Source: Candidatus Micrarchaeota archaeon (GTDB lineage Archaea; Micrarchaeota; Micrarchaeia; Norongarragalinales; Norongarragalinaceae). From it: a DNA stretch of 64,000 bases. The notes beneath the pieces were generated by a model. The model was not told the origin of the DNA. It saw nothing but the letters and a program-made list of their open reading frames with translations, and made no database searches. Positions 1 to 64,000 of this stretch are shown piece after piece. The position numbers and the translations under genes are program-made. The first letter of the stretch is position 1; each line of letters begins with the position of its first letter. Location of the stretch: contig JBDRBT010000006.1 in the NCBI GenBank assembly GCA_043822385.1, positions 23,586 through 87,585 on the forward strand, read 5' to 3'.

Positions 1-209
1 GCTAGTATTATTTTTTCATTCAAAAACTGTTTTTTGGCTGCTAACCCAATTCTATTTCTCATGAAACTTATGTAGCCTTTTTTTAGTACTAATTTAATGA
101 AAGGTGGCGCTTTGCTTTCTTTTATTTTTTTCCCGGTTTGCATGGTTTTTTTATTTAAGTAAGTGTAGGGCGCGATTTTTTTCAATAGTTTTTCGTCAAT
201 CATTTTTAA

Positions 210-659
210 TTACACTAAAACGTTTAGGAAAGAGATTGCGCCTGTTGCAGCCAGGAAAGTAATTACTCCCGCGCAAGCGATTCCAAGCAAGCCAGCGAGT
301 ATAATGAACCTATTTTTGTAACCAAGTATTTTACCTATTAACACTCCCGTGTAAACTCCTGTTGCAGGAAAAGGTATTGCAATAAAGAAAAGCAAACCAA
401 GCCAACCGTATTTCTGGGTTTTTTCTCCAGCTTCCTTCAAGCGAGAATTTAGTTTTTCTCCAAGAATGCGTCTTCCAATCAACTCGATTTTAAGCGCATC
501 CCACAAAACCAACAACGCAATTAATGCAACAACGTTTCCTATAACGCCGAGTAGAATTAATTCTTGCTTTCCGGTTGCTAGAGCGTATAGTACTGCTCCC
601 CTGATTTCGCTTACTGGCGCGCCCCCTAAAAGAAACGCAGTTAATTCTTCTTCAAACAT
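210..659 (-). CDS. small membrane protein, COG2426-like (putative small multidrug export protein); family call is weak
   Basis: 149-aa ORF with four hydrophobic segments (LLGVIGNVVALIALLVLW, GLLFFIAIPFPATGVYTGVLIG, ILAGLLGIACAGVITFLAA). Family assignment rests on composition and architecture only. Confidence 0.4.
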   Translation of the reverse strand: MFEEELTAFLLGGAPVSEIRGAVLYALATGKQELILLGVIGNVVALIALLVLWDALKIELIGRRILGEKLNSRLKEAGEKTQKYGWLGLLFFIAIPFPATGVYTGVLIGKILGYKNRFIILAGLLGIACAGVITFLAATGAISFLNVLV

Positions 660-787
660 GGTTTTATCCCGATACTTATTAAAAAGTATTAAAAAGCTAG
701 TTTTTCACTATTTTGTTCTACAACGCTAGATGTCGGATCGGCTGGAATACGCCCCGGAATGCGTTGCAAAAAGGTGAATTCTTTAAC

Positions 788-1192
788 ATGGGTGCAGCTA
801 AATACATTGCTAAATCGTTTATTAACTCGATAAAAACTAAGAGTCCTGTTTACAAAGCTAGGTTGTACGCCTGGCGGAGACAAGGAACTATTGTTAGAGT
901 AGAAAAACCCTTAAATCCAACTCGTGCTCGAGCTCTTGGGTTTAAGTCCGTTAATGGTTTTTTTATAGCTAGAGTTAAGATGACTAGAGGAAAGCGCGTT
1001 AGGCGTGCTCCTGACTTAGGTAGAAAACCCGGTAAAAACCGAAAGAGAGTTAATCCTGGAAAAGCTTGGCAGTGGTTTGCTGAATTGAAAGCTACTCTGC
1101 GTTTCAAGAACTCTAAAGTGCTCGGTAGTTACTGGGTTGGTGAAGATGCTGTAAGCCAGTACTATGAAGTGGTTTTGAAGGCGGATAACTAG
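788..1192 (+). CDS. rpl15e: 50S ribosomal protein L15e, short form
   Basis: N-terminus MGAAKYI...LYAWRRQG and later SYWVGEDAVSQYYEVVL match the L15e family pattern (MGAYKYI.ELW..; SYWVGQDG..W.EVIL). The ATG at 788 lies inside a longer ORF. The protein is about 134 aa and lacks the usual C-terminal ~60 aa. Confidence 0.8.
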   Translation: MGAAKYIAKSFINSIKTKSPVYKARLYAWRRQGTIVRVEKPLNPTRARALGFKSVNGFFIARVKMTRGKRVRRAPDLGRKPGKNRKRVNPGKAWQWFAELKATLRFKNSKVLGSYWVGEDAVSQYYEVVLKADN

Positions 1193-1224
1193 TTTTTTTA
1201 TTCCTCTTTTTCCTTATTCTTTTC

Positions 1225-1992
1225 ATGTCTGTTTACTTGTCGTTCTTAAAGAAACTAGCTTTCAAAGCTGGTAAACTACAATTAACTAATTACCGCAAGA
1301 ATATTTCTTTCACTAATAAGTCTAGCATTGATTTAGTGTCTGAAGTAGACATGGATATTGAAGCTTTTTGCGTTGAAGCAGTTAAGAAAAAGTTTCCTAA
1401 CCACGGTTTTATTGGCGAGGAAGACAATTGTTTTAATGAAGACGCTGAATTCGTTTGGTTGTTTGATCCTTTAGATGGAACAAATAATTACGCTAGAGGG
1501 CTTCCTTGGTTTTCTTTCGTTGGTTGCTTACTGAAAAACAAGCAGCCGGTTGTTTCAGTAGTTTTCGATCCGATTCGCAAAGAATTGTTTCATGCTGAAA
1601 AAGGCAAGGGTGCGTTTCTTAATGGTAAAAGAATTTTTACGAGTAAACTTTCTTTTAAGGAATCGCTAGTTTCTTTTTCTGACTACACTAGACACGAGAA
1701 GACTCTTTGCGCTTACCAAAGAATGGTTGGTAAAACTCTAGGAGTCAGGGTTTTAGGCTCGTCTGCCTTGGAAATAGCTTTTGTTGCGTGCGGTCGTTAC
1801 GGCGGTAAAGTAAAGTTTGGTTTTAATGTTTGGGATTTCTTGCCTGCTTCCTTGTTAGTTACTGAAGCTGGCGGCATAGTAACTGATTTTACTGGAAGAA
1901 AAATTTGTTTTGATTCAAAAGGGGAAGTGTTTTCTGGAAACAAGCAAGTTCACTCTGAATTATTGAGGTTAGTTAAGAAATGTACGATGTAA
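1225..1992 (+). CDS. inositol monophosphatase / fructose-1,6-bisphosphatase family protein (SuhB-like)
   Basis: Metal-binding signature FDPLDGTNNY and IGEED are present. The 255-aa length is typical of the IMPase fold. Confidence 0.75.
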   Translation: MSVYLSFLKKLAFKAGKLQLTNYRKNISFTNKSSIDLVSEVDMDIEAFCVEAVKKKFPNHGFIGEEDNCFNEDAEFVWLFDPLDGTNNYARGLPWFSFVGCLLKNKQPVVSVVFDPIRKELFHAEKGKGAFLNGKRIFTSKLSFKESLVSFSDYTRHEKTLCAYQRMVGKTLGVRVLGSSALEIAFVACGRYGGKVKFGFNVWDFLPASLLVTEAGGIVTDFTGRKICFDSKGEVFSGNKQVHSELLRLVKKCTM

Positions 1993-2030
1993 ATTGCTTT
2001 ACTGATTCTGAAAGCGTTAAGTCAACCTCA

Positions 2031-2486
2031 ATGAAGCTAGAATTGCTTTCCTTGAAAACAAGCAAGGACTTAATGAAGCTGAAGCGAGGAATTAGTGTTT
2101 CGGGTAGTGGGGATTTGCTTGCGAAAGCGTGTTTGAAGAAAGAGTTTTTTTTAGTTAATCCTTTGGAGACTCAAAAGTTTTTTTCTTCAACTGAATTAAT
2201 CCGCGCTGTTGCAGACAACGGGAAAGTATTTGAGATACCTTTGCTTTCTTTGCTGCGTTCTAGTTTTGTTGCTAGAGCCAGGCTCGTTCGCGAGCTGCAG
2301 TTTTTCTTGCGTAATTGCTTGAAGTATAACGCTGAATTTGTTTTTTCTTCTCGAGCAGAAAACGAGTTTGACTTGAAAACAGAGCGGGAATTAATAGCAA
2401 TTTTACAGGAATTAGGTTTGACTCGCGCGCAAGCAGCATTTGCTTTGAATGAACGCGCTAAAAGAGTTTTTGAAGAGTTGAATTGA
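2031..2486 (+). CDS. rnp3: RNase P protein component 3 (Rpp30/Rnp3), N-terminally short
   Basis: The C-terminal half (IPLLSLLRSS..ARARLVR..LKYNAEFVFSSRAENEFDLKTERELIAILQELGLTRAQAAFAL) aligns with the archaeal Rpp30 TIM-barrel C-terminus (PLL.S...ERA.L.R....KY.V..FltSsA....D.R.PrDLI.L....G.....A.A.i). Its position after L15e matches the conserved superoperon. The start was chosen at the internal Met after the overlap with the upstream gene. Confidence 0.65.
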   Translation: MKLELLSLKTSKDLMKLKRGISVSGSGDLLAKACLKKEFFLVNPLETQKFFSSTELIRAVADNGKVFEIPLLSLLRSSFVARARLVRELQFFLRNCLKYNAEFVFSSRAENEFDLKTERELIAILQELGLTRAQAAFALNERAKRVFEELN

Positions 2487-3038
2487 ATGAAAATATTTTT
2501 TTGCACTACTAACGAAGGAAAGTTTCTTGAAGCGCGGTCTGTTTTGTCAGAGTTAGGTGTTTCCCTTGAGTTGAATAAAATTGATTTAAGCGAGCCTAAA
2601 GTGTTTTCAATTAATGAAATAGTGTTAAGCAAGGCGAGACGGGCTTTTGAGGAATTACGCGAGCCAGTTTTAGTTGAGGATACTGGCTTGTTTTTGTTGG
2701 ATTACCAGGATTTTCCCGGAGCGTTTAGTAAAGTGCTTATTCAAGGCGCTGGTTTGACTGGTTTTTTGCGTTTAACTGAAGGCACGAGCAGGCAAGCAGA
2801 GTTTAGGACGTTAGTTGCTTTCAAAGACAATACTCGAGAAAAAGTTTTTGAAGGTAAAATCAAGGGCAGCATACTAACCGAACCAAGGGGTAATGCTTTG
2901 AGTTCCTTGCAGTATGACTCTGTTTTTGTTCCTGAAGGTTGGAGCAAGACTTTTGCTGAAGCTGGTTCTCAAGAAAAAAACAAGGTTTCTCACAGGGCTT
3001 TAGCGTTAAGGAGTTTCGGCGAGTGGATTACAAAATGA
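2487..3038 (+). CDS. non-canonical purine NTP pyrophosphatase (Ham1/RdgB/ITPase)
   Basis: Contains MKIFFCTTNEGKFLEA (the TGNxGK-like motif), VEDTGL, FPGAFSK, RQAEFRT and SHRALAL, which are characteristic Ham1 family motifs. Confidence 0.85.
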   Translation: MKIFFCTTNEGKFLEARSVLSELGVSLELNKIDLSEPKVFSINEIVLSKARRAFEELREPVLVEDTGLFLLDYQDFPGAFSKVLIQGAGLTGFLRLTEGTSRQAEFRTLVAFKDNTREKVFEGKIKGSILTEPRGNALSSLQYDSVFVPEGWSKTFAEAGSQEKNKVSHRALALRSFGEWITK

Positions 3039-3340
3039 GGTTTAAGAAGCGGTACTTGAAGCTTAACGTGTTTGGTGCTAGCTTGAGCGAGGAGGAAGCA
3101 AAGCAACTAGTTTTGGAAGCAGTTTTCTCGTTTTTAGGGGAGGAAAACAGCGGGAAAGCAGGTATTGCAGTAAAGAGTTTTGATTCTGAAAAAAGCGTGT
3201 TGCTCGTGAAATGCAATTTGAGTTACTTGGAGAAAGTAATTGCTGCTTTAGCGTTAAAGCGGTTTTTCAGGGGTAGGGATGTTGCTTTGCGGTTAGTAAA
3301 GCTTTCAGGGAGTATTTCAAAGCTTTCTGGGAAAGGTTAA
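3035..3340 (+). CDS. rnp2: RNase P protein subunit Pop5 (Rpp14/Rnp2)
   Basis: KKRYLKLNV at the N-terminus plus the ...FLGE..G.A...VK.FD.E....LVKC....L..VI.AL.L.......V.L.LVKLSGSISKL pattern matches archaeal Pop5. It sits upstream of psmA, as in the conserved superoperon. Confidence 0.7.
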   Translation: MRFKKRYLKLNVFGASLSEEEAKQLVLEAVFSFLGEENSGKAGIAVKSFDSEKSVLLVKCNLSYLEKVIAALALKRFFRGRDVALRLVKLSGSISKLSGKG

Positions 3341-3461
3341 AAAGCTGGTTTTTTCCTTTATTAGTGTAGTAAAAAGAATTATTTTTCAAGCCTGCGTGCT
3401 TGACTAATAAATGAGTGTTTATTTATTTTTAATAAGTATTTTTAGTTTAGAGGTGAGTTGA

Positions 3462-4163
3462 ATGTATCCTCCTTCTCAAGCTGCTTACGACCGGGCTATA
3501 ACTGTTTTTTCGCCTGATGGACGGCTCTTTCAAGTAGAGTACGCCAGGGAAGCAGTTAGAACCGGCGCTACTAGTTTGGGTTTAGTTTCAAGCGAGGGAG
3601 TTATTCTCTTGGCGCAAAAAAGAATTTCCAGTTCGTTAGTAGTTGGGAATTCTCACGAAAAAATTTTTCAGATAGACCGGCACATTATTGCTGCTTCAAG
3701 CGGTTTAGTAGCTGATGCTAGGAAACTAGTTGATTTTGCTAGAGTTGAAGCACAAAGACACAGAATGGCTTACGACGAGGCTATTGAAGTAGAGAATTTA
3801 GCTAAAAAACTCGGTGATCACATTCAAGTTTTTACTCAATACGCGGGAGTAAGGCCTTACGGGGTTTCTTTATTGATTGCTGGAGCTGATTCTTCACTGC
3901 GCTTGTTCGAGAGTGACCCGAGTGGTGCTTTGTTTGAGTACAAGGCTACTGCTATTGGTTCGGGAAAGAAAGCTGTGGAAGAATTCTTCGAGAAAGAATA
4001 CAAGGATGATTTGAGTCTTGACGATGGCTTAAAGCTTTGTTTCAAGGCTTTAAAGAAGGGTTCGGAAGACAAATTGTCTCCCGAGTTGCTGGACTTGTCT
4101 GTTGTTAAGGCTAATGGCGAAGTAAATGTTTATTCGCGCGAGGAAATAAGCAAGTACTTGTGA
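3462..4163 (+). CDS. psmA: proteasome subunit alpha
   Basis: AYDRAITVFSPDGRLFQVEYAREAV is the hallmark proteasome alpha N-terminus. Length is 233 aa. An SD-like GAGGTGA lies 7 nt upstream of the ATG. Confidence 0.95.
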   Translation: MYPPSQAAYDRAITVFSPDGRLFQVEYAREAVRTGATSLGLVSSEGVILLAQKRISSSLVVGNSHEKIFQIDRHIIAASSGLVADARKLVDFARVEAQRHRMAYDEAIEVENLAKKLGDHIQVFTQYAGVRPYGVSLLIAGADSSLRLFESDPSGALFEYKATAIGSGKKAVEEFFEKEYKDDLSLDDGLKLCFKALKKGSEDKLSPELLDLSVVKANGEVNVYSREEISKYL

Positions 4164-4170
4164 TTTTGAA

Positions 4171-4860
4171 ATGACGCAGATAGAAAACACGGTTATTGCA
4201 AGAATAGAGAAGAACGGTGAGCGGTTTGAAGTGTTAGCTGACCCTAAACTTGCGTTCGAGTTCAAAACTGGGGTTAGAAAAGATTTTACTAACGTCTTGA
4301 TTTCGGATGAAGTTTACAAGGATGCTAACAAGGGAGAACGCCACGGTTCACAAGCGTTAAAGAAGGCTTTTGGCACTGAGAATGTTAATGAGATTGGTTT
4401 GATTATTTTCAGGGACGGAGACTTGCAGTTAACTACTGAACAACGCAAAAAGTTGTTGGAAGAAAAAAAGCGTTTAGTTATTGCTTTGATTGCTAAGAAC
4501 GCTATTGATCCGAGGGCTAAAACGCCTCACCCTGTTCAAAGGATTGAGAACGCGTTGATTCAAGCTAGGTTTTCTTTCGATGCATTCAAGTCTGCTGAAG
4601 AACAAATGCTTGAAGCTATTGAAGCTATTCGCGAGATTATTCCAATTAGTTTAGATAAGTTGAGGATTCAAGTAGTTGTTCCCGCGTCTTTCGTGGGCCG
4701 CGCGTACGGTTTGTTGAAGGAATACGGAATAACTAAAGAATCTTACAATAATGACGGTAGTTTGTCTTGTGTTTTTGATATTCCTGCTGGCATTGAGGGA
4801 GAGTTTTACGACCGCTTGAATAAAATTACTAGCGGCCAGGTTTCTACTAAGAGGTTGTGA
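4171..4860 (+). CDS. sdo1: SBDS-family ribosome maturation protein (Sdo1)
   Basis: IARIEKNGERFEVLADP...AFEFKTG is SBDS N-domain-like. The ~230-aa length and the position between psmA and rrp4 are canonical for the archaeal superoperon. Confidence 0.85.
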   Translation: MTQIENTVIARIEKNGERFEVLADPKLAFEFKTGVRKDFTNVLISDEVYKDANKGERHGSQALKKAFGTENVNEIGLIIFRDGDLQLTTEQRKKLLEEKKRLVIALIAKNAIDPRAKTPHPVQRIENALIQARFSFDAFKSAEEQMLEAIEAIREIIPISLDKLRIQVVVPASFVGRAYGLLKEYGITKESYNNDGSLSCVFDIPAGIEGEFYDRLNKITSGQVSTKRL

Positions 4861-4868
4861 TTTGAATT

Positions 4869-5483
4869 ATGAAGGAATTATTTTTTCCAGGTGATTTAGT
4901 AAGCGACAAGCCTTTGTCTGGAGAAGGATTGTTTGTTGAAGACGGAAAAACTTTTGCTTTAACAATCTTGTTGCATAACGACGGGCGGACTGTTCCGTTA
5001 AAGGGTTATTACGTGCCTGAGCGCGGTGATTACGTTATTGGAGTTGTTACTGACGAGCGTTTTAGTGGTTACACTATTGACTTGAATTCGCCTTACGCGG
5101 GAACAGTTAGTTCCAGGGATTTGAGGGCTGAATTTCAAGTTGGAGACGTTATTTCTGCTAAAGTTTATTCTGTTAATGAAGTGCATGAAGCATTGTTATC
5201 TGAACCCCGCTTGTTTGAGGGTGGTGAAGTAATTGAAGTCGAGGCAGTTAAAGTTCCTAGAGTTATAGGAAAGCACGCTAGCATGCTTCAAATACTCAAG
5301 GATTACACTAAAGCTGAAATATTTGTCGGCAAGAACGGACGCATTTATTTGCGCGGAGGAAACTCTTTGCTTGCTTCTCTTGCTATTAACAAGATTTCTA
5401 GGGAAGCTCACTCGAGTGGGTTAACTGATCGAATAATGAATTTCTTGCAGAATGAATCAAAGAATGGTGAAAAAAATGAGTGA
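4869..5483 (+). CDS. rrp4: exosome complex RNA-binding protein Rrp4 (S1 + KH)
   Basis: An S1-like segment (PERGDYVIGVVTDERFSGYTIDLNSPYAGTV) is followed by a KH-like segment (VIGKHASMLQILKDYTKAEIFVGKNGRIYL). It lies directly upstream of rrp41. Confidence 0.8.
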   Translation: MKELFFPGDLVSDKPLSGEGLFVEDGKTFALTILLHNDGRTVPLKGYYVPERGDYVIGVVTDERFSGYTIDLNSPYAGTVSSRDLRAEFQVGDVISAKVYSVNEVHEALLSEPRLFEGGEVIEVEAVKVPRVIGKHASMLQILKDYTKAEIFVGKNGRIYLRGGNSLLASLAINKISREAHSSGLTDRIMNFLQNESKNGEKNE

Positions 5484-6210
5484 AAAAATGGTTTTGTTTA
5501 AAGATGGAAAGCGTCTTGACGGCCGTGGGCCGACTGACTTAAGGCCTTTGAAAATAACTGCGGGAGTTTTAGCTAGGGCTAGTGGTTCTTGCTTGATTGA
5601 GTGGGGACGCAACAAGGTTTTAGCTGCGGTTTACGGTCCGCGTGAAGTTTTCCCAAGGCACTTGACTAACCCGCGAAAAGCAATAATTAATGCTCGCTAC
5701 ATAATGGCGCCGTTTAGTTCTGTTGAAGAACACGGAAGAAGCGGGCCTAATCGTAGGAGTATTGAAATTTCTAAGGTAGTTAAACACGTTTTTGAGAACG
5801 TTGTTTTTACTGAGCGTTTTCCTAAAATGGCTATTGACGTGCAAATGGAAGTTTTACAGAGCGATGGCGGTACTCGTGTTTCCGCTATTAATGCGGCTGC
5901 AGTTGCTTTAGCTGACGCGGGCATTCCAATGCGTGATTTGGTTTGTGGTGTTGCTGCCGGCAGAGTTGACGGTAACTTGATTATTGATTTAGATAAGTAT
6001 GAAGATAATCTTGGCGAGAGCGATATTCCAATAATTTTTTCTCCGCGCACTAAGGAAGTATTGTTGTTCCAGTTGGATGGAGTAGTATCCAAACAGGAAA
6101 TAAGCCAAGTGTTGGATATGGCTTTCGAGTCTTCTTTGAAGGTTCGCGAAAAACAAATTGAAGCTTTGCGCGAAAAATTTGATAAAATTGATTCAGGTGA
6201 TTTACAGTGA
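5476..6210 (+). CDS. rrp41: exosome complex exonuclease Rrp41 (RNase PH domain)
   Basis: GRLDGRGPTDLRPLKITAGVLARASGSCLIEWGRNKVLAAVYGPREV is a typical Rrp41 N-terminus. The ATG at 5476 overlaps the rrp4 stop (ATGAGTGA). Confidence 0.9.
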   Translation: MSEKMVLFKDGKRLDGRGPTDLRPLKITAGVLARASGSCLIEWGRNKVLAAVYGPREVFPRHLTNPRKAIINARYIMAPFSSVEEHGRSGPNRRSIEISKVVKHVFENVVFTERFPKMAIDVQMEVLQSDGGTRVSAINAAAVALADAGIPMRDLVCGVAAGRVDGNLIIDLDKYEDNLGESDIPIIFSPRTKEVLLFQLDGVVSKQEISQVLDMAFESSLKVREKQIEALREKFDKIDSGDLQ

Positions 6211-6977
6211 TTTTAGAAGAAATTCAGTCTGATTACATTAAGGATTTAGCTAAGGCTGGAAAAAGAAGCGACCAGCGTGGCTTGTTTGAGTACCGCCCGA
6301 TTAAGGTTACTAAGGGTTACTTACCTAATGCTGAAGGTAGTGCTTTAGCTGAAATTGGTGACACTAAAGTAGTTGCTGGAGTTAAATTTGATTTAGTAAC
6401 TCCTTTCCCTGACAGGCCTGACGACGGCGTAGTTATTTTTGGAAGCGAGTTTTCGCCTATTGCTCACCCTGATTTTTTCCCAGGTCCACCTGACGAGAAC
6501 AGTATTGAACTCGCTCGTGTTGTGGATCGGGGTATTAGGAGTGCGGAATGCATTAACGTTAAAGAATTGAAAGTCAGTGAAGAGAAAGTGTTGGGCGTGT
6601 TTGTTGACTTGTATACTATTGACCACACTGGTAACTTGATTGACACTGCTGGCTTGGCTGCAATGGCTGCTTTGAAGGACGCTAAAATTCCAAAGATAGA
6701 GGATGGAAAACTAATTCGAAGCGAGTTTACTGGTGGCTTGAATCTTTCTCGCGATGTAGTTATAACTAGTTTCGAAAAGGTTGATGGCGTATTAATGGCT
6801 GATGCTCGAAATGTTGAGGAAGTAGCTAGCAACGGCAGAATGAGTTTTGCAATTAGCAATGATGGTTTTGTGGTAGCTGCTCAAAAATCTGGTTTAGCTG
6901 GCTTTAGTAAAGATGAGTTACTTAAAATAATTGATTTGAGTTTAGAGAAGTCTAAAGAATTATTAACGCATGTTTAA
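6207..6977 (+). CDS. rrp42: exosome complex component Rrp42 (RNase PH-like)
   Basis: RSDQRGLFEYRPIKVTKGYLPNAEGSALAEIGDTKVVAGVKF shows RNase PH-like architecture. The start overlaps the rrp41 stop (GTGA). Confidence 0.85.
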   Translation: MILEEIQSDYIKDLAKAGKRSDQRGLFEYRPIKVTKGYLPNAEGSALAEIGDTKVVAGVKFDLVTPFPDRPDDGVVIFGSEFSPIAHPDFFPGPPDENSIELARVVDRGIRSAECINVKELKVSEEKVLGVFVDLYTIDHTGNLIDTAGLAAMAALKDAKIPKIEDGKLIRSEFTGGLNLSRDVVITSFEKVDGVLMADARNVEEVASNGRMSFAISNDGFVVAAQKSGLAGFSKDELLKIIDLSLEKSKELLTHV

Positions 6978-6988
6978 GGTGATTGAGA

Positions 6989-7216
6989 ATGTCAGTTAGG
7001 TATGGTACTAAAATCCGGAAGAAGGTAGCTAGCATTAAAGCGCAGAAGGTTGCTAAGTACGAGTGTCCTCGTTGCGGGAAACACAAGTTAAAGAGAATTA
7101 GTAATGCTTTATTTTCTTGTTCTTCTTGCGGTAGAGTAATGGCTGGGGGAGCTTTCACGCCTGAAACCTTGAGTGGAAAAAGTGCTTTAAAACTAATTTC
7201 TAGAGAGACTGAGTGA
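6989..7216 (+). CDS. rpl37ae: 50S ribosomal protein L37ae
   Basis: MSVRYGTKIRKKV...KYECPRCGKHKLKRISNALFSCSSCGRVMAGGAF shows the L37ae zinc-ribbon pattern (RYGA..RK......KY.C..CGK...KR...GIW.C..C....AGGA). The ATG lies 6 nt inside the listed ORF, which begins with TTG. Confidence 0.85.
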   Translation: MSVRYGTKIRKKVASIKAQKVAKYECPRCGKHKLKRISNALFSCSSCGRVMAGGAFTPETLSGKSALKLISRETE

Positions 7217-7218
7217 GA

Positions 7219-8043
7219 ATGCAGGAATTTGTTTTGTTTCAAGCAAACAACTCTGGCTTCGAGTATAATTTGAGCGCTAGCGACGAAAAGCAAGTGATTA
7301 GTTTGCTTGCTGATGTTAGGAATTACTTTTTGAGTTCAATGCCGATTTATTGCCCGGTTAGTGCTGACGCAAGCAAGATTGTTCCTAAAGTAAAAGGGGT
7401 TAAAGAAATTGTTTCTTTCTTGAGTTCAGTAAAGCCCTCTGAACTAGAAAGAGAAATGGCGCCTTTTGTTTTATTAAAATGGGGCGGTATTGAAGTAACG
7501 CCCAAGCACGCTAGCCCGATGGATTTTGGTTGGGTTGTTTTAATGAATTCCTTGTGGAAGCAAGTGGTTCCTTTAAAGTTTTCATCCAAGGGTTCTTGCA
7601 AGCAAAAGGAATTAAGGTTGGCGGCTAATTACCAGGGTTGGGTTGTAGTGAAGAAAGTTAATTTGGAAATCGCTTCCAGGCAGGAAGTTTTAGCGTTTTT
7701 GGTTGGTGCATTTAATACTGTTGACAAGAAGCTAGCTGAATACTCTTTTTCTTCTTATTTTGATTTCGAAGCGTTTTGGCAGAGTTTTTCTTCTAACTAT
7801 TCGCCGAGGAAGAGTTTCGTTAAGTTGAGTGAAATGCTTCGTAAAGCAATTGATTTAGAGGAAGACGTGCGAAAGTTAAGCAAGCCGGGTTTGAGTGATT
7901 ATTGCGTGCAGCATTTTTACCACAAGATTTTCGAGTTTTGTGGTTACAGTCCTTTCGCTACTGTTGAAATGATTAATAATAATTACCCGGCGTTAAAGAT
8001 TCCTAAGCCGAAAGGCAACTTCGGAAAGAAAAAAAAGAAATAA
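7219..8043 (+). CDS. hypothetical protein (no recognisable family)
   Basis: 275-aa ORF immediately after rpl37ae, where rpoP and other small genes usually sit. It has a Lys-rich C-terminal tail (KPKGNFGKKKKK) and no motif I can assign. Confidence 0.5.
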   Translation: MQEFVLFQANNSGFEYNLSASDEKQVISLLADVRNYFLSSMPIYCPVSADASKIVPKVKGVKEIVSFLSSVKPSELEREMAPFVLLKWGGIEVTPKHASPMDFGWVVLMNSLWKQVVPLKFSSKGSCKQKELRLAANYQGWVVVKKVNLEIASRQEVLAFLVGAFNTVDKKLAEYSFSSYFDFEAFWQSFSSNYSPRKSFVKLSEMLRKAIDLEEDVRKLSKPGLSDYCVQHFYHKIFEFCGYSPFATVEMINNNYPALKIPKPKGNFGKKKKK

Positions 8044-8094
8044 GAACTGCTTTAATGCTAACTTTCTTTTGATCAAACTTTTCGGTAAAAGTTT

Positions 8095-8167
8095 GGGGGA
8101 TTGGGGTAGCCTGGCATCCTGTCAGCTTTGGGAGTTGACGACCTGAGTTCGAATCTCAGATCCCCCA
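8095..8167 (+). tRNA. tRNA-Pro (anticodon TGG)
   Basis: Manual fold gives a 7-bp acceptor GGGGGAT/ATCCCCC, a D-arm, an anticodon stem TCAGC/GTTGA with loop TTTGGGA (anticodon TGG), a T-arm CTGAG-TTCGAAT-CTCAG and discriminator A. CCA is not encoded. Confidence 0.85.
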
Positions 8168-8737
8168 TTTTGTTTTTCTTCTTATTAACACCATTATTGT
8201 GAATGATGCGTTTAGTATTATTAGTGCTAGTGGGTACAAGTAAGTTGTTGGGGAATAACTTTCTAGTGCTGCGATTGCAAAAACGAATTTTAGGGAGTCT
8301 AGTGCGTAAGTGATTACTGTTTCTTCAAAGGGTTTAAAGTAAGCTTTCCGGAATGTTGGAGCGTAAGCTGTCGCGTCAACTAGAATGATTATTATTATCG
8401 CAGTTAACGGGTTGTTCGTAATTCCCCACAATGCTATTCCTAGGAAGGCTCCAAGCAAGCAAATCCAATCGAAGGTTTTTATGTCTTTTTCTCCCTTGAA
8501 GAAGGAAATGAAGGCTATAGTGAAGCAAACGATTGACGTAAATAAGGTAACCCATGCTCCTGCGCCGCCTCCTTTCGAGTATTGAGCTAGAAAACCTATT
8601 CCTGTTAATATACCCCAAATAAGCCAACTGAAAGCGTGGGGTTTAGTCTTGCCTTTGAATATGTCTAGAAAGTAAGGAATGTAGCCTATTACTCCGATTC
8701 CTACCGCGATTATTGATAAAACGAGTTTGTAGTCCAT
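8156..8737 (-). CDS. hypothetical polytopic membrane protein
   Basis: 193-aa ORF with about 6 hydrophobic helices. Its last 4 codons overlap the 3' end of tRNA-Pro on the opposite strand. Confidence 0.5.
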   Translation of the reverse strand: MDYKLVLSIIAVGIGVIGYIPYFLDIFKGKTKPHAFSWLIWGILTGIGFLAQYSKGGGAGAWVTLFTSIVCFTIAFISFFKGEKDIKTFDWICLLGAFLGIALWGITNNPLTAIIIIILVDATAYAPTFRKAYFKPFEETVITYALDSLKFVFAIAALESYSPTTYLYPLALIILNASFTIMVLIRRKTKWGI

Positions 8738-8790
8738 ACTGCTTGTAACTACTAGTAATTTATTGGTTTTAATTTACCTTGCTTTTATTT

Positions 8791-10236
8791 TTACTTGTTT
8801 TCGTTTTTCACGTGTTCTTGCAAGTGCCGAATGTCGATTTCTGGCGGGTGTTGTTCCCTGGTTTTCTTGAAGTAAATTAATGCTCCCACTAACGCGAGAA
8901 TGATTATTACTACGCCGATTATAGTCGCGTAATCAATTTGGTTTTCCTTCGGCTGTAAAATGAATGCTCTTTCAGCCAAGTCTCCAGCTATTGCTGCCAG
9001 TGTTTCCATGTTTACGCCTTCAGTGCTTCCTGAAGCTAGGAATTCTTCTTGTTTTTGCAGTTCGTTCTTTGCGTCTGCTAGTTCTTGTTGTAAAGCGAGA
9101 ACGCGTTCGTCGTTTGAACCGTATTTTTCTAGTGCTTCGTTAACGTTTTCTTCAGCTTCACTAACTTGTGCTTTAGCGCTAACGTAATCGTCTAGAATTT
9201 GTTCGTATTGAGTTAGTTTAAACCTCATTCCTTCCGACTTGTTGTAGAATTGTTCGGTATTGCTTTGGTTGTTTGAAGCGGTAGCGTTGAGTGAAGAGAA
9301 TTCAGTTTGCAATCCAGGCAAGTTTAATCCTGCGTTAGTATAGTTGCTAATGATGCTTTCGTATTGCCCGATTAATTCTTCTATTACGCTTAGTTGGTTA
9401 GCGTTTATTCTCCTGGTTTTAGCTTTTTCTTTTCTCGTTTCCGTTTGAGTTTTAATGCGATTCAAGATTTCGTCCGGACCAGAATATTTTGATTCGATTA
9501 AGTTTAACGTTGAGTCTATGTTAGTGTTAATGTCTTCAACTTTTTCGCATACTTGTTCTTCTCCGCTAATGTAGAACGCGTAAGGAAAGTTCGGCGATAA
9601 AATGTTTATGTACGCTTCGTATATTGAGGGGTAATCGCTTTTTATTCCGCTTAACCTGGTTTTTAATTCAGATAAAGCATTGAATACGCCTCTGAATTCT
9701 TTCTTTTCTTGAGACTGCAATAATTTTTGGTAAGACGTGTTTGCTCCAATTACTTTTTCTTGAAAGACTGGGCCTTTTTCTTTTAAGGTTAAGTACGCAG
9801 CGTTTTCTTTCGGGAAATCAATTTTTGCTAGTATAATGTATAGTTTGTACGTGTATTGGTTAATCGTCATGGAATAGAATTGGTTAGTTCCTGCGGCGCA
9901 CTCATTTATTTTACTCATCGTGTACAAGAAATTGTCTTTAAAATTACCTAAGTCTTGCGCAAACGAGGGTTCGTCGAAAACGTTTGTTAAATAAACATCT
10001 ATTATTGTTGTTAAACTAGCGTCTTCTTCCACTGGTTTAAAGGTTGAATCAAGTAACGCGACCTCCAAGCCGTTTGCTTTTATTACGTAGTAATTGCTTC
10101 CTTGGTATGAAACGTTAGAGAAAGAAGGAGTTTCTCCTGGTTCAGAGTAAAAACCTGCTTCTTGGTCTATGGTTAAACCAGCAACGAGGGAAGTGAGCAA
10201 AGCTAACAACAAAAATTTATTAACGTATGAATTCAT
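8791..10236 (-). CDS. secreted, membrane-anchored coiled-coil surface protein (hypothetical)
   Basis: N-terminal signal peptide (MNSYVNKFLLLALLTSLVAGL). Long heptad-like E/K/Q-rich stretches. C-terminal TM helix (IIGVVIIILALVGALIYF) followed by a basic tail. Confidence 0.6.
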   Translation of the reverse strand: MNSYVNKFLLLALLTSLVAGLTIDQEAGFYSEPGETPSFSNVSYQGSNYYVIKANGLEVALLDSTFKPVEEDASLTTIIDVYLTNVFDEPSFAQDLGNFKDNFLYTMSKINECAAGTNQFYSMTINQYTYKLYIILAKIDFPKENAAYLTLKEKGPVFQEKVIGANTSYQKLLQSQEKKEFRGVFNALSELKTRLSGIKSDYPSIYEAYINILSPNFPYAFYISGEEQVCEKVEDINTNIDSTLNLIESKYSGPDEILNRIKTQTETRKEKAKTRRINANQLSVIEELIGQYESIISNYTNAGLNLPGLQTEFSSLNATASNNQSNTEQFYNKSEGMRFKLTQYEQILDDYVSAKAQVSEAEENVNEALEKYGSNDERVLALQQELADAKNELQKQEEFLASGSTEGVNMETLAAIAGDLAERAFILQPKENQIDYATIIGVVIIILALVGALIYFKKTREQHPPEIDIRHLQEHVKNENK

Positions 10237-10271
10237 GAATAAATAACGAAACCTTGTTTAAAAAAGGAGTT

Positions 10272-10431
10272 CCCGCTGTAGCTCAACTTGGCAGAGCACC
10301 TGACTGTAGAAAACTCTAAAAAAGTATTTTTGGGTTTGCAGTATTTGCTTCAAAAACTCCGAGTTTTTGTTGAAGAGTGCTTTTTCAAGCGCGAAATCAG
10401 GGTGTTGCCAGTTCAAATCTGGCCAGCGGGA
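10272..10431 (+). tRNA. tRNA-Tyr (anticodon GTA) with an ~86-nt intron after position 37 (intron about 10310..10395)
   Basis: Acceptor CCCGCTG/CAGCGGG with C1:G72, D-arm GCTC-AACTTGGCA-GAGC, anticodon stem CCTGA ... TCAGG interrupted after CTGTAG, T-arm GCCAG-TTCAAAT-CTGGC, discriminator A. Intron boundaries are uncertain by 1-2 nt because of the A-run. Confidence 0.75.
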
Positions 10432-10463
10432 TTTTTTTCCTTTTTTTTGTAAAGTGATCTTTT

Positions 10464-10886
10464 TTGAAATGGGAACGGCCGGGCTGGTTTGCGAAAAAAG
10501 AAAGCGTTTTAGGTTGTAAGGAAGTAAAAACGTGGGTTAAAGGAGATAAAGTCTTTTTTTTAGTTAACAATAGTGTTTTTCACCCGGATTTAGCTCTAGC
10601 TCGATCAAATCATTTTGTGACGACTATTGCGTATTCAAACCTGATTAGCTCTGTTGCTTCAACTAAGCGCTTCGAGCTTCAACGCAAGGAGCTTCGCAAG
10701 CTTATTGCAGAACATGAAGAAACGGCTTTGTCTTTAGTAAGAAAAGGTTTAGTTTTTAATAAAAAGTTTAATGTTGGTTCGAAAATTCTTGGTTTGTTCG
10801 AGAAAGCAGGTGGTTTGACTAACGCGCAAATCGAGTTTTCAGTTCCTTTAAATCACTTGATTCTTAGTTTTCCTAACGAACGATAA
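10464..10886 (+). CDS. hypothetical protein (no ATG; TTG or GTG start)
   Basis: 140-codon open frame in AT-rich DNA between tRNA-Tyr and the homing endonuclease gene. It has no in-frame ATG, so it may be a pseudogene or non-coding. Confidence 0.35.
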   Translation: MKWERPGWFAKKESVLGCKEVKTWVKGDKVFFLVNNSVFHPDLALARSNHFVTTIAYSNLISSVASTKRFELQRKELRKLIAEHEETALSLVRKGLVFNKKFNVGSKILGLFEKAGGLTNAQIEFSVPLNHLILSFPNER

Positions 10887-10935
10887 AAAGAACTTATTTT
10901 ACAATATGCGCTACTATTAATTTGCCTCACCGGAA

Positions 10936-11613
10936 TTGAACCCGCGAAAAACGTTTAAGTGGCTGCTTTTTTTGTTTATTGTGAACGAGCGGGATGTTTA
11001 TTGGTGGTTAGGCGTAACTCACGCTGATGGCTATTTTTATTTTAAGAATAACAAAGTAAGAGAGTTGCGTTTGAGAGTAAGTATTTGTTCGTTATCAATG
11101 CTTAAAAAATGGGGTAAAATTATTGATAAATTAACGGAAAAGAAGCACCGGTTGTTACTTGAAAAAATGTATGATCCACGCAGTGAGCGAAAATTCGACC
11201 AATACTTAGTTCGCGAGGGAAGTCAAGCAAGCCTTTCTTTGCTTAACTCCTTATTTTTGAAAAAGAAAATTAAACTTACTAGTATTGTCGTGCCTGATTG
11301 TTGTTATCATTCAAATGTTAGGAGCGGAGCTTATTTGGCTGGAATAATAGATGGGGACGGGTGTATTCAATTAAGAAAACACTATGTAGACGGTCATTTA
11401 GAGCGGTTATTGAAAATAACAACTAATAATAAAAAACACTTGGAACAAATACAATCCCTTTTGAGGAGTGTGGGTCTTTCTTCAGGGTATATTACAGATT
11501 ATGTGCGACACTTTGATTTATGGGTTTACTTGAATAAGAAAAGTATTGGTTGGTTCAAAAAATACGTAGTTCAAAACTTAGCGATAAAAAGAAAAGCCTT
11601 TAGGTTCAAATAA
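10936..11613 (+). CDS. free-standing LAGLIDADG homing endonuclease (double-motif, monomeric type)
   Basis: Two LAGLIDADG motifs are present: WWLGVTHADGYFYF (degenerate first motif) and YLAGIIDGDGCIQL (canonical second motif). The two motifs are the usual distance apart for a monomeric enzyme, and the 225-aa size is typical. Confidence 0.8.
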   Translation: MNPRKTFKWLLFLFIVNERDVYWWLGVTHADGYFYFKNNKVRELRLRVSICSLSMLKKWGKIIDKLTEKKHRLLLEKMYDPRSERKFDQYLVREGSQASLSLLNSLFLKKKIKLTSIVVPDCCYHSNVRSGAYLAGIIDGDGCIQLRKHYVDGHLERLLKITTNNKKHLEQIQSLLRSVGLSSGYITDYVRHFDLWVYLNKKSIGWFKKYVVQNLAIKRKAFRFK

Positions 11614-11631
11614 TGGATACAGCGCCTTGGT

Positions 11632-11736
11632 GCCTTGGTAGAAGTTATTACCTCTAAAGGAAATAACTGCCGAATGTAGTGGTTAGCACACGAGCTTGTC
11701 GAGCTTGTATCCCGGGTCCGAATCCCGGCCAAGGCG
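11632..11736 (+). tRNA. tRNA-Asp (anticodon GTC) candidate with a ~33-nt intron at a non-canonical position (about 11642..11674, between nt 10 and 11)
   Basis: 3' two-thirds fold cleanly: D-arm GTGT-AGTGGTTA-GCAC (after splicing), anticodon arm CGAGC-TTGTCGA-GCTTG, 4-nt variable loop, T-arm CCGGG-TCCGAAT-CCCGG, acceptor 3' CCAAGGC plus discriminator G. The only 5' acceptor complement (GCCTTGG, followed by U8 A9 G10) lies ~40 nt upstream, implying an intervening sequence. An extra copy of GCCTTGGT lies immediately 5' (11624..11631). Confidence 0.5.
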
Positions 11737-11782
11737 CTCTCTTTTTTTAACTTTTTTCCCCCTAAATTCATTAGTTGATTGA

Positions 11783-12160
11783 ATGACTGAATCTTCTTGC
11801 CCTAAAAGAGTTAATGGTTTTGAGCCGCACGTAACTCGTTTTTTGAATTTTGTTAAGAAAGCTAAACCCGCCGACTTTGTTAACGGTGGAGAAAAATTCA
11901 AGGGTTCTTTTTATTCTTTAAAAAAAGATTTTTCTTTACATCCAGAAAAAACAAAGGAAAAAACGTTAAAAGTAGTTGAGGATTTGGCTTCAGAAGTTTT
12001 AATGAGAGCCCTTGATTTTGATAGGTCTTTATCCGTTTCTAGCGAGTTGACTAACCGTACTGAAGACGAGTTTGAAGCGTTTGTGCGTAGTGTTTTTATT
12101 AATTGGAGTAACACTCAATCATTTAGGCGAGAGTTAAGAAAGAAATTTGAATTGCATTAA
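11783..12160 (+). CDS. hypothetical protein
   Basis: 125-aa ORF with no recognisable motif. Confidence 0.4.
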   Translation: MTESSCPKRVNGFEPHVTRFLNFVKKAKPADFVNGGEKFKGSFYSLKKDFSLHPEKTKEKTLKVVEDLASEVLMRALDFDRSLSVSSELTNRTEDEFEAFVRSVFINWSNTQSFRRELRKKFELH

Positions 12161-12220
12161 ACAGAAACTTATTAAAGTGCTTTTTTCACTATATGTTTTC
12201 GTTTTAGAGGTTTTATTTAA

Positions 12221-12451
12221 ATGGTTAAAAGCAAGAAAGCAAAAGTATTCAAGAGCGAGTTAAGCGGCAAGGAAGCAGCTAAACTGTTTTTCGATAATTA
12301 CTTAGGCAAGTGGATTACTCGCAACGAAGTAAAAAGCGAGCGAGTAGTCAAGAAAAAGCACCGACTTATTTCCAAGAAAGCTTGGAGTAACTTGAAATTG
12401 CGTAAAATGTTTTTGAATAATTCTATTGCGGTTTTGTTCAAAGGCGATTAA
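12221..12451 (+). CDS. hypothetical small basic protein
   Basis: 76-aa Lys-rich ORF with a nucleic-acid-binding-like composition and no family assignment. Confidence 0.35.
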   Translation: MVKSKKAKVFKSELSGKEAAKLFFDNYLGKWITRNEVKSERVVKKKHRLISKKAWSNLKLRKMFLNNSIAVLFKGD

Positions 12452-12453
12452 GC

Positions 12454-13194
12454 TTACTCGGCAACTAATTTACTTAGGCCTACTATCACTAGTATTCCTA
12501 GTATTATCATTAAGAGTTGCTTAGCTGATTTTATCGAGTTTTCTTCCTTGTGTAATTCTGGTACTAAGTCAGCTGTAGCAATGTAAACAAAAGTTCCCGC
12601 AGTAAACGCTAGTCCTAAAGGCACTAGCCCGCTTACGTATTCAGCTGCGTAATAAAAACTTATTCCGCCTAAAACCGCGGTTAAAGCGCTCAAGAAATTA
12701 AAGGCTAAAGCTTTCTTTTTACTTAAGCCAGCATAAATAAGCAGGAAGTAATCTCCTATTTCTTGAGGTATTTCGTGAAAAATTACTGCGGCAGTTGTAG
12801 CAATGCCTATTGGTATTCCAGCTAGGAATGCGGCGGCTATTGCTACCCCGTCAAAAAAATTGTGAAACGCGTCGCCAATTAAGTTTAAGTATAACAAGGG
12901 TTTTTCTCGTTTAGAGTGTTTAGTTGAGTGGTGGTGGTGCCATAAAACTATTTTTTCTATAGCGAAAGAAAACAAGATGCCTATTAAGAAGCAAGTTACT
13001 GCGGTTTCAATGCTTATTTCCTCCATTGATTCTGGAAGCAAGTGCAGTATTGAAGCTGCTAAGAGAGTGCCGGTAGCAAAACTTATTACTAAGAATAACG
13101 AGTTTTGAGTTATTTTTTTAGAGAAAAACAAGATTCCTATTACTGAAATCAAGCTAACGATTACTGTCGCGGCAATAATGAGTTCTAGAACCAT
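12454..13194 (-). CDS. zupT: ZIP family metal (zinc) transporter
   Basis: His-rich loop (WHHHHSTKHSKREKP). Conserved ZIP motifs LIGDAFHNFFDGVAIAAAF and HEIPQEIGDYFLL. About 8 TM helices. Confidence 0.85.
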   Translation of the reverse strand: MVLELIIAATVIVSLISVIGILFFSKKITQNSLFLVISFATGTLLAASILHLLPESMEEISIETAVTCFLIGILFSFAIEKIVLWHHHHSTKHSKREKPLLYLNLIGDAFHNFFDGVAIAAAFLAGIPIGIATTAAVIFHEIPQEIGDYFLLIYAGLSKKKALAFNFLSALTAVLGGISFYYAAEYVSGLVPLGLAFTAGTFVYIATADLVPELHKEENSIKSAKQLLMIILGILVIVGLSKLVAE

Positions 13195-13232
13195 AAGTAA
13201 ATCCTAATATTTCGCGAAGTATTTATTGTTTT

Positions 13233-13877
13233 GTGAATTCAAACGAAGAATTAATCCAGCACTTGAAGAAAACCGGTGCATTGAAGAGCCCTGCTTTAGA
13301 AAAAGCTCTTTTTGAAGTTGATAGGGCTATTTTTGTTCCAAAAGAACTGCAACACAGGGCTTACGCTGACAATCCGCTTCACGTAATGAAGGGGCAGACT
13401 ATTTCCCAGCCTTTTGTTATCGTTCATGCTCTAGAGGCTCTTGATTTAACTGAGGGGCACAAGGTTTTAGAGATAGGAACTTGTTCGGGTTACCAGACTG
13501 CATTAATTGCTAAGTTAGTTGGTAAGAACGGAAAGGTGGTCTCAATAGAATTAATTCCTGAATTAGTTGCTTACGCTAAAAAAAGACTTTTTAACCACAA
13601 GAATGTCGAAATTATTCATGCTGACGCCAGTAAAGAAGATTTTTTGCCAACTAAAAAATTAGTTTCATTGCTTGAGCATTTTGATAGGTTGATTATTAAT
13701 GCTCAGACTCTTAATTTTCCAATTCATTTGCTTGTTTTATTGAAGGATGAAGGAAAAATAGTTTTGCCTTATGGCAGTGTTGAACACCAGAACTTGTTGC
13801 TTGTCGACAGCAGGTTAAAAACTAAGAAAGTAATTATTCCCGTGCAATTCGTTCCGTTAAAGGGTGCTCATGAATGA
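13233..13877 (+). CDS. pcm: protein-L-isoaspartate O-methyltransferase
   Basis: TISQPFVIVHALEAL plus the SAM-binding motif VLEIGTCSGYQTALIAKLVG. Length is 214 aa. Confidence 0.85.
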   Translation: MNSNEELIQHLKKTGALKSPALEKALFEVDRAIFVPKELQHRAYADNPLHVMKGQTISQPFVIVHALEALDLTEGHKVLEIGTCSGYQTALIAKLVGKNGKVVSIELIPELVAYAKKRLFNHKNVEIIHADASKEDFLPTKKLVSLLEHFDRLIINAQTLNFPIHLLVLLKDEGKIVLPYGSVEHQNLLLVDSRLKTKKVIIPVQFVPLKGAHE

Positions 13878-14596
13878 GGATTGTTTCTTTATCGCCTAGC
13901 AATACCGAGATTTTGTGTGCTTTAGGCTGTGAAAAAGAATTAGTTGGCGTAACTAGTTTGTGTGATTACCCGCGTGAATTGAGTGTTTCTAGGGTTAGTA
14001 GTTGGGTTGACCCTGACTTGCGGGAAGTAACTCGATTAAAACCTGACTTGGTTTTTACTAGTGGTTTTACTCAACAATCGCTTGCTGATTCCTTGAGGAA
14101 AAAAGGCTTGAGTGTTTTTCACGTTGACCCGCATTCTTTGAAAGACGTGTTGAGTTCATTCAAAGAAATTGGCGAAGTTGTTGGAAAAAGAAAAGAAGCT
14201 AATTCTTTAGTAAAGGAATTCAAGAAAAAAAGCGTTAGTAAGAAACTCGGCAAGCGCGTTTTGTGTTTGCAGTGGTTGAATCCCTTCATGGCGTCTGGTT
14301 ATTGGGTTCCGGACTTGCTTAAGAAAGCTGGTTGCAAGTCTTTATTGAAGAGTGGTGAAGATAGTCGTGTTTTTTCTCCTGAAGAATTGAAAAAATTTAA
14401 TCCTGAAGCTATTATAGTTAGTGTTTGCGGTGCTGGAGCAGCTGTTTCTGCGCAAAGCATTTTAGATAACGAGTTCTTCAAGAATACTGACGCAGTGAAG
14501 AAAAACAAGGTTTTTGTTATTGATGATGTTTTATTAAACCGGCCTGGTCCTAGATTAATAGAGTCAATTATTGAATTAGATCGCGCTTTAAAGTGA
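13874..14596 (+). CDS. BtuF/TroA-like cobalamin or siderophore binding protein (class III periplasmic-binding-protein fold) without a signal peptide
   Basis: The N-terminus begins directly with the BtuF-type motif RIVSLSPSNTEILCALG. The ~240-aa size matches that domain. No hydrophobic leader is present and no permease or ATPase gene is adjacent. Confidence 0.6.
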   Translation: MRIVSLSPSNTEILCALGCEKELVGVTSLCDYPRELSVSRVSSWVDPDLREVTRLKPDLVFTSGFTQQSLADSLRKKGLSVFHVDPHSLKDVLSSFKEIGEVVGKRKEANSLVKEFKKKSVSKKLGKRVLCLQWLNPFMASGYWVPDLLKKAGCKSLLKSGEDSRVFSPEELKKFNPEAIIVSVCGAGAAVSAQSILDNEFFKNTDAVKKNKVFVIDDVLLNRPGPRLIESIIELDRALK

Positions 14597-14628
14597 AGTG
14601 ATTTTTTTTGAGACAAACTTTCGAAGCA

Positions 14629-15168
14629 ATGAAGAACGCTTATTTAGCAGTTACTGAATTGTCTAATGCCGAGAAACGTCGTTTGTCTAAACTCGCTCAA
14701 GAATCCGAAGTTTATAGGAAGTTGAGGAAGAATATTGAACGAAAGTTTGGTTATCGTTCTAATTTAAGAGGAGGCAAGATTCCGCTTAATGTTGTTAACG
14801 CTTTTTTAGGTGATAAAACCGCGCGTGCTCTGCAAAAACATAATTTGGAACTTCATTATGATGGCGATCGTCAAGGGGTAAAACGTTTTAGCGTTCAGTA
14901 CTCGAATAAAGAAGTTCCCTGGTTTTTTTTGAACAGTAAGGGTTTAGTTATTCGTGTTGATACTAATTTACCTTCTGTTGGTTTTTACAAAACGCTATTT
15001 GGTAAAGAACCGATTCATCCTATTGACTTGTCTTTTGCTTCGCCTGAATTGTTTAAACATTTTCCAGAAGAAAAGTTAGATGAAAACTTAGTTAAAACTG
15101 GTTATCACGGATTGTTTGACGACCCGAAGTTTATTGCTGCGTTAAGAAACGTTAGCTTGAAGACGTGA
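14629..15168 (+). CDS. hypothetical protein
   Basis: ORF immediately upstream of rpoH. ATG chosen at MKNAYLAV (the listed ORF begins with TTG at 14608). No recognisable motif. Confidence 0.45.
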   Translation: MKNAYLAVTELSNAEKRRLSKLAQESEVYRKLRKNIERKFGYRSNLRGGKIPLNVVNAFLGDKTARALQKHNLELHYDGDRQGVKRFSVQYSNKEVPWFFLNSKGLVIRVDTNLPSVGFYKTLFGKEPIHPIDLSFASPELFKHFPEEKLDENLVKTGYHGLFDDPKFIAALRNVSLKT

Positions 15169-15284
15169 TTTTTCGTTATAAGAACGTTTTTAAATGTTTT
15201 TTTCCATTATAGTAAGAGTGTCTGGGTGCTCACTCTATAGTTTATTTTAGTTTTTCTAGGGTGCTCCATCTTTTTGGTGTTTGA

Positions 15285-15521
15285 TTGGATTCTTTAGCAA
15301 GTCATTTTTTAGTTCCGAAGGCAGTAAAGCTTTCGGAAGACGAAGTTTCAGAGTTACTTTCAAAGCTAAAATGTACTGTTGATAAATTACCTAAAGTAAA
15401 GAGTGATGATGCTTCAGTAAAAGGCTTGCAGGTAGTAGAGGGCGATGTAGTAAAATACGTTCGCAAGAGTCCAATTATTAGTGGGGATTCATTTTATTAT
15501 CGGATAGTTATTTCCGAATAA
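15285..15521 (+). CDS. rpoH: DNA-directed RNA polymerase subunit H (Rpb5 homolog)
   Basis: SHFLVPKAVKLSEDEVSELLSKLK...LPKVKSDDASVK...GDVVKYVRKSPIISGDSFYYRIV matches the RpoH pattern (HELVPKH..L...E...LL..Y.I...QLP.I...DP.A..IGAK.GDVV.I.R.S.TAG....YR.VV). It lies directly upstream of rpoB. The start is apparently TTG. Confidence 0.8.
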   Translation: MDSLASHFLVPKAVKLSEDEVSELLSKLKCTVDKLPKVKSDDASVKGLQVVEGDVVKYVRKSPIISGDSFYYRIVISE

Positions 15522-15558
15522 TTTTTTTTGTTTTAGTTTTTGGGGGGATTACATCGTT

Positions 15559-17028
15559 ATGTCTCAGTTCGCTGAAGTTACTAAAGCTTATTTGCGCGAT
15601 AACAGTGTAGTAAAACAACACTTGGAAGGCTACGACAAGTTTGTTAGGGGCGAAATGCAAGCTATTGTTGACGCTCAAGCTACTATTGAACCTCAAATAG
15701 AGGGTTATACGATCAAGCTCGGTAAGATTCGAGCTGAAAAACCAATGATTACTGAAGCCGATGGTTCTAGACGAAAATTACTTCCTTCTGAAGCTCGTTT
15801 CAGAGATTTGTCTTATACTTCCCCGTTGTTTTTGGAAATGACTCAAGTAGTCAACGGAGTTGAGCGAAGAACTGAAGATGTTTTTATTGGTGAATTGCCG
15901 GTAATGTTGAAGTCTTCTCTTTGTTATTTGTATGAATTGAGTTATTCTGAATTAGCGGATGCTGGCGAGGATGGAATGGATTCGGGTGGTTATTTCGTTA
16001 TTAATGGCACTGAAAAAACCTTAATGACTTTAGAAGATTTAGCTCCTAACCGTATTCTTGTTTCTCGAGATAAGGATAAGGAATTAGTTCAAGCAAAAGT
16101 TTTTTCCACTCGCTCTGGTTTCAGGGGAAGATGCACTGTAGATCGCGATAAGATTGGTCGTTTGAGTGTTACTTTACCTTCTTACAGCAAGAATTTAGAG
16201 TTAATTCTGGTTTTAAGAGCACTTGGTTTAGTTGATAGAGAAAGAATATTGAAAGTTTTCTCTGAGAATCAAGAGATTGTTAATGACTTACTGCTTAATT
16301 TAGAGTTAGAGGAATCAAAAACTAAGCGCGATGCTTTGGAAATAATAGGCAAGAGAGCTGCGCCTGGACAACCGGTTGACTACCAAATTAAGAGAGCTGA
16401 ATTGCTTTTAGATCGTTACTTGCTTCCTCATATTGGTATTGACGAGAGTGTTCGTTTAGCTAAGGCTTATTATTTGTGTAGAATGGCTGAACGGTGTATA
16501 CTTGTTTCTTACGGTAAGAGAGCTGTTGAAGACAAGGATCATTATTCTAACAAGCGTTTGAAGATTTCCGGCAAGTTAATGGAGGAAGTTTTTCGTTACG
16601 CTTTCCAGTTCCTTGTGAAAGACGTGGCTTACCAAATGGAGAGGGCTAACGTGCGTGGTCGTAGAATGAGTATGTTTTCTATTGTTAGGCCTGATGCTTT
16701 GAGTGATAGAATAAAGTATTCAATGGCTACTGGAAATTGGGTTGGCGGGCACACAGGTGTTTCACAGCCTTTAGATCGTTATAATTTTATTTCTGCAGCT
16801 AGTTTCTTGAAGCGTGTTACTTCGCCTCTAGCTAAAAAGCATCCTCATTATAAAGCAAGGGATTTGCATGGTACTCATTGGGGTAGGCTTGATCCTAACG
16901 AGACGCCTGAAGGCCCGAATTGTGGTTTAGTTAAGAACTTGTCTTTGTATTGTGAAGTTACTACCGGCATTCATGAAAAGGGTGTCGAATCTATTTTGAA
17001 AAGAATGGGAGTTTCATTGAAGTTATAA
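15559..17028 (+). CDS. rpoB2: DNA-directed RNA polymerase subunit B'' (N-terminal half of split RpoB)
   Basis: Rpb2 N-terminal protrusion and lobe motifs are present, and the C-terminus reads GLVKNLSL. A 489-aa split B subunit is typical of many archaea. Confidence 0.95.
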   Translation: MSQFAEVTKAYLRDNSVVKQHLEGYDKFVRGEMQAIVDAQATIEPQIEGYTIKLGKIRAEKPMITEADGSRRKLLPSEARFRDLSYTSPLFLEMTQVVNGVERRTEDVFIGELPVMLKSSLCYLYELSYSELADAGEDGMDSGGYFVINGTEKTLMTLEDLAPNRILVSRDKDKELVQAKVFSTRSGFRGRCTVDRDKIGRLSVTLPSYSKNLELILVLRALGLVDRERILKVFSENQEIVNDLLLNLELEESKTKRDALEIIGKRAAPGQPVDYQIKRAELLLDRYLLPHIGIDESVRLAKAYYLCRMAERCILVSYGKRAVEDKDHYSNKRLKISGKLMEEVFRYAFQFLVKDVAYQMERANVRGRRMSMFSIVRPDALSDRIKYSMATGNWVGGHTGVSQPLDRYNFISAASFLKRVTSPLAKKHPHYKARDLHGTHWGRLDPNETPEGPNCGLVKNLSLYCEVTTGIHEKGVESILKRMGVSLKL

Positions 17029-17041
17029 GGAGTGTTGTTTA

Positions 17042-18853
17042 ATGAAGTCTAGCAGTATTTTTTTGAACGGGAGATTCCTCGGTTTTCACGATAATGGTGA
17101 AAAACTAGTTGATGACTTGCGTGAAATGAGGCGTAAGGGAGAACTTGATTCTGAGTTTAATATTTGTTTTTACTCTAAAACTAATGAAGTTTTTATTAAT
17201 ACTGACGAGGGACGCGCTCGCAGGCCTTTAATCGTTGTAAAGAACGGCAAGCCATTGCTTTCAAGTGATTTAGTTGATAGATTAAAGAAAAAAGAATTAT
17301 CCTGGAACGATTTAGTTGTCAGGGGCTTAATTGAGTACTTGGATGCAGAGGAAGAAGAAAACACGTTAATTGCTTTGAATTTAAACGAGTTAACTGAAAA
17401 ACACACTCACTTGGAAATTGATCCTTCAGTTATTTTGGGTTATGCTTCTTCATTAATTCCTTTTCCTGAATACAACATGGCTCCGAGAGTTTTAATGGCT
17501 GCTCAGCACACTAAACAGAGTCTTGGCTTGTTTGCAAGCAATTACAATTATCGTACTGACACTAGGTCTCACTTGCTTTTTTATCCACAAAGGCCGTTAG
17601 TTCAAACTAGAACTTACGACGCATTAAAGTTGTTTAATCGTTCTTCAGGACAAAATTACGTGGTTGCTGTATTGAGTTATTACGGTTACAACATGAATGA
17701 CGCGGTCGTAATGAACAAGAGTTCCATAGAACGCACTTTAGGTAGAACTATGTTCATGCGTACGTACAATACTGAAGAAAGGCGTTATCCTGGAGGACAA
17801 AAAGACAAGTTCTGTAAGCCGGAAGAATTTGTTCAAGGTTATTTAGGTGAGGAAGTTTACGCTAGTTTAGATGAAGATGGATTGATTTCTCCTGAAACGG
17901 TTGTTGAGCCTAACGCGGTTTTAGTTGGAAAAACGTCTCCTCCACGGTTCTTGAAGGAAGTTACTGCTCTTGAAGTTGATGTTGAAAAAAGGCGCGAGAG
18001 TTCTCTTTCAGTTCGAGGTAACGAAAGCGGTATAGTTGATTCTGTTATTTTATCTGTAACTCCTTCTGGCAATAAGTTCGTTAAAATTAAAGTGCGTAAC
18101 TTGAATATTCCTGAAGTTGGAGACAAGTTTGCTTCGCGTTTCGGGCAAAAGGGAGTTGTTTCATTAATGGTTCCTCAGGAAGACATGCCGTTTACTAAAG
18201 ACGGTGTGGTGCCTGATTTGATTATTAATCCTCATGCTATTCCAGGTCGTATGACTGCTGGTCACTTGCTTGAAATGCTTGGTGGAAAAGCTGCTTGCGT
18301 TAGTGGAAAGTTGAGGGATGGAACTGCTTTTAGTGGCGAAAAACAAGCTGATTTTGAAAAGGTTTTGAAGGAAGCTGGTTTTGACGAGACTGGGCAAGAA
18401 TTATTGTACGATGGAAAAACGGGTCGTTTAATGAACTCGAAAATTTTTGTTGGAGTTATTTACTACCAACGATTGCATCACTTGGTTGGTTTGAAGATGC
18501 ATGCTCGTTCGCGTGGTCCAGTTCAAATGCTTACTCACCAGCCTACTGAAGGACGCGCTCGCGAGGGTGGTTTGAGGCTTGGTGAAATGGAGCGTGACTG
18601 TTTTATTGGTTACGGCGCGGCTTTGTTGTTGAAAGAGCGTATGATTGATTCAAGTGACAAGACTACTGAATTAGTTTGCAATACTTGTGGTTCTCTTGCA
18701 ATTTTTGATCGTGTTAAGAACAAGCGTTACTGTCCATTGTGTGATAGTTCTGACGTTAAAGAAATTTTTGTTTCTTATGCCTTCAAGCTGTTGGTTGATG
18801 AAATGAAGTCTATTGGTATATTCCCAAAATTAAACTTGAAGGATAATGCGTGA
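17042..18853 (+). CDS. rpoB1: DNA-directed RNA polymerase subunit B' (C-terminal half of split RpoB)
   Basis: GDKFASRFGQKGV, NPHAIPGRMTAGHLLE, GEMERDC and the C-terminal Zn ribbon C..C....C..C are conserved Rpb2 C-terminal motifs. Confidence 0.95.
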   Translation: MKSSSIFLNGRFLGFHDNGEKLVDDLREMRRKGELDSEFNICFYSKTNEVFINTDEGRARRPLIVVKNGKPLLSSDLVDRLKKKELSWNDLVVRGLIEYLDAEEEENTLIALNLNELTEKHTHLEIDPSVILGYASSLIPFPEYNMAPRVLMAAQHTKQSLGLFASNYNYRTDTRSHLLFYPQRPLVQTRTYDALKLFNRSSGQNYVVAVLSYYGYNMNDAVVMNKSSIERTLGRTMFMRTYNTEERRYPGGQKDKFCKPEEFVQGYLGEEVYASLDEDGLISPETVVEPNAVLVGKTSPPRFLKEVTALEVDVEKRRESSLSVRGNESGIVDSVILSVTPSGNKFVKIKVRNLNIPEVGDKFASRFGQKGVVSLMVPQEDMPFTKDGVVPDLIINPHAIPGRMTAGHLLEMLGGKAACVSGKLRDGTAFSGEKQADFEKVLKEAGFDETGQELLYDGKTGRLMNSKIFVGVIYYQRLHHLVGLKMHARSRGPVQMLTHQPTEGRAREGGLRLGEMERDCFIGYGAALLLKERMIDSSDKTTELVCNTCGSLAIFDRVKNKRYCPLCDSSDVKEIFVSYAFKLLVDEMKSIGIFPKLNLKDNA

Positions 18854-18868
18854 GGAGTGGATTTTGTT

Positions 18869-21800
18869 ATGACTATTATTGGCTCAATCAAGTTTTCGTT
18901 GTTTTCACCTAATGACATACGAAAAATGAGTACTACGCGTATTACTGTTCCAGATACTTACGATGAAGATGGTTACCCGATTGTTGGTGGTTTAGCGGAC
19001 CAGAGGCTTGGCGTGATTGATCCGGGTTTGAAATGCAAGTCTTGTGGTTCTAGAATGAAGGATTGCCCAGGACACTTTGGGCACATTGAGTTAGTTCGTC
19101 CAGTAGTTCACGTTGGTTTTGCTAAAACAGTTTACCAGTTATTGAAAGCTACTTGCAGGAAGTGCGGTAGGTTAATGGTTTTAGCTGACCTTGAAAAAAC
19201 TAAACAAAGCAATGAGTGTCCTCATTGTGGAGAAAAACAAAAGAAAGTAAAATTTGTTAAGCCAACTGGTTTTTTTGAAGACGACCGAAAAGTATTGCCT
19301 AATGAACTTCGCGAAAGGTTAGAGCGTATTCCTCAGGAAGACTTAGACGTATTGAAGGTTAAAATAAGGCCTGAGTGGGTGGTTTTAACGGTCTTGATTG
19401 TTCCTCCTGTTACTGTACGCCCTTCAATTACTCTTGAGACGGGAGAACGAAGTGAAGATGATTTAACTCACAAGCTAGTGGATATTTTGCGTATAAACCA
19501 ACGGCTTGAGGAAAACGTTGAAGCAGGGGCTCCTCAATTGATTATTGAAGACTTGTGGGAGTTATTGCAGTACCACGTTTCTACTTATTTTGATAATGAG
19601 ACTGCTGGTATTCCGCCCGCTAGACACAGGAGTGGTAGGCAGTTGAAGACTTTGTTCCAGAGGCTTAAAGGTAAGGAAGGCAGGTTTAGGTACAACTTGT
19701 CTGGAAAGAGAGTTAACTTTTCTGCGAGAACCGTTATTTCTCCTGACCCGACTCTTGGAATAAATGAACTTGGTGTTCCGGATGAAATTGCTTCTGAATT
19801 AACCGTGCCTATTAGCGTTACTGAATGGAATTTAGAAAACGTCAAGATTTTGCTTAAAGAAAAAATGGATAAAATTAGTTACGTTGTTAGGCCTGATGGA
19901 CGAAGAAAGAAACTGAGTGCATCTAATTTAGATGAAGTTTTAGGTGAATTAGCTCCCGGTTATTTTGTTGAACGACAGTTAATTGATGGAGATTTTGTTT
20001 TGTTTAACCGACAGCCTTCATTACACAGAGTTTCAATGATGTGCCACCGTGTTAGAGTTTTGCCTGGAAAAACCTTTAGGTTTAATGTTGCTGTTTGCAA
20101 TCCATATAACGCGGACTACGATGGGGATGAAATGAACATGCACGTTCCTCAAAACGAGGAAGCTCAAAGCGAAGCAGCTTTGTTAATGAGTGTTAAAGAA
20201 CAAATATTGTCTCCACGAAAAGGGTTTGCAATTATCGCGCCTAGTTTAGATCACATTACTGGCTTGTACTTATTGACTCAAGATGAAGTTTCTTGGTCTA
20301 GGGAAGAGGCTTGCACTTTACTTAATGAAGCAGGAATAACTAACGAAAACGTTAACAAAACTATTTCCGGTAAAGACTTGTTTTCAATGATTTTGCCTCC
20401 TGAATTAAATTTCGAGTGCATTAACAAAAGCAAGGAAAAAGTTGTCATAAAAAAAGGAAAACTTGTTAGTGGTCACATTGATGGGAAAGTAAGTACTATT
20501 CTAGTTGAAGAAATTTTCAAGAAACTTGGTTCTGAAGCGGCTTCTGATTATTTGGATCGAACAACCAAATTGTCTGTTGCAGTCACTACTTTCTACGGTT
20601 TTTCTTTGAGCATGGATGATTATAAAATAACTCCGAAAGCTAAAGAAGAAATAACTCAGTTGTATGAAGAAGGAAGAAAGAAAGTACGCGAGTTAATCAA
20701 GCTTTATCGTACTGGAAAATTAGAGAGAAAACCCGGTAAAACACTAAAGGAAACTCTAGAAGAGCAAGTAATGAGTGTAGTTGAATTAATTCGTTTTCAC
20801 TCTTGGTCTATAGTTAAAGACAACATCAAGCTAAATGCGGTTGTTATTGGTGGTAAAGAATTGAAGCAAAACTCTGCTTTGTTAATGGCTAGTTCAGGCG
20901 CGAGAGGTAAGCCAATAAACGTAGTGCAAATGACTTCCTTAGTTGGCCAGCAAGCAGTTAGAGGAAAGAGAATGACTGCAGGGTTTAGGAATAGAATTCT
21001 ACCTCACTTTTTGCGTGGTGACTTATCTGATTCTTCTCGTGGTTTTGTTAAGAATAATTACGTTGACGGCTTAACTGCCTTTGAGTATTTCTTCCACGCT
21101 GCTGGAGGAAGGGACTCGGTAGTAGACAAGGGCGTAAACCCTGCTAAAACAGGTTACATGCAGAGGCGTTTAATTAATGCTTTCCAAGACTTTTTCGTTG
21201 ATTCCGATTATAGCGTTAGGGATGCGGAAGGTAATTTGATTCAATTCCTTTACGGTGACGATGGAAATGACCCATGTACTAATGAGGCTATTGCTCCTGG
21301 AGAGCCAGTTGGAGTAGTTGCCGCACAATCTATTGGTGAACCTGGCACGCAAATGACTTTAAGAACGTTCCACTATGCTGGAGTAGCTTCTTTAGCACAA
21401 TTAGGGTTCACTCGATTGGTTGAATTAGTTGATGCTAGACGCACGCCTAAAAAACCAGTTATGGAAATTCACTTGCAAAAGAAATTCCAGAAAGATTACG
21501 ATGCAGTAAAGAAAATTGCTTCAAGCATTGAGCAAGTTACGCTTAGAGATATTGCTGAAATAAAGGAAGACTTCATCAAGAAAGTAGTAACCATTACTTT
21601 CAACAAGCAATTAATGCGTGAAAAAAATATTAAAGAAAAAGAAATAATTGAAAAGATAAAAGAATTAGCTGAATTTAGCGTCAAGGATGATGTTCTCGTG
21701 ATAAAACCAAAGAACGAGTCTTTGAAGAATATTCGCTTGCTTACCACTAAGATGGGTGACTTGCATTTGCAAGGCATTTCTGGAATAAGCCGAGCTATTA

Positions 21801-22267
21801 TTGTAGAATCAAAGAAGGACCAGGGAATTGAATTAACTATTGCTACGGAAGGATCTAACTTGAAGGAAGTATTCAAGATTCCTGAAGTTGATAGTTACTT
21901 TACTACTACTAATGACGTTAAAGAAATTGCTGAAGTCTTAGGTATTGAAGCAGGAAGAAACTCTATTATTCAGGAAGTAATGAAGGTTTTAGATGCTCAA
22001 GATCTTGATGTTGACTTGAGGCACATAATGCTTATTGCGGATGCAATGGCGTTTAAGGGAGCTATTCTTTCAGTAGGCCGGCACGGTTTAGCTGGGAAGA
22101 AGGCTTCAGTAATCGCCAGGGCTGCTTTCGAGGAAACTGCCAAGCACTTGTTGAATGCTTGCGTTCACGGGGAAGTAGATAACTTGAGTGGCGTAGCTGA
22201 AAATATTATTGTCGGACAAACTATTCCTTGCGGAACCGGTAAAGTAAACCTCGAGTACAAACCTTGA
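18869..22267 (+). CDS. rpoA: DNA-directed RNA polymerase subunit A, with A' and A'' apparently fused in one ORF
   Basis: The N-terminal clamp Zn motifs, the catalytic NADYDGDEMN, the bridge helix (AKTGYMQRRLINAFQD) and the trigger loop (AAQSIGEPGTQMTLRTFHYAGVA) all lie in one continuous 1132-aa frame. Only about 25 aa separate the bridge helix from the trigger loop. The C-terminus reads GQTIPCGTG. ATG at 18869 is preferred over the upstream GTG. Confidence 0.9.
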   Translation: MTIIGSIKFSLFSPNDIRKMSTTRITVPDTYDEDGYPIVGGLADQRLGVIDPGLKCKSCGSRMKDCPGHFGHIELVRPVVHVGFAKTVYQLLKATCRKCGRLMVLADLEKTKQSNECPHCGEKQKKVKFVKPTGFFEDDRKVLPNELRERLERIPQEDLDVLKVKIRPEWVVLTVLIVPPVTVRPSITLETGERSEDDLTHKLVDILRINQRLEENVEAGAPQLIIEDLWELLQYHVSTYFDNETAGIPPARHRSGRQLKTLFQRLKGKEGRFRYNLSGKRVNFSARTVISPDPTLGINELGVPDEIASELTVPISVTEWNLENVKILLKEKMDKISYVVRPDGRRKKLSASNLDEVLGELAPGYFVERQLIDGDFVLFNRQPSLHRVSMMCHRVRVLPGKTFRFNVAVCNPYNADYDGDEMNMHVPQNEEAQSEAALLMSVKEQILSPRKGFAIIAPSLDHITGLYLLTQDEVSWSREEACTLLNEAGITNENVNKTISGKDLFSMILPPELNFECINKSKEKVVIKKGKLVSGHIDGKVSTILVEEIFKKLGSEAASDYLDRTTKLSVAVTTFYGFSLSMDDYKITPKAKEEITQLYEEGRKKVRELIKLYRTGKLERKPGKTLKETLEEQVMSVVELIRFHSWSIVKDNIKLNAVVIGGKELKQNSALLMASSGARGKPINVVQMTSLVGQQAVRGKRMTAGFRNRILPHFLRGDLSDSSRGFVKNNYVDGLTAFEYFFHAAGGRDSVVDKGVNPAKTGYMQRRLINAFQDFFVDSDYSVRDAEGNLIQFLYGDDGNDPCTNEAIAPGEPVGVVAAQSIGEPGTQMTLRTFHYAGVASLAQLGFTRLVELVDARRTPKKPVMEIHLQKKFQKDYDAVKKIASSIEQVTLRDIAEIKEDFIKKVVTITFNKQLMREKNIKEKEIIEKIKELAEFSVKDDVLVIKPKNESLKNIRLLTTKMGDLHLQGISGISRAIIVESKKDQGIELTIATEGSNLKEVFKIPEVDSYFTTTNDVKEIAEVLGIEAGRNSIIQEVMKVLDAQDLDVDLRHIMLIADAMAFKGAILSVGRHGLAGKKASVIARAAFEETAKHLLNACVHGEVDNLSGVAENIIVGQTIPCGTGKVNLEYKP

Positions 22268-22295
22268 TTTACTTCAGCTTTTTGATTGAAGTAAA
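22268..22295 (+). terminator. hairpin immediately after the rpoA stop (TTTACTTCA-10 nt-TGAAGTAAA followed by an A-run)
   Basis: 9-bp inverted repeat at 22268..22276 and 22287..22295. It lies in the convergent intergenic region shared with polD2. On the minus strand the A-run reads as a T-run. Confidence 0.3.
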
Positions 22296-22407
22296 AAAAG
22301 AGTATATTTAAGCTAGTGTACTCCTTGTTTTGAGAAAAATCGCCTCCTCTCAACGCAAGGTGTTTGGGAAAACGCGTTAAAGCGTTTTCCTTCACCAACC
22401 ACTTTTT

Positions 22408-25400
22408 TTAAAAGTATTTTGCTAGCGAGAATTGCTGTGCGTTGTCTTGCTTGAAAATGTCGTTTATTTCTCGTTCGAGTAATGCTAGTCTTTGTTTCAA
22501 GTAATCCGGCAAGTTGTATTTTTCAGTCATTTCCTTGCTTAATTCTAAGTACTTCATTATTCCGCCTTTGTTTATTGTTAGTAATAGTTTTCCGTTGCAC
22601 TTGCGGCACTTTCCGCTTAAAGGCACGCGCCTGTATTTAGCGTTGCAGTCTACGCATCTTAGTTTTTGTTTTCCGAATGAACGCAGGTTTCCATACAAGT
22701 CGGGTAAAAAGTGTGATAAAATTATTTTTTCGCTTGCTTTGCTTTCATCTACCGCCCTGATTTTCCTCATTAATTCTAGTTCAGAGTAAACTTTTTCACT
22801 CATGCTTTTTAGTTCAACGTATTTTGTTACTATCGGGCCTAAAATGCTTGCTTCGTGAGTATACCCGATTCCTTCGTATTGTTCTTCTTTACCTAAGAAT
22901 TCGCTTATCGTGCTTATTTTAGCTTCGCTTGGTGGGAAACTGTTTTCTGAATTCCGGTAAAAATCAAGCGGGTAATCAAAAGAACGATCCATTGCGTGAA
23001 CTTCATCATCTACTTCCCGTGGGTCTAGAATAGTAGTTAATACTAGGGCCGCATCCATTTTGCCTCCGCGTGTTTCAGGTAGGAACGAGTAAGAAAAGTT
23101 TAGGAACAAGTCCATGGCTAGCATTACTGCTAATTCGTCTCCGTCTGCGTTTCTCCTGCAAGCACAATGCAAGTAAGGGTGAGCTAATAGCCCTTGAACG
23201 TGCGTGTAACCAATTATTCTGCAAGTTATTCCTGCGCTAGTGTGCGGCGCTATTGCCACGAGTACTTTTCCAATCAAGTCTTTTGGTTTGCTGCAGTTGT
23301 AGTAAGAAGAAAGGTTGTACAAGTAAACTAGTTCGTCATCAATGAATTGCGTTACTCGATAAAAATATCCTAAAGCGTGTTCTGAAATAACAACGTCTTG
23401 AGGGAATATTTCTATTATTTGATCCGTGTTTTCAATTGGTTTTCCGTGAATGTCTTTTTCGTAGCCTAGTTTTTTTATTTCTTCAATGCTCGCATTTATT
23501 TCCCCTGGTTTGAAGTGAGTTATTGGTATTTCAGTTGAATCGTGTCTTATAGTGCCGTCCCTGAACACGCTTAATTCGTACTTGGCGCGCAGTAATCCTT
23601 TCTCTAGTGCTTCAGGTGTCTTTGCTGCTGAAATCAAGCCTATTACTGCTTTTACTTTTTCCGGCTTACAGTTTACTTTGCTAGCGGCTTTTTCAACTAA
23701 GTCCTTCAAGTTTACTCTTTGAATCGCGCTCTTTTTTTTCTTTATTTGGCATGAACAAGTCTTTTTCCCGCATTTTACGCAAGTTTCTATACTTATTGTG
23801 TCCTGGCCGCATGAACTGCATTTATTGTTGTATTGAACGAGTTTGCAGGAACTGCACTCTCGAGTTTCCACTTCGACTTCTATTATTCCCGCATTAGCTG
23901 CTTTCATTAAGTCGCGGGTTTTGCCTCCTGCTTGCCCGATTGGGAACAAGGAGTTTACGGGGGGCTGCATTTTTCTTTCCTTGCTTTTTTCAGGCCTACC
24001 CATACTAGTTCCGACGTATATTCCTACTTTTTTCTTGATTTTGAATGGTGCTGTTTCATTAATTATTTGCATTACTGTTTTTTCTTCAGAAAAAGCTTTA
24101 TTGAATTTTTCTAGAGTCAACCCCTTGTTTTTGATTAATCCTAGCGAGGTTAGTAGTGCGAGCGCGTAGTTTTTTTCTATAATGATTTCATCGTTTTTTA
24201 CTGAGTGTGGGAAACACATTATTTCCAAGAGTCTTTTTTCACTCGAGTTTTTAAGTGAGTAATTCTTGAATTCAAACCAGTCGTAGTCAAGTTTTCCTTT
24301 TTTAATTAAGTATTCAGCTAGTGTTTTCAATTCTTTTGCGGTTAAGTCATGCCAGTGGAAAGTGTATTTTGGGGCTAGTGGCGCGTTGAATGACGCTGCT
24401 TCTTCAAAAGAGATTTCGTTTATTTCACTAATGCTTTTATGCACGTTTATTTCGTTTAATTCTTTTTGGTACCATTCTTCGCACCAGGCTGAAGCTATTA
24501 TTGGGTGGTTTGCCTTGTTGAAGTCGCCGAAGCAAGTAAGCAAGTCGCCTAGGAAAATTATTTCTTTTATTTTTTCTTTTTCTTCATTTGCTTCTTCAAC
24601 TGAATTGATTTTTTTTACTGTACCATCTTCCAACAACACTGTTGGGCCTTCGATTGTTTCGCAAGGCGTGACTATGCAGCCTTTTCCAGGGCGTTCTGTT
24701 TTAACTTGAGTTCCAAAAACAGGAAAGTTATCCAAAACCGTCATTGTTGCGGGGTGTATTCCTTTTGCTAGTATTCCGCAAAAACGAGTTCTACCGTACC
24801 GCAACCTGAAGCCTCCTTGAGCCATTGGGAAACTAAAGATTGGTCTCCCGGCTACTATGTCTTGCATGTATTTGGGTACTGGTTTTATCTCGATTTTTTT
24901 CTCGTTTTGTTTCGTTACTTTAACTAGTTTTTCTAGCCAACTCCAGTCTAAACCTGCTTTCTTAGCTATTTTCATTACTTTAGGTGCTTTCAAGCATATT
25001 CCTTCGCTTATTACTAAGCAAACGCCTGAACGCACTTTGTTTGTTTCTATTGAAGCGAGGTTTTTGTACGTGCTTACTTCATAATCTTCAGTTGGCTCGC
25101 CGTTAACGCAAATAGGACAGTTTGTTACTACGTGTTTTACTTCTTCTTCTGTTGGAACGTATTGTCCTGCCCTGGTTTTTAAGGCGTACAAATTTATTTC
25201 TTCAACAAACCTGTTTTGCTCGTCTTCAAGCGGCCTGTAAGCGCCTATACTCATTTTTTTCCTGCAGTAATCCGCAACTAAGAGTGTGAATGCTTGTCCG
25301 GTTCCTCCCGCTCCACGAATTGGTCCAGTAAAGTAAACTGCTATGTAGTCCGAGCCGTCTGCGTTCTTTTTTATTTTTACTCTTGATACGCCCTCGATTG

Positions 25401-25755
25401 GTGCTGAAACTACTCCCTCAGTGAATAATGCTAGTGCGGAGCGTACTGCTTGTTCTATTAATTCTTCTTTGCTTCCTTGAATGAATTTTTCGTCAAGTAT
25501 TTCTTTAGCTATTTCGAAACAAACTTTATCCCGGTTATCTAGTTCTTCAGTTAATTCTCTTATTCTTGTCGCTATTCCCCGCGGGCCTACTAGTCCTTCT
25601 ACTCTTGCAGCCACGTCTTTTGCTGGCGCAACTTCCACTCCTTTAGATGGGTCTAAGCCTTTGCTTCGAGCTTGGCTTGCTAAATCAATTTGTTTGGTTA
25701 TTTCTGTTTCTAGTTCTTGAAAATAGTTTTTGATTTTAAGGCTGGCTTCAATCAT
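22408..25755 (-). CDS. polD2: DNA polymerase II (PolD) large subunit DP2
   Basis: 1115 aa. The N-terminal region (RVEGLVGPRGIATRIREL), central Cys clusters and the C-terminal Zn-binding motif CVDCNAKYRRVPLSGKCRKCNGKL are typical of archaeal DP2. No intein-sized insertion is present. Confidence 0.95.
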   Translation of the reverse strand: MIEASLKIKNYFQELETEITKQIDLASQARSKGLDPSKGVEVAPAKDVAARVEGLVGPRGIATRIRELTEELDNRDKVCFEIAKEILDEKFIQGSKEELIEQAVRSALALFTEGVVSAPIEGVSRVKIKKNADGSDYIAVYFTGPIRGAGGTGQAFTLLVADYCRKKMSIGAYRPLEDEQNRFVEEINLYALKTRAGQYVPTEEEVKHVVTNCPICVNGEPTEDYEVSTYKNLASIETNKVRSGVCLVISEGICLKAPKVMKIAKKAGLDWSWLEKLVKVTKQNEKKIEIKPVPKYMQDIVAGRPIFSFPMAQGGFRLRYGRTRFCGILAKGIHPATMTVLDNFPVFGTQVKTERPGKGCIVTPCETIEGPTVLLEDGTVKKINSVEEANEEKEKIKEIIFLGDLLTCFGDFNKANHPIIASAWCEEWYQKELNEINVHKSISEINEISFEEAASFNAPLAPKYTFHWHDLTAKELKTLAEYLIKKGKLDYDWFEFKNYSLKNSSEKRLLEIMCFPHSVKNDEIIIEKNYALALLTSLGLIKNKGLTLEKFNKAFSEEKTVMQIINETAPFKIKKKVGIYVGTSMGRPEKSKERKMQPPVNSLFPIGQAGGKTRDLMKAANAGIIEVEVETRECSSCKLVQYNNKCSSCGQDTISIETCVKCGKKTCSCQIKKKKSAIQRVNLKDLVEKAASKVNCKPEKVKAVIGLISAAKTPEALEKGLLRAKYELSVFRDGTIRHDSTEIPITHFKPGEINASIEEIKKLGYEKDIHGKPIENTDQIIEIFPQDVVISEHALGYFYRVTQFIDDELVYLYNLSSYYNCSKPKDLIGKVLVAIAPHTSAGITCRIIGYTHVQGLLAHPYLHCACRRNADGDELAVMLAMDLFLNFSYSFLPETRGGKMDAALVLTTILDPREVDDEVHAMDRSFDYPLDFYRNSENSFPPSEAKISTISEFLGKEEQYEGIGYTHEASILGPIVTKYVELKSMSEKVYSELELMRKIRAVDESKASEKIILSHFLPDLYGNLRSFGKQKLRCVDCNAKYRRVPLSGKCRKCNGKLLLTINKGGIMKYLELSKEMTEKYNLPDYLKQRLALLEREINDIFKQDNAQQFSLAKYF

Positions 25756-27224
25756 TGTTCGTCACCAACAAAATTCAAGACTTTTAGTGACCCCGTCTTT
25801 AAGTTGTAAACAGGTAGTTGTGCGGGAGTAGGAACGTGTCCTTGTTTTACTTGAAAATCGGTTCTTGACTGCCAGGTTCCTGAATTAACTATGAAGGTTC
25901 CTTTGTAGTCTGCGTAACCGTTTTTGTGCACGTGCCCGAAGTGAAGAATATCTGGTATTTGTTTTATTACCATTTCATCTTCAGGTAAGGGAATTAAGGG
26001 TTTTTCTCCGTAAACTGGAGACAAGTGTCTCCTCTTTAAGTATTCAATGCCGACTAGTTCTGGTTGTTCATACCCGTTTTTTAGGCTGGGTAGCGCTTTA
26101 ATTACGTAATCTATTGAAGTGCCGTGATAAATCAGTATTTTCAAGTCGTGAATTAAAACCATTGCGGGGTTGGATACGAATAAGACGTTTTCTTTTCCTT
26201 CTAGTTGTCGTACGAATTCGTTTGATATTCTAGGTGTTGGTTCTGCGGTTCTTGCAGAATCATGGTTTCCGGTTGAAATAATTATTTGAATGTGGTCGGG
26301 TATTTGTTTGAAGTAATCGCAAAACATTTCGTACTGGCCGTAAATGTCTTTAGTTACTAACTCGCTTTCTTGGTTTGGGTAAATGCCTACTCCGTCAACT
26401 ATGTCTCCTGCTAAAATTAAGTACTTTATTTTGCTTGCTTCCTCGCTGTCTTCGGTTTCTCCTCTTAAGAACTTTATTAGTTTCTGGAATTCCCTTTGCA
26501 TGAAGTTTTTGCTTCCAAAGTGAGTGTCTGAAATGAATGCTATTGAAACGTCTTCATTAATTAGTTTTTTTTGTCTTATGGGAACGTCCGGCCAAACAAT
26601 ATTTTCTACAATAAACAAGCCTTTACTCATGAAGCCGTCTAAGGCGAGTACGTCATCTTGAAGCACTTGGTTTGCTAGCTCGAGTGTTTTCGCGTCGTTT
26701 TTTGATACTAAGCAAGGTATTAATTCATCTAAGTCTTCTAGCTCAATTAGTTTGTGCTTGTTTTTTGTTTCCCTGCAGTCATTTACCATGCCTATTATGC
26801 GCATTTTGTTTCTGTCAATGCTTTTTTTTGCTTGGCTTAGAGTTACGATAGCGTGTTCGCTTCTTCTTTGTTTTAGTATCAAGCTTAATTGAGCAAAACG
26901 GTTTTGAAAGTATTTAGTAAAGTCTTTTACTTCCCCTATTATTCTGCCTGTTTTTTTTTCTTCATAAACCAGGGAAGTTTTTACTAGTGCTGCAGACGGC
27001 GCGTAATCTGTTTTTTTTTCGCTTGTTGTTTGCCCTGCTTTTTCTGACACGTTTAACTCGTTTAAAACTTCGTCAATAATAGCGTGAGTAATTATGAAGC
27101 CTCCCTTCAAGTGAGTTTCGCATGCTTCTAAGAGTTTTAACGGGTTTTCGTAATTCTTCAAGTGGTTTAATGCTGCTGGTTCTATTAGCAAGCCTCTTTT
27201 TTTGGCTTCAAGCAGTACATCCAT
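25752..27224 (-). CDS. polD1: DNA polymerase II (PolD) small subunit DP1 (calcineurin-like phosphoesterase, 3'-5' exonuclease)
   Basis: Metallophosphatase motifs IAFISDTHFGS, LILAGDIVDG, GNHDS and FGHVHKNGY. It overlaps the DP2 start by 4 nt. The start is ambiguous: ATG at 27284 adds a hydrophobic 20-aa extension, and I prefer 27224 (MDVLLEAKKRG). Confidence 0.9.
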   Translation of the reverse strand: MDVLLEAKKRGLLIEPAALNHLKNYENPLKLLEACETHLKGGFIITHAIIDEVLNELNVSEKAGQTTSEKKTDYAPSAALVKTSLVYEEKKTGRIIGEVKDFTKYFQNRFAQLSLILKQRRSEHAIVTLSQAKKSIDRNKMRIIGMVNDCRETKNKHKLIELEDLDELIPCLVSKNDAKTLELANQVLQDDVLALDGFMSKGLFIVENIVWPDVPIRQKKLINEDVSIAFISDTHFGSKNFMQREFQKLIKFLRGETEDSEEASKIKYLILAGDIVDGVGIYPNQESELVTKDIYGQYEMFCDYFKQIPDHIQIIISTGNHDSARTAEPTPRISNEFVRQLEGKENVLFVSNPAMVLIHDLKILIYHGTSIDYVIKALPSLKNGYEQPELVGIEYLKRRHLSPVYGEKPLIPLPEDEMVIKQIPDILHFGHVHKNGYADYKGTFIVNSGTWQSRTDFQVKQGHVPTPAQLPVYNLKTGSLKVLNFVGDEQ

Positions 27225-27326
27225 TAAAAAACCCACCCAACTATAGAAAAAGACTGAGGAAGTAATATACGTAAAACAAAGCATTTAATTTTATTGCTTT
27301 CAATATAACGTTAAAAGGGAGATTGA

Positions 27327-27860
27327 ATGGAAGAGAGAGATATACAAAAGGAATTGTTTAACTTGGCAGATAAGGGGGATGCTCCTTCAGTTAAGAAAGC
27401 TAAGCGGATTATTGAGCAGGCTAAGCTTCATCCTGATAAATTTAGACACGCGCTTACTAACAACACTTTGTTTTTGCATGCTTGTTCAAAAGGAAATCGC
27501 AATTTTGCTGAATTACTCCGGGAAAAAGGCGCTGACCCTAATGAAACTAACAACCAGGAGCGCGATGGCTTGATTTTGGCTATACTAAACCGGCATTTTG
27601 AGTACGCTAATCATTTGTTGAATGAAGTACCTAATTTAGATTTAACTAAACGCGATAAATTCAATAAGAGTGCTTTCAAGTATGTTGAAGAACACCTTTC
27701 TAAGTTAGAGAAAGATAAGGCGAGGATTAAGGCTAAAGTGAAGCCCAGCGTGTCTATGATTAGAAAAATTAGTTCTTTCGAGAAAGAAGGAATTAGCGAG
27801 TTAGACCGGATAGAACAAGAAGAAGCACTTTTGAAAAGCTTAAGCAAAAAGCTTGAATAG
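27327..27860 (+). CDS. ankyrin-repeat protein
   Basis: Two ankyrin-like repeats (NTLFLHACSKGNRNFAELLREKGADPNETN; ERDGLILAILNRHFEYANHLL) are followed by a charged coiled-coil tail. Confidence 0.6.
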   Translation: MEERDIQKELFNLADKGDAPSVKKAKRIIEQAKLHPDKFRHALTNNTLFLHACSKGNRNFAELLREKGADPNETNNQERDGLILAILNRHFEYANHLLNEVPNLDLTKRDKFNKSAFKYVEEHLSKLEKDKARIKAKVKPSVSMIRKISSFEKEGISELDRIEQEEALLKSLSKKLE

Positions 27861-27917
27861 CTCTAGTTTTTCTGTTTTTAGAAAGCGTTTTATAAGTGGT
27901 TTGAGTGTTTAGTTATT

Positions 27918-29123
27918 GTGTCTAAGTTTGTTTTGTTTTTACTGGTTTTGTCTTCACTTGCTTTAGCGGAATGCTTAGATTTAGTTCAGTTTTCTTATTC
28001 TGGTTCTAACTTGCTTCTTGATTTAAACGCTAAAGTAAGCCCTGGCGGCCCTGCAATAAGGGTTTTGTTTACTAGGCCTGCATTCAACTTTACTGGCAAT
28101 TTCAGTGATTATTTTTACTTGATTACTGAAGATTATTATTACGCTGGAAGCAAGCTATCTAGTTTTGGAGATATTTACGCTCAAAACACGTTTAGTGCTA
28201 ACGTAAGCGGTAATCCTTACTTTTCTAAGTACAAAAACTCTACTTTCTTTTATTCATGCGAGTCTGGTTATAAGAAAAGCATTACTGTAACTGCTTTAGG
28301 TAATACTTCGATTGATACTAATGATTCAGTTTCCTTGACTGGCAATTTTCTTAGGTTGAACACGAGCGAGAAATTTTTTGTTGTAGGGGAAGACGCTTCC
28401 GAGGAAATACTGGTTGTTGCGAGTACTATTAATCCTGAAATTAAAGCTGGCTCTATGTTCTTGAAGAAGGATGATGGTTACTACCTAGCTGGTTCGCCGT
28501 ATACAGATCGTTACCGGTATTATTACCCTTCCGCGTTCTTTTACGGTTGTTGTGAATTGACTTGCAGTGCAAAGAGCGATGTTTTTGTTAAACGCGCTTG
28601 CGACTCGACTGTTTTCAATGCTGTTGATTATTGTGTTGATGACGACTTTTTAATGGAGTATTCTTGTGCAGGTAGTGTTTCTTGCGTTGGAGAAAAAATA
28701 AGTTGTGATTTAGGTTGTGTTAATGGTGCTTGCGTGAAGCCGCAGCAAGTTACTTGCTCTGATTCTGACTTGCTTGATTACTCCGTGTTGGGTTCAACTA
28801 AGGGTACTGATGAACGCGGTGACGCGTTTGCTTTTTATGATGCTTGCGTTGACGGCAAGCTGCGTGAGTATTATTGTGACTTGCAGGGCTTGCCTGCTAG
28901 TGAAGTTGTGAACTGCAATTGCGTTAATGGAGTTTGTTCTGAAGTCGAGCCTACTATAGTTCCAGAAGAAGAAAGCGCGTCTTCTTCAGTGAATAACTGG
29001 TTGTTGCCTGCTGGCGTTGTTTTACTGGTTCTTTTTGCTGGTTATTACTTTTTTGCTTTATCAAATCCGCCTAAGCCCGTTAAACCTGTGGAAAAAGCCA
29101 AACCGCCCTTTAAGAAAAAGTGA
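27918..29123 (+). CDS. secreted Cys-rich surface protein with C-terminal membrane anchor (hypothetical)
   Basis: GTG start. Signal peptide MSKFVLFLLVLSSLALA. Many N-x-S/T sequons. Repeated Cys-rich modules (C..GSVSCVGEKISCDLGCVNGACV; CNCVNGVCS). C-terminal TM (LLPAGVVLLVLFAGYYFFAL) plus a Pro/Lys tail. Confidence 0.55.
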   Translation: MSKFVLFLLVLSSLALAECLDLVQFSYSGSNLLLDLNAKVSPGGPAIRVLFTRPAFNFTGNFSDYFYLITEDYYYAGSKLSSFGDIYAQNTFSANVSGNPYFSKYKNSTFFYSCESGYKKSITVTALGNTSIDTNDSVSLTGNFLRLNTSEKFFVVGEDASEEILVVASTINPEIKAGSMFLKKDDGYYLAGSPYTDRYRYYYPSAFFYGCCELTCSAKSDVFVKRACDSTVFNAVDYCVDDDFLMEYSCAGSVSCVGEKISCDLGCVNGACVKPQQVTCSDSDLLDYSVLGSTKGTDERGDAFAFYDACVDGKLREYYCDLQGLPASEVVNCNCVNGVCSEVEPTIVPEEESASSSVNNWLLPAGVVLLVLFAGYYFFALSNPPKPVKPVEKAKPPFKKK

Positions 29124-29164
29124 GAAATTCTTTTTATTCTAGTTAAGCTAATGAATAGCGAAAA

Positions 29165-31237
29165 ATGTTCTTTTTAGCTAACGAAATTTCGGTAAGCATC
29201 ATAGAAATTGGTGTTGTTGTTTTAGTAGCACTAATTTTAGGGCAATTGTTTTCCCGGTTTAAGTTGTCTTCTTCAGTTGGCTATATTTTAGCTGGAATTG
29301 TTTTAGGCCCGTTAGTATTCAATTTTTTGGTTCCCGGTGAGGGAATGGCGCCGATTTTCGGCGAAATCGGTATTTTAATGCTATTGTTTTACTTGGGTTT
29401 AGAATTGTCTATAACTAAATTCAAGGAAACAGGTCTTACTGCCGCAATTTTAGCTGCTGTTGAAATGCTCACTCCTTTTGCTTTGTGTTTTTTGGTAGCT
29501 AGGTTTTTTGGTTTTTCTTTAATTGATTCTTTGATTGTTGGCGCAATGCTTACTGCAACTAGCACGGTAATGGTTGTTCGTTTTATTATGGACCGCGGAA
29601 TTTTGAAGGAAATAGAATCTAGAATTGGTCTTTCGATTCTAGTGCTTGAAGACTTTTTCGCTATACTGGTTTTAGTTTTTATTTCTAGTTTGTCTCCTTC
29701 GGCAGTTCCATTGCAACAAACGATTTTTGATGGTTTATTGTTTGTTATAGCCATGTTTTTCGTTGTTAGCAAAGCTAGTGGTTTCTTGATTCGGTTGTTA
29801 GAGCAGCGCGGTCACGCGGATAAAATGTCTTTATATGCGATAGGTGTTGGAATACTAGTTGCGTATTTTGGGGATTCTCTTGGTTTGACTACTGCTTTGG
29901 GTGCTTACTTTGCTGGTTTTGCTTTAGCTGAAACTCCTTACGGTGAGAAAATAAAGCGAGAAATTGGGTTCATGCGCGAGTTCTTTATTTTATTCTTCTT
30001 CGTTAGTTTTGGTTCAACTGTTGTTATTCCCGGCGCCAGTGTTTTAATTTTGCTTGTGTTGTTGGTTGTTGCTTACCTTATTTCGAAAGTATTGTCTTAC
30101 GGTATTTTTGGGCCATTGCTTGGTTTGTCGCCTAACTTGTCAATGAAACTAGGAATGCTCATGATTCCGATTGGCGAGTTCTCAATAATAATTGCTACTG
30201 CTGCAAGGGAAATAGTGCAGGATTACCCTGCTTTGTCTTCCTTAGCTTTCTTGCTTACTTTAGTTTCCACGTTTATTTCCCCAAAGTTTTTTGATAATTC
30301 AGATAAAATTGCTGGCTTGTTTTATTCGCTTTACCCTGCGCCAGCTAGAGCTTTTGTTAATTCATTGTCCAAATCAGTTAAAACTACTCTCAACGACTGG
30401 GCTAAAGCTGGGGAATCTTCCGCGCGTTTTTACTCGTCTCTTGAGCGCATTCTAGTTAACTTGATAACTGTGTTCGCGGTTTTGTACGTGTCTACTTTGT
30501 TTACTCAACAAATTGATGTTTCTTTCTTGCCTTTGTTGCCTAGACAAATTTCTGTTGGGTTGCTTGTTTTACCCATTATTATTTGGCCGTTATTCAAGAG
30601 CATTGATGAAATGCGTTTGCTTGTCAAAGGTTTTTCTGCTAGTGCTTTGAAACTTGTTTTTCCAAGCATTGAGTCTCACTCGCGCATTCTAGCTATGCAG
30701 GCGGCTAGTGTTTTCACTGGATTGGTTTTGTCTGTAATTGGTGTTGTGAGTACCTTGATTTTGTATTACTTGCATTTTGATTTGTTAATAGTAATGTTTC
30801 CATTGATTTACGCAATTATTTCAATCATGTATTTGAGTAAGGCGGTTTACGCTTTGTTGGAGCATTTTGAGTTGGGTGAGAGTTTACTTTCTTTATCTGA
30901 AGGTGATGAATCGCTTTCTTCCTTGTCTGGGGAATTCCAGGAGCACTCGAAGAAATTAAGGGAATTGTATCAAGAAAGACTGGAAACTCAAGAAAAAATT
31001 CAGTCCGCTCTCCAGTTGGGTGATATTCGTTCTGCGCGTTATTCTCTTACTCACTTTAAGAAACGCGAGCGGCGGCTCCTTGATGCAATAATTGCTTTAG
31101 ATTCCAGAATTCAGTCTCGTGCTTTAAAGAGTTTAGCGAAATTAAAAGCTAGGGATTTTGCTTCCTTCTCTAGATTCAAGATTGAGCGCAACCAAACTAA
31201 GAAAGCTTTGGAAGAATACTTGACGCAAAACTTGTGA
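29165..31237 (+). CDS. monovalent cation:proton antiporter (CPA2/Kef-NapA type) with a C-terminal cytoplasmic extension
   Basis: N-terminal IEIGVVVLVALILGQLFSRFKLSSSVGYILAGIVLGP is a classic CPA2 start. About 12 TM segments. The C-terminal ~150 aa are charged or coiled rather than a recognisable TrkA-N domain. Confidence 0.8.
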   Translation: MFFLANEISVSIIEIGVVVLVALILGQLFSRFKLSSSVGYILAGIVLGPLVFNFLVPGEGMAPIFGEIGILMLLFYLGLELSITKFKETGLTAAILAAVEMLTPFALCFLVARFFGFSLIDSLIVGAMLTATSTVMVVRFIMDRGILKEIESRIGLSILVLEDFFAILVLVFISSLSPSAVPLQQTIFDGLLFVIAMFFVVSKASGFLIRLLEQRGHADKMSLYAIGVGILVAYFGDSLGLTTALGAYFAGFALAETPYGEKIKREIGFMREFFILFFFVSFGSTVVIPGASVLILLVLLVVAYLISKVLSYGIFGPLLGLSPNLSMKLGMLMIPIGEFSIIIATAAREIVQDYPALSSLAFLLTLVSTFISPKFFDNSDKIAGLFYSLYPAPARAFVNSLSKSVKTTLNDWAKAGESSARFYSSLERILVNLITVFAVLYVSTLFTQQIDVSFLPLLPRQISVGLLVLPIIIWPLFKSIDEMRLLVKGFSASALKLVFPSIESHSRILAMQAASVFTGLVLSVIGVVSTLILYYLHFDLLIVMFPLIYAIISIMYLSKAVYALLEHFELGESLLSLSEGDESLSSLSGEFQEHSKKLRELYQERLETQEKIQSALQLGDIRSARYSLTHFKKRERRLLDAIIALDSRIQSRALKSLAKLKARDFASFSRFKIERNQTKKALEEYLTQNL

Positions 31238-31771
31238 TTAAGTTAAGTTTAATGCGGTATACGCGAGCATTAAGGTAACGAATTTAGCAGCGAATATTGT
31301 TACCCAAATTTTAATTGGTTTGATTTTAGTTATTTCCATGAATGCTAGTGCTAGTTCATCTGGAAAAGGCGAGCCAAACAAAAAAAAGCCGAGTGCTGAA
31401 AGAAAAATATTGTGGTTTCCTATTTTTTTCCTGATTTTTTTTAGTTGCTTGCCAGCGTTTTTTTCTAATTCTTTTTTTACTAAGTTGAATAAAACCACGT
31501 CGAATGAAGCTGCAGTTAACGCGGCTATTAACGCTATTAGAACTGCGTTGTTTGAATTCATCATTTCGAGCAGAAAAATTATTGCAAAAGGAGTAGTTAC
31601 GCCAAAAGTATAGAATGCACCAGTAATTGCTGCGCCTATTAACCCGAGAGAGTGAAGAAAAGCCGCGGTTCCAGAATCTATTCCATTAAAGTGAATTAAT
31701 ACTGAAAGTAAAAGAACTAAACAAACGAGGGTTAAACGCAGTTTTAAAGGTATTTTGCCGGTTAATAGCAT
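31238..31771 (-). CDS. hypothetical membrane protein
   Basis: 177-aa ORF with 5-6 hydrophobic helices and no family motif. Confidence 0.45.
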   Translation of the reverse strand: MLLTGKIPLKLRLTLVCLVLLLSVLIHFNGIDSGTAAFLHSLGLIGAAITGAFYTFGVTTPFAIIFLLEMMNSNNAVLIALIAALTAASFDVVLFNLVKKELEKNAGKQLKKIRKKIGNHNIFLSALGFFLFGSPFPDELALAFMEITKIKPIKIWVTIFAAKFVTLMLAYTALNLT

Positions 31772-31844
31772 GTACGTTCAATCACGTTGCCTTTGCTTTT
31801 AATTGTATTTCAACAAGCGGATGCTATCAAGGTAAAATCCGAGC

Positions 31845-32981
31845 CTACCTGTAGCTAGTGAACCTTACTGGCCTGCGTGGCCTGTAGCTTTTTCGCTGGG
31901 CAAATCTTCGGTCCATAGATGAGGATTGTGGCTTGTAAAACCCTGGAGAATCTGTTTCTACGAAAGTAGTAGCTTTTCCTTTCTTTCCCATTCTGCCAGT
32001 TCTACCTATTCTATGCAAGTGTGTATCCTTATCTCTGGCTTCATCGTAATTAATTACTCTCGTAATATTGTCAACATGCAAGCCTCTTGCAGCAACATCT
32101 GTTGCAACCAGCACTTTAAATCTTCCTTCACTAAAATCGCGTACTATTTTTTCTCTTTTCGATTGCCTCATTCCGCCGTGCAAGTAATTAGAACTAATAT
32201 TATTTTGGTATAGTTTTTTTCCTACGTACTCTGTTGATCTTTGCGTGGCAACGAAAATAAGTATTCTCGCGCCGGGTTCTTGCTTTAGTATTTCCTTGAG
32301 TTTCGCAAATTTTTCTTTTCTAGTTGTTTTAATTGTTTCTTCTTCTATTCCAACCGCTTTCATTAAATCGCCTACCTCAATCATGATGGGGCTCTTCAAG
32401 TAATTTCTAGCAAGATTAATTATGTCTCGAGTTAAAGTAGCTGAAAACAACATTGTTTGCCGGGTTGGATTAACGTTCTTCATTATTTTTTCCATGTCGT
32501 CCCTGAAGCCCATGTCGAGCATTCTGTCTGCTTCATCTAAAACCACTATGTTGAACATAGACAAGTTTATTGTTCTGCGTTCAAAATGGTCTAAGAGACG
32601 TCCTGGTGTAGCAACAATTATTTCAAATCCTTTCCTTAGCAAGGAAAGTTGTCGTGCTATTTCTTCCCCACCGTAAATCGCGTAAACACGTATTTGGTGG
32701 TTTATTCCTATTGCGCGCAATTCTTTGGTTATTTGAAGAGCTAACTCACGCGTAGGCGCTATAACCAAGCCCTTCTTGTTTTTGGATGCAGTTATTTGTT
32801 CTACTAATCCAATTCCAAAAGCAGCAGTTTTTCCAGTACCAGTCTGACTTCGAACCATTACGTCTTCTCCTTTTAATATCAAGGAAAGCGTTTTTTCTTG
32901 TACTTCTGTTGGTTGAATAAAATTCATTGAATCCAACGCGCTAATCGTTTTACTGTTTAATTTTAAGTCACTAAACTTCAT
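31845..32981 (-). CDS. DEAD-box ATP-dependent RNA helicase
   Basis: Q motif and Walker A SQTGTGKTAAF, PTRELA, the DEAD box (VLDEADRMLDMGF), SAT, and HRIGRTGRMG (motif VI). Confidence 0.9.
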   Translation of the reverse strand: MKFSDLKLNSKTISALDSMNFIQPTEVQEKTLSLILKGEDVMVRSQTGTGKTAAFGIGLVEQITASKNKKGLVIAPTRELALQITKELRAIGINHQIRVYAIYGGEEIARQLSLLRKGFEIIVATPGRLLDHFERRTINLSMFNIVVLDEADRMLDMGFRDDMEKIMKNVNPTRQTMLFSATLTRDIINLARNYLKSPIMIEVGDLMKAVGIEEETIKTTRKEKFAKLKEILKQEPGARILIFVATQRSTEYVGKKLYQNNISSNYLHGGMRQSKREKIVRDFSEGRFKVLVATDVAARGLHVDNITRVINYDEARDKDTHLHRIGRTGRMGKKGKATTFVETDSPGFYKPQSSSMDRRFAQRKSYRPRRPVRFTSYR

Positions 32982-33137
32982 TTTTTTTCTTTTCTCCTTT
33001 AACCTTGTGTTTCGTCTATTAAAGCAAAAGCGTTTTTGTGTGTGAAATAATACTTTTTTAACTGTGTAATAGAAGAAAAACTGGTTTTCTTTATTTTTTT
33101 AATATAATAATATGATTGAATCTCCTTTAAAAAGAGC

Positions 33138-33171
33138 GGTTTAAACCCGTTAAACAAAGATGGTTTAAACC
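33138..33171. promoter_or_regulatory. two copies of the 10-bp palindrome GGTTTAAACC (plus a TTAAAC half-site between them) in a divergent intergenic region; candidate operator
   Basis: GGTTTAAACC occurs at 33138..33147 and 33162..33171, 24 bp centre to centre. The site lies between the divergent DEAD-box helicase and acylphosphatase genes. Confidence 0.3.
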
Positions 33172-33284
33172 AGTTTTTTCATTTTTTTTACAGGATGATG
33201 ACGATTTTGAACAACCACTGACTTTGTGATGAGGCTGATAGCGTCTGACGCAAACTTTTACAGAAAAGTTTGAGAGTAATTAAA

Positions 33285-33563
33285 ATGGCGTTGAGACTGG
33301 TTTTAAGGGGGAGAGTGCATGGGGTTAATTGTAGGTCTTTCGTGAAGAGCATTGCGTTTAGAATGGATTTAAAGGGCTGGGTTAAGAATTTGAGTGACGG
33401 AAGCGTTGAAGTAGTTGTTGATGGCTCGCTTGAAGAATTAAATGAATTCAAGAAAAAAATTTTCATTAAGAATCCTGATTCTGATTTTGGTTTGAATGTA
33501 GAAGAAATAATTGAAGAAGACGTTGACGAGAAAGATTTAACGCCTTTTGAGATACGTTTTTAA
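33285..33563 (+). CDS. acyP: acylphosphatase
   Basis: LRGRVHGVNCRSFVKSIAFRMDLKGWVKNLSDGSVEVVVDG matches the acylphosphatase signature (V.G.VQGV.FR......A...GL.GWV.N..DGSVE). About 92 aa from the ATG at 33285. Confidence 0.8.
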   Translation: MALRLVLRGRVHGVNCRSFVKSIAFRMDLKGWVKNLSDGSVEVVVDGSLEELNEFKKKIFIKNPDSDFGLNVEEIIEEDVDEKDLTPFEIRF

Positions 33564-33592
33564 TTTGTTCATTGTTATTTTTGTGATTAGAA

Positions 33593-34291
33593 ATGCGTGA
33601 AGAACTAAAAAAGAGTATTGATGTTTGGTACGAAGACCTTCATTTCAATAAACATAAACAGGCTTTGTTTGAGCATCTTTCTAATTATGATTGGATGAGT
33701 ATTAGGGATAATGTTGAAAAAATCGGTTCGAAAGCTAAACGGGGTAAAACTAAGTATTCTATGGTGGAAGTTGGTTCTGCAGTTGTGAACCGCGAGAAAA
33801 CTCTTTTTCAACTTGCTATAGTGAATGAGTTTATTTCGCACGCCAGAGGATCGCCACCTGTTTTGGTAGCTGGAGAAAGCGAGCTAGCTAATAGAAACAA
33901 TGCGATTGAAGAATTGCAAAAAACTTGGTTGAAGGATACTGCTTTTCGTGAAGAAGTTTTAAAGTTTAAGGAAAACTTGGAGAAAGCTAGTCACGCGTAC
34001 AATAAGCAAGTTGTTGTAACTGCTCTTAGTAACGCGGTAATGCAGTTGCCTCATGGAGATGATTGGCATAAACTTTTTGGTCATGAAGAATGGAGAAAAC
34101 TAACGCGTGATGATGCGTTTAAGGAATTAAATGCTCTTGACAGTTATTTTTACTCTGAAGGTAACCGTTGGTTTCTTAAAGCCGGGAAAAACTGGTCTAA
34201 ACTTAATAAGCATCCTGTAGGGAACTTATTTACTCTTTCCCCTAAGGAATTAGTTGAAGAGTCTAGGCGAGCTAGATATCCGCGAGAGTAA
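33593..34291 (+). CDS. hypothetical protein
   Basis: 232-aa ORF with no recognisable motif. Confidence 0.5.
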   Translation: MREELKKSIDVWYEDLHFNKHKQALFEHLSNYDWMSIRDNVEKIGSKAKRGKTKYSMVEVGSAVVNREKTLFQLAIVNEFISHARGSPPVLVAGESELANRNNAIEELQKTWLKDTAFREEVLKFKENLEKASHAYNKQVVVTALSNAVMQLPHGDDWHKLFGHEEWRKLTRDDAFKELNALDSYFYSEGNRWFLKAGKNWSKLNKHPVGNLFTLSPKELVEESRRARYPRE

Positions 34292-34419
34292 TTAACAGGC
34301 ATGTTTTTAATGCAATAAATTCATTTATTTTTTATTGAGTTGAAGTGGAAAATGGTACGTGGTTTACTTCATAATCAAGCAATTCGCTTTAACTAGTGTA
34401 AACTCTTTTTTTCGTTTGT

Positions 34420-34491
34420 GGCTGGGATGGTCTAATGGTAGGACAAAAGCTTGTGGAGCTTTTAACGCGAGTTCGATTCTCGCTCCCGGCC
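34420..34491 (+). tRNA. tRNA-His (anticodon GTG) with an encoded G-1
   Basis: Acceptor GCTGGGA/TCCCGGC (one G.U pair), an extra 5' G pairing with discriminator C73 (the His identity element), D-arm GTCT-AATGGTA-GGAC, anticodon arm AAAGC-TTGTGGA-GCTTT, T-arm GCGAG-TTCGATT-CTCGC. Confidence 0.85.
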
Positions 34492-34564
34492 CTAAAGTGT
34501 TTTTAAGTGGGAAACCACAAATTCTTAAAAGTTTAAAATGTGAGGTGAGAAAAATTGAATAAAG

Positions 34565-34795
34565 GTGAATGTCTTCACAAAGAGTTTAGTCAAGAATCCT
34601 CGCATTATAGCGTGCAGGCTTGACTCTAAAGCGCGTCTAGTTTTACCTTTAGTTATACGTGAAAAGCTTAGTGTTAACAAGGGGGATATAGTTTCTTTTG
34701 AAGTTGAGTTTAGCGGCGCGTCAGTTTTTTTACGGTTGTGCAAGAACATGCAGAAGGGACTTAATAGGTCTTCTAGAAATGGGTGGGAAAAATGA
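34565..34795 (+). CDS. AbrB/SpoVT (MazE-like swapped-hairpin) family DNA-binding protein
   Basis: ARLVLPLVIREKLSVNKGDIVSFEVE matches the AbrB-type beta-barrel motif. GTG start. Its stop overlaps the HAL-family gene start (ATGA). Confidence 0.55.
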   Translation: MNVFTKSLVKNPRIIACRLDSKARLVLPLVIREKLSVNKGDIVSFEVEFSGASVFLRLCKNMQKGLNRSSRNGWEK

Positions 34796-36312
34796 TTGAG
34801 ATTAATGGAAATAATTTAACTATAGAAAAAATTGTTGCTGTAGCTAGAAATAAAGAGAACGTGTTTTTTTCTGAAGAAACGTTTTCAAGAGTTGAAGCAA
34901 ACTGGTTTGTTCTCCAGGAAATGATTTCGCGGGGGGACGTGCTTTACGGAGTTAATACCGGAATAGGCGCGTTTGGTAATGTTATTTTGTCTAAAAATGA
35001 GGGTGCAGAGCTCTCGAAAAGAATGATTAGAGCTCACGCTGCTGGTTGGGGTAATCCCTTACCTGAAGATGAAGCTAGGGCGTGCTTGTTGTTGCGTGCA
35101 AACGTGTTAGCTAAAGGGTATTCTGGAGTTAGGCCGGTTATTCTAGAATTGTTTGCTAGTTTACTCAACAAAAACGTTGTTCCAGTTATTTACGAGAAAG
35201 GTAGTGTTGGAACTAGCGGTGATTTAGCTCCCCTAGCTCAAATGGCATTAGTGTTGATTGGTGAAGGTGAAGCGTTTTTTGAAGGAGAAAGAATGCCTTC
35301 AAACGAAGCATTGGCGAGAACTGGTTTAAACCCGATTGTTTTGCAAGCTAGGGAAGGCTTGGCGTTGTTTAATGGTGCGCAAACAATGACTGCGATTGGT
35401 GCTTTAGCAGTTTATGATGCAGAACGATTGTTGAAAAACGCGCAAGTAGCTGCCGCGTTAACTATAGATTCTTTGAACGCGGTTACTGTTGCTTTCGACG
35501 AGCGGTTGCACGCGTTAAGGCCGTTTCCAGGTCAAATTAGTGTTGCTAGTAATATTCGCGGTTTAATTGAAAATAGTGAAGTTTTGAAGAAACAGAAAAG
35601 GGACACTCAAAGCGCTTACAGTCTTCGTTGCGTTCCACAGGTTTTGGGAGCGTCTAAGGACGCTATTGCTTACGCTAGAACTCAAGTGGAGATTGAAGCT
35701 AATTCTGTTGCCGACAACCCTATTTTCTTGACTGAAGAAAAAATTTGCTTGGCTGGCGGTAATTTTCACGGACAGCCGGTTGCTTATGCAATGGATTTGT
35801 TGGGTATAGCTGTTTCAGAAATAGGTGACATGGCGGAAAGGCGAGTGAATCGGTTGTTGAATCCTGCATTAAATGCGGGGTTGCCTGCTTTCTTGATTGC
35901 TGAAGGCGGCGGCTTGAATTCTGGTTTAATGATTGTTCAATACACTGCGGCAGCGTTGGTTAGTGAAAACAAGATTCTTGCTTCTCCAGCTAGTGTGGAT
36001 TCTATTCCTTGCAGTGCTGATCAGGAAGACCACGTTAGCATGGGTACTATTGCAGCTAGGAAAGCAAGGGAAATATTGCGTAATACTGAAGCGGTTGTTG
36101 GAATAGAGTTTCTTTGCGCTAGTCAGGCGTACGAATTTCAAAAACCAGCTAAATTAGGCGCGGGAACGAGCGTTGCTTTTGAGGAAGTAAGGAAAGTTTC
36201 TTTGAAGGTTGAGGAAGACCGTGTTTTTTACAAGGACGTTGAAGTACTGGCTAAACTAGTTCGTTCTGGCAAGATAGTTGAGAAAGTTGAAGAAAAAATT
36301 GTTTTGAAGTGA
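34792..36312 (+). CDS. aromatic amino acid ammonia-lyase family protein (HAL/PAL/aminomutase), MIO triad variant TSG
   Basis: YGVNTGIG, the MIO-forming segment GSVGTSGDLAPLAQM (Thr-Ser-Gly instead of the usual Ala-Ser-Gly), YSLRCVPQVLG and NPIF. The 507-aa length is typical of HAL. Confidence 0.85.
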   Translation: MIEINGNNLTIEKIVAVARNKENVFFSEETFSRVEANWFVLQEMISRGDVLYGVNTGIGAFGNVILSKNEGAELSKRMIRAHAAGWGNPLPEDEARACLLLRANVLAKGYSGVRPVILELFASLLNKNVVPVIYEKGSVGTSGDLAPLAQMALVLIGEGEAFFEGERMPSNEALARTGLNPIVLQAREGLALFNGAQTMTAIGALAVYDAERLLKNAQVAAALTIDSLNAVTVAFDERLHALRPFPGQISVASNIRGLIENSEVLKKQKRDTQSAYSLRCVPQVLGASKDAIAYARTQVEIEANSVADNPIFLTEEKICLAGGNFHGQPVAYAMDLLGIAVSEIGDMAERRVNRLLNPALNAGLPAFLIAEGGGLNSGLMIVQYTAAALVSENKILASPASVDSIPCSADQEDHVSMGTIAARKAREILRNTEAVVGIEFLCASQAYEFQKPAKLGAGTSVAFEEVRKVSLKVEEDRVFYKDVEVLAKLVRSGKIVEKVEEKIVLK

Positions 36313-36317
36313 GTTAA

Positions 36318-36914
36318 ATGAAGAATGCGGTTTTGTTGGTTATTGACGTGCAGAATGATTTTTGTTCTTCGCGCGGTATTCTAGCTAGGAATGGGTTTGA
36401 ATTAAAAAAAATACGCGAGAGTGTTTTTCGACTTGCGAAGCTAGTTAATGTTGCAAGACAAGCTAGAATTCCAATTGTATTCACTAAGTTAGTGTATGAC
36501 GAAAAAGTAATTCCCGAAAATAATTATAGAAGACTCAAGATTAAGGGCGTTGAGGGCTTGTGTGCACCAAACTCGTGGGGAGCTGAATTTTTTCTCATAA
36601 AACCAAGACGGAGTGAAAAAGTGTTTGTTAAAAATTATTATAGTGCGTTTTTCAATACTGGGTTGGACGCGTGGCTTTCCAAGAAAAAAATTAAAATTGT
36701 GATTATTACTGGAGTAACTACGCATGTTTGTCCTTTGCTTACTAGTGCTGACGCGTATTATCGGGGTTTTGAATTAGTTGCTGTTAGTGATTGTCTTGGT
36801 TCGTACGAAGCACAAGACTGGTCTTTAAAATATATGCAAAAACAATTTGCAGCTGCAGTAGTGAGTTCTTCTGTTCTTGCTAGTATTTTTCGAGAAAAAG
36901 GTGAATTGAAATGA
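36318..36914 (+). CDS. isochorismatase-family (cysteine) hydrolase
   Basis: N-terminal AVLLVIDVQNDF plus a conserved catalytic Cys region (ITGVTTHVCPLLTSADA) typical of the isochorismatase-like fold. Confidence 0.75.
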   Translation: MKNAVLLVIDVQNDFCSSRGILARNGFELKKIRESVFRLAKLVNVARQARIPIVFTKLVYDEKVIPENNYRRLKIKGVEGLCAPNSWGAEFFLIKPRRSEKVFVKNYYSAFFNTGLDAWLSKKKIKIVIITGVTTHVCPLLTSADAYYRGFELVAVSDCLGSYEAQDWSLKYMQKQFAAAVVSSSVLASIFREKGELK

Positions 36915-36935
36915 ATGCTATAGGAGTGGGTGAAC

Positions 36936-38084
36936 ATGCAAGCAAGCAAACTGTTGGCTTGGAGCTTGAAGAAAAACGGTATCCGAGACGTTTTCTTTTA
37001 CCCTGGGGCTTGCCTCCTGCCTATTGCATATTCGCTTGAAGACTGCGGAATAAGAAAAATAACGATGCGTAGTGATGCTTCCATTCCGCATGCGTGCAAC
37101 GGTTTTTTCCAAGCAAGCGGTAAAGTAGCTGTTGGTTTCGCTGGCGCGGGCCCTGCTTTTACTAATCTGCTTACGGGATTAGCTGCAGCAAAGGCAGATG
37201 GAATTCCAATGGTAATCTTTGTGGCTAATATGGAGAAAGCGGTTATTGGCGCGGGAGGTTTTCAGGACTTCGAAATGTGCAAGGCGGCGGTGCCTTTCGT
37301 GAAAAAAGCTTTTTTTGCGCGAGACGGATCGTCGTTTGCGTGTACTGTGCAGGCTGCGTTTGCAGCATGCACTAGCGGAAGGCCGGGACCGGTTTTAGTT
37401 GAAGTTCCGAGAGATGTTTGGGTAGAGGAAGTTGATGTTTTTGATTTGAAGTTTGAGCAAATGTTTTTTTCAGAAAAAATTCTTTCGCTTTCGCAATTGG
37501 AAAATTCTAGTGTTTCAAACGCATTGAGTTTGTGCACGGCTTTTTTTGATTGCGTGGTTACTGGAAATGGTTTGCACAAATACGTTGCAATGCAATCGTT
37601 TTGTGGTAAAAAGCTTATTTCAAGCGATTCTTTCGGTTGCATGGGGTTTTCGCTTCCTGCTGCGATAGGTGCGTGTATTGCGTTGAAGGAACAAGTGTTT
37701 CTCTTTGTTGGAGATGGTGATTTTAATATGTGTTCGAACGAGTTGGGCACTATTTTGCAATATGGCTTGCCGTTGAAAATAGTAGTATTCAATAATTCGT
37801 CTTTCGGAAGCATAAACCAGCTTAGGCGCGAGAACTGCAGACCTGTTGAAAAATTTGCAAACCCAGATTTTGAGCTTATTGCTAGAGCTTATGGATTGGA
37901 TTACCTAGACGCTGAGGAGAGCACGTTGCCTCAATGCATCAAACGTGCATGTTCTTCCCTCACGCCTTGTCTAATTGATTTTCGTTGTGAACTCAGCGTT
38001 CTTGAAGGAATTCCGTTGCTGCGAAAGTGGTTGAATGAAAACCGAATTAAACCACTTGCAACAATTAGCATTGCAGTAGGCTAA
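36936..38084 (+). CDS. thiamine-pyrophosphate-dependent enzyme lacking the central domain (sulfopyruvate/phosphonopyruvate-decarboxylase-like)
   Basis: A TPP_N pyrimidine-binding domain (FYPGACLLPIAYSL...GFAGAGPAFTNLLTGLAAAKADGIPMV) is joined directly to the TPP_C domain with the GDG...N motif (LFVGDGDFNMCSNELGTILQYGLPLKIVVFNNSSFG). About 380 aa total, similar to fused ComDE/Ppd-type decarboxylases. Confidence 0.65.
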   Translation: MQASKLLAWSLKKNGIRDVFFYPGACLLPIAYSLEDCGIRKITMRSDASIPHACNGFFQASGKVAVGFAGAGPAFTNLLTGLAAAKADGIPMVIFVANMEKAVIGAGGFQDFEMCKAAVPFVKKAFFARDGSSFACTVQAAFAACTSGRPGPVLVEVPRDVWVEEVDVFDLKFEQMFFSEKILSLSQLENSSVSNALSLCTAFFDCVVTGNGLHKYVAMQSFCGKKLISSDSFGCMGFSLPAAIGACIALKEQVFLFVGDGDFNMCSNELGTILQYGLPLKIVVFNNSSFGSINQLRRENCRPVEKFANPDFELIARAYGLDYLDAEESTLPQCIKRACSSLTPCLIDFRCELSVLEGIPLLRKWLNENRIKPLATISIAVG

Positions 38085-38132
38085 GAAGTGGGAGGCTTCT
38101 TTTTATTATTAGGAAAGTAGTAAGTGATTAGT

Positions 38133-39389
38133 ATGGATTTGACGCCGGTTAGGGGTTCTAGGGATTTTCTCGCGGGAGAAAAATTGTTGCGTGACGCTAC
38201 TGTAAGCAAGCTCAAGCGCGTATTCGAGTTGTACGGCTTCAACCCATTGGAAACACCTGCCTTGGAGTACTTGGAGGTATTGTCTTCAAAGTATGCTGGG
38301 GGAGAAGAAATAATCAAAGAAATTTATTCCCTGGAAGACCAAGGGAAAAGAAAATTGGGTTTGCGTTATGATTTGACTGTTCCGTTGTGTAGAGTGGTTG
38401 CTGGAAACAAGTTCGCTATGCCGTTCAAGCGTTACGCGATTGATTTGGTTTGGCGTGACGGCCCGATTAAGGCAGGTCGTTACAGGGAATTCGTGCAGTG
38501 CGATGTTGACGTGCTTGGTGTGGAGAGTGTTTGGGCTGAAGCTGAATTAATTTCCTTGCTTTACTCTGCGTTCAACGAGTTGGGTTTAAGGGTTGTAGTG
38601 AAAGTGAACTCGCGAAAACTGTTGAATTCTTTATTATCAAAAGCAGGAGTTAAGGAAGAAAAGTTTAATGAATTTATTTTGAGTTTAGACAAGCTGGAAA
38701 AAATTGGTGTTGACGGAGTCAAAAAGGAATTGAAAGAAAAAGGTTTTTCAGTAAAAATAATTAATTCTGCTTTGAGTTTATTGAAGGAAAAAGATTTAGT
38801 TGCATTCAAGAGTTTTGACGGAGCTAAAGACTTGCAAGAATTGTTTGATTACTCTCGAGTTTTTAGTTTGCCTGAAGGTGTTTTAGATTTTACTCCTTCT
38901 TTAGCAAGGGGTTTGAGTTATTACACTGGAATTGTTTTCGAGGCGTTCTTAGTGGATTCTGTAGTGAAGAGTAGTGTTGCTGCAGGCGGGCGTTATGATG
39001 ATTTAGTAGGTGCTTTTTCAGGCAAGGAAAAAATTCCTGCTGTTGGTTTTAGTTTTGGTTTAGACGTGATTTGCGAGGAATTAAAACAAAAGGCGCTTGA
39101 CAAAACTGTTGTTAGTGTTTTAGTTATTCCGTTCAAGAACACTGAGTTGGGAGTGCGTTTAGTGCAGACGTTGCGTGCTGCTGGAGTGAATAGTGTGGTT
39201 GACTTGGTTGGAAAGAATGTTTCAAAGAATTTGGATTACGCTAGCAAGGAAGGAATTCGTTTCGTTGCTTTTTATGGCGAGAAAGAGTTAGCTGAAGGCA
39301 AGGTAAAGCTTAGGGACATGAATTCTGGTGTTGAAGAGTTGTTTACTGAAGAAGGGGTTGTTGAAGCAATTAAAAAAGGCTTAAATTAG
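38133..39389 (+). CDS. hisS: histidyl-tRNA synthetase
   Basis: Class II motifs: PVRGSRDFLAGE, LRYDLTVPLCRVVAGN (motif 2 region), RYREFVQCDVDV, GGRYD. ATG at 38133 after a GTG-initiated extension. Confidence 0.9.
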   Translation: MDLTPVRGSRDFLAGEKLLRDATVSKLKRVFELYGFNPLETPALEYLEVLSSKYAGGEEIIKEIYSLEDQGKRKLGLRYDLTVPLCRVVAGNKFAMPFKRYAIDLVWRDGPIKAGRYREFVQCDVDVLGVESVWAEAELISLLYSAFNELGLRVVVKVNSRKLLNSLLSKAGVKEEKFNEFILSLDKLEKIGVDGVKKELKEKGFSVKIINSALSLLKEKDLVAFKSFDGAKDLQELFDYSRVFSLPEGVLDFTPSLARGLSYYTGIVFEAFLVDSVVKSSVAAGGRYDDLVGAFSGKEKIPAVGFSFGLDVICEELKQKALDKTVVSVLVIPFKNTELGVRLVQTLRAAGVNSVVDLVGKNVSKNLDYASKEGIRFVAFYGEKELAEGKVKLRDMNSGVEELFTEEGVVEAIKKGLN

Positions 39390-39437
39390 TTTTTCGTCCT
39401 TCTTTTTACAGCCTTATTTTTTAATGGGTTTTTGTTT

Positions 39438-42302
39438 ATGCGTGAGATTCCTGAATTAGAACTAGAAGTATTGAAGAAGTGGGAGAAAGACAATACTTTC
39501 CAAGAGAGCGTTACTGCAAGGAAGAACGAAAAGCAATTCGTGTTTATTGAGGGTCCGCCTACTGCTAACGGCATGCCTCATCCTGGCCACGTTTTAACTA
39601 GAGCGCACAAAGACTTGGTTTTGCGTTTCAAGACAATGCATGGTTTTTACGTGCCTCGCAGGGCTGGTTGGGATACTCACGGCTTGCCTGTTGAATTGGA
39701 AGTAGAAAAGAGTTTGGGTTTGAATGACAAGAAAGGAATCGAGAAGTACGGCGTAAAGAAATTCAACGAGAAGTGCAGGGAAAGCGTGTTCAAGTACGAG
39801 AATGCTTGGCGTGAAATGACGCGTAGAGTTGGTTTCTGGCTTGATTTGGATGATGCTTACGTTACGCTGACGCCTGATTACATTGAGAGTGTTTGGTGGA
39901 GTTTAAAACAAATTTGGGATAAAGAATTGCTTTACGAAGGACATAAGATAGTTCCTTTGTGTCCTCGTTGCGGTACTTCATTATCAAGTCACGAGGTTGG
40001 TTTGGGTTACAAGGATGTTACTGACGAGTCTGTTTACGTTAAATTCAAGTTAGAAGATGAAGACGCGTTCTTGCTTGCTTGGACTACTACTCCGTGGACT
40101 TTGTTTGGAGTAGTTGGCTTGGCTGTAAACAAAGCTTTTGTTTATTCTTTAGTAGAATGCGATGGAGAAAAGTATTACTTGGCGTCTTCTTTGGTTGAAG
40201 GAGTTTTGGGTTCAAAGTGCAAAGTATTAAAGAAAAACATTAAGGGTAGTGAGTTAGTTGGAAGAAAATTCAAACAATTATTCAAGGATATTCTTGTTAA
40301 AGAAAACGCGTTTTTTGTTATTCACGCTGATTACGTGTCTATTGATGACGGCACGGGTATTGTTACTCAAGCTGGTGCTTACGGTGAAGAGGATTACGAT
40401 AACTGCGTCAAGAACAGCTTGCCTATTGTTTCTTACGTGTTAGAGAATGGGTCTTTCGACGACCAAATTCCTTGGTTGAAGGGATTGTTCTTTACTGTTG
40501 CTAACAAGAAGACTTTCAAGAAACTAGAGGAAGAGCAGCTACTCGTGAAGAGCAAGCCGTTTTTGCATTCTTACCCGCATTGTTGGCGGTGCGATACTAA
40601 ATTGATTTACATTGCTCGCAAGAGTTGGTTCATTAAAATGAGTTCTTTACGCGAGAAACTCTTAAAGAATAATGACGAAATTTCTTGGTATCCTGAAACT
40701 ATTAAAACCGGGCGTTTTGGTTCTTTCTTGAGTGAAGTTAAAGACTGGGCTTTGAGTAGGAGTCGTTATTGGGGCACGCCGTTACCAATTTGGATTAGTG
40801 AGGATGGAGAAAAGATTTGCGTTGGTTCTTTCGACGAGTTGCGGGAATTGTCTGGAAAATCGTTAAAGAATTTTGATCCTCACAAGCCGTTTATTGATGA
40901 AATAATTATTAAAAAGAACGGGAAGGAATTCAAGCGGGTTCCTGAAGTTATTGATGCGTGGTATGATTCTGGTTCAGCTCCTTTTGCTCAATGGCATTAC
41001 CCGTTCGAAAACAAAGAAAAATTCAAGAGGAATTTTCCTGCTTCATTCATTGTTGAAGCAGTAGACCAAACTAGGGGCTGGTTTTACACTCTGCATGCTT
41101 TAGGAACCGTGTTGTTTGATTCTCCTGTTTTCGAGTCTTGCGTTGTTTTAGGCCATGTTCTAGATAAGAATGGTTTGAAAATGAGCAAGAGCAAGGGAAA
41201 TATGGTTTCGCCTGATGAAATGTTCGAGAAGTACGGTGCTGACGCGTTGCGTTGGAGCTTGTTTGTTGGAAACCCGCCTTGGGAACCAAGCAAGTTTTCT
41301 GAAGAATCTGTTGCAGAGAGCTTCAATCGCTTTATTTCAACTTACTATAACTCGTTGTATTACTACGATACTTACTCCGCGTCTTATGGTTTCAAGCCTA
41401 GTGGTGAGTTAGTTTTTGAAAACGCGTTGGATTACTGGATTGTTTCCAGGCTTAATTCAATTATTAATTGCGTTGAAAAAGAAATGAGTGTTTACAATGT
41501 TCACAAGGCAACTCGTGCTTTGCAAGACTTTTTGTTGAATGACTTGAGTAACTGGTTTATTCGCAGGAGCCGCGATAGGTTTACTGCAACTAAAAAGAAC
41601 AAAGAGTCAACTCAAGCTTTCGAGACTTTAGCGTATTGCTTGAAGGAACTAGCTTTAGTGACTGCGCCGTTCGTTCCTTTTGTTTCTGAAACGGTTTACT
41701 CTCGTTTCTCTAAGGAGAGCGTTCACTTGCAGGATTACCCTAAAGCAAAAACAAGGTTGATTGATTTAGAGTTAGAGACGGAAATGAGTGACTTGCGTTT
41801 GGTTGTAGAGCAAGGGAGAATGCTTCGTTCAGCTAACTCGTTAAAGCAGAAACAACCTTTAGCTAAAGCTGTTTTAGTTGGGTTGAGTTTCAGTGATTCA
41901 CTCTTGAGTGTTTTAGCTGGAGAATTAAACGTGAAAAAAATAGTTTTGAAAAAGACTGCAGGACTTGAATTAGAACAAGGATTCGTATTCAGCGAGTTGC
42001 GCGAAGGAGCTTTGCTTTACTTAGAAACTATTTTAACTCCTGAATTGCGTGCTGAGGGTTTAGCGAACGAGTTAACTCGCAATATTCAGGAAGCTAGAAA
42101 GAAATCAGGCAAGAAAATAAGTGATTCTGTTGCTATTGTTTTCATTGACGGCTTAAGCAAGGAAAACGAGGAGTTAGTCAAGCCGTTGCTTGAGGATTTA
42201 GCTGTGGAAGTGAGAGCAAAAAAAATTGTTTTCGGTAAAGGCAAGGGTTTTTCTTTAGACGCTAAAGTAAGTGGTACTACCGTGCGCATAACGCTTTGTT
42301 GA
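39438..42302 (+). CDS. ileS: isoleucyl-tRNA synthetase
   Basis: Class I HIGH-type motif PPTANGMPHPGHV, the IleRS-like GWDTHGLPVELEVEK, KMSKSKGN, and a CP1 editing-domain-sized insertion. ATG at 39438. Confidence 0.85.
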   Translation: MREIPELELEVLKKWEKDNTFQESVTARKNEKQFVFIEGPPTANGMPHPGHVLTRAHKDLVLRFKTMHGFYVPRRAGWDTHGLPVELEVEKSLGLNDKKGIEKYGVKKFNEKCRESVFKYENAWREMTRRVGFWLDLDDAYVTLTPDYIESVWWSLKQIWDKELLYEGHKIVPLCPRCGTSLSSHEVGLGYKDVTDESVYVKFKLEDEDAFLLAWTTTPWTLFGVVGLAVNKAFVYSLVECDGEKYYLASSLVEGVLGSKCKVLKKNIKGSELVGRKFKQLFKDILVKENAFFVIHADYVSIDDGTGIVTQAGAYGEEDYDNCVKNSLPIVSYVLENGSFDDQIPWLKGLFFTVANKKTFKKLEEEQLLVKSKPFLHSYPHCWRCDTKLIYIARKSWFIKMSSLREKLLKNNDEISWYPETIKTGRFGSFLSEVKDWALSRSRYWGTPLPIWISEDGEKICVGSFDELRELSGKSLKNFDPHKPFIDEIIIKKNGKEFKRVPEVIDAWYDSGSAPFAQWHYPFENKEKFKRNFPASFIVEAVDQTRGWFYTLHALGTVLFDSPVFESCVVLGHVLDKNGLKMSKSKGNMVSPDEMFEKYGADALRWSLFVGNPPWEPSKFSEESVAESFNRFISTYYNSLYYYDTYSASYGFKPSGELVFENALDYWIVSRLNSIINCVEKEMSVYNVHKATRALQDFLLNDLSNWFIRRSRDRFTATKKNKESTQAFETLAYCLKELALVTAPFVPFVSETVYSRFSKESVHLQDYPKAKTRLIDLELETEMSDLRLVVEQGRMLRSANSLKQKQPLAKAVLVGLSFSDSLLSVLAGELNVKKIVLKKTAGLELEQGFVFSELREGALLYLETILTPELRAEGLANELTRNIQEARKKSGKKISDSVAIVFIDGLSKENEELVKPLLEDLAVEVRAKKIVFGKGKGFSLDAKVSGTTVRITLC

Positions 42303-42354
42303 AGGTTTTAAATATCTCTCTTGAATTGTTTGTATTAAAGGGGGGTGTTGAAAC

Positions 42355-42603
42355 GTGGATAGGGTTGGCGTAGTAGAACACTATTTCGACAAAATTAGCG
42401 TGGCTGTAATTAACTTGTCAGCTCCGCTTCGAACTGGGGACGTGATAATAATCAAGAATGCGGTTGGAGATAAAGTGTTGGAACAAAGCGTTAGCTCGAT
42501 GCAAATAGATATGAAGAGCGTGTCTGAAGCGGGGAAAGGCGATTCAATAGGCTTGAAAATATCTGCGCGAGTGCACGAAGGCAATCTTGTTTTCAAGAAG
42601 TAA
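42355..42603 (+). CDS. hypothetical small beta-barrel protein (EF-Tu domain-2-like?)
   Basis: 82-aa ORF with a GTG start. The GVVEHYFDKISVAVINLSAPLRTGDVIII...GDSIGLKI pattern resembles translation-factor beta-barrel domains. This is a weak call. Confidence 0.4.
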   Translation: MDRVGVVEHYFDKISVAVINLSAPLRTGDVIIIKNAVGDKVLEQSVSSMQIDMKSVSEAGKGDSIGLKISARVHEGNLVFKK

Positions 42604-43561
42604 TTTTTTTTACTGCCTTGATTATTGCGTTCGAGTTCAATCCGTATTTTTGCATTAATTCATTAGGCTGGCCTGATTCTCCAAAGCAGTCTTTCATTCC
42701 AACGAACTCAATTCGCGTGGGAGCTTTCCGCGAGAGCACTTCAGCTACTGCCGAACCCATTCCGCCAGCAACTTGGTGTTCTTCTGCTGTTACTACGCGC
42801 TTGGTTTTTTTAGCGCTCTTGATTATTGTTTCCTCGTCAATTGGTTTTATTGAATGATTGTTTATTACTTCGCAATCAATTCCTTCTTTCTCCAAGGCGT
42901 TAGCTGCTATTAGTGCTTCGTAAACCATTGCTCCGCAAGCAATTACTGTAACGTCCTTTCCGGAACGAAATATTTCTGCCTTACCTATGGCAAAAGGAGT
43001 TTTTTTAGTAGTAACAATCGGCGTTGCTTCCCTACCTAAACGGAAATAACAAGGCCCCTTGTGTTTAACGAAAGCGCGAACTGTTTTTTCTGCTTCAATA
43101 GAATCACAAGGCACTTCAACAATCAAGTTCGGCAAGACGCGCATTGAAGCAATATCCTCCAAGGCTTGGTGAGTAGCTCCGTCAGGTCCAACACTAATTC
43201 CAGCGTGAGCACCGACGATCTTCACGTTTGCTTTAGAATAACATACTGCAACTCGAACGTGGTCCCACGCTCGTCCTGGAGAAAAAACCGCGTAAGAAGC
43301 AATGAACGGTATTTTGCCTTCCATTGCTAGTCCAGCTGCTACTGCAGTCATGTTTTGTTCTGCTACTCCTACTTCAATAAAGCGTTCAGGGTATTTTTCT
43401 GAAAACAAGTTTGTTTTAGTAGAACCAGTCAAGTCAGCGCTTAAAGCAATTATTTCCTTGTTTTTTCCTCCTTCTTCAAGCAAGGCTTTACCGTAACCAG
43501 TGCGAGTAGCTTCCTGCTCAACGTCTTCGTCAAATAATTTAGGGTTTAGTGTCTTGTTCAT
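42593..43561 (-). CDS. tktB: transketolase, C-terminal section (pyrimidine-binding + C-terminal domain)
   Basis: GKALLE...IIALSADLTGS, the PV motif EQNM.AVAAGLA, and a 322-aa split subunit as in many archaea. Confidence 0.9.
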   Translation of the reverse strand: MNKTLNPKLFDEDVEQEATRTGYGKALLEEGGKNKEIIALSADLTGSTKTNLFSEKYPERFIEVGVAEQNMTAVAAGLAMEGKIPFIASYAVFSPGRAWDHVRVAVCYSKANVKIVGAHAGISVGPDGATHQALEDIASMRVLPNLIVEVPCDSIEAEKTVRAFVKHKGPCYFRLGREATPIVTTKKTPFAIGKAEIFRSGKDVTVIACGAMVYEALIAANALEKEGIDCEVINNHSIKPIDEETIIKSAKKTKRVVTAEEHQVAGGMGSAVAEVLSRKAPTRIEFVGMKDCFGESGQPNELMQKYGLNSNAIIKAVKKITS

Positions 43562-44400
43562 TTTATTTTTTCTCTTTCTTTTTCTAGTTCAATTAATGCT
43601 TTTTCTGCTTCCTTGGCGTTTGGGGGTTTTCCGTGCCACTTGAAGTCGTTCTCCATGAAACTAACGCCCTTGCCTGGAATAGTGTTCATTAGTATTGCTG
43701 TTGGTTTTTCTTTCATTGCGTTTGCTTTCTCCATGGCGGTAATAATTTCATAGAAGTCATGACCGTTTGCTTCTAAAACAAACAAGTTGAATGCTTCTAG
43801 TTTTTCTTTCAAGGGTTCCAACGGCATTACTTGTTCAGTGTCGCCTTCGATTTGAATCTTGTTTCTATCAATAATGAACGTTAAGTTGTCGAGCTTGTAT
43901 TTAGCTGCAAGCATGAATGCTTCCCAATCGCAGCCTTCTTGCAACTCGCCGTCACTAAGCAAGGCGTAAACTCTCCATTTGGCGTGGTTCATTTTACCTG
44001 CTAAAGCAACTCCTGTTGCTATGCCGCAGCCTTGTCCTAGTGGCCCGCCAGTGTTTTCTATTCCCGGCAAGCACTTGAAGTGAGGGTGTCCTTGCAAGCG
44101 AGAATTTATTTTGCGGAGTGTGGATAACTCGCTTTTCGGGAAAAAGCCTGCTTCAGCTAATGCAGCGTATAATACGGGACAAATGTGTCCGTTGCTTAAT
44201 AGTATCCTGTCGCGGTTTTCGTTCCACGCGTCTTTAGGGTAAAGTTTAGCTTGATGAAAATATAACGCAGTGAATACGTCCGCCATTCCAAGTGGTCCTG
44301 CAGAGTGCCCAGAGCCTGCTTCGAGAAGCATTTTAATAATGTCTTGCCTGACTGCGTTGGCTTTCAGCTTTAATTCCTTTGTTTTTTTTTCGTCAAGCAT
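43558..44400 (-). CDS. tktA: transketolase, N-terminal section (TPP-binding)
   Basis: GSGHSAGPLGMADV, the TPP-binding GDGELQEG, HGKPP. Overlaps the tktB start by 4 nt. Confidence 0.9.
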   Translation of the reverse strand: MLDEKKTKELKLKANAVRQDIIKMLLEAGSGHSAGPLGMADVFTALYFHQAKLYPKDAWNENRDRILLSNGHICPVLYAALAEAGFFPKSELSTLRKINSRLQGHPHFKCLPGIENTGGPLGQGCGIATGVALAGKMNHAKWRVYALLSDGELQEGCDWEAFMLAAKYKLDNLTFIIDRNKIQIEGDTEQVMPLEPLKEKLEAFNLFVLEANGHDFYEIITAMEKANAMKEKPTAILMNTIPGKGVSFMENDFKWHGKPPNAKEAEKALIELEKEREKIK

Positions 44401-44450
44401 TTTTTTATTACTCTGCCATTAAATAAATGGCTTTTTACTTGATGAATTTT

Positions 44451-45065
44451 TCACTTGATGAACGATAGTTTTACCGTGTTTCTTATTGGTTGTTGAAACA
44501 ACCAGCTTCCTATTACTAAAGAGTCGGCTCCTGCTTTCACGCATTTTGCAGCGTTTTCTTCGTTTATTCCGCCGTCAACGCAAATTTCTTTATTAAAGGT
44601 TCTTTTAATGCAACGAATTTTTGATAAAACGCTGTCAGAAAAGTTTTGACCGCTTTTACCCGGTTTAACGCTCATTACTAGCACGAAGTCAACTAGTTCA
44701 AGTAAGTCTTGAAAGTCTTTGTTTTTAGTTTCAAGGTTTATTGCAAGTCCTACTAGGCGCCTAGTTTTCCTGATTTCAGTAATTACTTTACGCGGGTCTT
44801 GTTTGCACTCGAAGTGAAAACAAAAAGACCTGGCTTGGCTAGAGTAATCTGCAATAAAATCTGTTGGTTTTTCAACCATTAAGTGAAAATCTTTCTTGAA
44901 TGTTTTCCATTCTTCTAGTTTTTTTGGCTCGAATTTTTGCAGCGTGTTTGTTTCAACGAATTTACCATCCATTAAATCTATTTGGACTCTTTTTACTAGT
45001 CCTTTCAACGAGTCTGCTTTAGTGTAGTTTTCAAGTGATAAGACTGAGGGAATTACTTCAACCAT
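44451..45065 (-). CDS. rpe: ribulose-phosphate 3-epimerase
   Basis: IPSVLS, IDLMDGKFV, HLMV, LVMSVKPGKSGQNF, VDGGIN, GADSLVIGS are conserved RPE barrel motifs. Confidence 0.85.
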   Translation of the reverse strand: MVEVIPSVLSLENYTKADSLKGLVKRVQIDLMDGKFVETNTLQKFEPKKLEEWKTFKKDFHLMVEKPTDFIADYSSQARSFCFHFECKQDPRKVITEIRKTRRLVGLAINLETKNKDFQDLLELVDFVLVMSVKPGKSGQNFSDSVLSKIRCIKRTFNKEICVDGGINEENAAKCVKAGADSLVIGSWLFQQPIRNTVKLSFIK

Positions 45066-45502
45066 TTTGATTCAAACCTGCTTATTTTTTTTAATCTTTT
45101 TACTCTTCGTTCGCTGGAATCGAACTTCGCGTCAAGCCAAGCATTAATCATTCCAAAAGCGTTTTTTGGCTTTGTTTTGTATGCGTTAAAGCAAAGCACG
45201 TTAGCGTTGTTGTGTATTTTCGCGTTTTTTGCTTCTTGATTAGAATAAACTAATACTGCTCGCACGCCTTTGACTTTGTTAGCTGCAATGCATACTCCAG
45301 CTCCAGTTCCGCAAACTAGAATGCCTAACGCTTTTTTTTCAGTTACTTTGCGTCCTACTGCGAAAGCGTAGTCTGGGTAATCAACTTTTTTTGTTTCTGA
45401 AGAAACACCTAAATCTTGAAAAACAATTTTTTTCTTGGAAAGCCATTCCACAATGCTTTTTTTTAGTTTGAACCCAGCATGATCTGAACCCAAATAAATC
45501 AT
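45053..45502 (-). CDS. rpiB: ribose-5-phosphate isomerase B (RpiB/LacAB family)
   Basis: MIYLGSDHAGFKLK, ILVCGTGAGVCIAANKV, 149 aa. This is the bacterial-type Rpi rather than the usual archaeal RpiA. Confidence 0.85.
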   Translation of the reverse strand: MIYLGSDHAGFKLKKSIVEWLSKKKIVFQDLGVSSETKKVDYPDYAFAVGRKVTEKKALGILVCGTGAGVCIAANKVKGVRAVLVYSNQEAKNAKIHNNANVLCFNAYKTKPKNAFGMINAWLDAKFDSSERRVKRLKKISRFESKWLK

Positions 45503-45534
45503 GAAATGATTACACTGTTCTAAATAATAAGTCT

Positions 45535-46176
45535 TTATTTAAACATTTTTTCGCGCTGTGGTAATCTTGTAAAGCGTTGCCACCAAGGTCGTTCTTGGTA
45601 AAGTCGTGTTTTCCTGATTTGAATCATTTGTTTTTCTGAATTGCGTTTGTTTTCGTATTTCTGTCTTTTTTCGTCAAGCGCTTGCCACAAACTCTTGTTT
45701 TTCTTTCTAGTTATTGTTTCCTCGTTTTTTGCTTCAACGAATTTAGTTGGTTTTCTAAGGTAAGTAAAGTAATCGTATTTTTTTCCTTCGTGTTCCAAAG
45801 CGCTTCTTACTTTTATTTTAGGTTCGAAAGCGTGAATGAATGACTGCCAAGCAGTTGGCTTGCCTGTTTTTGTTTCCTTTATTTTGCTTTCAAACGGTTT
45901 TGCTTTCGGGTATTCTTTTGGAGTTGTTTTCAAGTTGGCTTCCATTTTATTTAGTATTGAGCCTAAGTAATCGTTCTTGTATTTCATTCTGAAATGCGTG
46001 TTAGTGCCTTCCTTGAAGTTTGACAGTTTGTTTTTCAAAGAATTGTGTTCGTTTCTCAAGTGGTTTAGTTCTTCTTGCGTTAACCTGCGTTTGTTTGCTA
46101 GTAAAGAATTAGTTTTGTTTACTAACTCGTCGTGTAGTTTAGTGAATTTTCTTTCCTTTCGACTAACTAACGGCAT
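45535..46176 (-). CDS. hypothetical basic protein
   Basis: 213-aa Lys/Arg/Glu-rich ORF with no motif recognised. Confidence 0.45.
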   Translation of the reverse strand: MPLVSRKERKFTKLHDELVNKTNSLLANKRRLTQEELNHLRNEHNSLKNKLSNFKEGTNTHFRMKYKNDYLGSILNKMEANLKTTPKEYPKAKPFESKIKETKTGKPTAWQSFIHAFEPKIKVRSALEHEGKKYDYFTYLRKPTKFVEAKNEETITRKKNKSLWQALDEKRQKYENKRNSEKQMIQIRKTRLYQERPWWQRFTRLPQREKMFK

Positions 46177-46193
46177 AATTTAATTTGTTTTCT

Positions 46194-46784
46194 TTAATTA
46201 AAAACAGGTGGCCTTATTCGCGTTTTTTTCTTGAAGTAGTATCCCGCAGCTAAACCAAATATTAATCCGCCTAAGTGAGCTGCGCTTCCTATTCCGCTTC
46301 CTGCATTAAAGCTGCCTAGCAACTCGAGTACGAACCAGAATATTGCTGCTTGCTTCATTGACATTGGAATAAACCAAATGAAAATACGCAAGTCCGGGTA
46401 AAGAATTGCTAGCGCGCCTAGTACCCCAAAAATTCCTCCTGACGCACCTAAAGCAGGTAAAGCAGGAATTATTCCAATTACTGTAGTAGCGTAGTAAGCT
46501 ATTGCACCAATTATTCCCGCTAGCAAGAATATTGCGAGAAAGTTTTTTTTTCCAACTCGGTTTTCCAAAAGCGGTCCGAACATGAACAAGGCAAAACAAT
46601 TGAAGAACAAGTGAAGGAAGCTTCCATGCAAGAACATGGACGTGATTATTCGCCATGGTTCGCTAAAGAAATTGCTTGGGTCAAGCCAAAAACTAGTTGT
46701 GAAGCCGCCTTCCAGTCCAGTTATTAACTGCACTAGGAATACTGCAACAATAAAAACTAGCAGGTATGAATTTAACGACTTCAC
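46194..46784 (-). CDS. rhomboid-family intramembrane serine protease
   Basis: Catalytic GASGGIFGVLGA (GxSG) and the His-containing AAHLGGLIFGLAAG, within a 6-TM layout. Confidence 0.8.
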   Translation of the reverse strand: MKSLNSYLLVFIVAVFLVQLITGLEGGFTTSFWLDPSNFFSEPWRIITSMFLHGSFLHLFFNCFALFMFGPLLENRVGKKNFLAIFLLAGIIGAIAYYATTVIGIIPALPALGASGGIFGVLGALAILYPDLRIFIWFIPMSMKQAAIFWFVLELLGSFNAGSGIGSAAHLGGLIFGLAAGYYFKKKTRIRPPVFN

Positions 46785-46918
46785 TTTTTTTCACTCAACT
46801 TTTTAGCCGCAGCAACAGCATTTGCTTTTCTTTTTAGTGGTTTTCTTTTTAACTGTTTTTTTTACTTTCTTTTTAACAACCATTTTATCCCCTCTTTTAA
46901 TACTAACTCTAGTTTGTT

Positions 46919-47401
46919 TTAAATGCGTTTTTGTTTATTGAGTTTTGCTGCCTTCCTTATTTTTTCAGCGAATTCTTCAGGGTTTTCAGTAGTAAGCCAA
47001 ACCGTATTGAAGAAGCCGGTTTTCTTTTTTATTTCAACCGCGTAATTTTTTCGCGTGATGAAACCAATTACTCTCCCGCCTATTACATTCAGTCTCAAGC
47101 CAAGGCCGAACCACCACGGTACTTTGCATACTTCAACGCTTTCAATGTCTTTAAACAATACTTCGTATTTTACTGGGCCTTGAATTGTTTTCACCGAATT
47201 ATTAGTGATAATAAAACTAGTATTCCAAAAGAACCATATTGCAAGGATTACTGTTAGTGAAATTATTGTTTGAATTACTAAAGCAGGTAAAGGCACGCCG
47301 ATTGAATAAAACAAGGCGAGCATTGTTATTACTAACACTGGGAAAATAAAGCACAGTATTTTTCCACCCCAGCCGAATGGAGCTTTTTCTTCGTAAATCA
47401 T
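46919..47401 (-). CDS. membrane protein with bacterial-PH-like (YdbT/DUF304-type) domain; hypothetical
   Basis: Two N-terminal TM helices followed by a ~100-aa soluble domain. Family call is weak. Confidence 0.4.
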   Translation of the reverse strand: MIYEEKAPFGWGGKILCFIFPVLVITMLALFYSIGVPLPALVIQTIISLTVILAIWFFWNTSFIITNNSVKTIQGPVKYEVLFKDIESVEVCKVPWWFGLGLRLNVIGGRVIGFITRKNYAVEIKKKTGFFNTVWLTTENPEEFAEKIRKAAKLNKQKRI

Positions 47402-47456
47402 TGCTTTTTAATCAATAGGTATTTTCTTAAAATGCTTTGCTTACTATATTAGTATC

Positions 47457-48878
47457 ATGGCTTTAGACAATAAGAAGAACGAAAACTTTTCAGAGTGGTA
47501 CTTGGAGTTAGTGCAAAAGTCCGAGTTAATGGATTATAGCGCAGTGCAGGGCTGCATGATTTTCAGGCCTGCTTCAATATTCATTTGGGAGAGAATTCAA
47601 GAATTCTTGAATGAAAAATTTTCAGTTGATGGCGTAAAGAATGCTTACTTTCCTTTGTTTATTCCTGAATCAATGCTTTCCAAGGAAGCAGAGCACTTTC
47701 AGGGTTTTACGCCTGAAGTAGCTTGGGTTACTCGCGGAGGAAACGATGAATTGGGAGAAAAATTAGCTTTGCGTCCTACTAGCGAGACGGTGATTTATTC
47801 TACTTATGCTAAGTGGGTTTCTTCTTACCGAGACTTGCCTTTGAAATTGAATCAGTGGTGCAATATTATTCGCTGGGACACGAAGACGCTGAAACCGTTC
47901 TTGCGTACTAGAGAGTTCTTGTGGCAGGAAGGACACACTGTTCACTCTAGTGAAGAGGATGCAGAGCGAATGGTTTCGCGTGCTTTAGGTTGGTATATTG
48001 ATGTTTGCAAGGAATTATTGGCTATACCTGTTTTTTACGGCGTTAAAAGCAAGATAGAAACGTTTCCCGGCGCGGTTTACACTATGGGTATCGAGGCGTT
48101 AATGCCTGACGGCAAGTCTTTGCAGTCTGGTACTTCTCATAATTTAGGCCAGAATTTCTCGAAAATGTTTAATTTGCAATTCAAGACTAAGGACGAAACT
48201 AAGGAGTATGGTTGGACTACTTCATGGGGTGTTTCTACCCGGTTGATTGGAGCGGTAGCAATGCTTCACTCTGACGACAAGGGGCTAGTTTTACCTCCTA
48301 AGATTGCTGAAACGCAAGTAGTGATAGTGCCTATTTACAAGACGTTGGAAGACAAGAAAATGTGTGTAATAGCGGCTAACCGAGTTGTTTCGGTGTTGAA
48401 GAAACAAGGTTTGCGTTTGATTATTGACGAGCGGGAGGACAAGACTCCTGGCTTTAAGTTTAATGACTGGGAAATGAAGGGAGTTCCATTACGCATTGAA
48501 ATTGGCTTGATGGATTTAGCTAAAACTGGCGTTACTATTGCTCGCAGGGATACTGGCGAAAAGGAATTCGTTGTTGAAAACGAGGTTTCTGGTTTTGTTG
48601 AAAGCGTTTTGCAAGAAATTCAGTCTAACTTGTACTCAAAAGCTAAGGCGCTTCTTGATTCTTCTGTTGTTGAGGTAGAGCAATTAAAGGAATTAAAGAT
48701 TAGTATTGAAGACAAGAAGATAGTGAAAGCGTTTTGCTGTGATTCTAGGTGTGAGGAAGCTGTTCACGAGGAGTCTCAAGCTACGAGTAGGATTGTAGAA
48801 AAAGCAAGCGCGGAAGGCAAGTGCATTATTTGCAGCAAGCCTACTGCTGATTTGCATTGGTTTGCTAAAGCTTATTAA
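47457..48878 (+). CDS. proS: prolyl-tRNA synthetase (archaeal/eukaryotic type)
   Basis: Class II motifs: FRPASIFIWERIQEF, LRPTSETVIY, FLRTREFLWQEGHTVH, a C-terminal Zn-binding domain with Cys pairs. 473 aa. Confidence 0.9.
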   Translation: MALDNKKNENFSEWYLELVQKSELMDYSAVQGCMIFRPASIFIWERIQEFLNEKFSVDGVKNAYFPLFIPESMLSKEAEHFQGFTPEVAWVTRGGNDELGEKLALRPTSETVIYSTYAKWVSSYRDLPLKLNQWCNIIRWDTKTLKPFLRTREFLWQEGHTVHSSEEDAERMVSRALGWYIDVCKELLAIPVFYGVKSKIETFPGAVYTMGIEALMPDGKSLQSGTSHNLGQNFSKMFNLQFKTKDETKEYGWTTSWGVSTRLIGAVAMLHSDDKGLVLPPKIAETQVVIVPIYKTLEDKKMCVIAANRVVSVLKKQGLRLIIDEREDKTPGFKFNDWEMKGVPLRIEIGLMDLAKTGVTIARRDTGEKEFVVENEVSGFVESVLQEIQSNLYSKAKALLDSSVVEVEQLKELKISIEDKKIVKAFCCDSRCEEAVHEESQATSRIVEKASAEGKCIICSKPTADLHWFAKAY

Positions 48879-48905
48879 AAACCAAGCTTCACTCTTTTAG
48901 TTTAT

Positions 48906-48978
48906 AGCCCTGTAGTATAGTGGTCAAGTATAGCGGCCTTTGGAGCCGTAGACGGCAGTTCGAATCTGCCCAGGGCTA
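48906..48978 (+). tRNA. tRNA-Gln (anticodon TTG)
   Basis: Acceptor AGCCCTG/CAGGGCT with A1:U72 (typical archaeal tRNA-Gln), anticodon arm GCGGC-CTTTGGA-GCCGT, T-arm GGCAG-TTCGAAT-CTGCC, discriminator A. The D-stem is weak (two G.U pairs). Confidence 0.75.
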
Positions 48979-49063
48979 CTTTTTTGCCTAAACGTTTAAA
49001 TAAGATAGTGCTTATTTTTTTTCAGTCTTTATTCCTTCACAATTTTTTTAGAGTGATTATTTA

Positions 49064-49219
49064 ATGGGTTTAACTGAAGCTGGCTTGGGTTCAATGCTTG
49101 TTTTCTTTTTAGCTGCTTCCTTGTTTGTTTTCTCGACTGACACTAGCGAGGCTTTGTTGTACGCTATTGTTTTGCCAGCGTTGTTTTTTTGGATTGTAGT
49201 GCCTAACCGGTTTGGCTGA
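49064..49219 (+). CDS. candidate small two-TM membrane protein (51 aa), not in the ORF track
   Basis: ATG preceded by GAGTGA 7 nt upstream. Product MGLTEAGLGSMLVFFLAASLFVFSTDTSEALLYAIVLPALFFWIVVPNRFG has two hydrophobic helices. Confidence 0.3.
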   Translation: MGLTEAGLGSMLVFFLAASLFVFSTDTSEALLYAIVLPALFFWIVVPNRFG

Positions 49220-49286
49220 TTTTTTAGATTGTGGTTTTAAATTCTTTTACTCCTTAATTTACTCGTTTTAATAGGTGTTTTATTAG

Positions 49287-52200
49287 TTGTTTGTTGAATC
49301 CATTTCCTTAAAAAATTTCAAGTCATTCAAAAACGCTACAGTCCAGTTTGAACGAGGCTTTAATTCTATAGTAGGACCAAATGGCTCTGGTAAGACGAAC
49401 GTTGTAGATGCGTTGTTGTTTGCTTTCGGCGAGTCGTCGCTTAAAGCAATGCGCGTAAAGAAAACAATGGATTTGTTGTTTAACAACGCGGGAGTGGCGG
49501 AAGTAAGCATTATTGTTTCTTCAGGAAAAGAAAAACACTCTATTTCTAGGTTGATTAGGAAAGATGGAAAACAAAAGTACTTAATGGATGGAAGGCGAGT
49601 GAAAAAGTACGTTATTGAAGAGTTCTTGTTAAAGAACCGAATTTCTTTGAATCACGTTATCAAGCAGGGGGAAGTGCAGCGAATAGTTGAAATGAATTCC
49701 AAGGACCGTCGTTTGTTGATTGATTTCGTGGCTAATGTTTCTGATTACGAAGCAAAAAAGAAGGAAGCGTTGTCTGAACTCCAGAAAGTACAGAATACTT
49801 TGAATGAATCTAACGTATTGCTTGGCGAGAAAGAAGGTTTTTTGAAGGAGTTAGCTGAAGAAAAAAAGAGCGCGGAAAAATACTTGTTTTTAAGCGAGCG
49901 GTTGAAGTCTTTGAAAGCTACTCTCTTGAATTTGGATTTGAGTGTTTTAAATAATGAATTCAAGTCTTTAGTTGAAACTAACCTTGATTTGGATTCAAAA
50001 GCCAGGTGTATGCAGGAAGAAATTTCTAGTATTGATTTGGTTGTTGTTGATTTGCAGACGCAAATAGAGGATTTAAACCAAAAGATTTTATTAAAGGGTA
50101 AAGGCAAGGAAGTTGACTTGCAGAGAGAAATTGACGAGTTAAACAATTTGATTTCTCAAGGAAAATTATTGATTCAAGAAAAGAAAATGGAGTTAGAAAA
50201 AGTTTCAACAAGGAGTTTTGAAGTAAAACTCGAAAAACTAAAAGCGTTGGATGAAGTTAATGCGCAGAAAAAAAATCTAGTTGTTTTCATTGATGATTTG
50301 AAGGAAGTAAGCGCAATGCTTTCAAAAGAAGAGAGCGGTTTGAATAAATTAGTTGGTGCTAGTTCTTCTTTCACTAGTGATTTTCATTCTGCAGTAAAGA
50401 AAATGCAGTTGCTTGAAGAAGAAATGCTTTCAACTAAAGAAAGATTAAACGAGATTCAAGCGGAAACCGGCAAGAACAAGGAAGTACAGAGAATGAAGGA
50501 ACTCGAGCTAGAGCGCCTTCGCAAGGGTTTCGTGAGTGATTCGTCTAATAGATTAAAGGAATTAAAGTCTGGTTTAACCAAGGTTGATAAAGAGCTTGTT
50601 GAATGCGAGAGTAAAGTAAGTGATTTGTTTAGTGTTGAAAAGAAATTAAACAAGGAATTACAGGAAACTGAAATTGATTTAGTTGAATCCAGGAAGAAAT
50701 TTTCTTTTTACGAGGGTCGTTTGAGGCAAGTTGGTGGTTCTTCAAGCTTGTTTGAAGCAGTAAACGCATTGAAGCAAGTGAAAGGGGTTTATGGTACGGT
50801 TCAGGAATTGATTAATTTTGATTCAAAATACGTTATTCCTGTTTCTACTGCTTTAGGCCCAAGGCTTTCTTTTGTTGTAGTTGATTCAGTAAAAACTGCT
50901 GGAAAAAGCATTGAATTCCTTAAGAAAGAGAGGAAAGGAAGAGTTTCGTTTATTCCTTTAGATAAGATTTACGCCAAGTCTTTGTCTAGTGAAGAAAAAG
51001 CGTTGAAGAAAGAAAAAGGCGCAATAGACTTTTTGATTAACTTGCTTTCTTTTGATTCAAAATTCAAGAACGCTATAGAGTTTTGTTGCGGCAACACGCT
51101 GGTAATGAACGACTTTTCTTCAGCTGAAGACTTAATTGGTGAAGCAAGGTTAATTACTTTAGAGGGAGAGTTGTTTGAACAATCTGGCTTGGTTTCAGGG
51201 GGTTCTTCAAGTGATAAATTAAACCCGTTTTTGGAAGCTAAAGAACTAGAAAAATGGGCGTCCAAGCTAACTAAGCTTGAAGCAGAACGCCAGATTTTGC
51301 TTTCTTCACTTAATTCAAACCGTGATGAAGGAAGCGAAGCTCGAAAGAAGCGTGTGGAAGCAGAATTGTTGAAGAAAAAGTTCGAGCTCGAGTTAGAGCA
51401 CGTTCAGAACGAGGAATTGCAAAACCAAGAAAAATTAAAGGATTTGAAGAAGGCGGTTAGTGATTTAACTGTGGAAATAAAGCAGTGCGCTGAGGAAATA
51501 GTCAAGGGCGATGATGAGCGCAGGGAATTAGTCAGGGAGTTATCGCAGCTTAATGTTCACTTTTTGTCGTTAAAGGAAAAAGTGGATGTAGAAAAACAAC
51601 AGAGTTTTGGCAATGAAGTAAAAGAGAGAGAACACCGGGTTTCTGAACTCAAAATAAAATCGTCTGAATTAAAGAGTGAGAAGTCTGCTATTGAAACTAA
51701 GTTGAGCGTTTTCGAGAAGCAATTAGTTGGCATTGAAAAGCAAGAGAAGGATTTGCTTGAGCAAGTGAAGGAATACGAGGGAGTGCAAAAGGAAGCTGAT
51801 TCTAGAATAAAGGTTGCTAGAGAAAAACTCAAGGAGAAACTAGAGGAACAAAAGAAAGTAGCTGGCCACTTGAAGGAAATTTGGGTTTCGCGTGCTGAAT
51901 TCGAGAAGAAAATAAAGGTAATGGGTGAAAAGAAGGCTAAAACCCAGTTTGATTTAGAGGAAAAAATTCGTCCAGGCAAGCAAAAGAATGAAGTGCGTTT
52001 AGCTACTTTACAAGAACGCATTAGTGGCTTGACGTTGCAGTTAGATGACTTGGGTGAAGTTAAACTCTTAAGTAAGTCTGAGGATGACGCGCCTGCTCTT
52101 GAGAAGGAAACTCAGTCTATTGAAAACGAACTTGAGGGTTTAGGTCAAATAAACATGCGTGCTATTGATGATTACGAGCGGAAGGCTGGTGACTTTGAGG

Positions 52201-52730
52201 TTCAAAAAGAGAGAGTAAAGAAGCTTGTTGAAGAAAGGGAAGCAGTGATTTCAATAATCACTGAGATTGAAGGAAAGAAAATTGCTACTTTCATGGAGTC
52301 TTTCAATGCTATAAACAAGAATTTCCAGCACTTGTTTTCACAAATTTTTGTTGGGCAAGGAACTTTGTTCCTAGAGAATGAAGAAAACCCGTTTGAAGGC
52401 GGTTTAACTATTAAAGTCCAGTTGGATAGGAAGGAAGTAAAGTACTTGGAGTTAATGTCTGGTGGAGAAAAATCTTTAATTGCTTTGATTTTCTTGTTCG
52501 CTATACAGGGAGTTAGTCCTTCGAGTGTTTACATTTTGGACGAGGCGGATGCTGCTTTGGATGATGAAAACTCTCGAAAGCTGCAGGAATTAATTAATGC
52601 TTTGAGTAATGATACTCAATTTATTGTTGTTACGCACAATGAAACGGTTTACAAGAAAGCTGATTGCTTGATTGGTGTTGCAATGCAAGGACATGATGGA
52701 AGCAAGCTTGTTGAAGTGAAATTATCGTGA
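49287..52730 (+). CDS. smc: chromosome segregation protein SMC
   Basis: N-terminal Walker A (FNSIVGPNGSGKTN), a long coiled coil, a hinge region, and the C-terminal signature LSGGEKSLIALIFLFAIQ with Walker B YILDEADAALD. 1147 aa. The start appears to be TTG. Confidence 0.9.
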   Translation: MFVESISLKNFKSFKNATVQFERGFNSIVGPNGSGKTNVVDALLFAFGESSLKAMRVKKTMDLLFNNAGVAEVSIIVSSGKEKHSISRLIRKDGKQKYLMDGRRVKKYVIEEFLLKNRISLNHVIKQGEVQRIVEMNSKDRRLLIDFVANVSDYEAKKKEALSELQKVQNTLNESNVLLGEKEGFLKELAEEKKSAEKYLFLSERLKSLKATLLNLDLSVLNNEFKSLVETNLDLDSKARCMQEEISSIDLVVVDLQTQIEDLNQKILLKGKGKEVDLQREIDELNNLISQGKLLIQEKKMELEKVSTRSFEVKLEKLKALDEVNAQKKNLVVFIDDLKEVSAMLSKEESGLNKLVGASSSFTSDFHSAVKKMQLLEEEMLSTKERLNEIQAETGKNKEVQRMKELELERLRKGFVSDSSNRLKELKSGLTKVDKELVECESKVSDLFSVEKKLNKELQETEIDLVESRKKFSFYEGRLRQVGGSSSLFEAVNALKQVKGVYGTVQELINFDSKYVIPVSTALGPRLSFVVVDSVKTAGKSIEFLKKERKGRVSFIPLDKIYAKSLSSEEKALKKEKGAIDFLINLLSFDSKFKNAIEFCCGNTLVMNDFSSAEDLIGEARLITLEGELFEQSGLVSGGSSSDKLNPFLEAKELEKWASKLTKLEAERQILLSSLNSNRDEGSEARKKRVEAELLKKKFELELEHVQNEELQNQEKLKDLKKAVSDLTVEIKQCAEEIVKGDDERRELVRELSQLNVHFLSLKEKVDVEKQQSFGNEVKEREHRVSELKIKSSELKSEKSAIETKLSVFEKQLVGIEKQEKDLLEQVKEYEGVQKEADSRIKVAREKLKEKLEEQKKVAGHLKEIWVSRAEFEKKIKVMGEKKAKTQFDLEEKIRPGKQKNEVRLATLQERISGLTLQLDDLGEVKLLSKSEDDAPALEKETQSIENELEGLGQINMRAIDDYERKAGDFEVQKERVKKLVEEREAVISIITEIEGKKIATFMESFNAINKNFQHLFSQIFVGQGTLFLENEENPFEGGLTIKVQLDRKEVKYLELMSGGEKSLIALIFLFAIQGVSPSSVYILDEADAALDDENSRKLQELINALSNDTQFIVVTHNETVYKKADCLIGVAMQGHDGSKLVEVKLS

Positions 52731-53449
52731 TTAAAAAAGTGAAAAAACCTTTTGTTTCAATAATCGTGCCGTCTTTAAATGAAGAAAAAAACATTGAGGC
52801 TTGCTTGAAGTCTTTACGCAAGCAGGACTTTGGTTTTGATTTCGAGATTATTCTAGCTGACGGCGACAGCAAGGACAAGACGAGGCTTATTGCTAAGAAA
52901 TACGTTGACGCGATTGTTGTTGAGCACAAGCACACGATTGCTGCTGGTCGTCAAATGGGTTGTGCTAAAGCTCGCGGTGAATTGTTTGTTTTCACTGATT
53001 CTGACTCGATTCCGGATAAAGAATGGCTTTTGAGGATTACTGCTCCTTTTGTTGACCCTAAAGTTGTTGCTTCTTACGGTACTGCTAGCTTGTTGAAGCC
53101 GACTTTACTTGAACGAGTTCTAGCTAAAACCGTGTTTTCTTTGTACTTGTTAGTAACGAGTGTGATTGGAATGCATTCAGGGCCTGGTTTTAATTTGGCT
53201 GTTCGCGCTAGCGCTTTTCATGCAGTGAAGGGTTTTGATGTTCACTTGGTTACTGCTGAAGACGTTGCTTTACTCAAGAAATTAAAGAAGCACGGTAAAA
53301 TAGTTTTCGTGCCTGGAGCGGTAGTAGCGGTTTCTCCGCGCAGGATTCGAAAGTGGGGTTTGCTGAAGTTTATTTCTTTTCACGTAAAGAACTTGCTTGA
53401 AGAAAGTCTTTTAGGCAAGTCTGAACGAGAATACGAGCCAGTGCGTTAA
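52727..53449 (+). CDS. family 2 glycosyltransferase (dolichyl-phosphate sugar transferase-like)
   Basis: VSIIVPSLNEEKNI, EIILADGDSKDKT and the DxD-like FTDSDS motif are GT2 hallmarks. It overlaps the smc stop. Confidence 0.8.
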   Translation: MIKKVKKPFVSIIVPSLNEEKNIEACLKSLRKQDFGFDFEIILADGDSKDKTRLIAKKYVDAIVVEHKHTIAAGRQMGCAKARGELFVFTDSDSIPDKEWLLRITAPFVDPKVVASYGTASLLKPTLLERVLAKTVFSLYLLVTSVIGMHSGPGFNLAVRASAFHAVKGFDVHLVTAEDVALLKKLKKHGKIVFVPGAVVAVSPRRIRKWGLLKFISFHVKNLLEESLLGKSEREYEPVR

Positions 53450-53477
53450 CCGGTTCCACCGGAATTGAGGTTCGCCT

Positions 53478-53693
53478 TTGCTTTTTATTCAGCTTTTTTT
53501 AACTCTTTTCCAGTTTAACCCGCTGGGGAGTTGGTTCGTAATGAAAATGGATGTTTCGAAGATTTCTTACCGTGATTTAGAGAAAGTGTTTTCTGAAGCA
53601 GATTACCACGTGCATGAAATAATTCGCGTTGGAGGGCGAGTTATTTTAGATTGCGCTTACATTCAAAGCAATCTCGTGGCTGTTTCAGCCTAA
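53478..53693 (+). CDS. hypothetical small protein
   Basis: 71-aa ORF with a hydrophobic N-terminus and no motif. Low support. Confidence 0.25.
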   Translation: MLFIQLFLTLFQFNPLGSWFVMKMDVSKISYRDLEKVFSEADYHVHEIIRVGGRVILDCAYIQSNLVAVSA

Positions 53694-53735
53694 TCCCCTC
53701 TTTTTTTATTCTTTGTTTTCTTCTATTCTTTTGGA

Positions 53736-54266
53736 ATGAATATTGGTGTTTTAGGTGCGGATGGTTCAGGAAAAACTACGTTAATTTATTCCTTATCCAA
53801 GCATTTGAGTAAAAACAAGGTGCCTGTAAAGTCTTACAATTTCGACGTGTCAGTGAAGCACTTACCTTACCCTGTTGATTTTGATGTTAGAAAAAAAGTA
53901 AAAAAGAAAGAACTTGAAGACGGTTACTCTAAATTGTTTTTCGAGAAAACCAAAGACGTTGTTTTTTACGATTTAGGTGGGGGAATAGATTTCTTTCTCC
54001 AGAATAAAAACTTGTTGAAGAAATTCAACTTGCTTTTGTACGTTTGCGAGGATTACGGAGAAAAAACGCTTGACGCGTTGCAAGACTTGTTAGTGAAAGC
54101 ATTCAACACGCCTGTTTTTGTTGTAGTGAACAAGATTGATTTAAAGAAGTCTTTCTCAACTAGCGTTTTCGAGTCTGTTCCAGTGAGAAAAAGAAAAATA
54201 GCTAGAGTGTCTGCTTGGGAAAAAACTGGTTTGCACGCCTTAGCTAAACAACTTGACGTGGTTTGA
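53736..54266 (+). CDS. small GTP-binding protein (Ras-like superfamily)
   Basis: G1 GADGSGKTT, G3 DLGGG, G4 NKID. 176 aa. Confidence 0.6.
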   Translation: MNIGVLGADGSGKTTLIYSLSKHLSKNKVPVKSYNFDVSVKHLPYPVDFDVRKKVKKKELEDGYSKLFFEKTKDVVFYDLGGGIDFFLQNKNLLKKFNLLLYVCEDYGEKTLDALQDLLVKAFNTPVFVVVNKIDLKKSFSTSVFESVPVRKRKIARVSAWEKTGLHALAKQLDVV

Positions 54267-54962
54267 TTGCGTTTTTGGGAGATTGATTTTTGCCGCGGTC
54301 TAGCTGTAATAGCAATGATTGCTTTCAACTGGCTTTACGCTCTTGGCTTTTTCGGCTTGATTTCCTTTAACGCTAATGAATTAGTTTGGTGGATTACGGC
54401 TAGAGTAATTGGTTTTTCTTTCATTTTCATTGCTGGAGTTTCTTTTTACTTAGCTAGCGAAAAAAACAAGAACTTGCTGCAACGCGGCGCGAAAGTTTTT
54501 TTTGCTGGCTTGCTTGTTACCGTAGTAACCTGGGTTTTCGTTCCTAAAGTATTCGTGGTTTTCGGTGTTTTACACTTAATCGGCGTTTCAATGATTCTAG
54601 CGTTGTTTTTCAAGCGTTTTTCTAACCGCGTCTTGCTTGCTGCAGGCGCTTTAATTGCATTGATTGGTTTTGTTTTACCTAGTTTTTCTTTCGATTACTC
54701 TTGGTTTTTGTGGTTGGGTTTAATGCCGCATACTTTTTCTACTCTTGATTACTTTCCTTTGCTTCCTTGGTTCAGCGTGTTTCTTTTCGGTATTGTTTTC
54801 GCTAGAATTTTTTACTTCAAAGCAAAAAGACGGTTTATTTTCCCTGAAAAAAAGTCTTTCTTATTAGGGGTTTTAGGCAAGAATTCTCTGGCTTTGTATT
54901 TGCTGCATATTCCTTTCTTGCTTTTTTTGCTTTATTTTTTTGGTTTTAATTTTTTAAAGTAA
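54267..54962 (+). CDS. polytopic membrane protein (DUF1624/acyltransferase-3-like?)
   Basis: 231 aa with about 7 hydrophobic helices. N-terminal FWEIDFCRGLAVIAMIAFN resembles DUF1624-type proteins. Weak call. Confidence 0.45.
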   Translation: MRFWEIDFCRGLAVIAMIAFNWLYALGFFGLISFNANELVWWITARVIGFSFIFIAGVSFYLASEKNKNLLQRGAKVFFAGLLVTVVTWVFVPKVFVVFGVLHLIGVSMILALFFKRFSNRVLLAAGALIALIGFVLPSFSFDYSWFLWLGLMPHTFSTLDYFPLLPWFSVFLFGIVFARIFYFKAKRRFIFPEKKSFLLGVLGKNSLALYLLHIPFLLFLLYFFGFNFLK

Positions 54963-55053
54963 GGGTTTTTAAAGGTAGTTGAGTATTATTTGTTTGCAAT
55001 CCATTGATTTTCTTTTTTAATTATTAATCTATTTGTGGAGTTGGTTAACCCGT

Positions 55054-55677
55054 ATGAGTGAAGAACCAAAAGTTTTCAAAGGAACTACTACCGTAGGAAT
55101 TGTTTTTGCGGAAGGAGTAGTTTTAGCTGCAGACAAGAGAGCGTCTTTCTCTAACTTTATTGCTTCTCGCGAAGCAGAAAAAATTCACGTTGTTGGCGAT
55201 AAAATGGCTATGACTATTGCAGGCGGCGTGGGCGATGCTCAAACCCTAGTTAGGGCTCTTAAGGCGGAGTTGGAACTGCAAAAGTTTTCTAAAGGCAAAG
55301 ACTTGACTGTAAAAGGCGCGTCTACTTTACTATCGAACATACTGCAGAGTAATAAGTATTACCCGTTCATGGTGCAGTTGATAGTAGCTGGTTTTGACGA
55401 GAGTCCGCAGTTGTTTGATTTAGATCCTTTAGGTGGATTAATGAAGGAAAATTATGTTTCAACTGGCTCCGGTAGTGTTGTCGCGTACGGAGTATTAGAC
55501 GAAAACTATAAGGAATCAATGACTATTAGTGATGCTTCAAAGCTTGCTGTGAGAGCGGTTTCTGCGGCAATGAAGCGCGATTCAGCTACTGGGGATGGGA
55601 TTGATTTAGTAGTTGTAACAAAAAATGGAGTGAAAAGATTTTCAGAAGAAGAAATAAACGCATTAAAGAATCGTTAG
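55054..55677 (+). CDS. psmB: proteasome subunit beta
   Basis: Propeptide followed by G/TTTVGIVFAEGVVLAADKRAS (catalytic Thr1 context). ATG at 55054 inside a TTG-initiated ORF. Confidence 0.9.
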   Translation: MSEEPKVFKGTTTVGIVFAEGVVLAADKRASFSNFIASREAEKIHVVGDKMAMTIAGGVGDAQTLVRALKAELELQKFSKGKDLTVKGASTLLSNILQSNKYYPFMVQLIVAGFDESPQLFDLDPLGGLMKENYVSTGSGSVVAYGVLDENYKESMTISDASKLAVRAVSAAMKRDSATGDGIDLVVVTKNGVKRFSEEEINALKNR

Positions 55678-55732
55678 TTTCCGAGCATTTTTTTTCGGTG
55701 TGTTTTTCTTTGATTAAACGAATTGGTGAAAC

Positions 55733-57643
55733 ATGGAATTAAATACGTCTACAGTTACTGTAAAGGATTTAGAAGCACTAGTTGAATCCGTATTACCTAA
55801 GGAATGCGAGTTAACTAAAGTAGAAGTTGAAGGTCCTCAAGTAGTGCTTTACTTGCGTAACATTAAGGCTTTTTACGAGGATGATCGTTTAATAACGAAA
55901 ATAGCGTCTAAAGTGCGGAAGAAAGTATTGTTGCGCGTTGACGCTGACTCATTAATGCCTCCAGTGAAAGCTCTTGACGTAATTAAATCATTAATTCCAC
56001 AAGACGCGGGTGTTGCTGAAATTCGGTTTGACCCTGTTTTTCATGAAGTAGTTATTGAAGCTTTAAAGCCGGGTTTGGTTATTGGTAAAGGCGGTTTTGT
56101 ATTAAAATCAATTATTTTGAATACTGGCTGGAGCCCTAGAGTATTGCGTTCGCCAACTAGCCCGAGCGAGGTAGAGAAAGCGATTCGCGGAGCTTTATTG
56201 TCTAATAGTCCTGCGCGTAAAAAGTTCTTGATTAAGTTAGGCAAGAAAATGATTTCTGCTCCGTCTTCTTGCGATTGGGTTAAGTTAACTGCTTTAGGTG
56301 CTTTCAAGGAAGTAGGGCGGTCCTGCATTTTGATTCAAACCCCTAAAAGCAATGTTTTGCTTGATTGTGGAATGAACTTAGATACTTCTGATCCTTCTCG
56401 TGCTTACCCGTACTTGAATGCAATGGGTTTAGCGTTAGACCAGCTTGACGCAGTTATTTTGAGTCACGCTCACTTGGATCACTCTGGGTTTATTCCTTAC
56501 TTGTATAAGTACGGTTACGACGGTCCAGTGTATTGCACTCCGCCAACGCGAGACTTGTCTATATTGTTGCAGCAGGATTGCATTAACGTAATGAATTCTG
56601 AAACGCAACAAGGAGCTCCTTTCTCAGAGAAGGATGTAAAAACTGAATTAAATAACATGATTTGCCGTGATTACGGCGAGGTTACTGACGTTACTCCCGA
56701 TCTTCGTTTTACTTTCTATAATGCAGGGCACATTCTTGGTTCTGCAAGCATTCATTTGCATATTGGCGACGGATTACACAATTTAGTTTACAGCGCTGAC
56801 ATTAAGTACGGTAGAACGAATTTATTTGACCCTGCTGAAACTCGTTTTCCAAGAGCTGAAACCTTGATTTTAGAGAGCACTTACGGTGGCAAGGATGATT
56901 TACTTCCTAAGTTAGAAGACAGCGAGAACCATTTGGTTTCGGTTATTAGGGACGCTATTGCTCGCAGGGGCAAGGTATTGATTCCTGTTTTTGCTGTAGG
57001 ACGCGCTCAAGAAATAATGTTGATTCTCGAACGCGGTTTGAAGGATTTGAACGTGCCTGTTTACATTGATGGAATGAGCAAGGAAGCTTCATCTATTCAC
57101 ACGGTTTACCCTGAGTACTTGCGCAAGAACGTGCAGCGACGCATTTTACAAAACAATTCTCCTTTCGAGCACCCAATGTTTAACCACGTTGTTTCTAAAG
57201 AGCGAAAGGATATTGTTGAGAGTGAAGAACCGTCAGTTATTTTAGCTCCTTCCGGAATGCTTTCTGGAGGCACTAGCTTGCAGTTCTTGAAAATGCTTGC
57301 TTCTGACGAAAAGAACTCGTTAGTTTTCGTTGGTTACCAGAGTGCTTCTTCTTTAGGCCGGAAGATTCAGTCTGGCGTAAAGGAAGTTCCTATTTTGAAT
57401 GAAAAGAGCAAGCTGGATTCCTTGAAGATAAACTTATCAGTGTATACTGTTGACGGGTTTTCAGGTCACGCTGATCGTAGCCAATTGCTTGCTTACGTGA
57501 GGAATTTAAGGCCAAGGCCCCAGCGCGTTATTACTAACCACGGTGACGAAGCTAAGTGTGATGATTTGGCTAGAGCTTTGTCTAGAATGATGCATTTGGA
57601 TGCTCGTCCAATGATGAATTTAGATACTTCTAGATTGAGATGA
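55733..57643 (+). CDS. archaeal CPSF1-like beta-CASP ribonuclease with N-terminal KH domains (aCPSF1/FttA transcription-termination factor)
   Basis: Two N-terminal KH domains (VIGKGGFVLKSI), metallo-beta-lactamase HAHLDHSG, and beta-CASP motifs. The 636-aa length is the typical architecture. The psmB neighbour is conserved. Confidence 0.9.
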   Translation: MELNTSTVTVKDLEALVESVLPKECELTKVEVEGPQVVLYLRNIKAFYEDDRLITKIASKVRKKVLLRVDADSLMPPVKALDVIKSLIPQDAGVAEIRFDPVFHEVVIEALKPGLVIGKGGFVLKSIILNTGWSPRVLRSPTSPSEVEKAIRGALLSNSPARKKFLIKLGKKMISAPSSCDWVKLTALGAFKEVGRSCILIQTPKSNVLLDCGMNLDTSDPSRAYPYLNAMGLALDQLDAVILSHAHLDHSGFIPYLYKYGYDGPVYCTPPTRDLSILLQQDCINVMNSETQQGAPFSEKDVKTELNNMICRDYGEVTDVTPDLRFTFYNAGHILGSASIHLHIGDGLHNLVYSADIKYGRTNLFDPAETRFPRAETLILESTYGGKDDLLPKLEDSENHLVSVIRDAIARRGKVLIPVFAVGRAQEIMLILERGLKDLNVPVYIDGMSKEASSIHTVYPEYLRKNVQRRILQNNSPFEHPMFNHVVSKERKDIVESEEPSVILAPSGMLSGGTSLQFLKMLASDEKNSLVFVGYQSASSLGRKIQSGVKEVPILNEKSKLDSLKINLSVYTVDGFSGHADRSQLLAYVRNLRPRPQRVITNHGDEAKCDDLARALSRMMHLDARPMMNLDTSRLR

Positions 57644-58155
57644 CTTTCTTAATAACTGGTGTTCCAGGTTCAGGTAAAACTACTATAGCTAAAAAACTAG
57701 CTTTAAAGCTTGGTTTGCCTTTGATTGACGTTAACAAACTAGTTTTGGAAAAAAAGCTTTTTTATCCATCTAAAGAAAAAGAAAAGACGGTTAAACTAAA
57801 GGCGTTGGAGAGAGCGTTAAAAAAAATTATTTTAAAGCAAGAGTGCGTGGTGGATTCTCACTTGTTGTGCGAAATGTGTTTAGGCAAAAAAATCTTTGTT
57901 TTGCGTTGCAACCCCCTGGTTTTAGAGAAGCGTTTATTGAAGCGGCGTTATTCTAGAGCAAAAATTAAGGAAAATGTTTTGTCTGAAGTGTTGGATTACT
58001 GTGTAGTTAAGGCTGAAGAAAATTATTCTCGAGTTATTCAAATTAACAATTCACGGGGCGTTTGCGTTAAAAAAATTTTAAAGGAAAAAAAAGATGTTGT
58101 TAGCTGGCTTGATGCGAAGGTAATTAAGCGTTTTGCCTCTCTAGAAAAGCTTTAA
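57640..58155 (+). CDS. Fap7/AK6-like P-loop nucleoside kinase (putative adenylate kinase)
   Basis: N-terminal MTFLITGVPGSGKTTIAKKLA P-loop. 171 aa. Overlaps the aCPSF1 stop (ATGA). Confidence 0.6.
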   Translation: MTFLITGVPGSGKTTIAKKLALKLGLPLIDVNKLVLEKKLFYPSKEKEKTVKLKALERALKKIILKQECVVDSHLLCEMCLGKKIFVLRCNPLVLEKRLLKRRYSRAKIKENVLSEVLDYCVVKAEENYSRVIQINNSRGVCVKKILKEKKDVVSWLDAKVIKRFASLEKL

Positions 58156-58229
58156 AACAAGTTTATTTCATAATGCTTAACTGCTTAATGAGGTGAAGTC
58201 AATTGTCCGATTATGATGAAGAGGATTTT

Positions 58230-58271
58230 GACGAAGAAGAATGGGATGAAGAAGAAGACGAAGAAGAAGAG
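58230..58271. repeat. GAA/GAC-rich purine tract (low-complexity), convergent intergenic region
   Basis: gacgaagaagaatgggatgaagaagaagacgaagaagaagag. It can be read as the acidic micro-ORF (TTG)SDYDEEDFDEEEWDEEEDEEEE preceded by GAGGTGA. Confidence 0.4.
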
Positions 58272-58278
58272 TAAAGAA

Positions 58279-58887
58279 TTATTTTTGTTTTTCAACTGAT
58301 TCCATCATTTGTATAGTAATTACATCTGTTGGAATTATTTCTTCTTTTTTTACCCCTAATTTTTCCAAAAAATCTAGTGTTTGTTTTTCCTGGTTTTTGC
58401 GTGTTCTCTCCATTTTTGTTTTAGGCAACGCTATTTCAATAAAGCAGCCAAATTCGTCTATTTCTAATACCTTTATTTTAATTAGCATTAGTTTGAATTG
58501 CCATTCCGTTACTGCTCTGGCAAAAGCTTCTTGATAGCCGAGTTTGTCTAAGTCTTCTTGAATAGAATAACTGCTTTGTACTTCCAAGTCAATGTTTTCA
58601 TCTTCTTGAGCCATGTACCCGTCAAACAAAATAGTTTCTTTTTCCGTCTTTTTTTCAGTTCTAACTATAAAGTACGTGAAGACTTGTGGTGCTAGTTGTT
58701 TTGCGTGAATAACGTCAATGAATTCTCCCCCTGAAATAAATGCTGCTTTGTTTTTCTTTAGTGCGTAAACTGTTTTTTCAGCGTCTTTTATTATTCCCGT
58801 TAATCGTTGTTCAGGCAAGCCCCATTTTAATGAGTGTTGTTTAGCTTGTTTTTTTTCAAACAAGTTCTTCAGAAAAGGAATGTCCAT
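58279..58887 (-). CDS. hypothetical protein
   Basis: 202-aa ORF with no recognisable motif. Confidence 0.45.
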   Translation of the reverse strand: MDIPFLKNLFEKKQAKQHSLKWGLPEQRLTGIIKDAEKTVYALKKNKAAFISGGEFIDVIHAKQLAPQVFTYFIVRTEKKTEKETILFDGYMAQEDENIDLEVQSSYSIQEDLDKLGYQEAFARAVTEWQFKLMLIKIKVLEIDEFGCFIEIALPKTKMERTRKNQEKQTLDFLEKLGVKKEEIIPTDVITIQMMESVEKQK

Positions 58888-61318
58888 TTTTACTCCCTAT
58901 TATTTTGTCTTTGTACTTTAACAAAAAGTACGATAACGCGCTTATTATAACTAATCCAACTGCCCCGAAAAGAATGTAGTCTTCCTGCTTGTTTTTAGTT
59001 GCTGGAGGACTCACTTTTTTTGCTATGGCGTAAGCCGTTAAGTAATTTCCTGCGTCTAACGCGTTTTTAGCTTCCTTCAGAACACTATCGTCTAGAGTGA
59101 ATTGCTTTGTTTTTTCTTCAGCTAAGCTTACTTCTTTTTCTGCTTTAGACTTCATTGCGTCTATTAAGTTTTCTAACTCGCTTAGTTTTTTTCTTGAGTC
59201 TTCAAGGTTTTTTTCAAGGAGTTCCCGTGAGTAAGTAGTGTTTTTTCCTGATTCAATGCTGGTTTTTGCTTTATCCAACGGCTTAAGCAAAGTGCTTAAG
59301 TCTTTTAGAACCAAAGTAGTTTGCTGGTATTCTAAACTGTTTTTTTTCACTGAAGATTCTGCGTTAACTGCAGTTTCTAACTCTTTTTCCACGTCTTTTT
59401 TTTCTTCCAGGAAATCCATGTAATCGCTTAAAAAGTTATTCCAATTTTCTGGTTGTGGCGTTGGAATAAATATTATTGTAGTTTCAGTTGGTTCTAGTTC
59501 TTTTTTTGCTTCGCGTTTTTCCAGGATTATTGTTTTTTCTTCAAATTCTTGCATTCCGTTCAAAAGTAGCATTCCTTTATTTTCCGTTGCTTCCCCGCTT
59601 ATTTTTGTGTAATTGTTTGTCGCAATATTAGTTTCAATTAGTTCTTGAGTAGCTGCGGGCAAAGTGTTTGTGAAAGTTAGTATTCTATAAGAAAGTTTTT
59701 CACTGCCGGCGTCAATTTCTTTTTCTTCCTCTATTGTTTTTAGAGCTGTTGAAATCAGCGCTTTTTTGTTTTCTTTAATGTAGTCACTAGTTTTCTTCAG
59801 GTTTTCAGTTATTGTTTCTAGTTCGCTTATGCTTTTTACTTCAATTCTCCCAGAAAAAGTTTCTAACGCAGTTTTCAAGTAATCAGCTTGTTTTTCCGGC
59901 AAGTATTTTTGGAACGCACTCAATTCCATAGCTAGGTTTGCGGCCCAACCGTATTCCTGAATTAATTTGTTTTGAATTCCTTCTTCTACGAAACCAACTT
60001 GTTTTAGCAAGTATTCTTGTTCCTTAGAATCTGCTTTTTTTAGCGCGTTGATTACTTCTTCAAGTATTTTTTCTTCTTCACTGAACCCGGCTTTGTTTTT
60101 TATTTCTTTAAGTAAGTCTTCTGTTTTTGCTTCAGTTTTTATTTTAATGAAGTCATCTGTGTTAATTTCGTTCAATACTTTTTCTAATTCCAGTGCGTTT
60201 TGGTACTTTATTTTTATTCTGTTTCCAATTGTTCCAACTGCTTTTTTAGGCGTGAATAAATCCTTACTCGCAATGCTTGTGAAAGACGTAGCGGCTAGTT
60301 TTTTATTTACTTCTTCTTTGAGTTTGTTCGTTTTTTCTTCTAGAAACGCTTCTATTTCTCTAGCTTCTTTTTCTAGTGTTTCGGATTTTTCAGTGCTTTC
60401 TTCCGCATGGTTTAACGCGTTAAATAACGCGTTATTGCTTTCTCCTAGAAACCCTTTTTCTCTTTTTTTTAGTAAGTCTTCAGCGTTTTTTAATTCGTTT
60501 TCTGCTTGGGAAAGAAGTTCTTGTGCTTCCAGCGAGTATTCTTGAGAGTAAAACGTGTTGCTTGATGAACTTATTTGGTTGGATTCGTCTCGCAAATCGT
60601 AATTGCTTGCATCAAAAATGTTGTTTGCCTCGTTTTTCCTGATTTTTGCTTTAGCTTGCTTTATGTTTTCAGTTGTTTTTTTTCTTAATTCGTTGTTTTC
60701 TTCAAGTAGTTTTTGCATTGCTAACTCTAATTTTTCGTAAACTGTTTTTTGGCGTTTTATTGCGGAATCTTTTTCGAATACTTTATTTATGACTGCTTGA
60801 TACGGCGTCCAAAAATCAGTCAGTAACTCATTTAACTCGAGAATTCTTTCAGTTATGCTTCCTTTTGCTTTCGTTTTTTTAAGCAAGTTATTTTTTTCCG
60901 AGTTTAATTCGCTTATTGTTCCTGAAGCTAGTCCTGGGTTTTCTTGAGAGAATGCTTTTTCGAGTTCATTGCTTTTTTCGTCTATTAGTTCGTTTCCTTT
61001 TTTTACTGCTTCCAAAGCTTTATTCATTGCATTAAAGAGTTTTTCGTTGCAAGCCATTTGTTGCGTGATTATTCCTACTGGATCAATTTTTTTAGGTATT
61101 TCTTCCTGGGCTTTTCTTGCTTCTTCCCGTGCTTCGCGCATTAAGTCTATGACTTGTTTAAACTCGGTGGTGGAAGCTAGTTCTGGGTGTATTTCGGGTT
61201 GGCTAGGCATGCAAGGGTATAACGGGAAGTATTTTTGTCCTTCGATTAAGTAATTAAATTCGCTTAAGAACGCGCTTGTTATGGTTGTTAGTAGTAAAAG
61301 AAAAATTATTTTTTTCAT
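58856..61318 (-). CDS. large secreted, membrane-anchored coiled-coil surface protein (hypothetical)
   Basis: Signal peptide MKKIIFLLLLTTITSAF. About 700 aa of E/K/L/N-rich heptad-like sequence. C-terminal TM ILFGAVGLVIISALSYFLL plus a short tail. Same architecture as the 8791..10236 product. Confidence 0.6.
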   Translation of the reverse strand: MKKIIFLLLLTTITSAFLSEFNYLIEGQKYFPLYPCMPSQPEIHPELASTTEFKQVIDLMREAREEARKAQEEIPKKIDPVGIITQQMACNEKLFNAMNKALEAVKKGNELIDEKSNELEKAFSQENPGLASGTISELNSEKNNLLKKTKAKGSITERILELNELLTDFWTPYQAVINKVFEKDSAIKRQKTVYEKLELAMQKLLEENNELRKKTTENIKQAKAKIRKNEANNIFDASNYDLRDESNQISSSSNTFYSQEYSLEAQELLSQAENELKNAEDLLKKREKGFLGESNNALFNALNHAEESTEKSETLEKEAREIEAFLEEKTNKLKEEVNKKLAATSFTSIASKDLFTPKKAVGTIGNRIKIKYQNALELEKVLNEINTDDFIKIKTEAKTEDLLKEIKNKAGFSEEEKILEEVINALKKADSKEQEYLLKQVGFVEEGIQNKLIQEYGWAANLAMELSAFQKYLPEKQADYLKTALETFSGRIEVKSISELETITENLKKTSDYIKENKKALISTALKTIEEEKEIDAGSEKLSYRILTFTNTLPAATQELIETNIATNNYTKISGEATENKGMLLLNGMQEFEEKTIILEKREAKKELEPTETTIIFIPTPQPENWNNFLSDYMDFLEEKKDVEKELETAVNAESSVKKNSLEYQQTTLVLKDLSTLLKPLDKAKTSIESGKNTTYSRELLEKNLEDSRKKLSELENLIDAMKSKAEKEVSLAEEKTKQFTLDDSVLKEAKNALDAGNYLTAYAIAKKVSPPATKNKQEDYILFGAVGLVIISALSYFLLKYKDKIIGSKNGHSFSEELV

Positions 61319-61397
61319 ATGAAAACTTGATTTTTCTTTTGGTTTTAAACTTTAAGCAAGTTTTTTCTTTTTAGTCTATTTAGCCGATTTTTAGTCT

Positions 61398-61934
61398 TTG
61401 AATAAGCTTATTATATTTTTTCAGCTATTGTTTAGAAGAGGGGTTTCTTTTTTGAAGGTATTCAAGCACGGTAACGCTTTTGCGGTAGTACTTCCTAATT
61501 ACTTAGTTAAAGCGTGCAACGTGAAGGAAGGTAGTGAACTGACTTTTGTTGAAACCAAAGACGGTTTGTTTGCTTTAATTCCATCTAGTGAGAAAAAAAC
61601 TACTGGTTCTAGCGGGTTAAACGCGACTGGTTTCATGGTTTTTGAAGACGAAGCAGCAGTGAAAAAACTTTCTGATTCACTAGAAAAAGAAATTAAAGCG
61701 GGTTTAGTGAAAGGATTCAGGAGTTTTGATAAACGTTACTTTATTGTTTCAAAGTCGTTTTTGGATGAAAACTACCCTAAAGTGCTTTCTGCTTTAAAAA
61801 CCAAGGAATTATCTTTAACTGAAATAAGCGAGAAAATCAAATTACCGCGTGACGCAACAGAGTGCTTGCTTGGAGTTTTGAAGGAGGAAGGAGAAGTAAT
61901 AGAGAAAAAACGCGGTTTGTACAAGCTTGTTTAG
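61398..61934 (+). CDS. AbrB/MazE-like DNA-binding domain protein with C-terminal extension (hypothetical)
   Basis: KVFKHGNAFAVVLPNYLVKACNVKEGSELTF resembles the SpoVT/AbrB swapped hairpin. There is no in-frame ATG, and the start is probably TTG. Confidence 0.4.
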   Translation: MNKLIIFFQLLFRRGVSFLKVFKHGNAFAVVLPNYLVKACNVKEGSELTFVETKDGLFALIPSSEKKTTGSSGLNATGFMVFEDEAAVKKLSDSLEKEIKAGLVKGFRSFDKRYFIVSKSFLDENYPKVLSALKTKELSLTEISEKIKLPRDATECLLGVLKEEGEVIEKKRGLYKLV

Positions 61935-61977
61935 AGGAATGAAAGGATTTTTATTGTTCTAACTGCTAAATTAGTTC

Positions 61978-62139
61978 ATGGCTCAAGAAAAAATCACTGC
62001 GCCCCAGAGTTCTGCGGGAATAACGAAGTTTTACGACGTAGTTGGAAGCGGCTTTTTATTAGATCCTAAAATAGTTATTGGTATAGCCATTGCTTTGATT
62101 GTCTTGGAGTTGGGTGTAAAGTGGCTAACAAAGCTGTAG
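61978..62139 (+). CDS. secG: preprotein translocase subunit Sec61-beta (archaeal SecG), 53 aa, not in the ORF track
   Basis: MAQEKITAPQSSAGITKFYDVVGSGFLLDPKIVIGIAIALIVLELGVKWL matches the archaeal Sec61-beta pattern (SAGL.RY.DE....I.P..VIG..VAFVI.E). Confidence 0.7.
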   Translation: MAQEKITAPQSSAGITKFYDVVGSGFLLDPKIVIGIAIALIVLELGVKWLTKL

Positions 62140-63053
62140 ATGCTTTTTTTAAAGAAATTCCTAACGTCCTAATCATTGTTGTATTGCTTTTGGTTTTGCT
62201 TGTAGTTTTAACGAAGTTTAATTGGGTGCATTGTTCACAGGTTCCTGGGAACTGGTGTAAAATTTATTGCGATTACGTAGAGCAATCTCACGGTAAAATA
62301 GCTTTAGTTTACGGAGATAATGGTTTAGGCGATGAACAAGCCTTTTATCAAATGATGCGTTCTTTCCGGCCTAATACTTATGTTGAGCGTTTTCACTTGA
62401 ATCATACCACCTCGGGTTTGCTTAACGGCTTTAATGCAGTTGTTTTAATGCATGCGAAAGAAATTTCCAGCCGGCAAGTACAAATGATTAAGGACTACGT
62501 TAATCGGGGCGGGGTTTTGATAGTTGTAGGGGATTCTGCGTCAAGCCATTACGTTGATGATTTTGATTTAATTACTGCCCGCCAGAAAAATGCTTCCTTT
62601 TTTGAGCAATTATTGATTGAAAACATTACTGACGGTACTCCAGAGTATACTGATGCTATTCGTCAAGCAAAACAAACTAGTTGGTATCGCTTGTTGTATA
62701 ATCAAAGTTACGTGAGTGGTTTTGATGCTTTAGAAGATGTATTTTCAGCTAAATTTGTTAGCGTGAAGAATTCTCCGGGAATTATAGAAATGAGGGGAGT
62801 ATTGCGTGATAATTACGTTTGGAATGGCTTGAGTGCTAACATTTCTTTTCAAACCCCTGCTTTTGCTTTAATAACCCCTGATTCAGCTAGGGTTACTGAA
62901 ATTGCTTTAATTAAGTTGAATGACAACGAGTTTTACCCCGCTATTTTTGAGTCTAGGTACGTAGGTAAAATAATTTATTTTGCTGTTCCCTTGGAGGATA
63001 TTGGTTCTCCAGCATTAGTTAACAACTTGTTTGACTATTTGGTGGTATGCTAG
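62121..63053 (+). CDS. N-terminally membrane-anchored hypothetical protein (paralog 1)
   Basis: GTG start overlapping the secG end. One N-terminal TM (VLIIVVLLLVLLVVL) followed by a ~280-aa ectodomain. Shares architecture and local motifs (ALVYGDNG / LIVVGDSAS) with the next gene. Confidence 0.5.
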   Translation: MANKAVDAFFKEIPNVLIIVVLLLVLLVVLTKFNWVHCSQVPGNWCKIYCDYVEQSHGKIALVYGDNGLGDEQAFYQMMRSFRPNTYVERFHLNHTTSGLLNGFNAVVLMHAKEISSRQVQMIKDYVNRGGVLIVVGDSASSHYVDDFDLITARQKNASFFEQLLIENITDGTPEYTDAIRQAKQTSWYRLLYNQSYVSGFDALEDVFSAKFVSVKNSPGIIEMRGVLRDNYVWNGLSANISFQTPAFALITPDSARVTEIALIKLNDNEFYPAIFESRYVGKIIYFAVPLEDIGSPALVNNLFDYLVVC

Positions 63054-63133
63054 CAAGCAAGGTTTATTAATATAAAAACTACCTATTTTAGTATATATTT
63101 AAAAAGAATTGCGTCTATGGTGGTGTAAAAAAT

Positions 63134-63964
63134 ATGTCGAAAAAAAGAGGACAACAAATGCCTGCAGGCGGCTCATTTTTTGAGAGCGCTATCCCGCTGA
63201 TTTTAATCGTAGTACTTGGTTTGTTTATTGCAGCTAGGTTTGGTTACTTGGATTTAAGCGGCGTGCCTTTAATTGGTTCGTTAGTGCCTAGTTCAAGCGT
63301 GGATATAGCAGTTATTGGAAACCCGTCTCAAGTATTAGTTAATGAATTACGCAGCAGAGACGCAACTCTTGCTGGAATAAAATACATGGGTCATTTACCT
63401 CAAGAAGCGGTAGTGGGCTCTGCTTTAGATAAGTACGATTTAATTATTCTGCAAGGAGAAGTTTACTGTGACCGAACTGCACGTGAAGCAATTCGCAATG
63501 CAGTGCAAGGCGGAACGAAACTACTAGTAGTTGGTAATGCTTGCACTCGAGTTCACAACGACAAGACGGTTTACGGCTGGGATTTTGTACTAAAAGATGT
63601 TATTCCAGTAAAGCTTTCTAACATTCAAGCTCATGAACCAGTTGGTCCAGAATCAATTACTGTAAACGGAAAACTAACTATCGTTTCTCAAGACCACCAA
63701 ATGTTCATGGGAATCTTGAATCCTAGGTTTTCTGGAACTGTAACCAGTGTTTACCCAGCAGCTAACGCAGACATTCTAGCGTTAGTAAGCGAGTATGGTT
63801 CAAGTCCTGTAGGACCATCTGAATTCGCTATTATGGAAAGCAAGGGTTTACTGAGCGGAAAGACAATGTACTTTGCTTTTGATCCAGGTACCATGATTGC
63901 TGAAGGCAATGGCGGAAGAAACATGTTTATTGCTTCCTTGTTGTACTTGAATGGAAAGAAGTAA
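63134..63964 (+). CDS. N-terminally membrane-anchored hypothetical protein (paralog 2)
   Basis: One N-terminal TM (AIPLILIVVLGLFIAA) followed by a ~250-aa ectodomain with IAVIGNPSQ and LLVVGNACT (Rossmann/ThuA-like beta-alpha units). Confidence 0.5.
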   Translation: MSKKRGQQMPAGGSFFESAIPLILIVVLGLFIAARFGYLDLSGVPLIGSLVPSSSVDIAVIGNPSQVLVNELRSRDATLAGIKYMGHLPQEAVVGSALDKYDLIILQGEVYCDRTAREAIRNAVQGGTKLLVVGNACTRVHNDKTVYGWDFVLKDVIPVKLSNIQAHEPVGPESITVNGKLTIVSQDHQMFMGILNPRFSGTVTSVYPAANADILALVSEYGSSPVGPSEFAIMESKGLLSGKTMYFAFDPGTMIAEGNGGRNMFIASLLYLNGKK

Positions 63965-64000
63965 ACTCTTTTCTTTTTCCCTATTTTTTTTTTAATTAAA

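Follow-up and report, generated by a model that had tools for sequence, protein, structure and literature searches.

An ORF for a LAGLIDADG protein in a Candidatus Micrarchaeota archaeon stands free of any intron or intein, directly 5′ of a tRNA-Asp gene whose D-stem is interrupted by a short, ORF-less BHB intron. The explanation that fits best, to which we assign a little less than an even chance, is that this free-standing, probably active, monomeric endonuclease gene is passed on in physical linkage, as a single unit, with a tRNA-Asp allele that an intron protects. The arrangement bears on how tRNA introns that contain no ORF and occupy unusual positions arise and spread in archaea. The window, that is, the whole stretch of DNA that was analysed, is 64,000 nt long (GCA_043822385.1, contig JBDRBT010000006.1, positions 23,586-87,585, forward strand); its relevant features, in window coordinates, are as follows.

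10272..10431, plus strand: tRNA-Tyr(GUA); Rfam tRNA, 49.6 bits; ARAGORN with introns allowed
10464..10886, plus strand: ORF140; no ATG, TTG start; NCBI hypothetical protein ABH803_00895
10929..10936, plus strand: octamer ACCGGAAT; A[CG]CGGAAT in most loci of a 12-locus upstream alignment, in which variants occur
10954..10959, plus strand: TATA-like box, TTTAAG here and TTTAT(A/C) in most relatives; 27 nt upstream of the GTG codon
10981..11613, plus strand: free-standing gene for a probable LAGLIDADG homing endonuclease; 210 aa, GTG start, open frame back to TTG 10936
11621..11630, plus strand: leader copy (‘decoy’) of the 5′ acceptor strand, AGCGCCTTGG; inverted repeat I18
11632..11641, plus strand: exon 1 of tRNA-Asp(GUC), GCCTTGG UA G, tRNA positions 1-10; manual model
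11642..11674, plus strand: BHB intron of tRNA-Asp, 33 nt, in the D-stem between tRNA positions 10 and 11
11675..11736, plus strand: exon 2 of tRNA-Asp, with D-loop, GUC anticodon arm and T-arm; 3′ acceptor strand 11729-11735, discriminator G 11736
11743..11749, plus strand: T7 run, a likely archaeal terminator as read from the sequence

A first-pass annotation had placed an intact, double-motif LAGLIDADG ORF at 10936-11613. The open frame has exactly this extent, and the likely start is GTG 10981, the first codon of a 210-aa protein, in agreement with NCBI protein MFH1779688.1 and with homologue N-termini. The annotation had suggested a profile search and a structure prediction as checks, and both upheld its assignment. 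Pfam LAGLIDADG_3 (PF14528) matched the C-terminal domain at 34.5 bits (E=2.4e-8) against a curated cut-off of 22.5 bits. Motif 1 (WWLGVTHADGY) and motif 2 (AYLAGIIDGDGCIQ, ...IIDGDGC...) each retain their acidic residue; motif 2 is invariant across the family, and the motif 1 Asp is present in every family sequence that covers the region. The AlphaFold2 model (pLDDT 94.1, pTM 0.90) contains two alpha-beta-beta-alpha-beta-beta-alpha LAGLIDADG domains, as in the DNA-binding saddle of this superfamily. Its closest PDB structures are I-AniI, the bI3 maturase, I-Tsp061I, PI-PfuI and I-DmoI (Foldseek E = 4e-8 to 1e-5 for I-AniI, I-Tsp061I, PI-PfuI and I-DmoI), and WhiA is also among the matches. The product is probably an active, monomeric LAGLIDADG homing endonuclease. 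With dN/dS of 0.14-0.17 among homologues, a range that excludes comparisons within clade A because synonymous sites are saturated there, the family is by this measure under purifying selection.

To our knowledge, known archaeal homing endonucleases are located inside rRNA introns or inteins. Here, Pfam and Rfam profile searches found no rRNA, group I intron or intein near the ORF, in agreement with its original description as free-standing, and no Intein_splicing or Hint match rose above threshold in the 210-aa stand-alone protein. Across the family, the ORF lies within a BHB or group I intron in none of 12 loci. A TATA-like box precedes the gene. The spacing between the TATA-like box and the start codon is kept in most of the 12 loci in the upstream-region alignment, and the short distance from box to GTG suggests that the mRNA is leaderless. 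About 24 nt upstream of the box lies the conserved octamer, which is in tandem in clade B. Counts gave no clear enrichment of the octamer elsewhere in the window or at other loci; its candidacy as a general tRNA promoter element was rejected, as the single further occurrence was upstream of the tRNA-Tyr of locus L063.

The tRNA-Asp gene eludes standard searches. Rfam covers only 11673-11728 of it at 28.9 bits, just under the cut-off of 29, and ARAGORN mis-calls it. The exon/intron model was therefore reconstructed by hand and is consistent with 11 homologous loci, which bear out the tRNA-Asp candidate with a non-canonically placed intron that had first been annotated here. With the 33 nt removed, the exon junction reads GCCTTGGTAG joined to TGTAGTGGTTAGCAC... 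At the junctions, a central 4-bp helix pairs tRNA nucleotides 5-8 with intron nucleotides -6 to -3 and is flanked by two 3-nt bulges on opposite strands, which hold the splice sites, and the inner helix has 7 bp. Covariation supports this structure strongly: 87% of cells are paired, 27 are changed on both sides and none of 500 shuffles did as well. Compensatory pairs occur at alignment columns 5:35 and 7:33, the central helix is 97.7% paired, and six of six inner-helix pairs are changed on both sides, while register controls fall to 27-54% paired. The minimum free energy (MFE) fold agrees with the BHB (z = -4.2). By all these sequence comparisons, the 10/11 intron is a canonical archaeal BHB intron.

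A second RNA feature accompanies this intron. The leader copy is complementary at 10 of 10 positions to 11729-11738, which comprise the 3′ acceptor strand, the discriminator and two trailer bases, and it forms the outer stem of the MFE fold. Over 11 loci it covaries with the tRNA 3′ end (83% of cells paired, 0/500 shuffles as good). All 11 alleles with a 10/11 intron possess it, and it is missing where that intron is missing, in L010 and L059. That the first of the two acceptor-strand copies might be the true tRNA 5′ end was considered and rejected: U8, R9, G10 and a D-stem are obtained at every locus only if the second copy is taken. No long T-run separates the ORF stop from tRNA-Asp, although T5 runs are present inside the ORF, and we infer that the T7 run downstream terminates both the tRNA-Asp transcript and any transcript reading through from the endonuclease gene. 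Leaderless transcription of tRNA-Asp from a TATA within the 3′ end of the ORF would leave the leader copy out of the RNA, and would count against a single unit.

Relatives that carry the ORF away from tRNA genes had been named in advance as evidence against mobility. The opposite was found: in 12 of 12 distinct family loci the ORF lies directly 5′ of tRNA-Asp on the same strand, abutting or overlapping it, and its other neighbours vary. Every one of these tRNA-Asp genes has an intron in the D-arm, at 10/11 in 11 cases and in the D-loop in L010. In the window, the ORF ends 18 nt before tRNA-Asp and its stop lies 28 nt from the intron; an endonuclease ORF next to an ORF-less 10/11 intron is the layout at 11 loci. 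The leader copy begins 8-40 nt beyond the ORF or overlaps it, and in clade B the ORF reads across exon 1 and on into the intron. Within endonuclease clades, the intron sequences are homologous. Some downstream sequences had seemed to begin mid-tRNA, which raised the idea of an ORF in a giant tRNA-Asp intron or of a split tRNA; this was abandoned, as the 5′ exon was found within the last 50 nt of the ORF. A universal terminal repeat, in the form of an inverted tRNA-Asp 3′ end upstream of the ORF, was likewise rejected: L007 and L023 alone gave a significant signal, and the window a marginal one.

The first-pass annotation set the ORF between two tRNA genes. Its location is as described, and the tRNA-Tyr gene does contain a long canonical intron (86 nt, 37/38 site, about 10310-10395); as a partner of the endonuclease, however, tRNA-Tyr falls away, since tRNA-Asp is the sole constant neighbour. 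The same tRNA-Tyr is found upstream in L001, L002 and the endonuclease-free L059, and elsewhere the upstream neighbour is a 5S rRNA, a minus-strand tRNA or a protein gene. Judged by this gene order, tRNA-Tyr is a local neighbour in one sub-clade and not part of the module. The window, L001 and L002 share the gene order exosome genes, tRNA-Tyr, ORF. Long vertical inheritance is its simplest explanation, and it counts against a mobile unit. ORF140 exists as annotated, with no ATG, and occupies a spacer of ~500 nt that syntenic relatives are without; nothing supports it as part of the system. It matched only itself among 1.84 billion (1.84e9) representative proteins, belongs to no Pfam or NCBIfam family and does not occur at L001, L002 or L059, which are syntenic. 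Its hexamer coding score (0.198) is borderline: decoys reach at most 0.167, and real genes score at least 0.276. The suggestion that it is a decayed second endonuclease was rejected, as no LAGLIDADG-profile or DNA similarity extended beyond a 28-nt A-rich stretch. ORF140 is an orphan of uncertain reality as a gene, probably unrelated to the endonuclease.

Presence and absence of the endonuclease are polymorphic at a homologous locus. In the window, L001 and L002 the gene follows tRNA-Tyr; in the syntenic L059, tRNA-Asp lies further downstream of tRNA-Tyr with neither endonuclease, 10/11 intron nor leader copy, and no LAGLIDADG remnant was found at that locus. This relative, like the 10/11 position of the intron, its canonical BHB fold and the leader copy, goes beyond what the first-pass annotation had noticed. 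L059 was the one informative empty site found via Rrp42, alongside four uninformative loci, and a search for empty sites with the neighbouring 481-aa protein gave only 2 matches. A D-arm intron accompanies the endonuclease in 12/12 cases versus 0/1 without it (Fisher p about 0.08, with a single endonuclease-free allele). Use of the old tRNA-Asp promoter by the endonuclease was considered and rejected; similarity to the L059 upstream region was not significant, with a short L022 match as the exception.

The family is also rare and patchy. It comprises 13 proteins in 5.8e9 clusters, versus >120 close Micrarchaeota Rrp42 clusters, and only one close match was found among GTDB species representatives. 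Eleven of 12 copies are intact; the twelfth, L024, has lost its start and acquired an in-frame TAA, which makes it a pseudogene, and its tRNA-Asp retains the intron. Rarity, patchiness and this degenerate copy are signs of a selfish life cycle of invasion and decay. Endonuclease identity does not track host relatedness: identities are 54% versus 55% where host proteins stand at 81% versus 62% and 55% versus 39%. On viral contigs, no close family member or matching tRNA-Asp was found, which counts against the mobile unit proposed below.

The unit that we propose would comprise the TATA-like box and leaderless ORF, then the leader acceptor-strand copy, then tRNA-Asp with its short ORF-less 10/11 BHB intron. 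At the DNA level, the enzyme would cut tRNA-Asp alleles free of both endonuclease and intron; the cut would fall within the conserved 5′ portion of the gene, at position 10/11 or close to it. Repair from the carrier copy would then move the endonuclease gene, the nearby intron and the leader together, and the carrier tRNA-Asp would be protected because its intron splits the target site. At the RNA level, covariation and folding support pairing of the leader copy with the 3′ acceptor strand, which would free tRNA nucleotides 5-8 for pairing with the intron and thereby form the BHB; after splicing, the cloverleaf can form. The logic would be that of collaborative homing in phages, but applied to an archaeal intron that the host splicing endonuclease excises. 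In its strictest form, the proposal holds that endonuclease and ORF-less 10/11 intron are a collaborative-homing unit, in which intron-less tRNA-Asp is cut at the intron site and repair copies both. Such a unit would also exemplify a wider class of LAGLIDADG genes at tRNA 5′ ends, with the decoy as an RNA adaptation. We offer this form tentatively, as conceivable but on balance unlikely.

Collaborative and trans homing by free-standing endonucleases have been described in phages, where co-conversion carries endonuclease and intron together and, in the collaborative type, the enzyme's site is split by the intron (PMC2790892). In the pairs F-CphI/psbA intron and T4 MobE/nrdB intron, a free-standing endonuclease gene likewise stands beside a gene with an ORF-less intron (PMC2790892). 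Both pairs belong to phages; their introns are self-splicing group I introns of protein genes, and their enzymes are of HNH or EndoVII type. The Micrarchaeota unit, by contrast, lies in a cellular chromosome beside a tRNA gene; its BHB intron is excised by the splicing endonuclease of the host, and its enzyme is a LAGLIDADG protein with a putative target. For the Micrarchaeota ARMAN-2, the splicing endonuclease has broad substrate specificity (PMC5829648). T4 SegB is likewise encoded by a free-standing gene, within a tRNA gene cluster; it targets a conserved motif of the tRNA T-loop and promotes the inheritance of its own gene along with neighbouring tRNA genes (PMC2330249). It differs in belonging to the GIY-YIG family, in being part of a phage genome, in involving no intron and in not being fused to the 5′ end of one particular tRNA. 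Closer in protein type are I-DmoI, I-Tsp061I and I-PorI, which share fold and size class (two-domain monomer), archaeal origin and BHB introns in stable RNA genes; their ORFs, however, lie inside rRNA introns, and the Micrarchaeota ORF lies outside, upstream of a tRNA with an ORF-less intron.

A rather unlikely alternative, though one with several observations behind it, is that a free-standing homing endonuclease gene inserts where the promoter meets the tRNA 5′ end, and that the 10/11 intron and leader copy are an independent feature of the tRNA lineage. Such a site would offer strong transcription, an mRNA 3′ end made by tRNA processing and one conserved half-site. Distant LAGLIDADG ORFs do abut or overlap the 5′ ends of other tRNAs, among them archaeal tRNA-Asn, tRNA-Tyr and tRNA-Met. 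Distant bacterial LAGLIDADG genes precede an intron-less tRNA-Leu, in a position between it and tRNA-Cys; this counts against the unit and means that an intron is not required for the tRNA 5′ niche. L010 has the endonuclease without a 10/11 intron, which also weighs against the unit, and tRNA introns are abundant in DPANN archaea anyway. Independence sits poorly, however, with a D-arm intron that begins no more than about 10-20 nt into the tRNA in all 12 family members, with its absence from the single endonuclease-free relative and with intron homology that follows endonuclease clades.

Quite improbable, in our estimate, is domestication, either as a maturase-like chaperone for 10/11 splicing of pre-tRNA-Asp or as a WhiA-like DNA-binding regulator of the locus. 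I-AniI, bI3 and WhiA are precedents for the recruitment of LAGLIDADG proteins to RNA folding or DNA binding, and their presence among the structural matches speaks for such a role, as do strong purifying selection, strict linkage to one tRNA and the conserved upstream octamer as a candidate binding site. But bI3 and WhiA have lost their catalytic residues, and the Micrarchaeota family keeps both. The family is very rare among Micrarchaeota, a canonical BHB should need the host splicing endonuclease only, and, as indirect evidence, the dead L024 gene still stands beside an intron-bearing tRNA-Asp; the domesticated RNA-processing role floated in the first-pass annotation is unlikely on these grounds. 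Very improbable is another of the annotation's suggestions, a mobile-intron remnant, here an ORF once inside the tRNA-Asp intron that was moved out by rearrangement and now decays as a passenger: adjacency to an ORF-less intron, the clade B overlap, duplicated acceptor-strand copies, the inverted tRNA 3′ ends of L007 and L023 and the one pseudogene would suit it, but no locus has the ORF inside an intron, nearly all copies are intact at dN/dS about 0.15, and the start and its spacing to the TATA-like box ~27 nt upstream are conserved.

If the endonuclease and its tRNA-Asp allele do travel as one unit, an endonuclease gene at a tRNA 5′ end with an ORF-less intron nearby would provide a specific path, open to test, by which co-conversion could spread introns, and collaborative homing, described for group I introns of phages, would then include archaeal introns spliced by the host. 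In its strictest form, the proposal would give archaeal BHB tRNA introns their first mechanism of mobility at the DNA level. The covarying leader copy, for its part, suggests a way for a pre-tRNA with a D-stem intron to offer a canonical BHB even though that structure draws on part of the acceptor strand; the decoy strand encoded by the leader would then be an RNA adaptation that permits such an intron. The enzyme could also serve as a new meganuclease scaffold whose target is a tRNA gene. Finally, the layout of an ORF at a tRNA 5′ end recurs in distant DPANN and bacterial LAGLIDADG genes, so the niche may be general, and the Micrarchaeota gene would exemplify a wider, undescribed class of LAGLIDADG genes at tRNA 5′ ends in DPANN archaea, CPR and other bacteria.

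The endonuclease gene lies in a metagenome-assembled Candidatus Micrarchaeota genome, amid ordinary chromosomal genes (proteasome alpha, SBDS, exosome subunits, L37ae and RNA polymerase). Its product is 100% identical to NCBI MFH1779688.1 ("LAGLIDADG family homing endonuclease"). GTG 10981 was taken as the start codon: it fits the N-termini of homologues and the NCBI annotation, and a TATA-like box lies 27 nt ahead of it. The protein matches Pfam LAGLIDADG_3 above the cut-off, with further sequence-profile matches; an acidic residue is retained in both LAGLIDADG motifs and both catalytic Asp are kept. An AlphaFold2 model (pLDDT 94.1, pTM 0.90) contains two alpha-beta-beta-alpha-beta-beta-alpha domains, and its nearest PDB structures are monomeric LAGLIDADG enzymes and maturases (I-AniI, bI3, I-Tsp061I, PI-PfuI, I-OnuI and I-DmoI). 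The gene is free-standing: an Rfam scan of the window shows neither rRNA nor a group I intron, and the ORF has no intein context. Profile, motifs and predicted fold thus bear out the first-pass annotation of a free-standing LAGLIDADG ORF near intron-containing tRNAs. The locus reads as follows:

10272-10431, + strand: tRNA-Tyr(GUA), 86-nt intron at the canonical site (Rfam, ARAGORN)
10464-10886: ORF140, an orphan ORF
10936-11613, + strand: endonuclease open frame
10981-11613, + strand: endonuclease coding sequence from GTG, 210 aa
11621-11630, + strand: leader copy of the tRNA-Asp 5′ acceptor strand, AGCGCCTTGG
11632-11641, + strand: tRNA-Asp exon 1, GCCTTGG-UA-G
11642-11674, + strand: tRNA-Asp intron, 33 nt, between tRNA positions 10 and 11
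11675-11736, + strand: tRNA-Asp exon 2

Among the 5.8 billion clusters of the database searched, the endonuclease family accounts for 13, at 29-54% identity (12/13 at 40-54%). Retrieved contigs and a metagenome scan yielded 12 distinct loci, the window included. On the first-pass reading, homologues lacking a tRNA association would argue against mobility. The 12 loci include none: in 12/12 the ORF sits immediately 5′ of a co-oriented tRNA-Asp. In clade A (window, L001, L002, L008, L022) its stop codon falls 10-40 nt ahead of tRNA-Asp. Clade B loci L023, L024 and L025 also abut the tRNA closely, and in four others the ORF continues past exon 1 and ends in the intron or in exon 2 (L006 4637-4689; L007 4046-4059; L009 930-973; L010 1506-1528). 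These four have no endonuclease stop codon ahead of the tRNA, so leader removal at the tRNA 5′ end would leave a stop-less endonuclease mRNA if ORF and tRNA are, as presumed, co-transcribed. Upstream neighbours vary: tRNA-Tyr in the window, L001 and L002; 5S rRNA in L009, L010 and L025; a minus-strand tRNA in L006; and protein genes in L007, L008, L022, L023 and L024. The first-pass interpretation is therefore partly supported: the endonuclease is free-standing, but the tRNA-Tyr neighbour is incidental and tRNA-Asp is the constant partner.

Several other features surround these genes. A conserved octamer, A[CG]CGGAAT (window 10929-10936), lies ~24 nt upstream of the TATA-like box and is in tandem copies in L006, L007, L009 and L025; a similar tandem pair precedes tRNA-Tyr in the endonuclease-free locus L063 (14134-14155). 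The tRNA-Asp 3′ end (acceptor 3′ strand and T-stem) recurs in inverted orientation ~100-120 nt upstream of the ORF in L007 (3305-3327) and L023 (about 1889-1903), each at p <= 0.003, and marginally in the window (10930-10945, p = 0.04); the remaining loci lack it. An A-rich 28-nt stretch close after tRNA-Tyr (10487-10515) resembles the endonuclease ORF 3′ end, which lies shortly before tRNA-Asp (11577-11606; p about 0.015); the likeness may be due to chance or to duplication of a promoter-like element. Just downstream of the L006 module, the 5S rRNA (4888-5063) measures 176 nt against the usual about 114-120, which implies a ~56-nt insert, possibly an intron. L007 encodes a 393-aa splicing endonuclease nearby. 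In the window, synteny with relatives ends directly after tRNA-Asp, and the 125-aa ORF that follows (11783-12160, NCBI ABH803_00910) is a singleton without a family match. ORF140 was dropped as a component of the system: its sole match among 1.84 billion representatives is itself, it has no assigned family and does not resemble the endonuclease, L001, L002 and the syntenic endonuclease-free relative L059 all lack it, and its coding score lies between decoys and real genes.

Rfam detects only half of tRNA-Asp(GUC) (11673-11728) and ARAGORN mis-calls it; the exon model was read against 11 homologous loci. The intron folds as a canonical bulge-helix-bulge (BHB), in which tRNA nt 5-8 pair with intron nt -6 to -3 and the splice sites occupy two 3-nt bulges, followed by an inner helix. 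Pairing holds in 87% of cells over 11 loci, with 27 cells changed on both sides; 0/500 shuffles did as well, and shifted registers gave 27-54%. All 11/11 loci with this 10/11 intron repeat the 5′ acceptor strand in the leader. Its complement comprises the 3′ acceptor strand and, beyond that, the discriminator and 1-4 trailer bases that vary by locus; in this helix 83% of cells are paired and the trailer pairs covary (0/500 shuffles as good). At minimum free energy (-50.9 kcal/mol, z = -4.2), the window precursor folds with the leader:3′-end stem, and its true 5′ strand takes part in the BHB. The copy is missing from just two tRNA-Asp genes, the same two that have no 10/11 intron: those of L010, which has a D-loop intron, and L059. 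We infer from these sequences that the copy may be a decoy permitting a D-stem intron although the BHB requires part of the acceptor strand.

T-loop introns of similar hairpin make-up occur in tRNA-Asp of L006, L009, L010 and L059 and tRNA-Tyr of L002 and L063. In L010 another tRNA, around 1640-1860, has one as well, giving two alike introns in adjacent tRNAs. The recurrence looks like an intron family dispersed across tRNA genes.

Is the endonuclease a host gene or a selfish element? Its dN/dS of 0.14-0.17, computed where synonymous sites are unsaturated, points clearly to purifying selection. An essential maturase role is disfavoured by L024 (373-kb contig), where an in-frame TAA interrupts the endonuclease gene and the start codon is missing, yet the intron-bearing tRNA-Asp and leader copy are retained. 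The family is also very rare, with 13 clusters versus >120 close Micrarchaeota Rrp42 clusters and 1 close match among 185,579 GTDB species representatives. Endonuclease identities (window-L001 54%, window-L002 55%) are out of step with host relatedness: Rrp41 shows 81% versus 62%, and a 276-aa neighbour 55% versus 39%. Related genomes reached via Rrp42 homologues supplied one syntenic endonuclease-free locus, L059, with the order 498-aa gene, tRNA-Tyr, unrelated 166-aa membrane ORF, tRNA-Asp (GCCTCGA-TG-GTGT-AGTGG...); it has no 10/11 intron, leader copy or LAGLIDADG remnant. The endonuclease thus shows both presence/absence polymorphism and a pseudogene.

The evidence best fits a free-standing homing endonuclease gene that is coupled to a tRNA-Asp allele bearing the intron, with a single allele (L059) on the endonuclease-free side of this association. 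The target would likely be the conserved 5′ part of intron-less tRNA-Asp, and the intron would shield the carrier's own gene. Because intron and leader lie within 10-60 nt of the ORF, both could be co-converted along with it. Collaborative and trans homing are known from phages (PMC2790892), and the locus shares their logic with a putative target and presumed activity; it is probably of the collaborative-homing type. The tRNA-gene setting recalls T4 SegB, whose gene has tRNA genes around it and whose recognition site is a tRNA motif (PMC2330249). Splicing endonucleases of the Micrarchaeota take non-canonical introns as substrates (PMC5829648). Full-text searches covering part of the journals turned up neither an archaeal LAGLIDADG gene described as abutting a tRNA gene nor an account of homing tied to a BHB tRNA intron, so novelty is provisional.

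The ORF-abuts-tRNA layout recurs in 21/47 loci of two scans (L012-L058). In other DPANN archaea, distant double-motif LAGLIDADG ORFs (25-37% identity) abut or overlap a tRNA 5′ end on the same strand: tRNA-Asn (L012/L032, ORF stop 2833, tRNA 2852), tRNA-Tyr (L037/L038, stop 2387, tRNA 2415) and tRNA-Met(CAU) (L026, ORF 435-1157, tRNA from 1143). In Patescibacteria, Omnitrophota, Planctomycetes and others, such an ORF separates tRNA-Cys from a tRNA-Leu that lacks an intron, and these loci contain no group I intron (bacterial set: L014-L019, L029, L034, L035). Bacterial L013 (529-1214) and L030 (2001-2696) have a LAGLIDADG ORF that adjoins or enters a group I intron (Rfam 55-60 bits; the L013 intron lies in tRNA-Pro) and may be another pairing of free-standing endonuclease and intron. 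In a related Micrarchaeota, SRP54 is split by an intein containing a LAGLIDADG_3 domain (L062 2415-5528). The pre-tRNA leader of the tRNA-Asp locus carries an unusual RNA adaptation, in a layout that has equivalents in other lineages.

Follow-up and report, generated by a model that had tools for sequence, protein, structure and literature searches.

Relaxed BHB introns of the HBh' and hBH types are listed for the Thermoproteales at tRNA positions 3/4, 20/21 and 25/26, among others, in the excerpts of a review (PMC4090602). In Micrarchaeum (ARMAN-2), 56% of the tRNA genes are disrupted, and the epsilon2 endonuclease cuts relaxed BHB motifs in vitro; the tRNA-Cys intron at position 59/60 is cut by this epsilon2 EndA (PMC3239211). 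The gain and movement of archaeal BHB tRNA introns have been explained by transposition and integration models, in which the enzyme was not identified (PMC3239211). In the split and permuted tRNAs of Nanoarchaeum equitans, Caldivirga and Cyanidioschyzon, sequences outside the tRNA pair within the precursor and thereby enable splicing; there, the BHB motif includes the helix of leader and trailer, and the endonuclease removes both strands (excerpts of PMC4090602 and PMC4033280). Two kinds of homing system are also relevant here. In cyanophages, the free-standing gene for F-CphI, an Endo VII enzyme, adjoins the psbA gene with its ORF-less group I intron, and relatives without the endonuclease carry an intronless allele (PMC6083498). 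I-DmoI and I-Tsp061I are archaeal, two-domain monomeric LAGLIDADG proteins of about 200 aa, associated with BHB introns in rRNA.

Here we analyse a locus within a 64-kb stretch of DNA from a Candidatus Micrarchaeota archaeon, hereafter the window. Our analysis makes it probable that the locus is a functional tRNA-Asp(GUC) gene with a 33-nt protein-spliced BHB intron at position 10/11 and with a surrogate strand in the leader that would free exon 1 for splicing. Like the non-canonical archaeal BHB introns, the intron is short and ORF-less, its 4-bp central helix is composed of exon and intron bases, and the cuts are held in 3-nt bulges, one splice site being strict and the other relaxed. The resemblance to ARMAN-2 extends to the host phylum, Micrarchaeota, in which disrupted tRNA genes are numerous and the splicing endonuclease is of the broad-specificity epsilon2 type (PMC3239211; excerpts of PMC4090602). 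Position 10/11 is absent from the positions named in the excerpts of the review (PMC4090602). Unlike the known non-canonical BHB introns, the 10/11 intron uses the acceptor-stem bases 5–8 as the exon half of the central helix, and the motif thus competes directly with the acceptor stem. A further difference is a conserved leader strand that appears able to take over the 3' acceptor strand, a kind of element for which we found no published description in the open-access literature. As in the split and permuted tRNAs, a sequence outside the tRNA would pair within the precursor; in contrast to them, the partner of the leader would be the 3' acceptor strand of the mature tRNA, and all parts of the gene lie in one piece and in their normal order. 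The boundary between leader and exon 1 fits no BHB motif, and the spacing to G1 is variable. A BHB motif that borrows acceptor-stem bases creates a folding conflict, to which a leader decoy strand would be a new solution; it would also exemplify an RNA structure, confined to the precursor, that sets the order in which the processing steps occur.

The locus shares with F-CphI and psbA the adjacency of a free-standing endonuclease gene to a gene with an ORF-less intron, and the intronless alleles of relatives that lack the endonuclease. It differs in that an archaeal BHB intron in a tRNA gene stands in place of a group I intron in a protein-coding gene, a LAGLIDADG protein in place of Endo VII and a cellular archaeon in place of a phage. 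With I-DmoI and I-Tsp061I it shares the protein fold and size, the archaeal host and the association with a BHB intron, but here the gene is found 5' of exon 1, outside the intron, and the host gene is a tRNA gene rather than an rRNA gene.

Organization of the locus

The features of the locus are compiled in Table 1. A preliminary description of this DNA had placed the exons, the 33-nt insert, the hairpin and the second GCCTTGGT at coordinates that agree base for base with ours. From its sequence, the T7 run in the trailer is likely an archaeal terminator.

Table 1. Coordinates of the tRNA-Asp locus and of the adjoining LAGLIDADG gene in the window
Feature	Position	Strand	Remarks
LAGLIDADG gene, 210 aa, two-domain, monomer-type	10981..11613	+	free-standing; end 18 nt 5' of tRNA-Asp exon 1; mechanical ORF opens earlier, with TTG at 10936
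Putative leader surrogate acceptor strand, GCGCCTTGG	11622..11630	+	predicted 9-bp pairing with 11729-11737; contains most of the upstream copy 11624-11631
Upstream GCCTTGGT copy	11624-11631	+	second copy 11632-11639, then AG 11640-11641
5' exon, tRNA-Asp positions 1-10, GCCTTGGTAG	11632..11641	+	direct sequence reading
Central BHB helix, 5' strand (U5 G6 G7 U8)	11636..11639	+	pairs with 11669-11672
5' splice-site bulge (A9 G10 / A)	11640..11642	+	predicted cut after 11641
33-nt BHB-type intron, tRNA position 10/11	11642..11674	+	
Intron hairpin AGTTATT / AATAACT, 7 bp	11643-11649 / 11662-11668	+	inner CCT/AGG stem
Central BHB helix, 3' strand (GCCG; intron positions -6 to -3)	11669..11672	+	
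3' splice-site bulge (A A / U11)	11673..11675	+	predicted cut after 11674
Exon 2, tRNA-Asp positions 11-73, uninterrupted	11675..11736	+	
Anticodon GTC	11698-11700	+	
C55 (unusual)	11718	+	
3' acceptor strand CCAAGGC	11729-11735	+	
Discriminator G	11736	+	
3' trailer	11737..11748	+	C11737 predicted to pair with leader G11622; T7 run at 11742-11748

The BHB intron and the predicted spliced product

In the predicted pre-tRNA, exon bases 5–8 pair with intron bases −6 to −3 and form a central helix of 4 bp. The 5' cut lies within a strict 3-nt bulge, and the 7-bp intron hairpin is stacked directly upon that bulge. The 3' bulge falls within a 2 × 3 internal loop, opposite the unpaired C3 and U4, and the motif is therefore relaxed (HBh'-like). 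The BHB rule (four helix bases, two bulge bases, the cut, and one bulge base), validated on the canonical 37/38 intron of locus L019, predicts cuts at exactly 11641/11642 and 11674/11675, which are the junctions that the tRNA requires and those at which the preliminary description had anticipated a relaxed BHB fold. The window's own tRNA-Tyr intron was set aside as the positive control, as its BHB motif was not obvious, and the L019 intron was used instead. In a scan of the whole window, the chance of such a geometry, counted as a 4-bp helix with 3-nt bulges and no fewer than 7 stacked intron pairs, was about 6e-5 per specific combination of site and length. On the other hand, the 3' splice site has no clean 3-nt bulge, and the outer helix spans only 2–5 bp across the 2 × 3 loop, which counts against the preferred explanation. 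The outer-helix positions C2-G12, G1·U13 and U(−1)-A14 are 87.5% paired across the loci.

The archaeal splicing endonuclease would cut after both predicted positions, and an RNA ligase would join the exons into a normal 72-nt tRNA. The joined exons form G10-C25, U11-A24, G12-C23 and U13-G22, together with a 7-bp acceptor stem and the anticodon GUC. The exon-exon junction after splicing would read GCCUUGGUAG followed by UGUAGUGG. Over positions 1–25, the spliced sequence, GCCTTGGTAG joined to TGTAGTGGTTAGCAC, is identical to the intronless tRNA-Asp of the Micrarchaeota MAG L001. In the intronless orthologues, GCCTTGGTAG is directly followed by TGTAGTGGTTAGCA, and the intronless sequence reads GCCTTGGTAGTGTAGTGGTTAGC. 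A non-canonical intron between positions 10 and 11 of a tRNA-Asp(GTC), as first suggested in the preliminary description, is thus supported by the geometry, by the agreement of the joined exons with intronless orthologues and by the compensatory changes described below. As for the enzyme, none of the ten window ORFs tested matched a splicing endonuclease, and the contig of the relative L018 encodes a 393-aa protein with a tRNA_int_endo domain.

Homologues of the LAGLIDADG protein led to ten further loci with an intron at the same position (L003, L013, L017–L020, L022–L024 and L026), while a metagenome scan with the exon-2 pattern for intron-bearing relatives returned two intronless genes only. 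In all 11 loci, a 3-nt 5' bulge separates the 4-bp helix from the intron hairpin. In the whole 23-pair model, 90.5% of the cells are paired, as compared to 27–43% with slid partners, and 11 pairs have changed on both sides. The covariation score was 0.399 versus 0.168 for shuffles, and none of 500 shuffles reached it; the leader 9-mers in this count were picked by complementarity, and the statistics of that helix are therefore biased, whereas the columns of the central helix and the hairpin were set by their offset from the junctions and are unbiased. In the central helix, two of the four pairs have changed on both sides, namely 5:−3 (UG/AU/UA) and 7:−5 (GC/AU), as have all six counted pairs of the intron hairpin across the orthologues. 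In two clades, the central-helix change from G7-C to A7-U goes together with the change of the 7:66 acceptor pair.

A leader strand that may release exon 1

Since pairing in the acceptor stem would otherwise keep exon 1 unavailable, we propose that the leader carries a surrogate strand. This strand, GCGCCUUGG, consists of the 'duplicated' copy plus two bases, and would bind the 3' acceptor strand together with the discriminator and the first base of the trailer. By binding the 3' strand more strongly than exon 1 does, it would free exon 1 for the BHB motif, and the pairing would hide the RNase P site until splicing is done. Once the intron is out and the 3' end trimmed, the true acceptor stem could form and the leader would be removed. 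We infer both the transcription of the leader and this order of the processing steps. That the upstream and the proximal copies allow two alternative acceptor pairings had already been recognized in the preliminary description, and our folds agree.

The minimum-free-energy fold includes the pairing of the leader with the 3' acceptor strand. In the window, the leader duplex has a predicted energy of −19.6 kcal/mol, as compared to −11.0 kcal/mol for the true acceptor stem, and none of 200 shuffled leaders reaches this value. Nine of the 10/11-intron loci have a complete 3' end. In seven of these nine, the duplex between leader and 3' strand amounts to −17.8 to −20.5 kcal/mol (0/200 shuffles), and the true acceptor stem of the same seven loci is weaker, at −9.6 to −13.4 kcal/mol. 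The leader strand is kept in these seven with wobble-preserving and compensatory changes. In nine intronless loci, by comparison, the corresponding duplex amounts to only −3.8 to −10.7 kcal/mol; eight of the values lie within the shuffle range and that of L001 is borderline (7/200). L021, which has the LAGLIDADG gene and a D-loop intron instead, gives −7.8 kcal/mol, with 71 of 200 shuffles as low. Thus, none of the ten genes without a 10/11 intron (the nine intronless ones and L021) has the leader strand.

Folding without the leader gave a central-helix probability of 0.00 and an acceptor-stem probability of 1.00 in all nine loci. When the leader was included, the probability of the central helix rose to 0.92–0.99 in the window, 0.78–0.94 in L003, 0.6 in L013 and 0.7 in L020; however, the helix was still not formed in L018, L022, L019 and L023. 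Two of these loci count against the leader model in another way: in L023 the intron occurs in the absence of a leader strand, and the strand of L019 is weak. By eye, AT-rich, TATA-like boxes can be picked out 19–25 nt 5' of exon 1 in the window, in L003 and in L013. If these were promoters, RNA synthesis would begin close to G1 and the RNA would lack the leader strand, which would also speak against the leader model.

The preliminary description had regarded the 8-nt duplication as a possible footprint of an endonuclease-associated insertion. This idea does not hold, as relatives have the same LAGLIDADG gene and intron without the exact duplication. In the window, nothing lies between the two copies of the tandem repeat. 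The diverged leader of L003, GAGAGTGTTTTGA, is complementary to TCAAGGCGCTCTC and reaches into the trailer. In a second clade, the leader strand is located 25–27 nt upstream of G1, behind a conserved hairpin, as compared to a spacing of 0–3 nt in the other clade. That the diverged leader strands of the relatives are still complementary and extend into the trailer points to a selected RNA helix, not a repair scar.

Several other arrangements were considered and rejected. If the upstream copy served as exon 1, with a correspondingly larger intron, all of the alternative junctions would place A10 opposite C25 or yield no BHB helix, and in L003, L013 and L017 the strand would make a poor acceptor (GTTTTGA, GCTTTGG or interrupted). 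The proximal copy, unlike the upstream one, matches the intronless orthologues. Removal of the leader by an additional BHB motif, or a BHB motif formed by leader and trailer, was dismissed on inspection by hand, as neither −1/+1 nor 73/74 offers a valid geometry and the spacing varies. The leader hairpin of the second clade was also considered as an intron between two GCCCAG copies, but the required 4-bp helix fails to form (hand check).

The LAGLIDADG protein

The protein encoded upstream of exon 1 matches Pfam LAGLIDADG_3 (E = 2.4e-8) and is identical to an NCBI entry named 'MAG: LAGLIDADG family homing endonuclease' from Candidatus Micrarchaeota archaeon. As its ORF is located within neither an intron nor an intein, the gene is free-standing; its counterparts in the second clade extend from the 5' side into the tRNA gene. 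Motif 1 reads WWLGV(T/L)H(A/T)D(G/C)Y, with a conserved Asp, and motif 2, AYLAGIIDGDGCIQ, is invariant among 13 sequences; the acidic residues of both motifs are retained. The AlphaFold2 model (pLDDT 94, pTM 0.90) comprises two alpha-beta-beta-alpha-beta-beta-alpha domains. Foldseek matched it to I-AniI, bI3 maturase, I-Tsp061I, PI-PfuI and I-DmoI (E = 4e-8 to 6e-6), and sequence similarity to solved structures is confined to the motif (E = 0.09).

Linkage of the endonuclease gene to the intron

Within the close protein family (40–55% identity), the gene is located just upstream of, or overlaps, an interrupted tRNA-Asp gene in 12 of 12 loci, and all of these tRNA genes are interrupted within their first ~20 nt, 11 of them at 10/11 and one in the D-loop. 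No LAGLIDADG gene was found in the 11 intronless tRNA-Asp loci; the loci behind both counts are phylogenetically non-independent. The linkage suggests collaborative homing, in which the LAGLIDADG enzyme would cut the intronless tRNA-Asp gene at or near 10/11, while the BHB intron, by interrupting the target, would protect its carrier. Repair of the cut allele would then copy the endonuclease gene, the leader, exon 1 and the intron together. We regard this as a tentative explanation, possible but on balance not the one that we would expect to prove correct. Collaborative homing is compatible with the splicing explanation, to which it would add why the intron exists and why it is located so far 5'.

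Apart from the linkage itself, collaborative homing is favored by the acidic residues kept in both motifs and by the confident model of a two-domain nuclease fold. The frameshifted copy of the gene in L022 is expected in the life cycle of a homing endonuclease, and the F-CphI/psbA pair of cyanophages provides a precedent (PMC6083498). The pair of gene and intron persists across different genomic contexts. In the window and L003 the gene lies between tRNA-Tyr and tRNA-Asp, and in L010, which lacks the gene, these two tRNAs are 37 nt apart. Between the window and L013, the endonucleases are 55% identical, as compared to 27% and 41% for the flanking proteins.

However, one and the same split into two clades is seen in the protein tree, in the acceptor type of the tRNA and in the layout of the leader, and the window and L003 differ as much in the LAGLIDADG protein as in the neighboring genes (54% versus 53% identity). 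The gene is therefore not a recent insertion, and plain vertical co-inheritance accounts for the linkage. Filled and empty alleles were not found in any two close relatives, the left homology arm for copying the gene is unconserved between the clades, and the distant homologue P0013 overlaps an uninterrupted tRNA-His gene on the opposite strand. The spacers between tRNA-Tyr and tRNA-Asp in L005 and L007 contain no degenerate endonuclease remnants, and unrelated membrane-protein ORFs are located there.

It is rather doubtful that all of these parts make up one composite element, in which the LAGLIDADG protein targets the D-arm region of intronless tRNA-Asp, is shielded by the 10/11 BHB intron, and is accompanied by a co-evolving leader strand; under that same reading, such an element of endonuclease, intron and leader would not have been described before. 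If true, it would provide the first concrete DNA-level mechanism for the gain and spread of archaeal protein-spliced tRNA introns, and the surrogate strand would be what makes an intron so near the acceptor stem spliceable. A homing-endonuclease gene strictly linked to one tRNA intron makes intron gain and movement testable with one protein and one 25-bp DNA.

It is improbable that the LAGLIDADG protein has instead been domesticated in a maturase-like role, binding the pre-tRNA-Asp or a co-transcript of its own mRNA and the pre-tRNA and aiding the splicing-competent fold, or, in a variant, regulating the output of tRNA-Asp, with a linkage that is functional and not selfish. Among the best structural matches are I-AniI, which is both endonuclease and maturase, and the bI3 maturase; however, the likeness follows from the common LAGLIDADG fold and shows no function. 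The gene has stayed intact over a deep divergence, with neighbors down to 27–41% identity. In the second clade, its ORF passes through the leader strand, the hairpin, exon 1 and the intron, and the protein and the pre-tRNA must therefore share a transcript there. Against such a role, both catalytic Asp residues are retained, which is unexpected for a pure RNA chaperone, and L022 retains the intron despite its frameshifted gene. Moreover, BHB introns are not known to depend on maturases.

Gene decay and detection of the tRNA

We disfavor, as very improbable, the explanation that the tRNA gene has decayed, the insert and the 8-nt tandem repeat being scars of slippage or repair and an intact tRNA-Asp elsewhere doing the work: the gene is missed by standard detectors, has C55 in place of the near-universal U55 and was inspected within 64 kb of the genome, but 11 loci have the insert at the same position, its helices showing compensatory changes, and the leader strands of the relatives have diverged and yet are complementary. 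The C55, unusual in a working tRNA and to that extent also a point against the preferred reading, is common to the window and L003, and is thus inherited, not a recent lesion. The differences between these two loci within the exon stems consist of two compensatory pairs, 7:66 and 27:43, which argues against a pseudogene. No second tRNA-Asp gene was found elsewhere in the window, and the interrupted gene is the sole match to the tRNA-Asp pattern in the L003 genome. Judged by its sequence, the tRNA-Asp gene is probably real and working.

A tRNA-Asp gene that is probably essential thus escapes standard annotation, and the genome would seem to lack tRNA-Asp, a point that matters for the design of tRNA finders and for judging how complete DPANN genomes are. 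Of the checks proposed in the preliminary description, ARAGORN was run in two modes: the default mode detected no tRNA at this locus, and the intron mode mis-called a 'tRNA-Tyr' at 11624–11737, which we rejected as an artefact of a forced canonical-position intron. The Rfam tRNA model aligned over its positions 9–63 only, at 11673–11728, with 28.9 bits against a threshold of 29.

A probable BHB intron between positions 10 and 11 of tRNA-Asp

Across the locus the window reads ...cagcGCCTTGGT GCCTTGGTAG aagttattacctctaaaggaaataactgccgaa TGTAGTGGTTAGCACACGAGCTTGTCGAGCTTGTATCCCGGGTCCGAATCCCGGCCAAGGCG ctctcttttttt. All statements of the preliminary description on the sequence hold: the 8-nt 5' end is present in two copies, AG completes positions 1-10, and a 33-nt insert with a 7-bp hairpin is followed directly by the remainder of tRNA-Asp(GTC) (table). 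The T-loop is UCCGAAU, with C at position 55 where U is expected. U55 is near-universal in tRNA and is the site of pseudouridine-55. C55 is common to the window and its relative L003, while every other tRNA-Asp gene seen, intron-bearing or intronless, has T there.

Features of the window, with positions on its forward strand unless marked (-)
Feature	Position	Description
Leader strand	11622-11630	GCGCCTTGG; upstream copy plus two bases
5' end, upstream copy	11624-11631	GCCTTGGT
5' end, second copy	11632-11639	GCCTTGGT
End of exon 1	11640-11641	AG, completing positions 1-10
Central helix	11636-11639 with 11669-11672	U5 G6 G7 U8 with GCCG; from the BHB rule
5' site bulge	11640-11642	A9 G10 / A; strict, 3-nt
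Insert	11642-11674	33 nt
Intron hairpin		begins directly after the 5' bulge; 7 consecutive pairs
3' site	11673-11675	A A / U11; relaxed; in a 2x3 loop facing C3 and U4
Short outer helix closing the 3' site		C2-G12, G1.U13, U-1-A14
Exon 2	11675-11736	positions 11-73
C55	11718	T-loop
3' strand	11729-11737	CCAAGGCGC; 3' acceptor strand, discriminator and first trailer base
tRNA-Tyr(GTA)	10272-10431	insert of about 86-89 nt
tRNA-Tyr/LAGLIDADG spacer	10433-10980	about 550 nt
ORF in this spacer	10464-10886	140 aa
Membrane protein	8156-8737 (-)	adjoins tRNA-Pro
tRNA-Glu(TTC) candidate	59310-59512	112-nt intron
tRNA-Ala(CGC) candidate	63718-63819	13-nt intron
Weaker ARAGORN calls	13911-14295; 19162-19421	

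Under the BHB rule, four central-helix bases and then two bulge bases come before each splice site and one bulge base comes after it; in the canonical case the central helix includes anticodon bases 34 and 35 (PMC4090602). This rule was confirmed on the canonical 37/38 intron of the tRNA-Asp gene of L019, another relative. In the window, the cuts that it predicts are exactly both junctions required by the tRNA. Counted over the whole window, the chance of this geometry is about 6e-5 per specific combination of site and length, and the minimum free energy fold of 11615-11745 (-51.2 kcal/mol, z = -4.3) contains both the central helix and the hairpin. The non-canonical intron in a relaxed BHB fold proposed earlier is well supported by the geometry, the match of the predicted spliced product to intronless relatives and the covariation. 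In ARMAN-2, a member of the Micrarchaeota, 56% of the tRNA genes are disrupted, and its epsilon2 splicing endonuclease cleaves relaxed BHB motifs in vitro (PMC3239211). Taken alone, the intron adds one more case to a known class, and its phylum is already noted for disrupted tRNA genes.

The suggested check with ARAGORN failed to recover the gene: the default mode called only the Pro, His and Gln tRNAs in the whole window, and the "tRNA-Tyr" at 11624-11737 reported in intron mode is a miscall arising from a forced canonical-position intron. Rfam at its gathering threshold found the same three tRNAs and the intron-bearing tRNA-Tyr; at a permissive threshold its tRNA model matched 11673-11728 over model positions 9-63, scoring 28.9 bits, just under the cut-off of 29.

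Relatives and covariation

Searching one genome per species for an exon-2 pattern yielded ten loci, all in Micrarchaeota or Marsarchaeota MAGs. In nine the gene is uninterrupted, GCC(T/C)NGGT(A/G)G being followed directly by TGTAGTGGTTAGCA, and one of these, L001, matches positions 1-25 of the predicted spliced product. The tenth, L003, is syntenic with the window (DUF2666-like gene, tRNA-Pro, 500-aa coiled-coil gene, intron-bearing tRNA-Tyr, LAGLIDADG gene, tRNA-Asp) and is interrupted at the same place, by 36 nt between GCCTTGATAG and TGTAGTGG. In their exon stems the window and L003 differ at two compensatory pairs, 7:66 and 27:43, and the G7-to-A change in L003 is compensated twice, by C66 to T in its acceptor partner and by GCCG to GTCG on the intron side. 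These changes imply selection on the gene as a tRNA and argue against a pseudogene.

Homologues of the LAGLIDADG protein led to nine further loci (L013, L017, L018, L019, L020, L022, L023, L024 and L026), all with an insert at 10/11 and some with additional introns. We aligned fixed-offset segments from ten of the 10/11-intron loci, covering 23 pairs. The paired cells amounted to 90.5%, as compared to 27-43% with the partners slid, and 11 of the 23 pairs had changed on both sides. The covariation score of 0.399 (0.168 for shuffles) was reached by none of 500 shuffles; covariation is seen at two of the four pairs in the central helix and at all six in the hairpin.

Among the relatives, up to three introns occur within one tRNA-Asp gene. 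That of L019 (3632-3837) is interrupted at 10/11, in the T-loop and, by a strict BHB intron, at 37/38. L020, L021 and L022 each have a T-loop insert of about 37 nt near 58-60, and a D-loop intron bordered by a GGCTTA repeat is found in L021 and L026.

A leader strand complementary to the 3' acceptor strand

The upstream copy of the 5' end, with two further bases, is complementary to the 3' strand CCAAGGCGC, including its trailer base. The relatives lack the exact duplication but retain a leader strand of the same complementarity: GAGAGTGTTTTGA with TCAAGGCGCTCTC in L003 (13 pairs, three of them G.U), GGCGCTTTGG with CCAAGGCGCC in L013, and GGGAGC-A-CTTGG with CCAAG-GC-GCTCCC in L017. In a second clade, the strand GCGCCCAG(G) lies 25-27 nt 5' of exon 1, with a conserved 7-bp hairpin between the two. 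The earlier suggestion that the duplication is an insertion footprint is disfavoured, since complementarity reaching the trailer cannot stem from copying of exon 1, and C-to-T changes keep G.U pairs. The sequence comparison points to a helix selected at the RNA level and not to a scar of DNA repair, and a putative conserved leader helix replaces the footprint.

In seven of the nine complete 10/11-intron loci, the leader duplex is predicted at -17.8 to -20.5 kcal/mol, matched by none of 200 shuffled leaders, and the true acceptor stem is weaker (-9.6 to -13.4). Across nine intronless loci, the corresponding values run from -3.8 to -10.7, eight of them inside the shuffle range and L001 borderline (7/200 shuffles). 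L021, which has the LAGLIDADG gene and a D-loop intron, serves as a natural control because a D-loop BHB motif has no need of the acceptor bases; its duplex (-7.8) does not exceed chance, with values as low in 71 of the 200 shuffles. Our literature search of open-access papers found no description of a leader decoy strand.

L023 (1178-1200) has the 10/11 intron and lacks the surrogate strand; an 8-bp hairpin lies immediately 5' of exon 1, and a second copy of CCAAGGCGC lies 13 nt past the tRNA end. This odd arrangement could be an assembly artefact of the 1.3-kb contig. The second-clade hairpin, G(Y)(R)TCTG-NNNN-CAGATGC, is conserved in L018-L020, L022, L024 and L026 between the surrogate strand and exon 1, within the last ~60 nt (coding) of the LAGLIDADG ORF, and its one-sided changes turn wobble pairs into Watson-Crick pairs.

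Predicted folding and order of processing

For RNA that begins at G1 or -3, the predicted probability is 1.00 for the acceptor stem and 0.00 for the central BHB helix at each of the nine loci. Including 60 nt of leader and 8 nt of trailer is predicted to displace exon 1 from the 3' strand, and the probability of the central helix then becomes 0.92-0.99 for the window, 0.78-0.94 for L003, 0.6 for L013, 0.7 for L020 and 0.25 for L017. For L018, L022, L019 and L023 it remains close to 0; their helices are weaker or, in L023, there is no leader strand. In RNA spliced in silico with the trailer kept, the leader helix wins (true acceptor 0.00-0.04), and 3' trimming raises the true acceptor to 0.3-0.6. 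From these models we infer an order in which the leader would hold the 3' strand, the endonuclease and then the ligase would act, the 3' end would be trimmed, the strands would exchange, and the leader would finally be removed. TATA-like boxes lie 19-25 nt 5' of exon 1; given their positions, it is possible that the leader is untranscribed.

The adjoining LAGLIDADG gene

The ORF just 5' of tRNA-Asp encodes a 210-aa LAGLIDADG protein (Pfam LAGLIDADG_3, E = 2.4e-8), identical to a Candidatus Micrarchaeota MAG protein at NCBI. It contains two LAGLIDADG motifs with conserved Asp residues, the second invariant in 13 sequences; the family is small, with 13 proteins among 5.8 billion clusters. The predicted two-domain model is confident (pLDDT 94) and structurally matches I-AniI, the bI3 maturase, the archaeal intron-encoded I-Tsp061I, PI-PfuI and I-DmoI; at the sequence level, likeness to solved structures is confined to the motif.

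In all 12 close-family loci, the gene stops 10-20 nt short of an interrupted tRNA-Asp or enters it, and it is found at none of 11 intronless tRNA-Asp loci. In the second clade, the frame runs across the leader strand, the hairpin, exon 1 and the intron, and the stop codon lies inside the tRNA gene, implying that tRNA 5' processing would strip the mRNA of its stop codon. The L022 copy is frameshifted. The gene occupies the tRNA-Tyr/tRNA-Asp spacer in the window and L003; in L010, without the gene, this spacer is 37 nt.

The arrangement is consistent with collaborative homing, a mechanism defined from F-CphI and the psbA intron of cyanophages (PMC6083498), and equally with vertical co-inheritance of gene and intron. 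The copies of the gene in the window and L003 (54% identity) have diverged as much as their neighbours (53%), so it is no recent arrival; against L013, it is better conserved than the neighbouring genes (55% versus 27% and 41%). Among the open-access papers searched, none connects BHB tRNA introns with LAGLIDADG genes. Its surrogate acceptor strand and strict LAGLIDADG linkage set this intron apart from the known class and merit experimental follow-up.

P0013, the family's most divergent member (29% identity; 282-1034 of L025), overlaps an uninterrupted tRNA-His(GTG) (936-1008) on the opposite strand, and this LAGLIDADG branch may, judging from gene positions, have a broader habit of adjoining tRNA genes.

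The surrounding tRNA cluster

The insert of tRNA-Tyr(GTA) (Rfam, 49.6 bits) lies near the canonical position, and no single intron with a clean BHB motif could be drawn in it. The anticodon bases pair with GCAG about 30 nt inside the insert, which suggests two introns, adjacent or nested. The L003 insert is 151 nt. In L003, tRNA-Tyr is within about 70 nt of the LAGLIDADG gene, so the window's spacer appears to be an extra insertion in its lineage; its 140-aa ORF has no Pfam match.

With a lowered threshold and introns allowed, ARAGORN called candidate tRNA-Glu and tRNA-Ala genes and two weaker candidates (table), and Rfam at E up to 0.5 gave no match at any of the four. Given the phylum's tRNA disruption, they may be worth a BHB-aware search.

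The membrane protein adjoining tRNA-Pro, which starts MDYKLVLSIIAV...KTKPHAFSWLIW, has a clear homologue in the tRNA-Tyr/tRNA-Asp spacer of L005, implying that the neighbourhood of the tRNA cluster has been rearranged between Micrarchaeota lineages.

Follow-up and report, generated by a model that had tools for sequence, protein, structure and literature searches.

In the window, by which we mean the whole 64-kb stretch of DNA analysed here, four genes for subunits of RNA polymerase (RNAP) lie in the order rpoH-rpoB''-rpoB'-rpoA, all on the + strand, the location of a housekeeping archaeal rpoA. The first gene of this operon, rpoH (Rpo5; 15285..15521, +), is a 78-aa ORF whose product matches Pfam RNA_pol_Rpb5_C over profile positions 4-73 of 73 (E = 6.5e-18). 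Rpo2 is split, as the initial annotation had it, into an N-terminal half, rpoB'' (15559..17028, +; 489 aa), with Pfam Rpb2 domains 1, 2 and 3, and a C-terminal half, rpoB' (17042..18853, +; 603 aa), with Rpb2 domains 4, 5, 6 and 7. These are followed by a fused rpoA (Rpo1; 18869..22267, +), which encodes 1132 aa from its ATG and contains Pfam Rpb1 domains 1-5 in one frame and in canonical order, all above gathering cut-offs (E = 1e-24 to 1e-83). The ORF is uninterrupted over 18857..22267 (+), or 1136 aa when counted from GTG 18857; the ATG at 18869, which has a GGAG about 11 nt upstream, is the likelier start. The protein is identical to NCBI MFH1779698.1 (‘Candidatus Micrarchaeota archaeon’).

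Its domains, along with the NADFDGD motif, bridge helix and trigger loop, place this RpoA among the largest subunits of multisubunit RNAPs (Rpb1 / Rpo1 / beta'). The catalytic metal-binding motif, read directly from the sequence, is NADYDGDEMN (residues 418-427 in ORF numbering; 20108..20137, +), and in an alignment of 55 sequences N414, A415, D416, D418, G419, D420, E421, M422 and N423 are invariant, as are the bridge-helix and trigger-loop columns. The bridge-helix segment FFHAAGGRD...GYMQRRLINAFQDFFV (residues 745-781; 21089..21199, +) aligns to the bridge-helix regions of Rpo1N and Rpb1 and forms a helix in the AF2 model (H737-772, P0001 numbering). DPANN genomes are reduced and fast-evolving, and relative to long forms this RpoA is short of 26 clamp-head residues and has no 14-aa Cys-rich loop, those residues and the loop being missing by comparison with canonical Rpo1N/Rpo1C as well; both points would fit a decaying or non-functional paralogue. 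Nevertheless, the gene occupies the canonical operon position after rpoB', its catalytic and Zn motifs are all intact, and full-length orthologues of 60-73% identity, without disruptions, occur in dozens of species, so that we consider decay highly improbable. Instead, the gene probably encodes the working largest RNAP subunit of a Micrarchaeota (DPANN) archaeon, made as one polypeptide from the rpoH-rpoB''-rpoB'-rpoA operon, from which one peripheral module would have been excised.

The site of that excision can be followed residue by residue. No stop codon lies between bridge helix and trigger loop, and the initial annotation had rightly placed both in a single frame of 1132 aa, at coordinates (21130-21420) that we confirm. 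The post-bridge-helix hairpin (...QFLYGDDGNDP, residues 782-806; 21200..21274, +) ends in a conserved GDDGNDP, where the alignment to A' stops (Sulfolobus Rpo1N residue 858). Next comes the linker CTNEAI (residues 807-812; 21275..21292, +), six residues where about 12 had been counted between the conserved blocks, which stands in place of a module of about 80 aa formed by the A' tail and the A'' N-terminus. The trigger-loop segment APGEPVG... (residues 813-860; 21293..21436, +) then picks up the alignment to Rpo1C at residue 57-61 and matches TIGR02389 starting at profile position 37. The junction-spanning sequence is ...GNDPCTNEAIAPGEPVG..., for which the AF2 model gives pLDDT values of 81-92 (85-92 over the hairpin), and the model superposes on single-chain Rpb1/RPC1 with a TMq of 0.72-0.76.

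Two comparisons define the extent of the missing piece. Against Sulfolobus, the window RpoA aligns to Rpo1N up to residue 858/880 and to Rpo1C only from residue 61, leaving Rpo1N ~859-880 and Rpo1C 1-60 (Sulfolobus numbering) without counterpart; against long fused homologues there is a gap of 76-82 aa, the largest indel, which maps to the linker. The A' C-terminal tail and the A'' N-terminal stretch are thus absent, as had been proposed, and the loss amounts to about 76-86 aa relative to solved archaeal A'/A'' structures and long fused RpoA, rather than the suggested 90-140 aa. In alignments to Rpb1 and to archaeal A'/A'', the gap falls at the junction, in the position that the foot occupies in Rpb1. 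The foot of Pol II Rpb1 has the same insertion point, from the post-bridge-helix hairpin to the first trigger helix (~878 to ~1050), and takes up about 170 aa there versus 6 aa in the window RpoA, where the site holds these six residues and no folded Rpb1-type module. Garrido-Godino et al. are said to have implicated the Rpb1 foot, in 2013, in assembly with Rpb6 and Rpb4/7. The junction of one long fused RpoA, from Bathyarchaeia, corresponds to Thermococcus Rpo1N up to residue 905/907 plus Rpo1C from residue 9-11, and it maps to Rpb1 878..~1032-1050 and to RPC1 928..1011 (about 83 residues).

The foot region has not been relocated within the gene: insertions relative to long forms amount to 11 aa and 5 aa only, with nothing that would compensate for the loss, and no sequence resembling a foot-like module was found elsewhere in the rpoA ORF or in the 64-kb window. 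A separate small protein might instead supply the module in trans, in a three-piece arrangement; the points at which large RNAP subunits are split differ among lineages, and our search covered 64 kb of the genome. However, when eight junction modules were searched against the window with tblastn, only chance-level matches came back (E of at least 0.06), no ORF lies between A' and A'' in the split Micrarchaeum-type loci described below, where A'' directly follows A', and in the AF2 model the gap is bridged by the six-residue linker, whose local geometry is confident. We therefore regard provision in trans as improbable.

Comparison with related genomes established that the fused short RpoA is a lineage trait, present in hundreds of related genomes and not peculiar to this one. 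The spacing between bridge helix and trigger loop is 57 aa in the window RpoA and 55-58 aa in about 80 related protein clusters. More than 100 independent 90%-identity protein clusters (NCBI, JGI, ENA and Logan assemblies) contain the fused short form, and at least 27 Micrarchaeota/Norongarragalinales species genomes (GTDB), some with contigs of 0.7-1.3 Mb, carry a fused gene with a spacing of 53-58 aa. Spacings of 64-73 aa were found in Micrarchaeales and Altiarchaeota clusters, the Altiarchaeales GTDB genomes being fused with 64-71 aa, and among Woese/Pace/Nanoarchaeota 111 of the 119 further proteins returned were fused with 60-61 aa. Long fused RpoA forms have 126-139 aa, and the genomes of Iainarchaeum, Asgard and Thermoplasmata have split genes with 130-273 aa (219-273 aa in Thermoplasmata). 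An RPC1-like eukaryote-type protein was also counted among the lineages without the module.

Because the fused short form recurs in so many clusters and species genomes, it reflects neither chance nor assembly collapse, and its presence in many public MAGs makes it less surprising in this window. An assembly collapse, a frameshift or a chimeric contig, behind which the real locus would comprise two genes or a longer junction, might be suspected of a locus known from a single MAG contig. Against such an artefact, the clusters come from several assembly sources and are joined by the GTDB species, and the linker is variable (STGKQI, SSGKPI, VGGRPI, VPTQKPV) between conserved flanks; an artefact is accordingly the least credible of the alternatives weighed here, with a negligible probability. 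The proposal of a naturally fused, foot-minimised largest subunit is supported.

Could the short junction be the primitive state, with DPANN preserving an ancestral minimal subunit into which other archaea, bacteria and eukaryotes later inserted the module? Under some rootings DPANN lie deep in the archaeal tree, and the site is an insertion hot-spot, with about 172 aa between the blocks in Rpb1 (878..~1050) and the wide spacing of Thermoplasmata. On the other hand, the module differs little in length between the bacterial beta', archaeal and eukaryotic RNAPs aligned here, and actinobacterial beta' runs collinear with the archaeal long form through the module and is of nearly the same length. 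The full module is also kept by the DPANN genomes Iainarchaeum (L070) and Nanobdellati (L056) and by one Micrarchaeota-labelled protein (P0089, spacing 126 aa). Loss is more parsimonious than a series of separate insertions, each of equal length, in every other lineage, and we judge a primitive short junction very unlikely and favour a loss of the module.

Fusion and loss of the module appear to be separate matters. Seven Micrarchaeum-type genomes (L028-L031, L050, L054, L058) have split A' and A'' genes with a short spacing of 65-83 aa. Their A' ends a few residues past GxDxxDP, their A'' begins only 6-20 residues before xxGEAVG, and the two are separated either by an in-frame stop and an ATG or by a short frame-shifted overlap. 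Because these split genes have equally short ends, module loss is separable from fusion, and the short junction is not a consequence of fusion; and as the two genes are sometimes only a stop and an ATG apart, losing this stop or restart would be enough to yield a fused gene. The fusion in the clade of the window RpoA may, in addition, be independent of the long A-type fusions, as suggested by a rough neighbour-joining (NJ) tree of the junction-free flanks, in which the window RpoA groups with other DPANN sequences and its clade is set apart from the fused forms of Bathyarchaeia, Nitrososphaeria and Asgard. This is a single-protein distance tree with no support values, which resolves clades and not deep order, misplaces four intein-containing or divergent loci, and is too weak to place deletion and fusion in sequence or to give a number of independent losses.

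How does this subunit compare with known systems? Canonical split Rpo1N/Rpo1C (Sulfolobus 2WAQ/2PMZ, Thermococcus 4QIW, Pyrococcus 8CRO) shares its domain order, catalytic motif, bridge helix and trigger loop, and phmmer matched the window RpoA to Rpo1N with E = 1e-243 to 1e-269 and to Rpo1C with about 1e-75 to 1e-84; the window RpoA differs in being one polypeptide, not two. The initial annotation had described archaeal RpoA as normally split, which holds for these enzymes but is too strong as a generalisation: fused A-type rpoA is known from Thaumarchaeota, Korarchaeota, Bathyarchaeia, a Heimdallarchaeote and Pacearchaeota (PMC5484517, PMC5875740), and split and fusion events are described in a passage of one of these papers as ‘more frequent than assumed’ (PMC5875740). 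The unsplit A-type RpoA of Thaumarchaeota, Korarchaeota, Bathyarchaeia and some Asgard has, as here, a single ORF for the whole subunit. In contrast to the window RpoA, however, it consists of A' and A'' end to end, with 1270-1290 aa, a full-length junction and a spacing of 133-139 aa. In another parallel, Da Cunha et al. 2017 (PMC5484517) noted a ‘secondary fusion in Pacearchaeota’, likewise a fused RpoA of DPANN: the Woese/Pace/Nanoarchaeota proteins, too, are without the module, but they belong to a different phylum, share about 46% identity with the window RpoA and have a different linker sequence. The main text of that paper mentions this fusion and not module loss. The Micrarchaeum-type rpoA'/rpoA'' comes from the same phylum and has the same module loss, but in two genes. 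We found no published description of a DPANN or Micrarchaeota RpoA without the junction module; a fused archaeal RpoA was already known, and what appears new here is the loss of the module.

Our proposed explanation is that a module of about 76-86 residues, from the A' tail and the A'' N-terminus, was excised, with a short variable linker now joining the hairpin to the first trigger helix, and that excision and gene fusion would have been two separate events. The catalytic core (Zn clamp motifs, NADxDGDE, bridge helix and trigger loop) would be left whole, because the module is an insertion with adjacent ends. In canonical enzymes the module would belong to the non-covalent A'/A'' interface and to a platform facing Rpo5 and Rpo6; its loss may have been tolerated in lineages with a truncated Rpo6, and, once the interface was lost, covalent fusion of A' and A'' would be favoured. 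Rpo6 forms without the C-terminal region make no contact with Rpo1's Rpo6-interacting domain (RID), which is described as ‘allowing ... RID to vary’ (PMC13257274), and we infer that the deleted module is this RID. Iainarchaeota keep a basic Rpo6 (PMC13257274), and Iainarchaeum also keeps a long junction. Two observations count against the explanation: short junctions occur in split genes, so that fusion need not follow the deletion, and Euryarchaeota with a short Rpo6 nevertheless retain the module. Which subunits the archaeal module touches is not discussed in Korkhin 2009, and two motif scans for rpoK/Rpo6, made with a view to co-variation with module loss, found no such gene in the 64-kb window. 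More broadly, the module of about 80 aa might be dispensable and have been shed repeatedly in genome-reduced lineages, coupled to Rpo6 truncation, to give a minimal cellular RNAP core. This wider idea, which takes in Micrarchaeota, Altiarchaeota, Woese/Pace/Nanoarchaeota and the RPC1-like protein, is tentative, and we lean against it; if true, repeated module loss would serve as a rare-genomic-change marker for DPANN phylogeny.

In effect, the locus is a deletion experiment done by nature, in which the module removed is one that all cellular RNAPs aligned here keep or expand, and it suggests that the module at the foot position is not needed for catalysis. It can serve as a template in building minimal archaeal RNAP constructs and in probing the A'/A'' interface and the Rpo5/Rpo6 platform. 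The split or fused state of rpoA has been used in arguments on the rooting of Archaea and the placement of Asgard (PMC5484517, PMC5875740). Fused-short, split-short and long forms of RpoA all occur within one phylum, which supports the view that split and fused characters are labile. As a marker, the length of the junction may be more informative than whether the gene is fused.

The loss of the module also affects how such proteins are annotated. The window RpoA exceeds the cut-offs of both subunit A' models, with 1103.4 bits for TIGR02390 (cut-off 1042.55) and 1126.8 bits for NF006336 (cut-off 819), the A' profile match ending at position 855/867. For subunit A'', TIGR02389 gives 404.0 bits, below its cut-off of 420.65, with a match that starts at 37/367; this half is clearly homologous to A'' but N-terminally truncated, and it falls below the NCBIfam A'' cut-off because the junction module is lost. 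NCBI names these proteins "subunit A'" only. With this name and a sub-threshold A'' score, such genomes could seem to be without rpoA'', and completeness or phylogenomic pipelines based on TIGR02389 could count them so.

We found the window to encode a complete, conserved Rpo1 within a housekeeping operon. The long rpoA ORF (18857-22267, +; 1136 aa counted from the first GTG) holds all five Pfam Rpb1 domains in a single frame, with the NADYDGDEMN catalytic motif, Zn-binding Cys clusters, bridge helix and trigger loop all intact, consistent with the fused A'/A'' of the initial annotation. Its product is most likely 1132 aa long, since an ATG at 18869 lies ~11 nt downstream of a GGAG and agrees both with homologue N-termini and with the deposited NCBI protein MFH1779698.1 ("Candidatus Micrarchaeota archaeon", 1132 aa). 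RpoB is split, as had been claimed, into rpoB'' (15559-17028, +; 489 aa, Rpb2 domains 1-3) and rpoB' (17042-18853, +; 603 aa, Rpb2 domains 4-7). The rpoH-rpoB''-rpoB'-rpoA operon is completed by rpoH (Rpo5; 15285-15521, +; 78 aa; Pfam Rpb5_C, E=6.5e-18), which has a TTG start and is shorter than usual ORF length filters admit; a Pfam search with the 186-aa ORF directly upstream of it (14608-15168, +) gave no match. Convergent with rpoA lie the PolD genes (22408-27284, -) for the DP2 large subunit (1115 aa) and the DP1 small subunit (510 aa), with a 4-nt overlap between the two frames. That this rpoA is a decaying paralogue is contradicted by its operon position and by motifs intact across dozens of species.

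Between bridge helix and trigger loop, this protein is compact. The bridge-helix segment (residues 745-781, ORF numbering) leads into a hairpin that ends at residue 806 with the conserved GDDGNDP, and the linker CTNEAI (residues 807-812; nt 21275-21292, +) then connects directly to the first trigger helix; the proposed minimal junction therefore stands, with a linker of six residues rather than ~12. Sulfolobus Rpo1N aligns to the window protein only up to residue 858 of 880, and Rpo1C only from residue 61 (Sulfolobus) or 57-58 (Thermococcus and Pyrococcus). Our ruler for the junction was a long fused Bathyarchaeia homologue, in which Thermococcus Rpo1N is followed to residue 905 of 907 and Rpo1C then from residue 9-11. 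This stretch corresponds to Rpb1 ~878 to ~1032-1050, the position of the foot, and to RPC1 928-1011, and actinobacterial beta' is collinear with it at nearly equal length. An alignment of 55 sequences shows the window protein to be 76-82 residues shorter here than long fused forms, its largest indel; insertions elsewhere amount to 11 aa and 5 aa only, and the module, comprising the A' C-terminal tail and A'' N-terminal stretch, is therefore not hidden in another part of the ORF. Alignment to archaeal A'/A'' and Rpb1 thus upholds the reported absence, at ~76-86 aa instead of 90-140 aa, and shows one peripheral module to be cleanly excised from Rpo1. An AlphaFold2 model built with the same alignment (mean pLDDT 74.7, pTM 0.69) reaches mean pLDDT 81-92 in the 10-residue blocks over 791-820, has a disordered trigger-loop tip, as expected, and superposes on single-chain Rpb1 and RPC1 (TMq 0.72-0.76). 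From this confidence and superposition, the linker is predicted to bridge the gap without strain, which would fit a module that is an insertion with adjacent ends, like the Rpb1 foot.

The distance from the bridge-helix GYMQRRL motif to the trigger-loop AQSIGEP motif was measured for each group of relatives. It is 57 aa in the window protein, 55-58 aa in ~80 related clusters formed at 90% identity (Micrarchaeota, "Norongarragalinales") and 53-58 aa in at least 27 Micrarchaeota/Norongarragalinales GTDB species genomes, all of them fused and with contigs of 0.7 and 1.3 Mb among the latter. Other fused forms span 64-73 aa (proteins labelled Micrarchaeales and Altiarchaeota), 64-71 aa (Altiarchaeales GTDB genomes), 60-61 aa (111 of 119 further Woese-, Pace- and Nanoarchaeota proteins among the matches listed) and ~68-70 aa (one MAG labelled "Nanohaloarchaeota"). 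Long fused forms occur in Bathyarchaeia, Baldr- and Helarchaeota and one Micrarchaeota-labelled protein (126-139 aa), and in Bathyarchaeia and Nitrososphaeria GTDB genomes (133-134 aa); split forms span 130-139 aa in Asgard, Iainarchaeum and one uncultured SAG, and 219-273 aa in Thermoplasmata. The excision is thus lineage-wide, and an assembly collapse is effectively excluded, as independent assemblies from NCBI, JGI, ENA and Logan agree on the short fused form. The short junction is not DPANN-wide, because canonical split genes with long tails are present at two loci, L070 (Iainarchaeum) and L056 ("Nanobdellati"). With the module kept in some DPANN and beta' collinear through it, a primitive minimal state is unlikely.

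Three further forms were observed among the homologues. Split rpoA of Thermoplasmata/Thermoplasmatota (loci L052-L079) is ~100-140 aa larger at the junction site than in other archaea, a trend that runs counter to that in DPANN. P0226, a protein of 1125 aa on a 3.5-kb ENA contig, is eukaryote-type and Pol III RPC1-like (best PDB matches RPC1, E=1e-265) with just 57 aa between the two motifs, and seems to have lost the same module convergently, outside Archaea. Some Micrarchaeota homologues of 1608-1679 aa contain an intein (Pfam PF14528 and PF14890); large relatives of this type are proteins P0045, P0050, P0052, P0060, P0071, P0077 and P0100 and loci L037, L039 and L042. The first aligned stretch of P0077 ends at query residue 832, so that the intein sits within the conserved motif of the trigger loop.

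Nor does the excision depend on whether the genes are fused or split. In seven genomes of the Micrarchaeum type (L028-L031, L050, L054, L058), rpoA' and rpoA'' are separate genes whose ends are just as short; loss of the module thus also took place in split genes. Four of the seven have the genes in one frame, with 1-2 stop codons plus a few codons ahead of the ATG in between (in L028, just a stop and TM), and the other three have them overlapping in different frames; in L058, A' ends in RYGGDMKDPMRSKKV and A'' starts, in a frame that overlaps it, with MAKKLIDSGEAVGIIAAQSLGEPGTQ. For such a pair to become a single ORF, it would be enough to lose a stop or restart. In a distance tree from the flanks, with the junction left out, fused 53-58, split-short, Altiarchaeales, Woese/Pace and long forms make five separate clades, the order of events not being resolvable from this tree, which has no support values. 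There is no support for supply of the module in trans by a separate protein: when eight modules were searched against the 64-kb window by tblastn, matches were at chance level only, and split loci have A'' directly after A'.

The module would normally form part of the non-covalent interface between A' and A'' and of the face turned towards Rpo5/Rpo6. Garrido-Godino et al. (in 2013) reportedly implicated the Pol II foot in Rpb6 and Rpb4/7 assembly. Rpo6 without its C-terminal region makes no contact with Rpo1's "Rpo6-interacting domain" (RID), leaving the RID free to vary, and basic Rpo6 is kept by Iainarchaeota, with short forms in most other DPANN phyla (PMC13257274). Retention of basic Rpo6 in Iainarchaeota matches the long Iainarchaeum junction found here, and we regard the RID as a putative equivalent of the module. 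Since Euryarchaeota keep the module though their Rpo6 is short, truncated Rpo6 would at most permit the loss and not cause it. It is plausible that covalent linkage would stand in for the lost interface, giving fusion its selective reason; split-short genomes show fusion not to be obligatory.

Two earlier studies establish unsplit RpoA in Thaumarchaeota, Korarchaeota, Bathyarchaeia and one Heimdallarchaeote (PMC5484517, PMC5875740). Da Cunha et al. 2017 (PMC5484517) also mention a fusion in Pacearchaeota, which they call secondary; split and fusion events are commoner than assumed (Spang et al. 2018; PMC5875740). For "Rpo1", a 2026 paper used a fused protein from Woesearchaeota, PIN77526.1, the words "fused", "fusion" and "split" being absent. 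In the literature searched, we found no description of junction-module loss or of split-short rpoA'/rpoA'' forms. What is new is a form of fused archaeal RpoA, encoded in many MAGs already deposited, from which this module is absent as well. The original observation is confirmed, alignments and relatives support its reading as a naturally fused subunit without the foot-position segment, and the form is a genuine trait of the lineage, valuable mainly as a naturally foot-less RNAP and as a phylogenetic character both cautionary and informative. The window protein scores above cut-offs for the NCBIfam A' models and fails TIGR02389 (A''; 404.0 bits against 420.65), because its match begins only at profile position 37. 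This probably explains why NCBI names fused-short proteins "subunit A'" only, and could influence completeness estimates that rely on markers.

Two smaller segments are also missing from the window protein (P0001 in the alignment and model): a 14-aa Cys-rich loop (CxxCxxxxCxH) after residue 524, kept by some relatives, and 26 aa of the clamp head after residue 110. The latter may be the counterpart of the longer HTH in the clamp head of Sulfolobus Rpo1N (residues 107-140), which with Rpo5 forms the Rpo13 docking cavity (PMC2675907).
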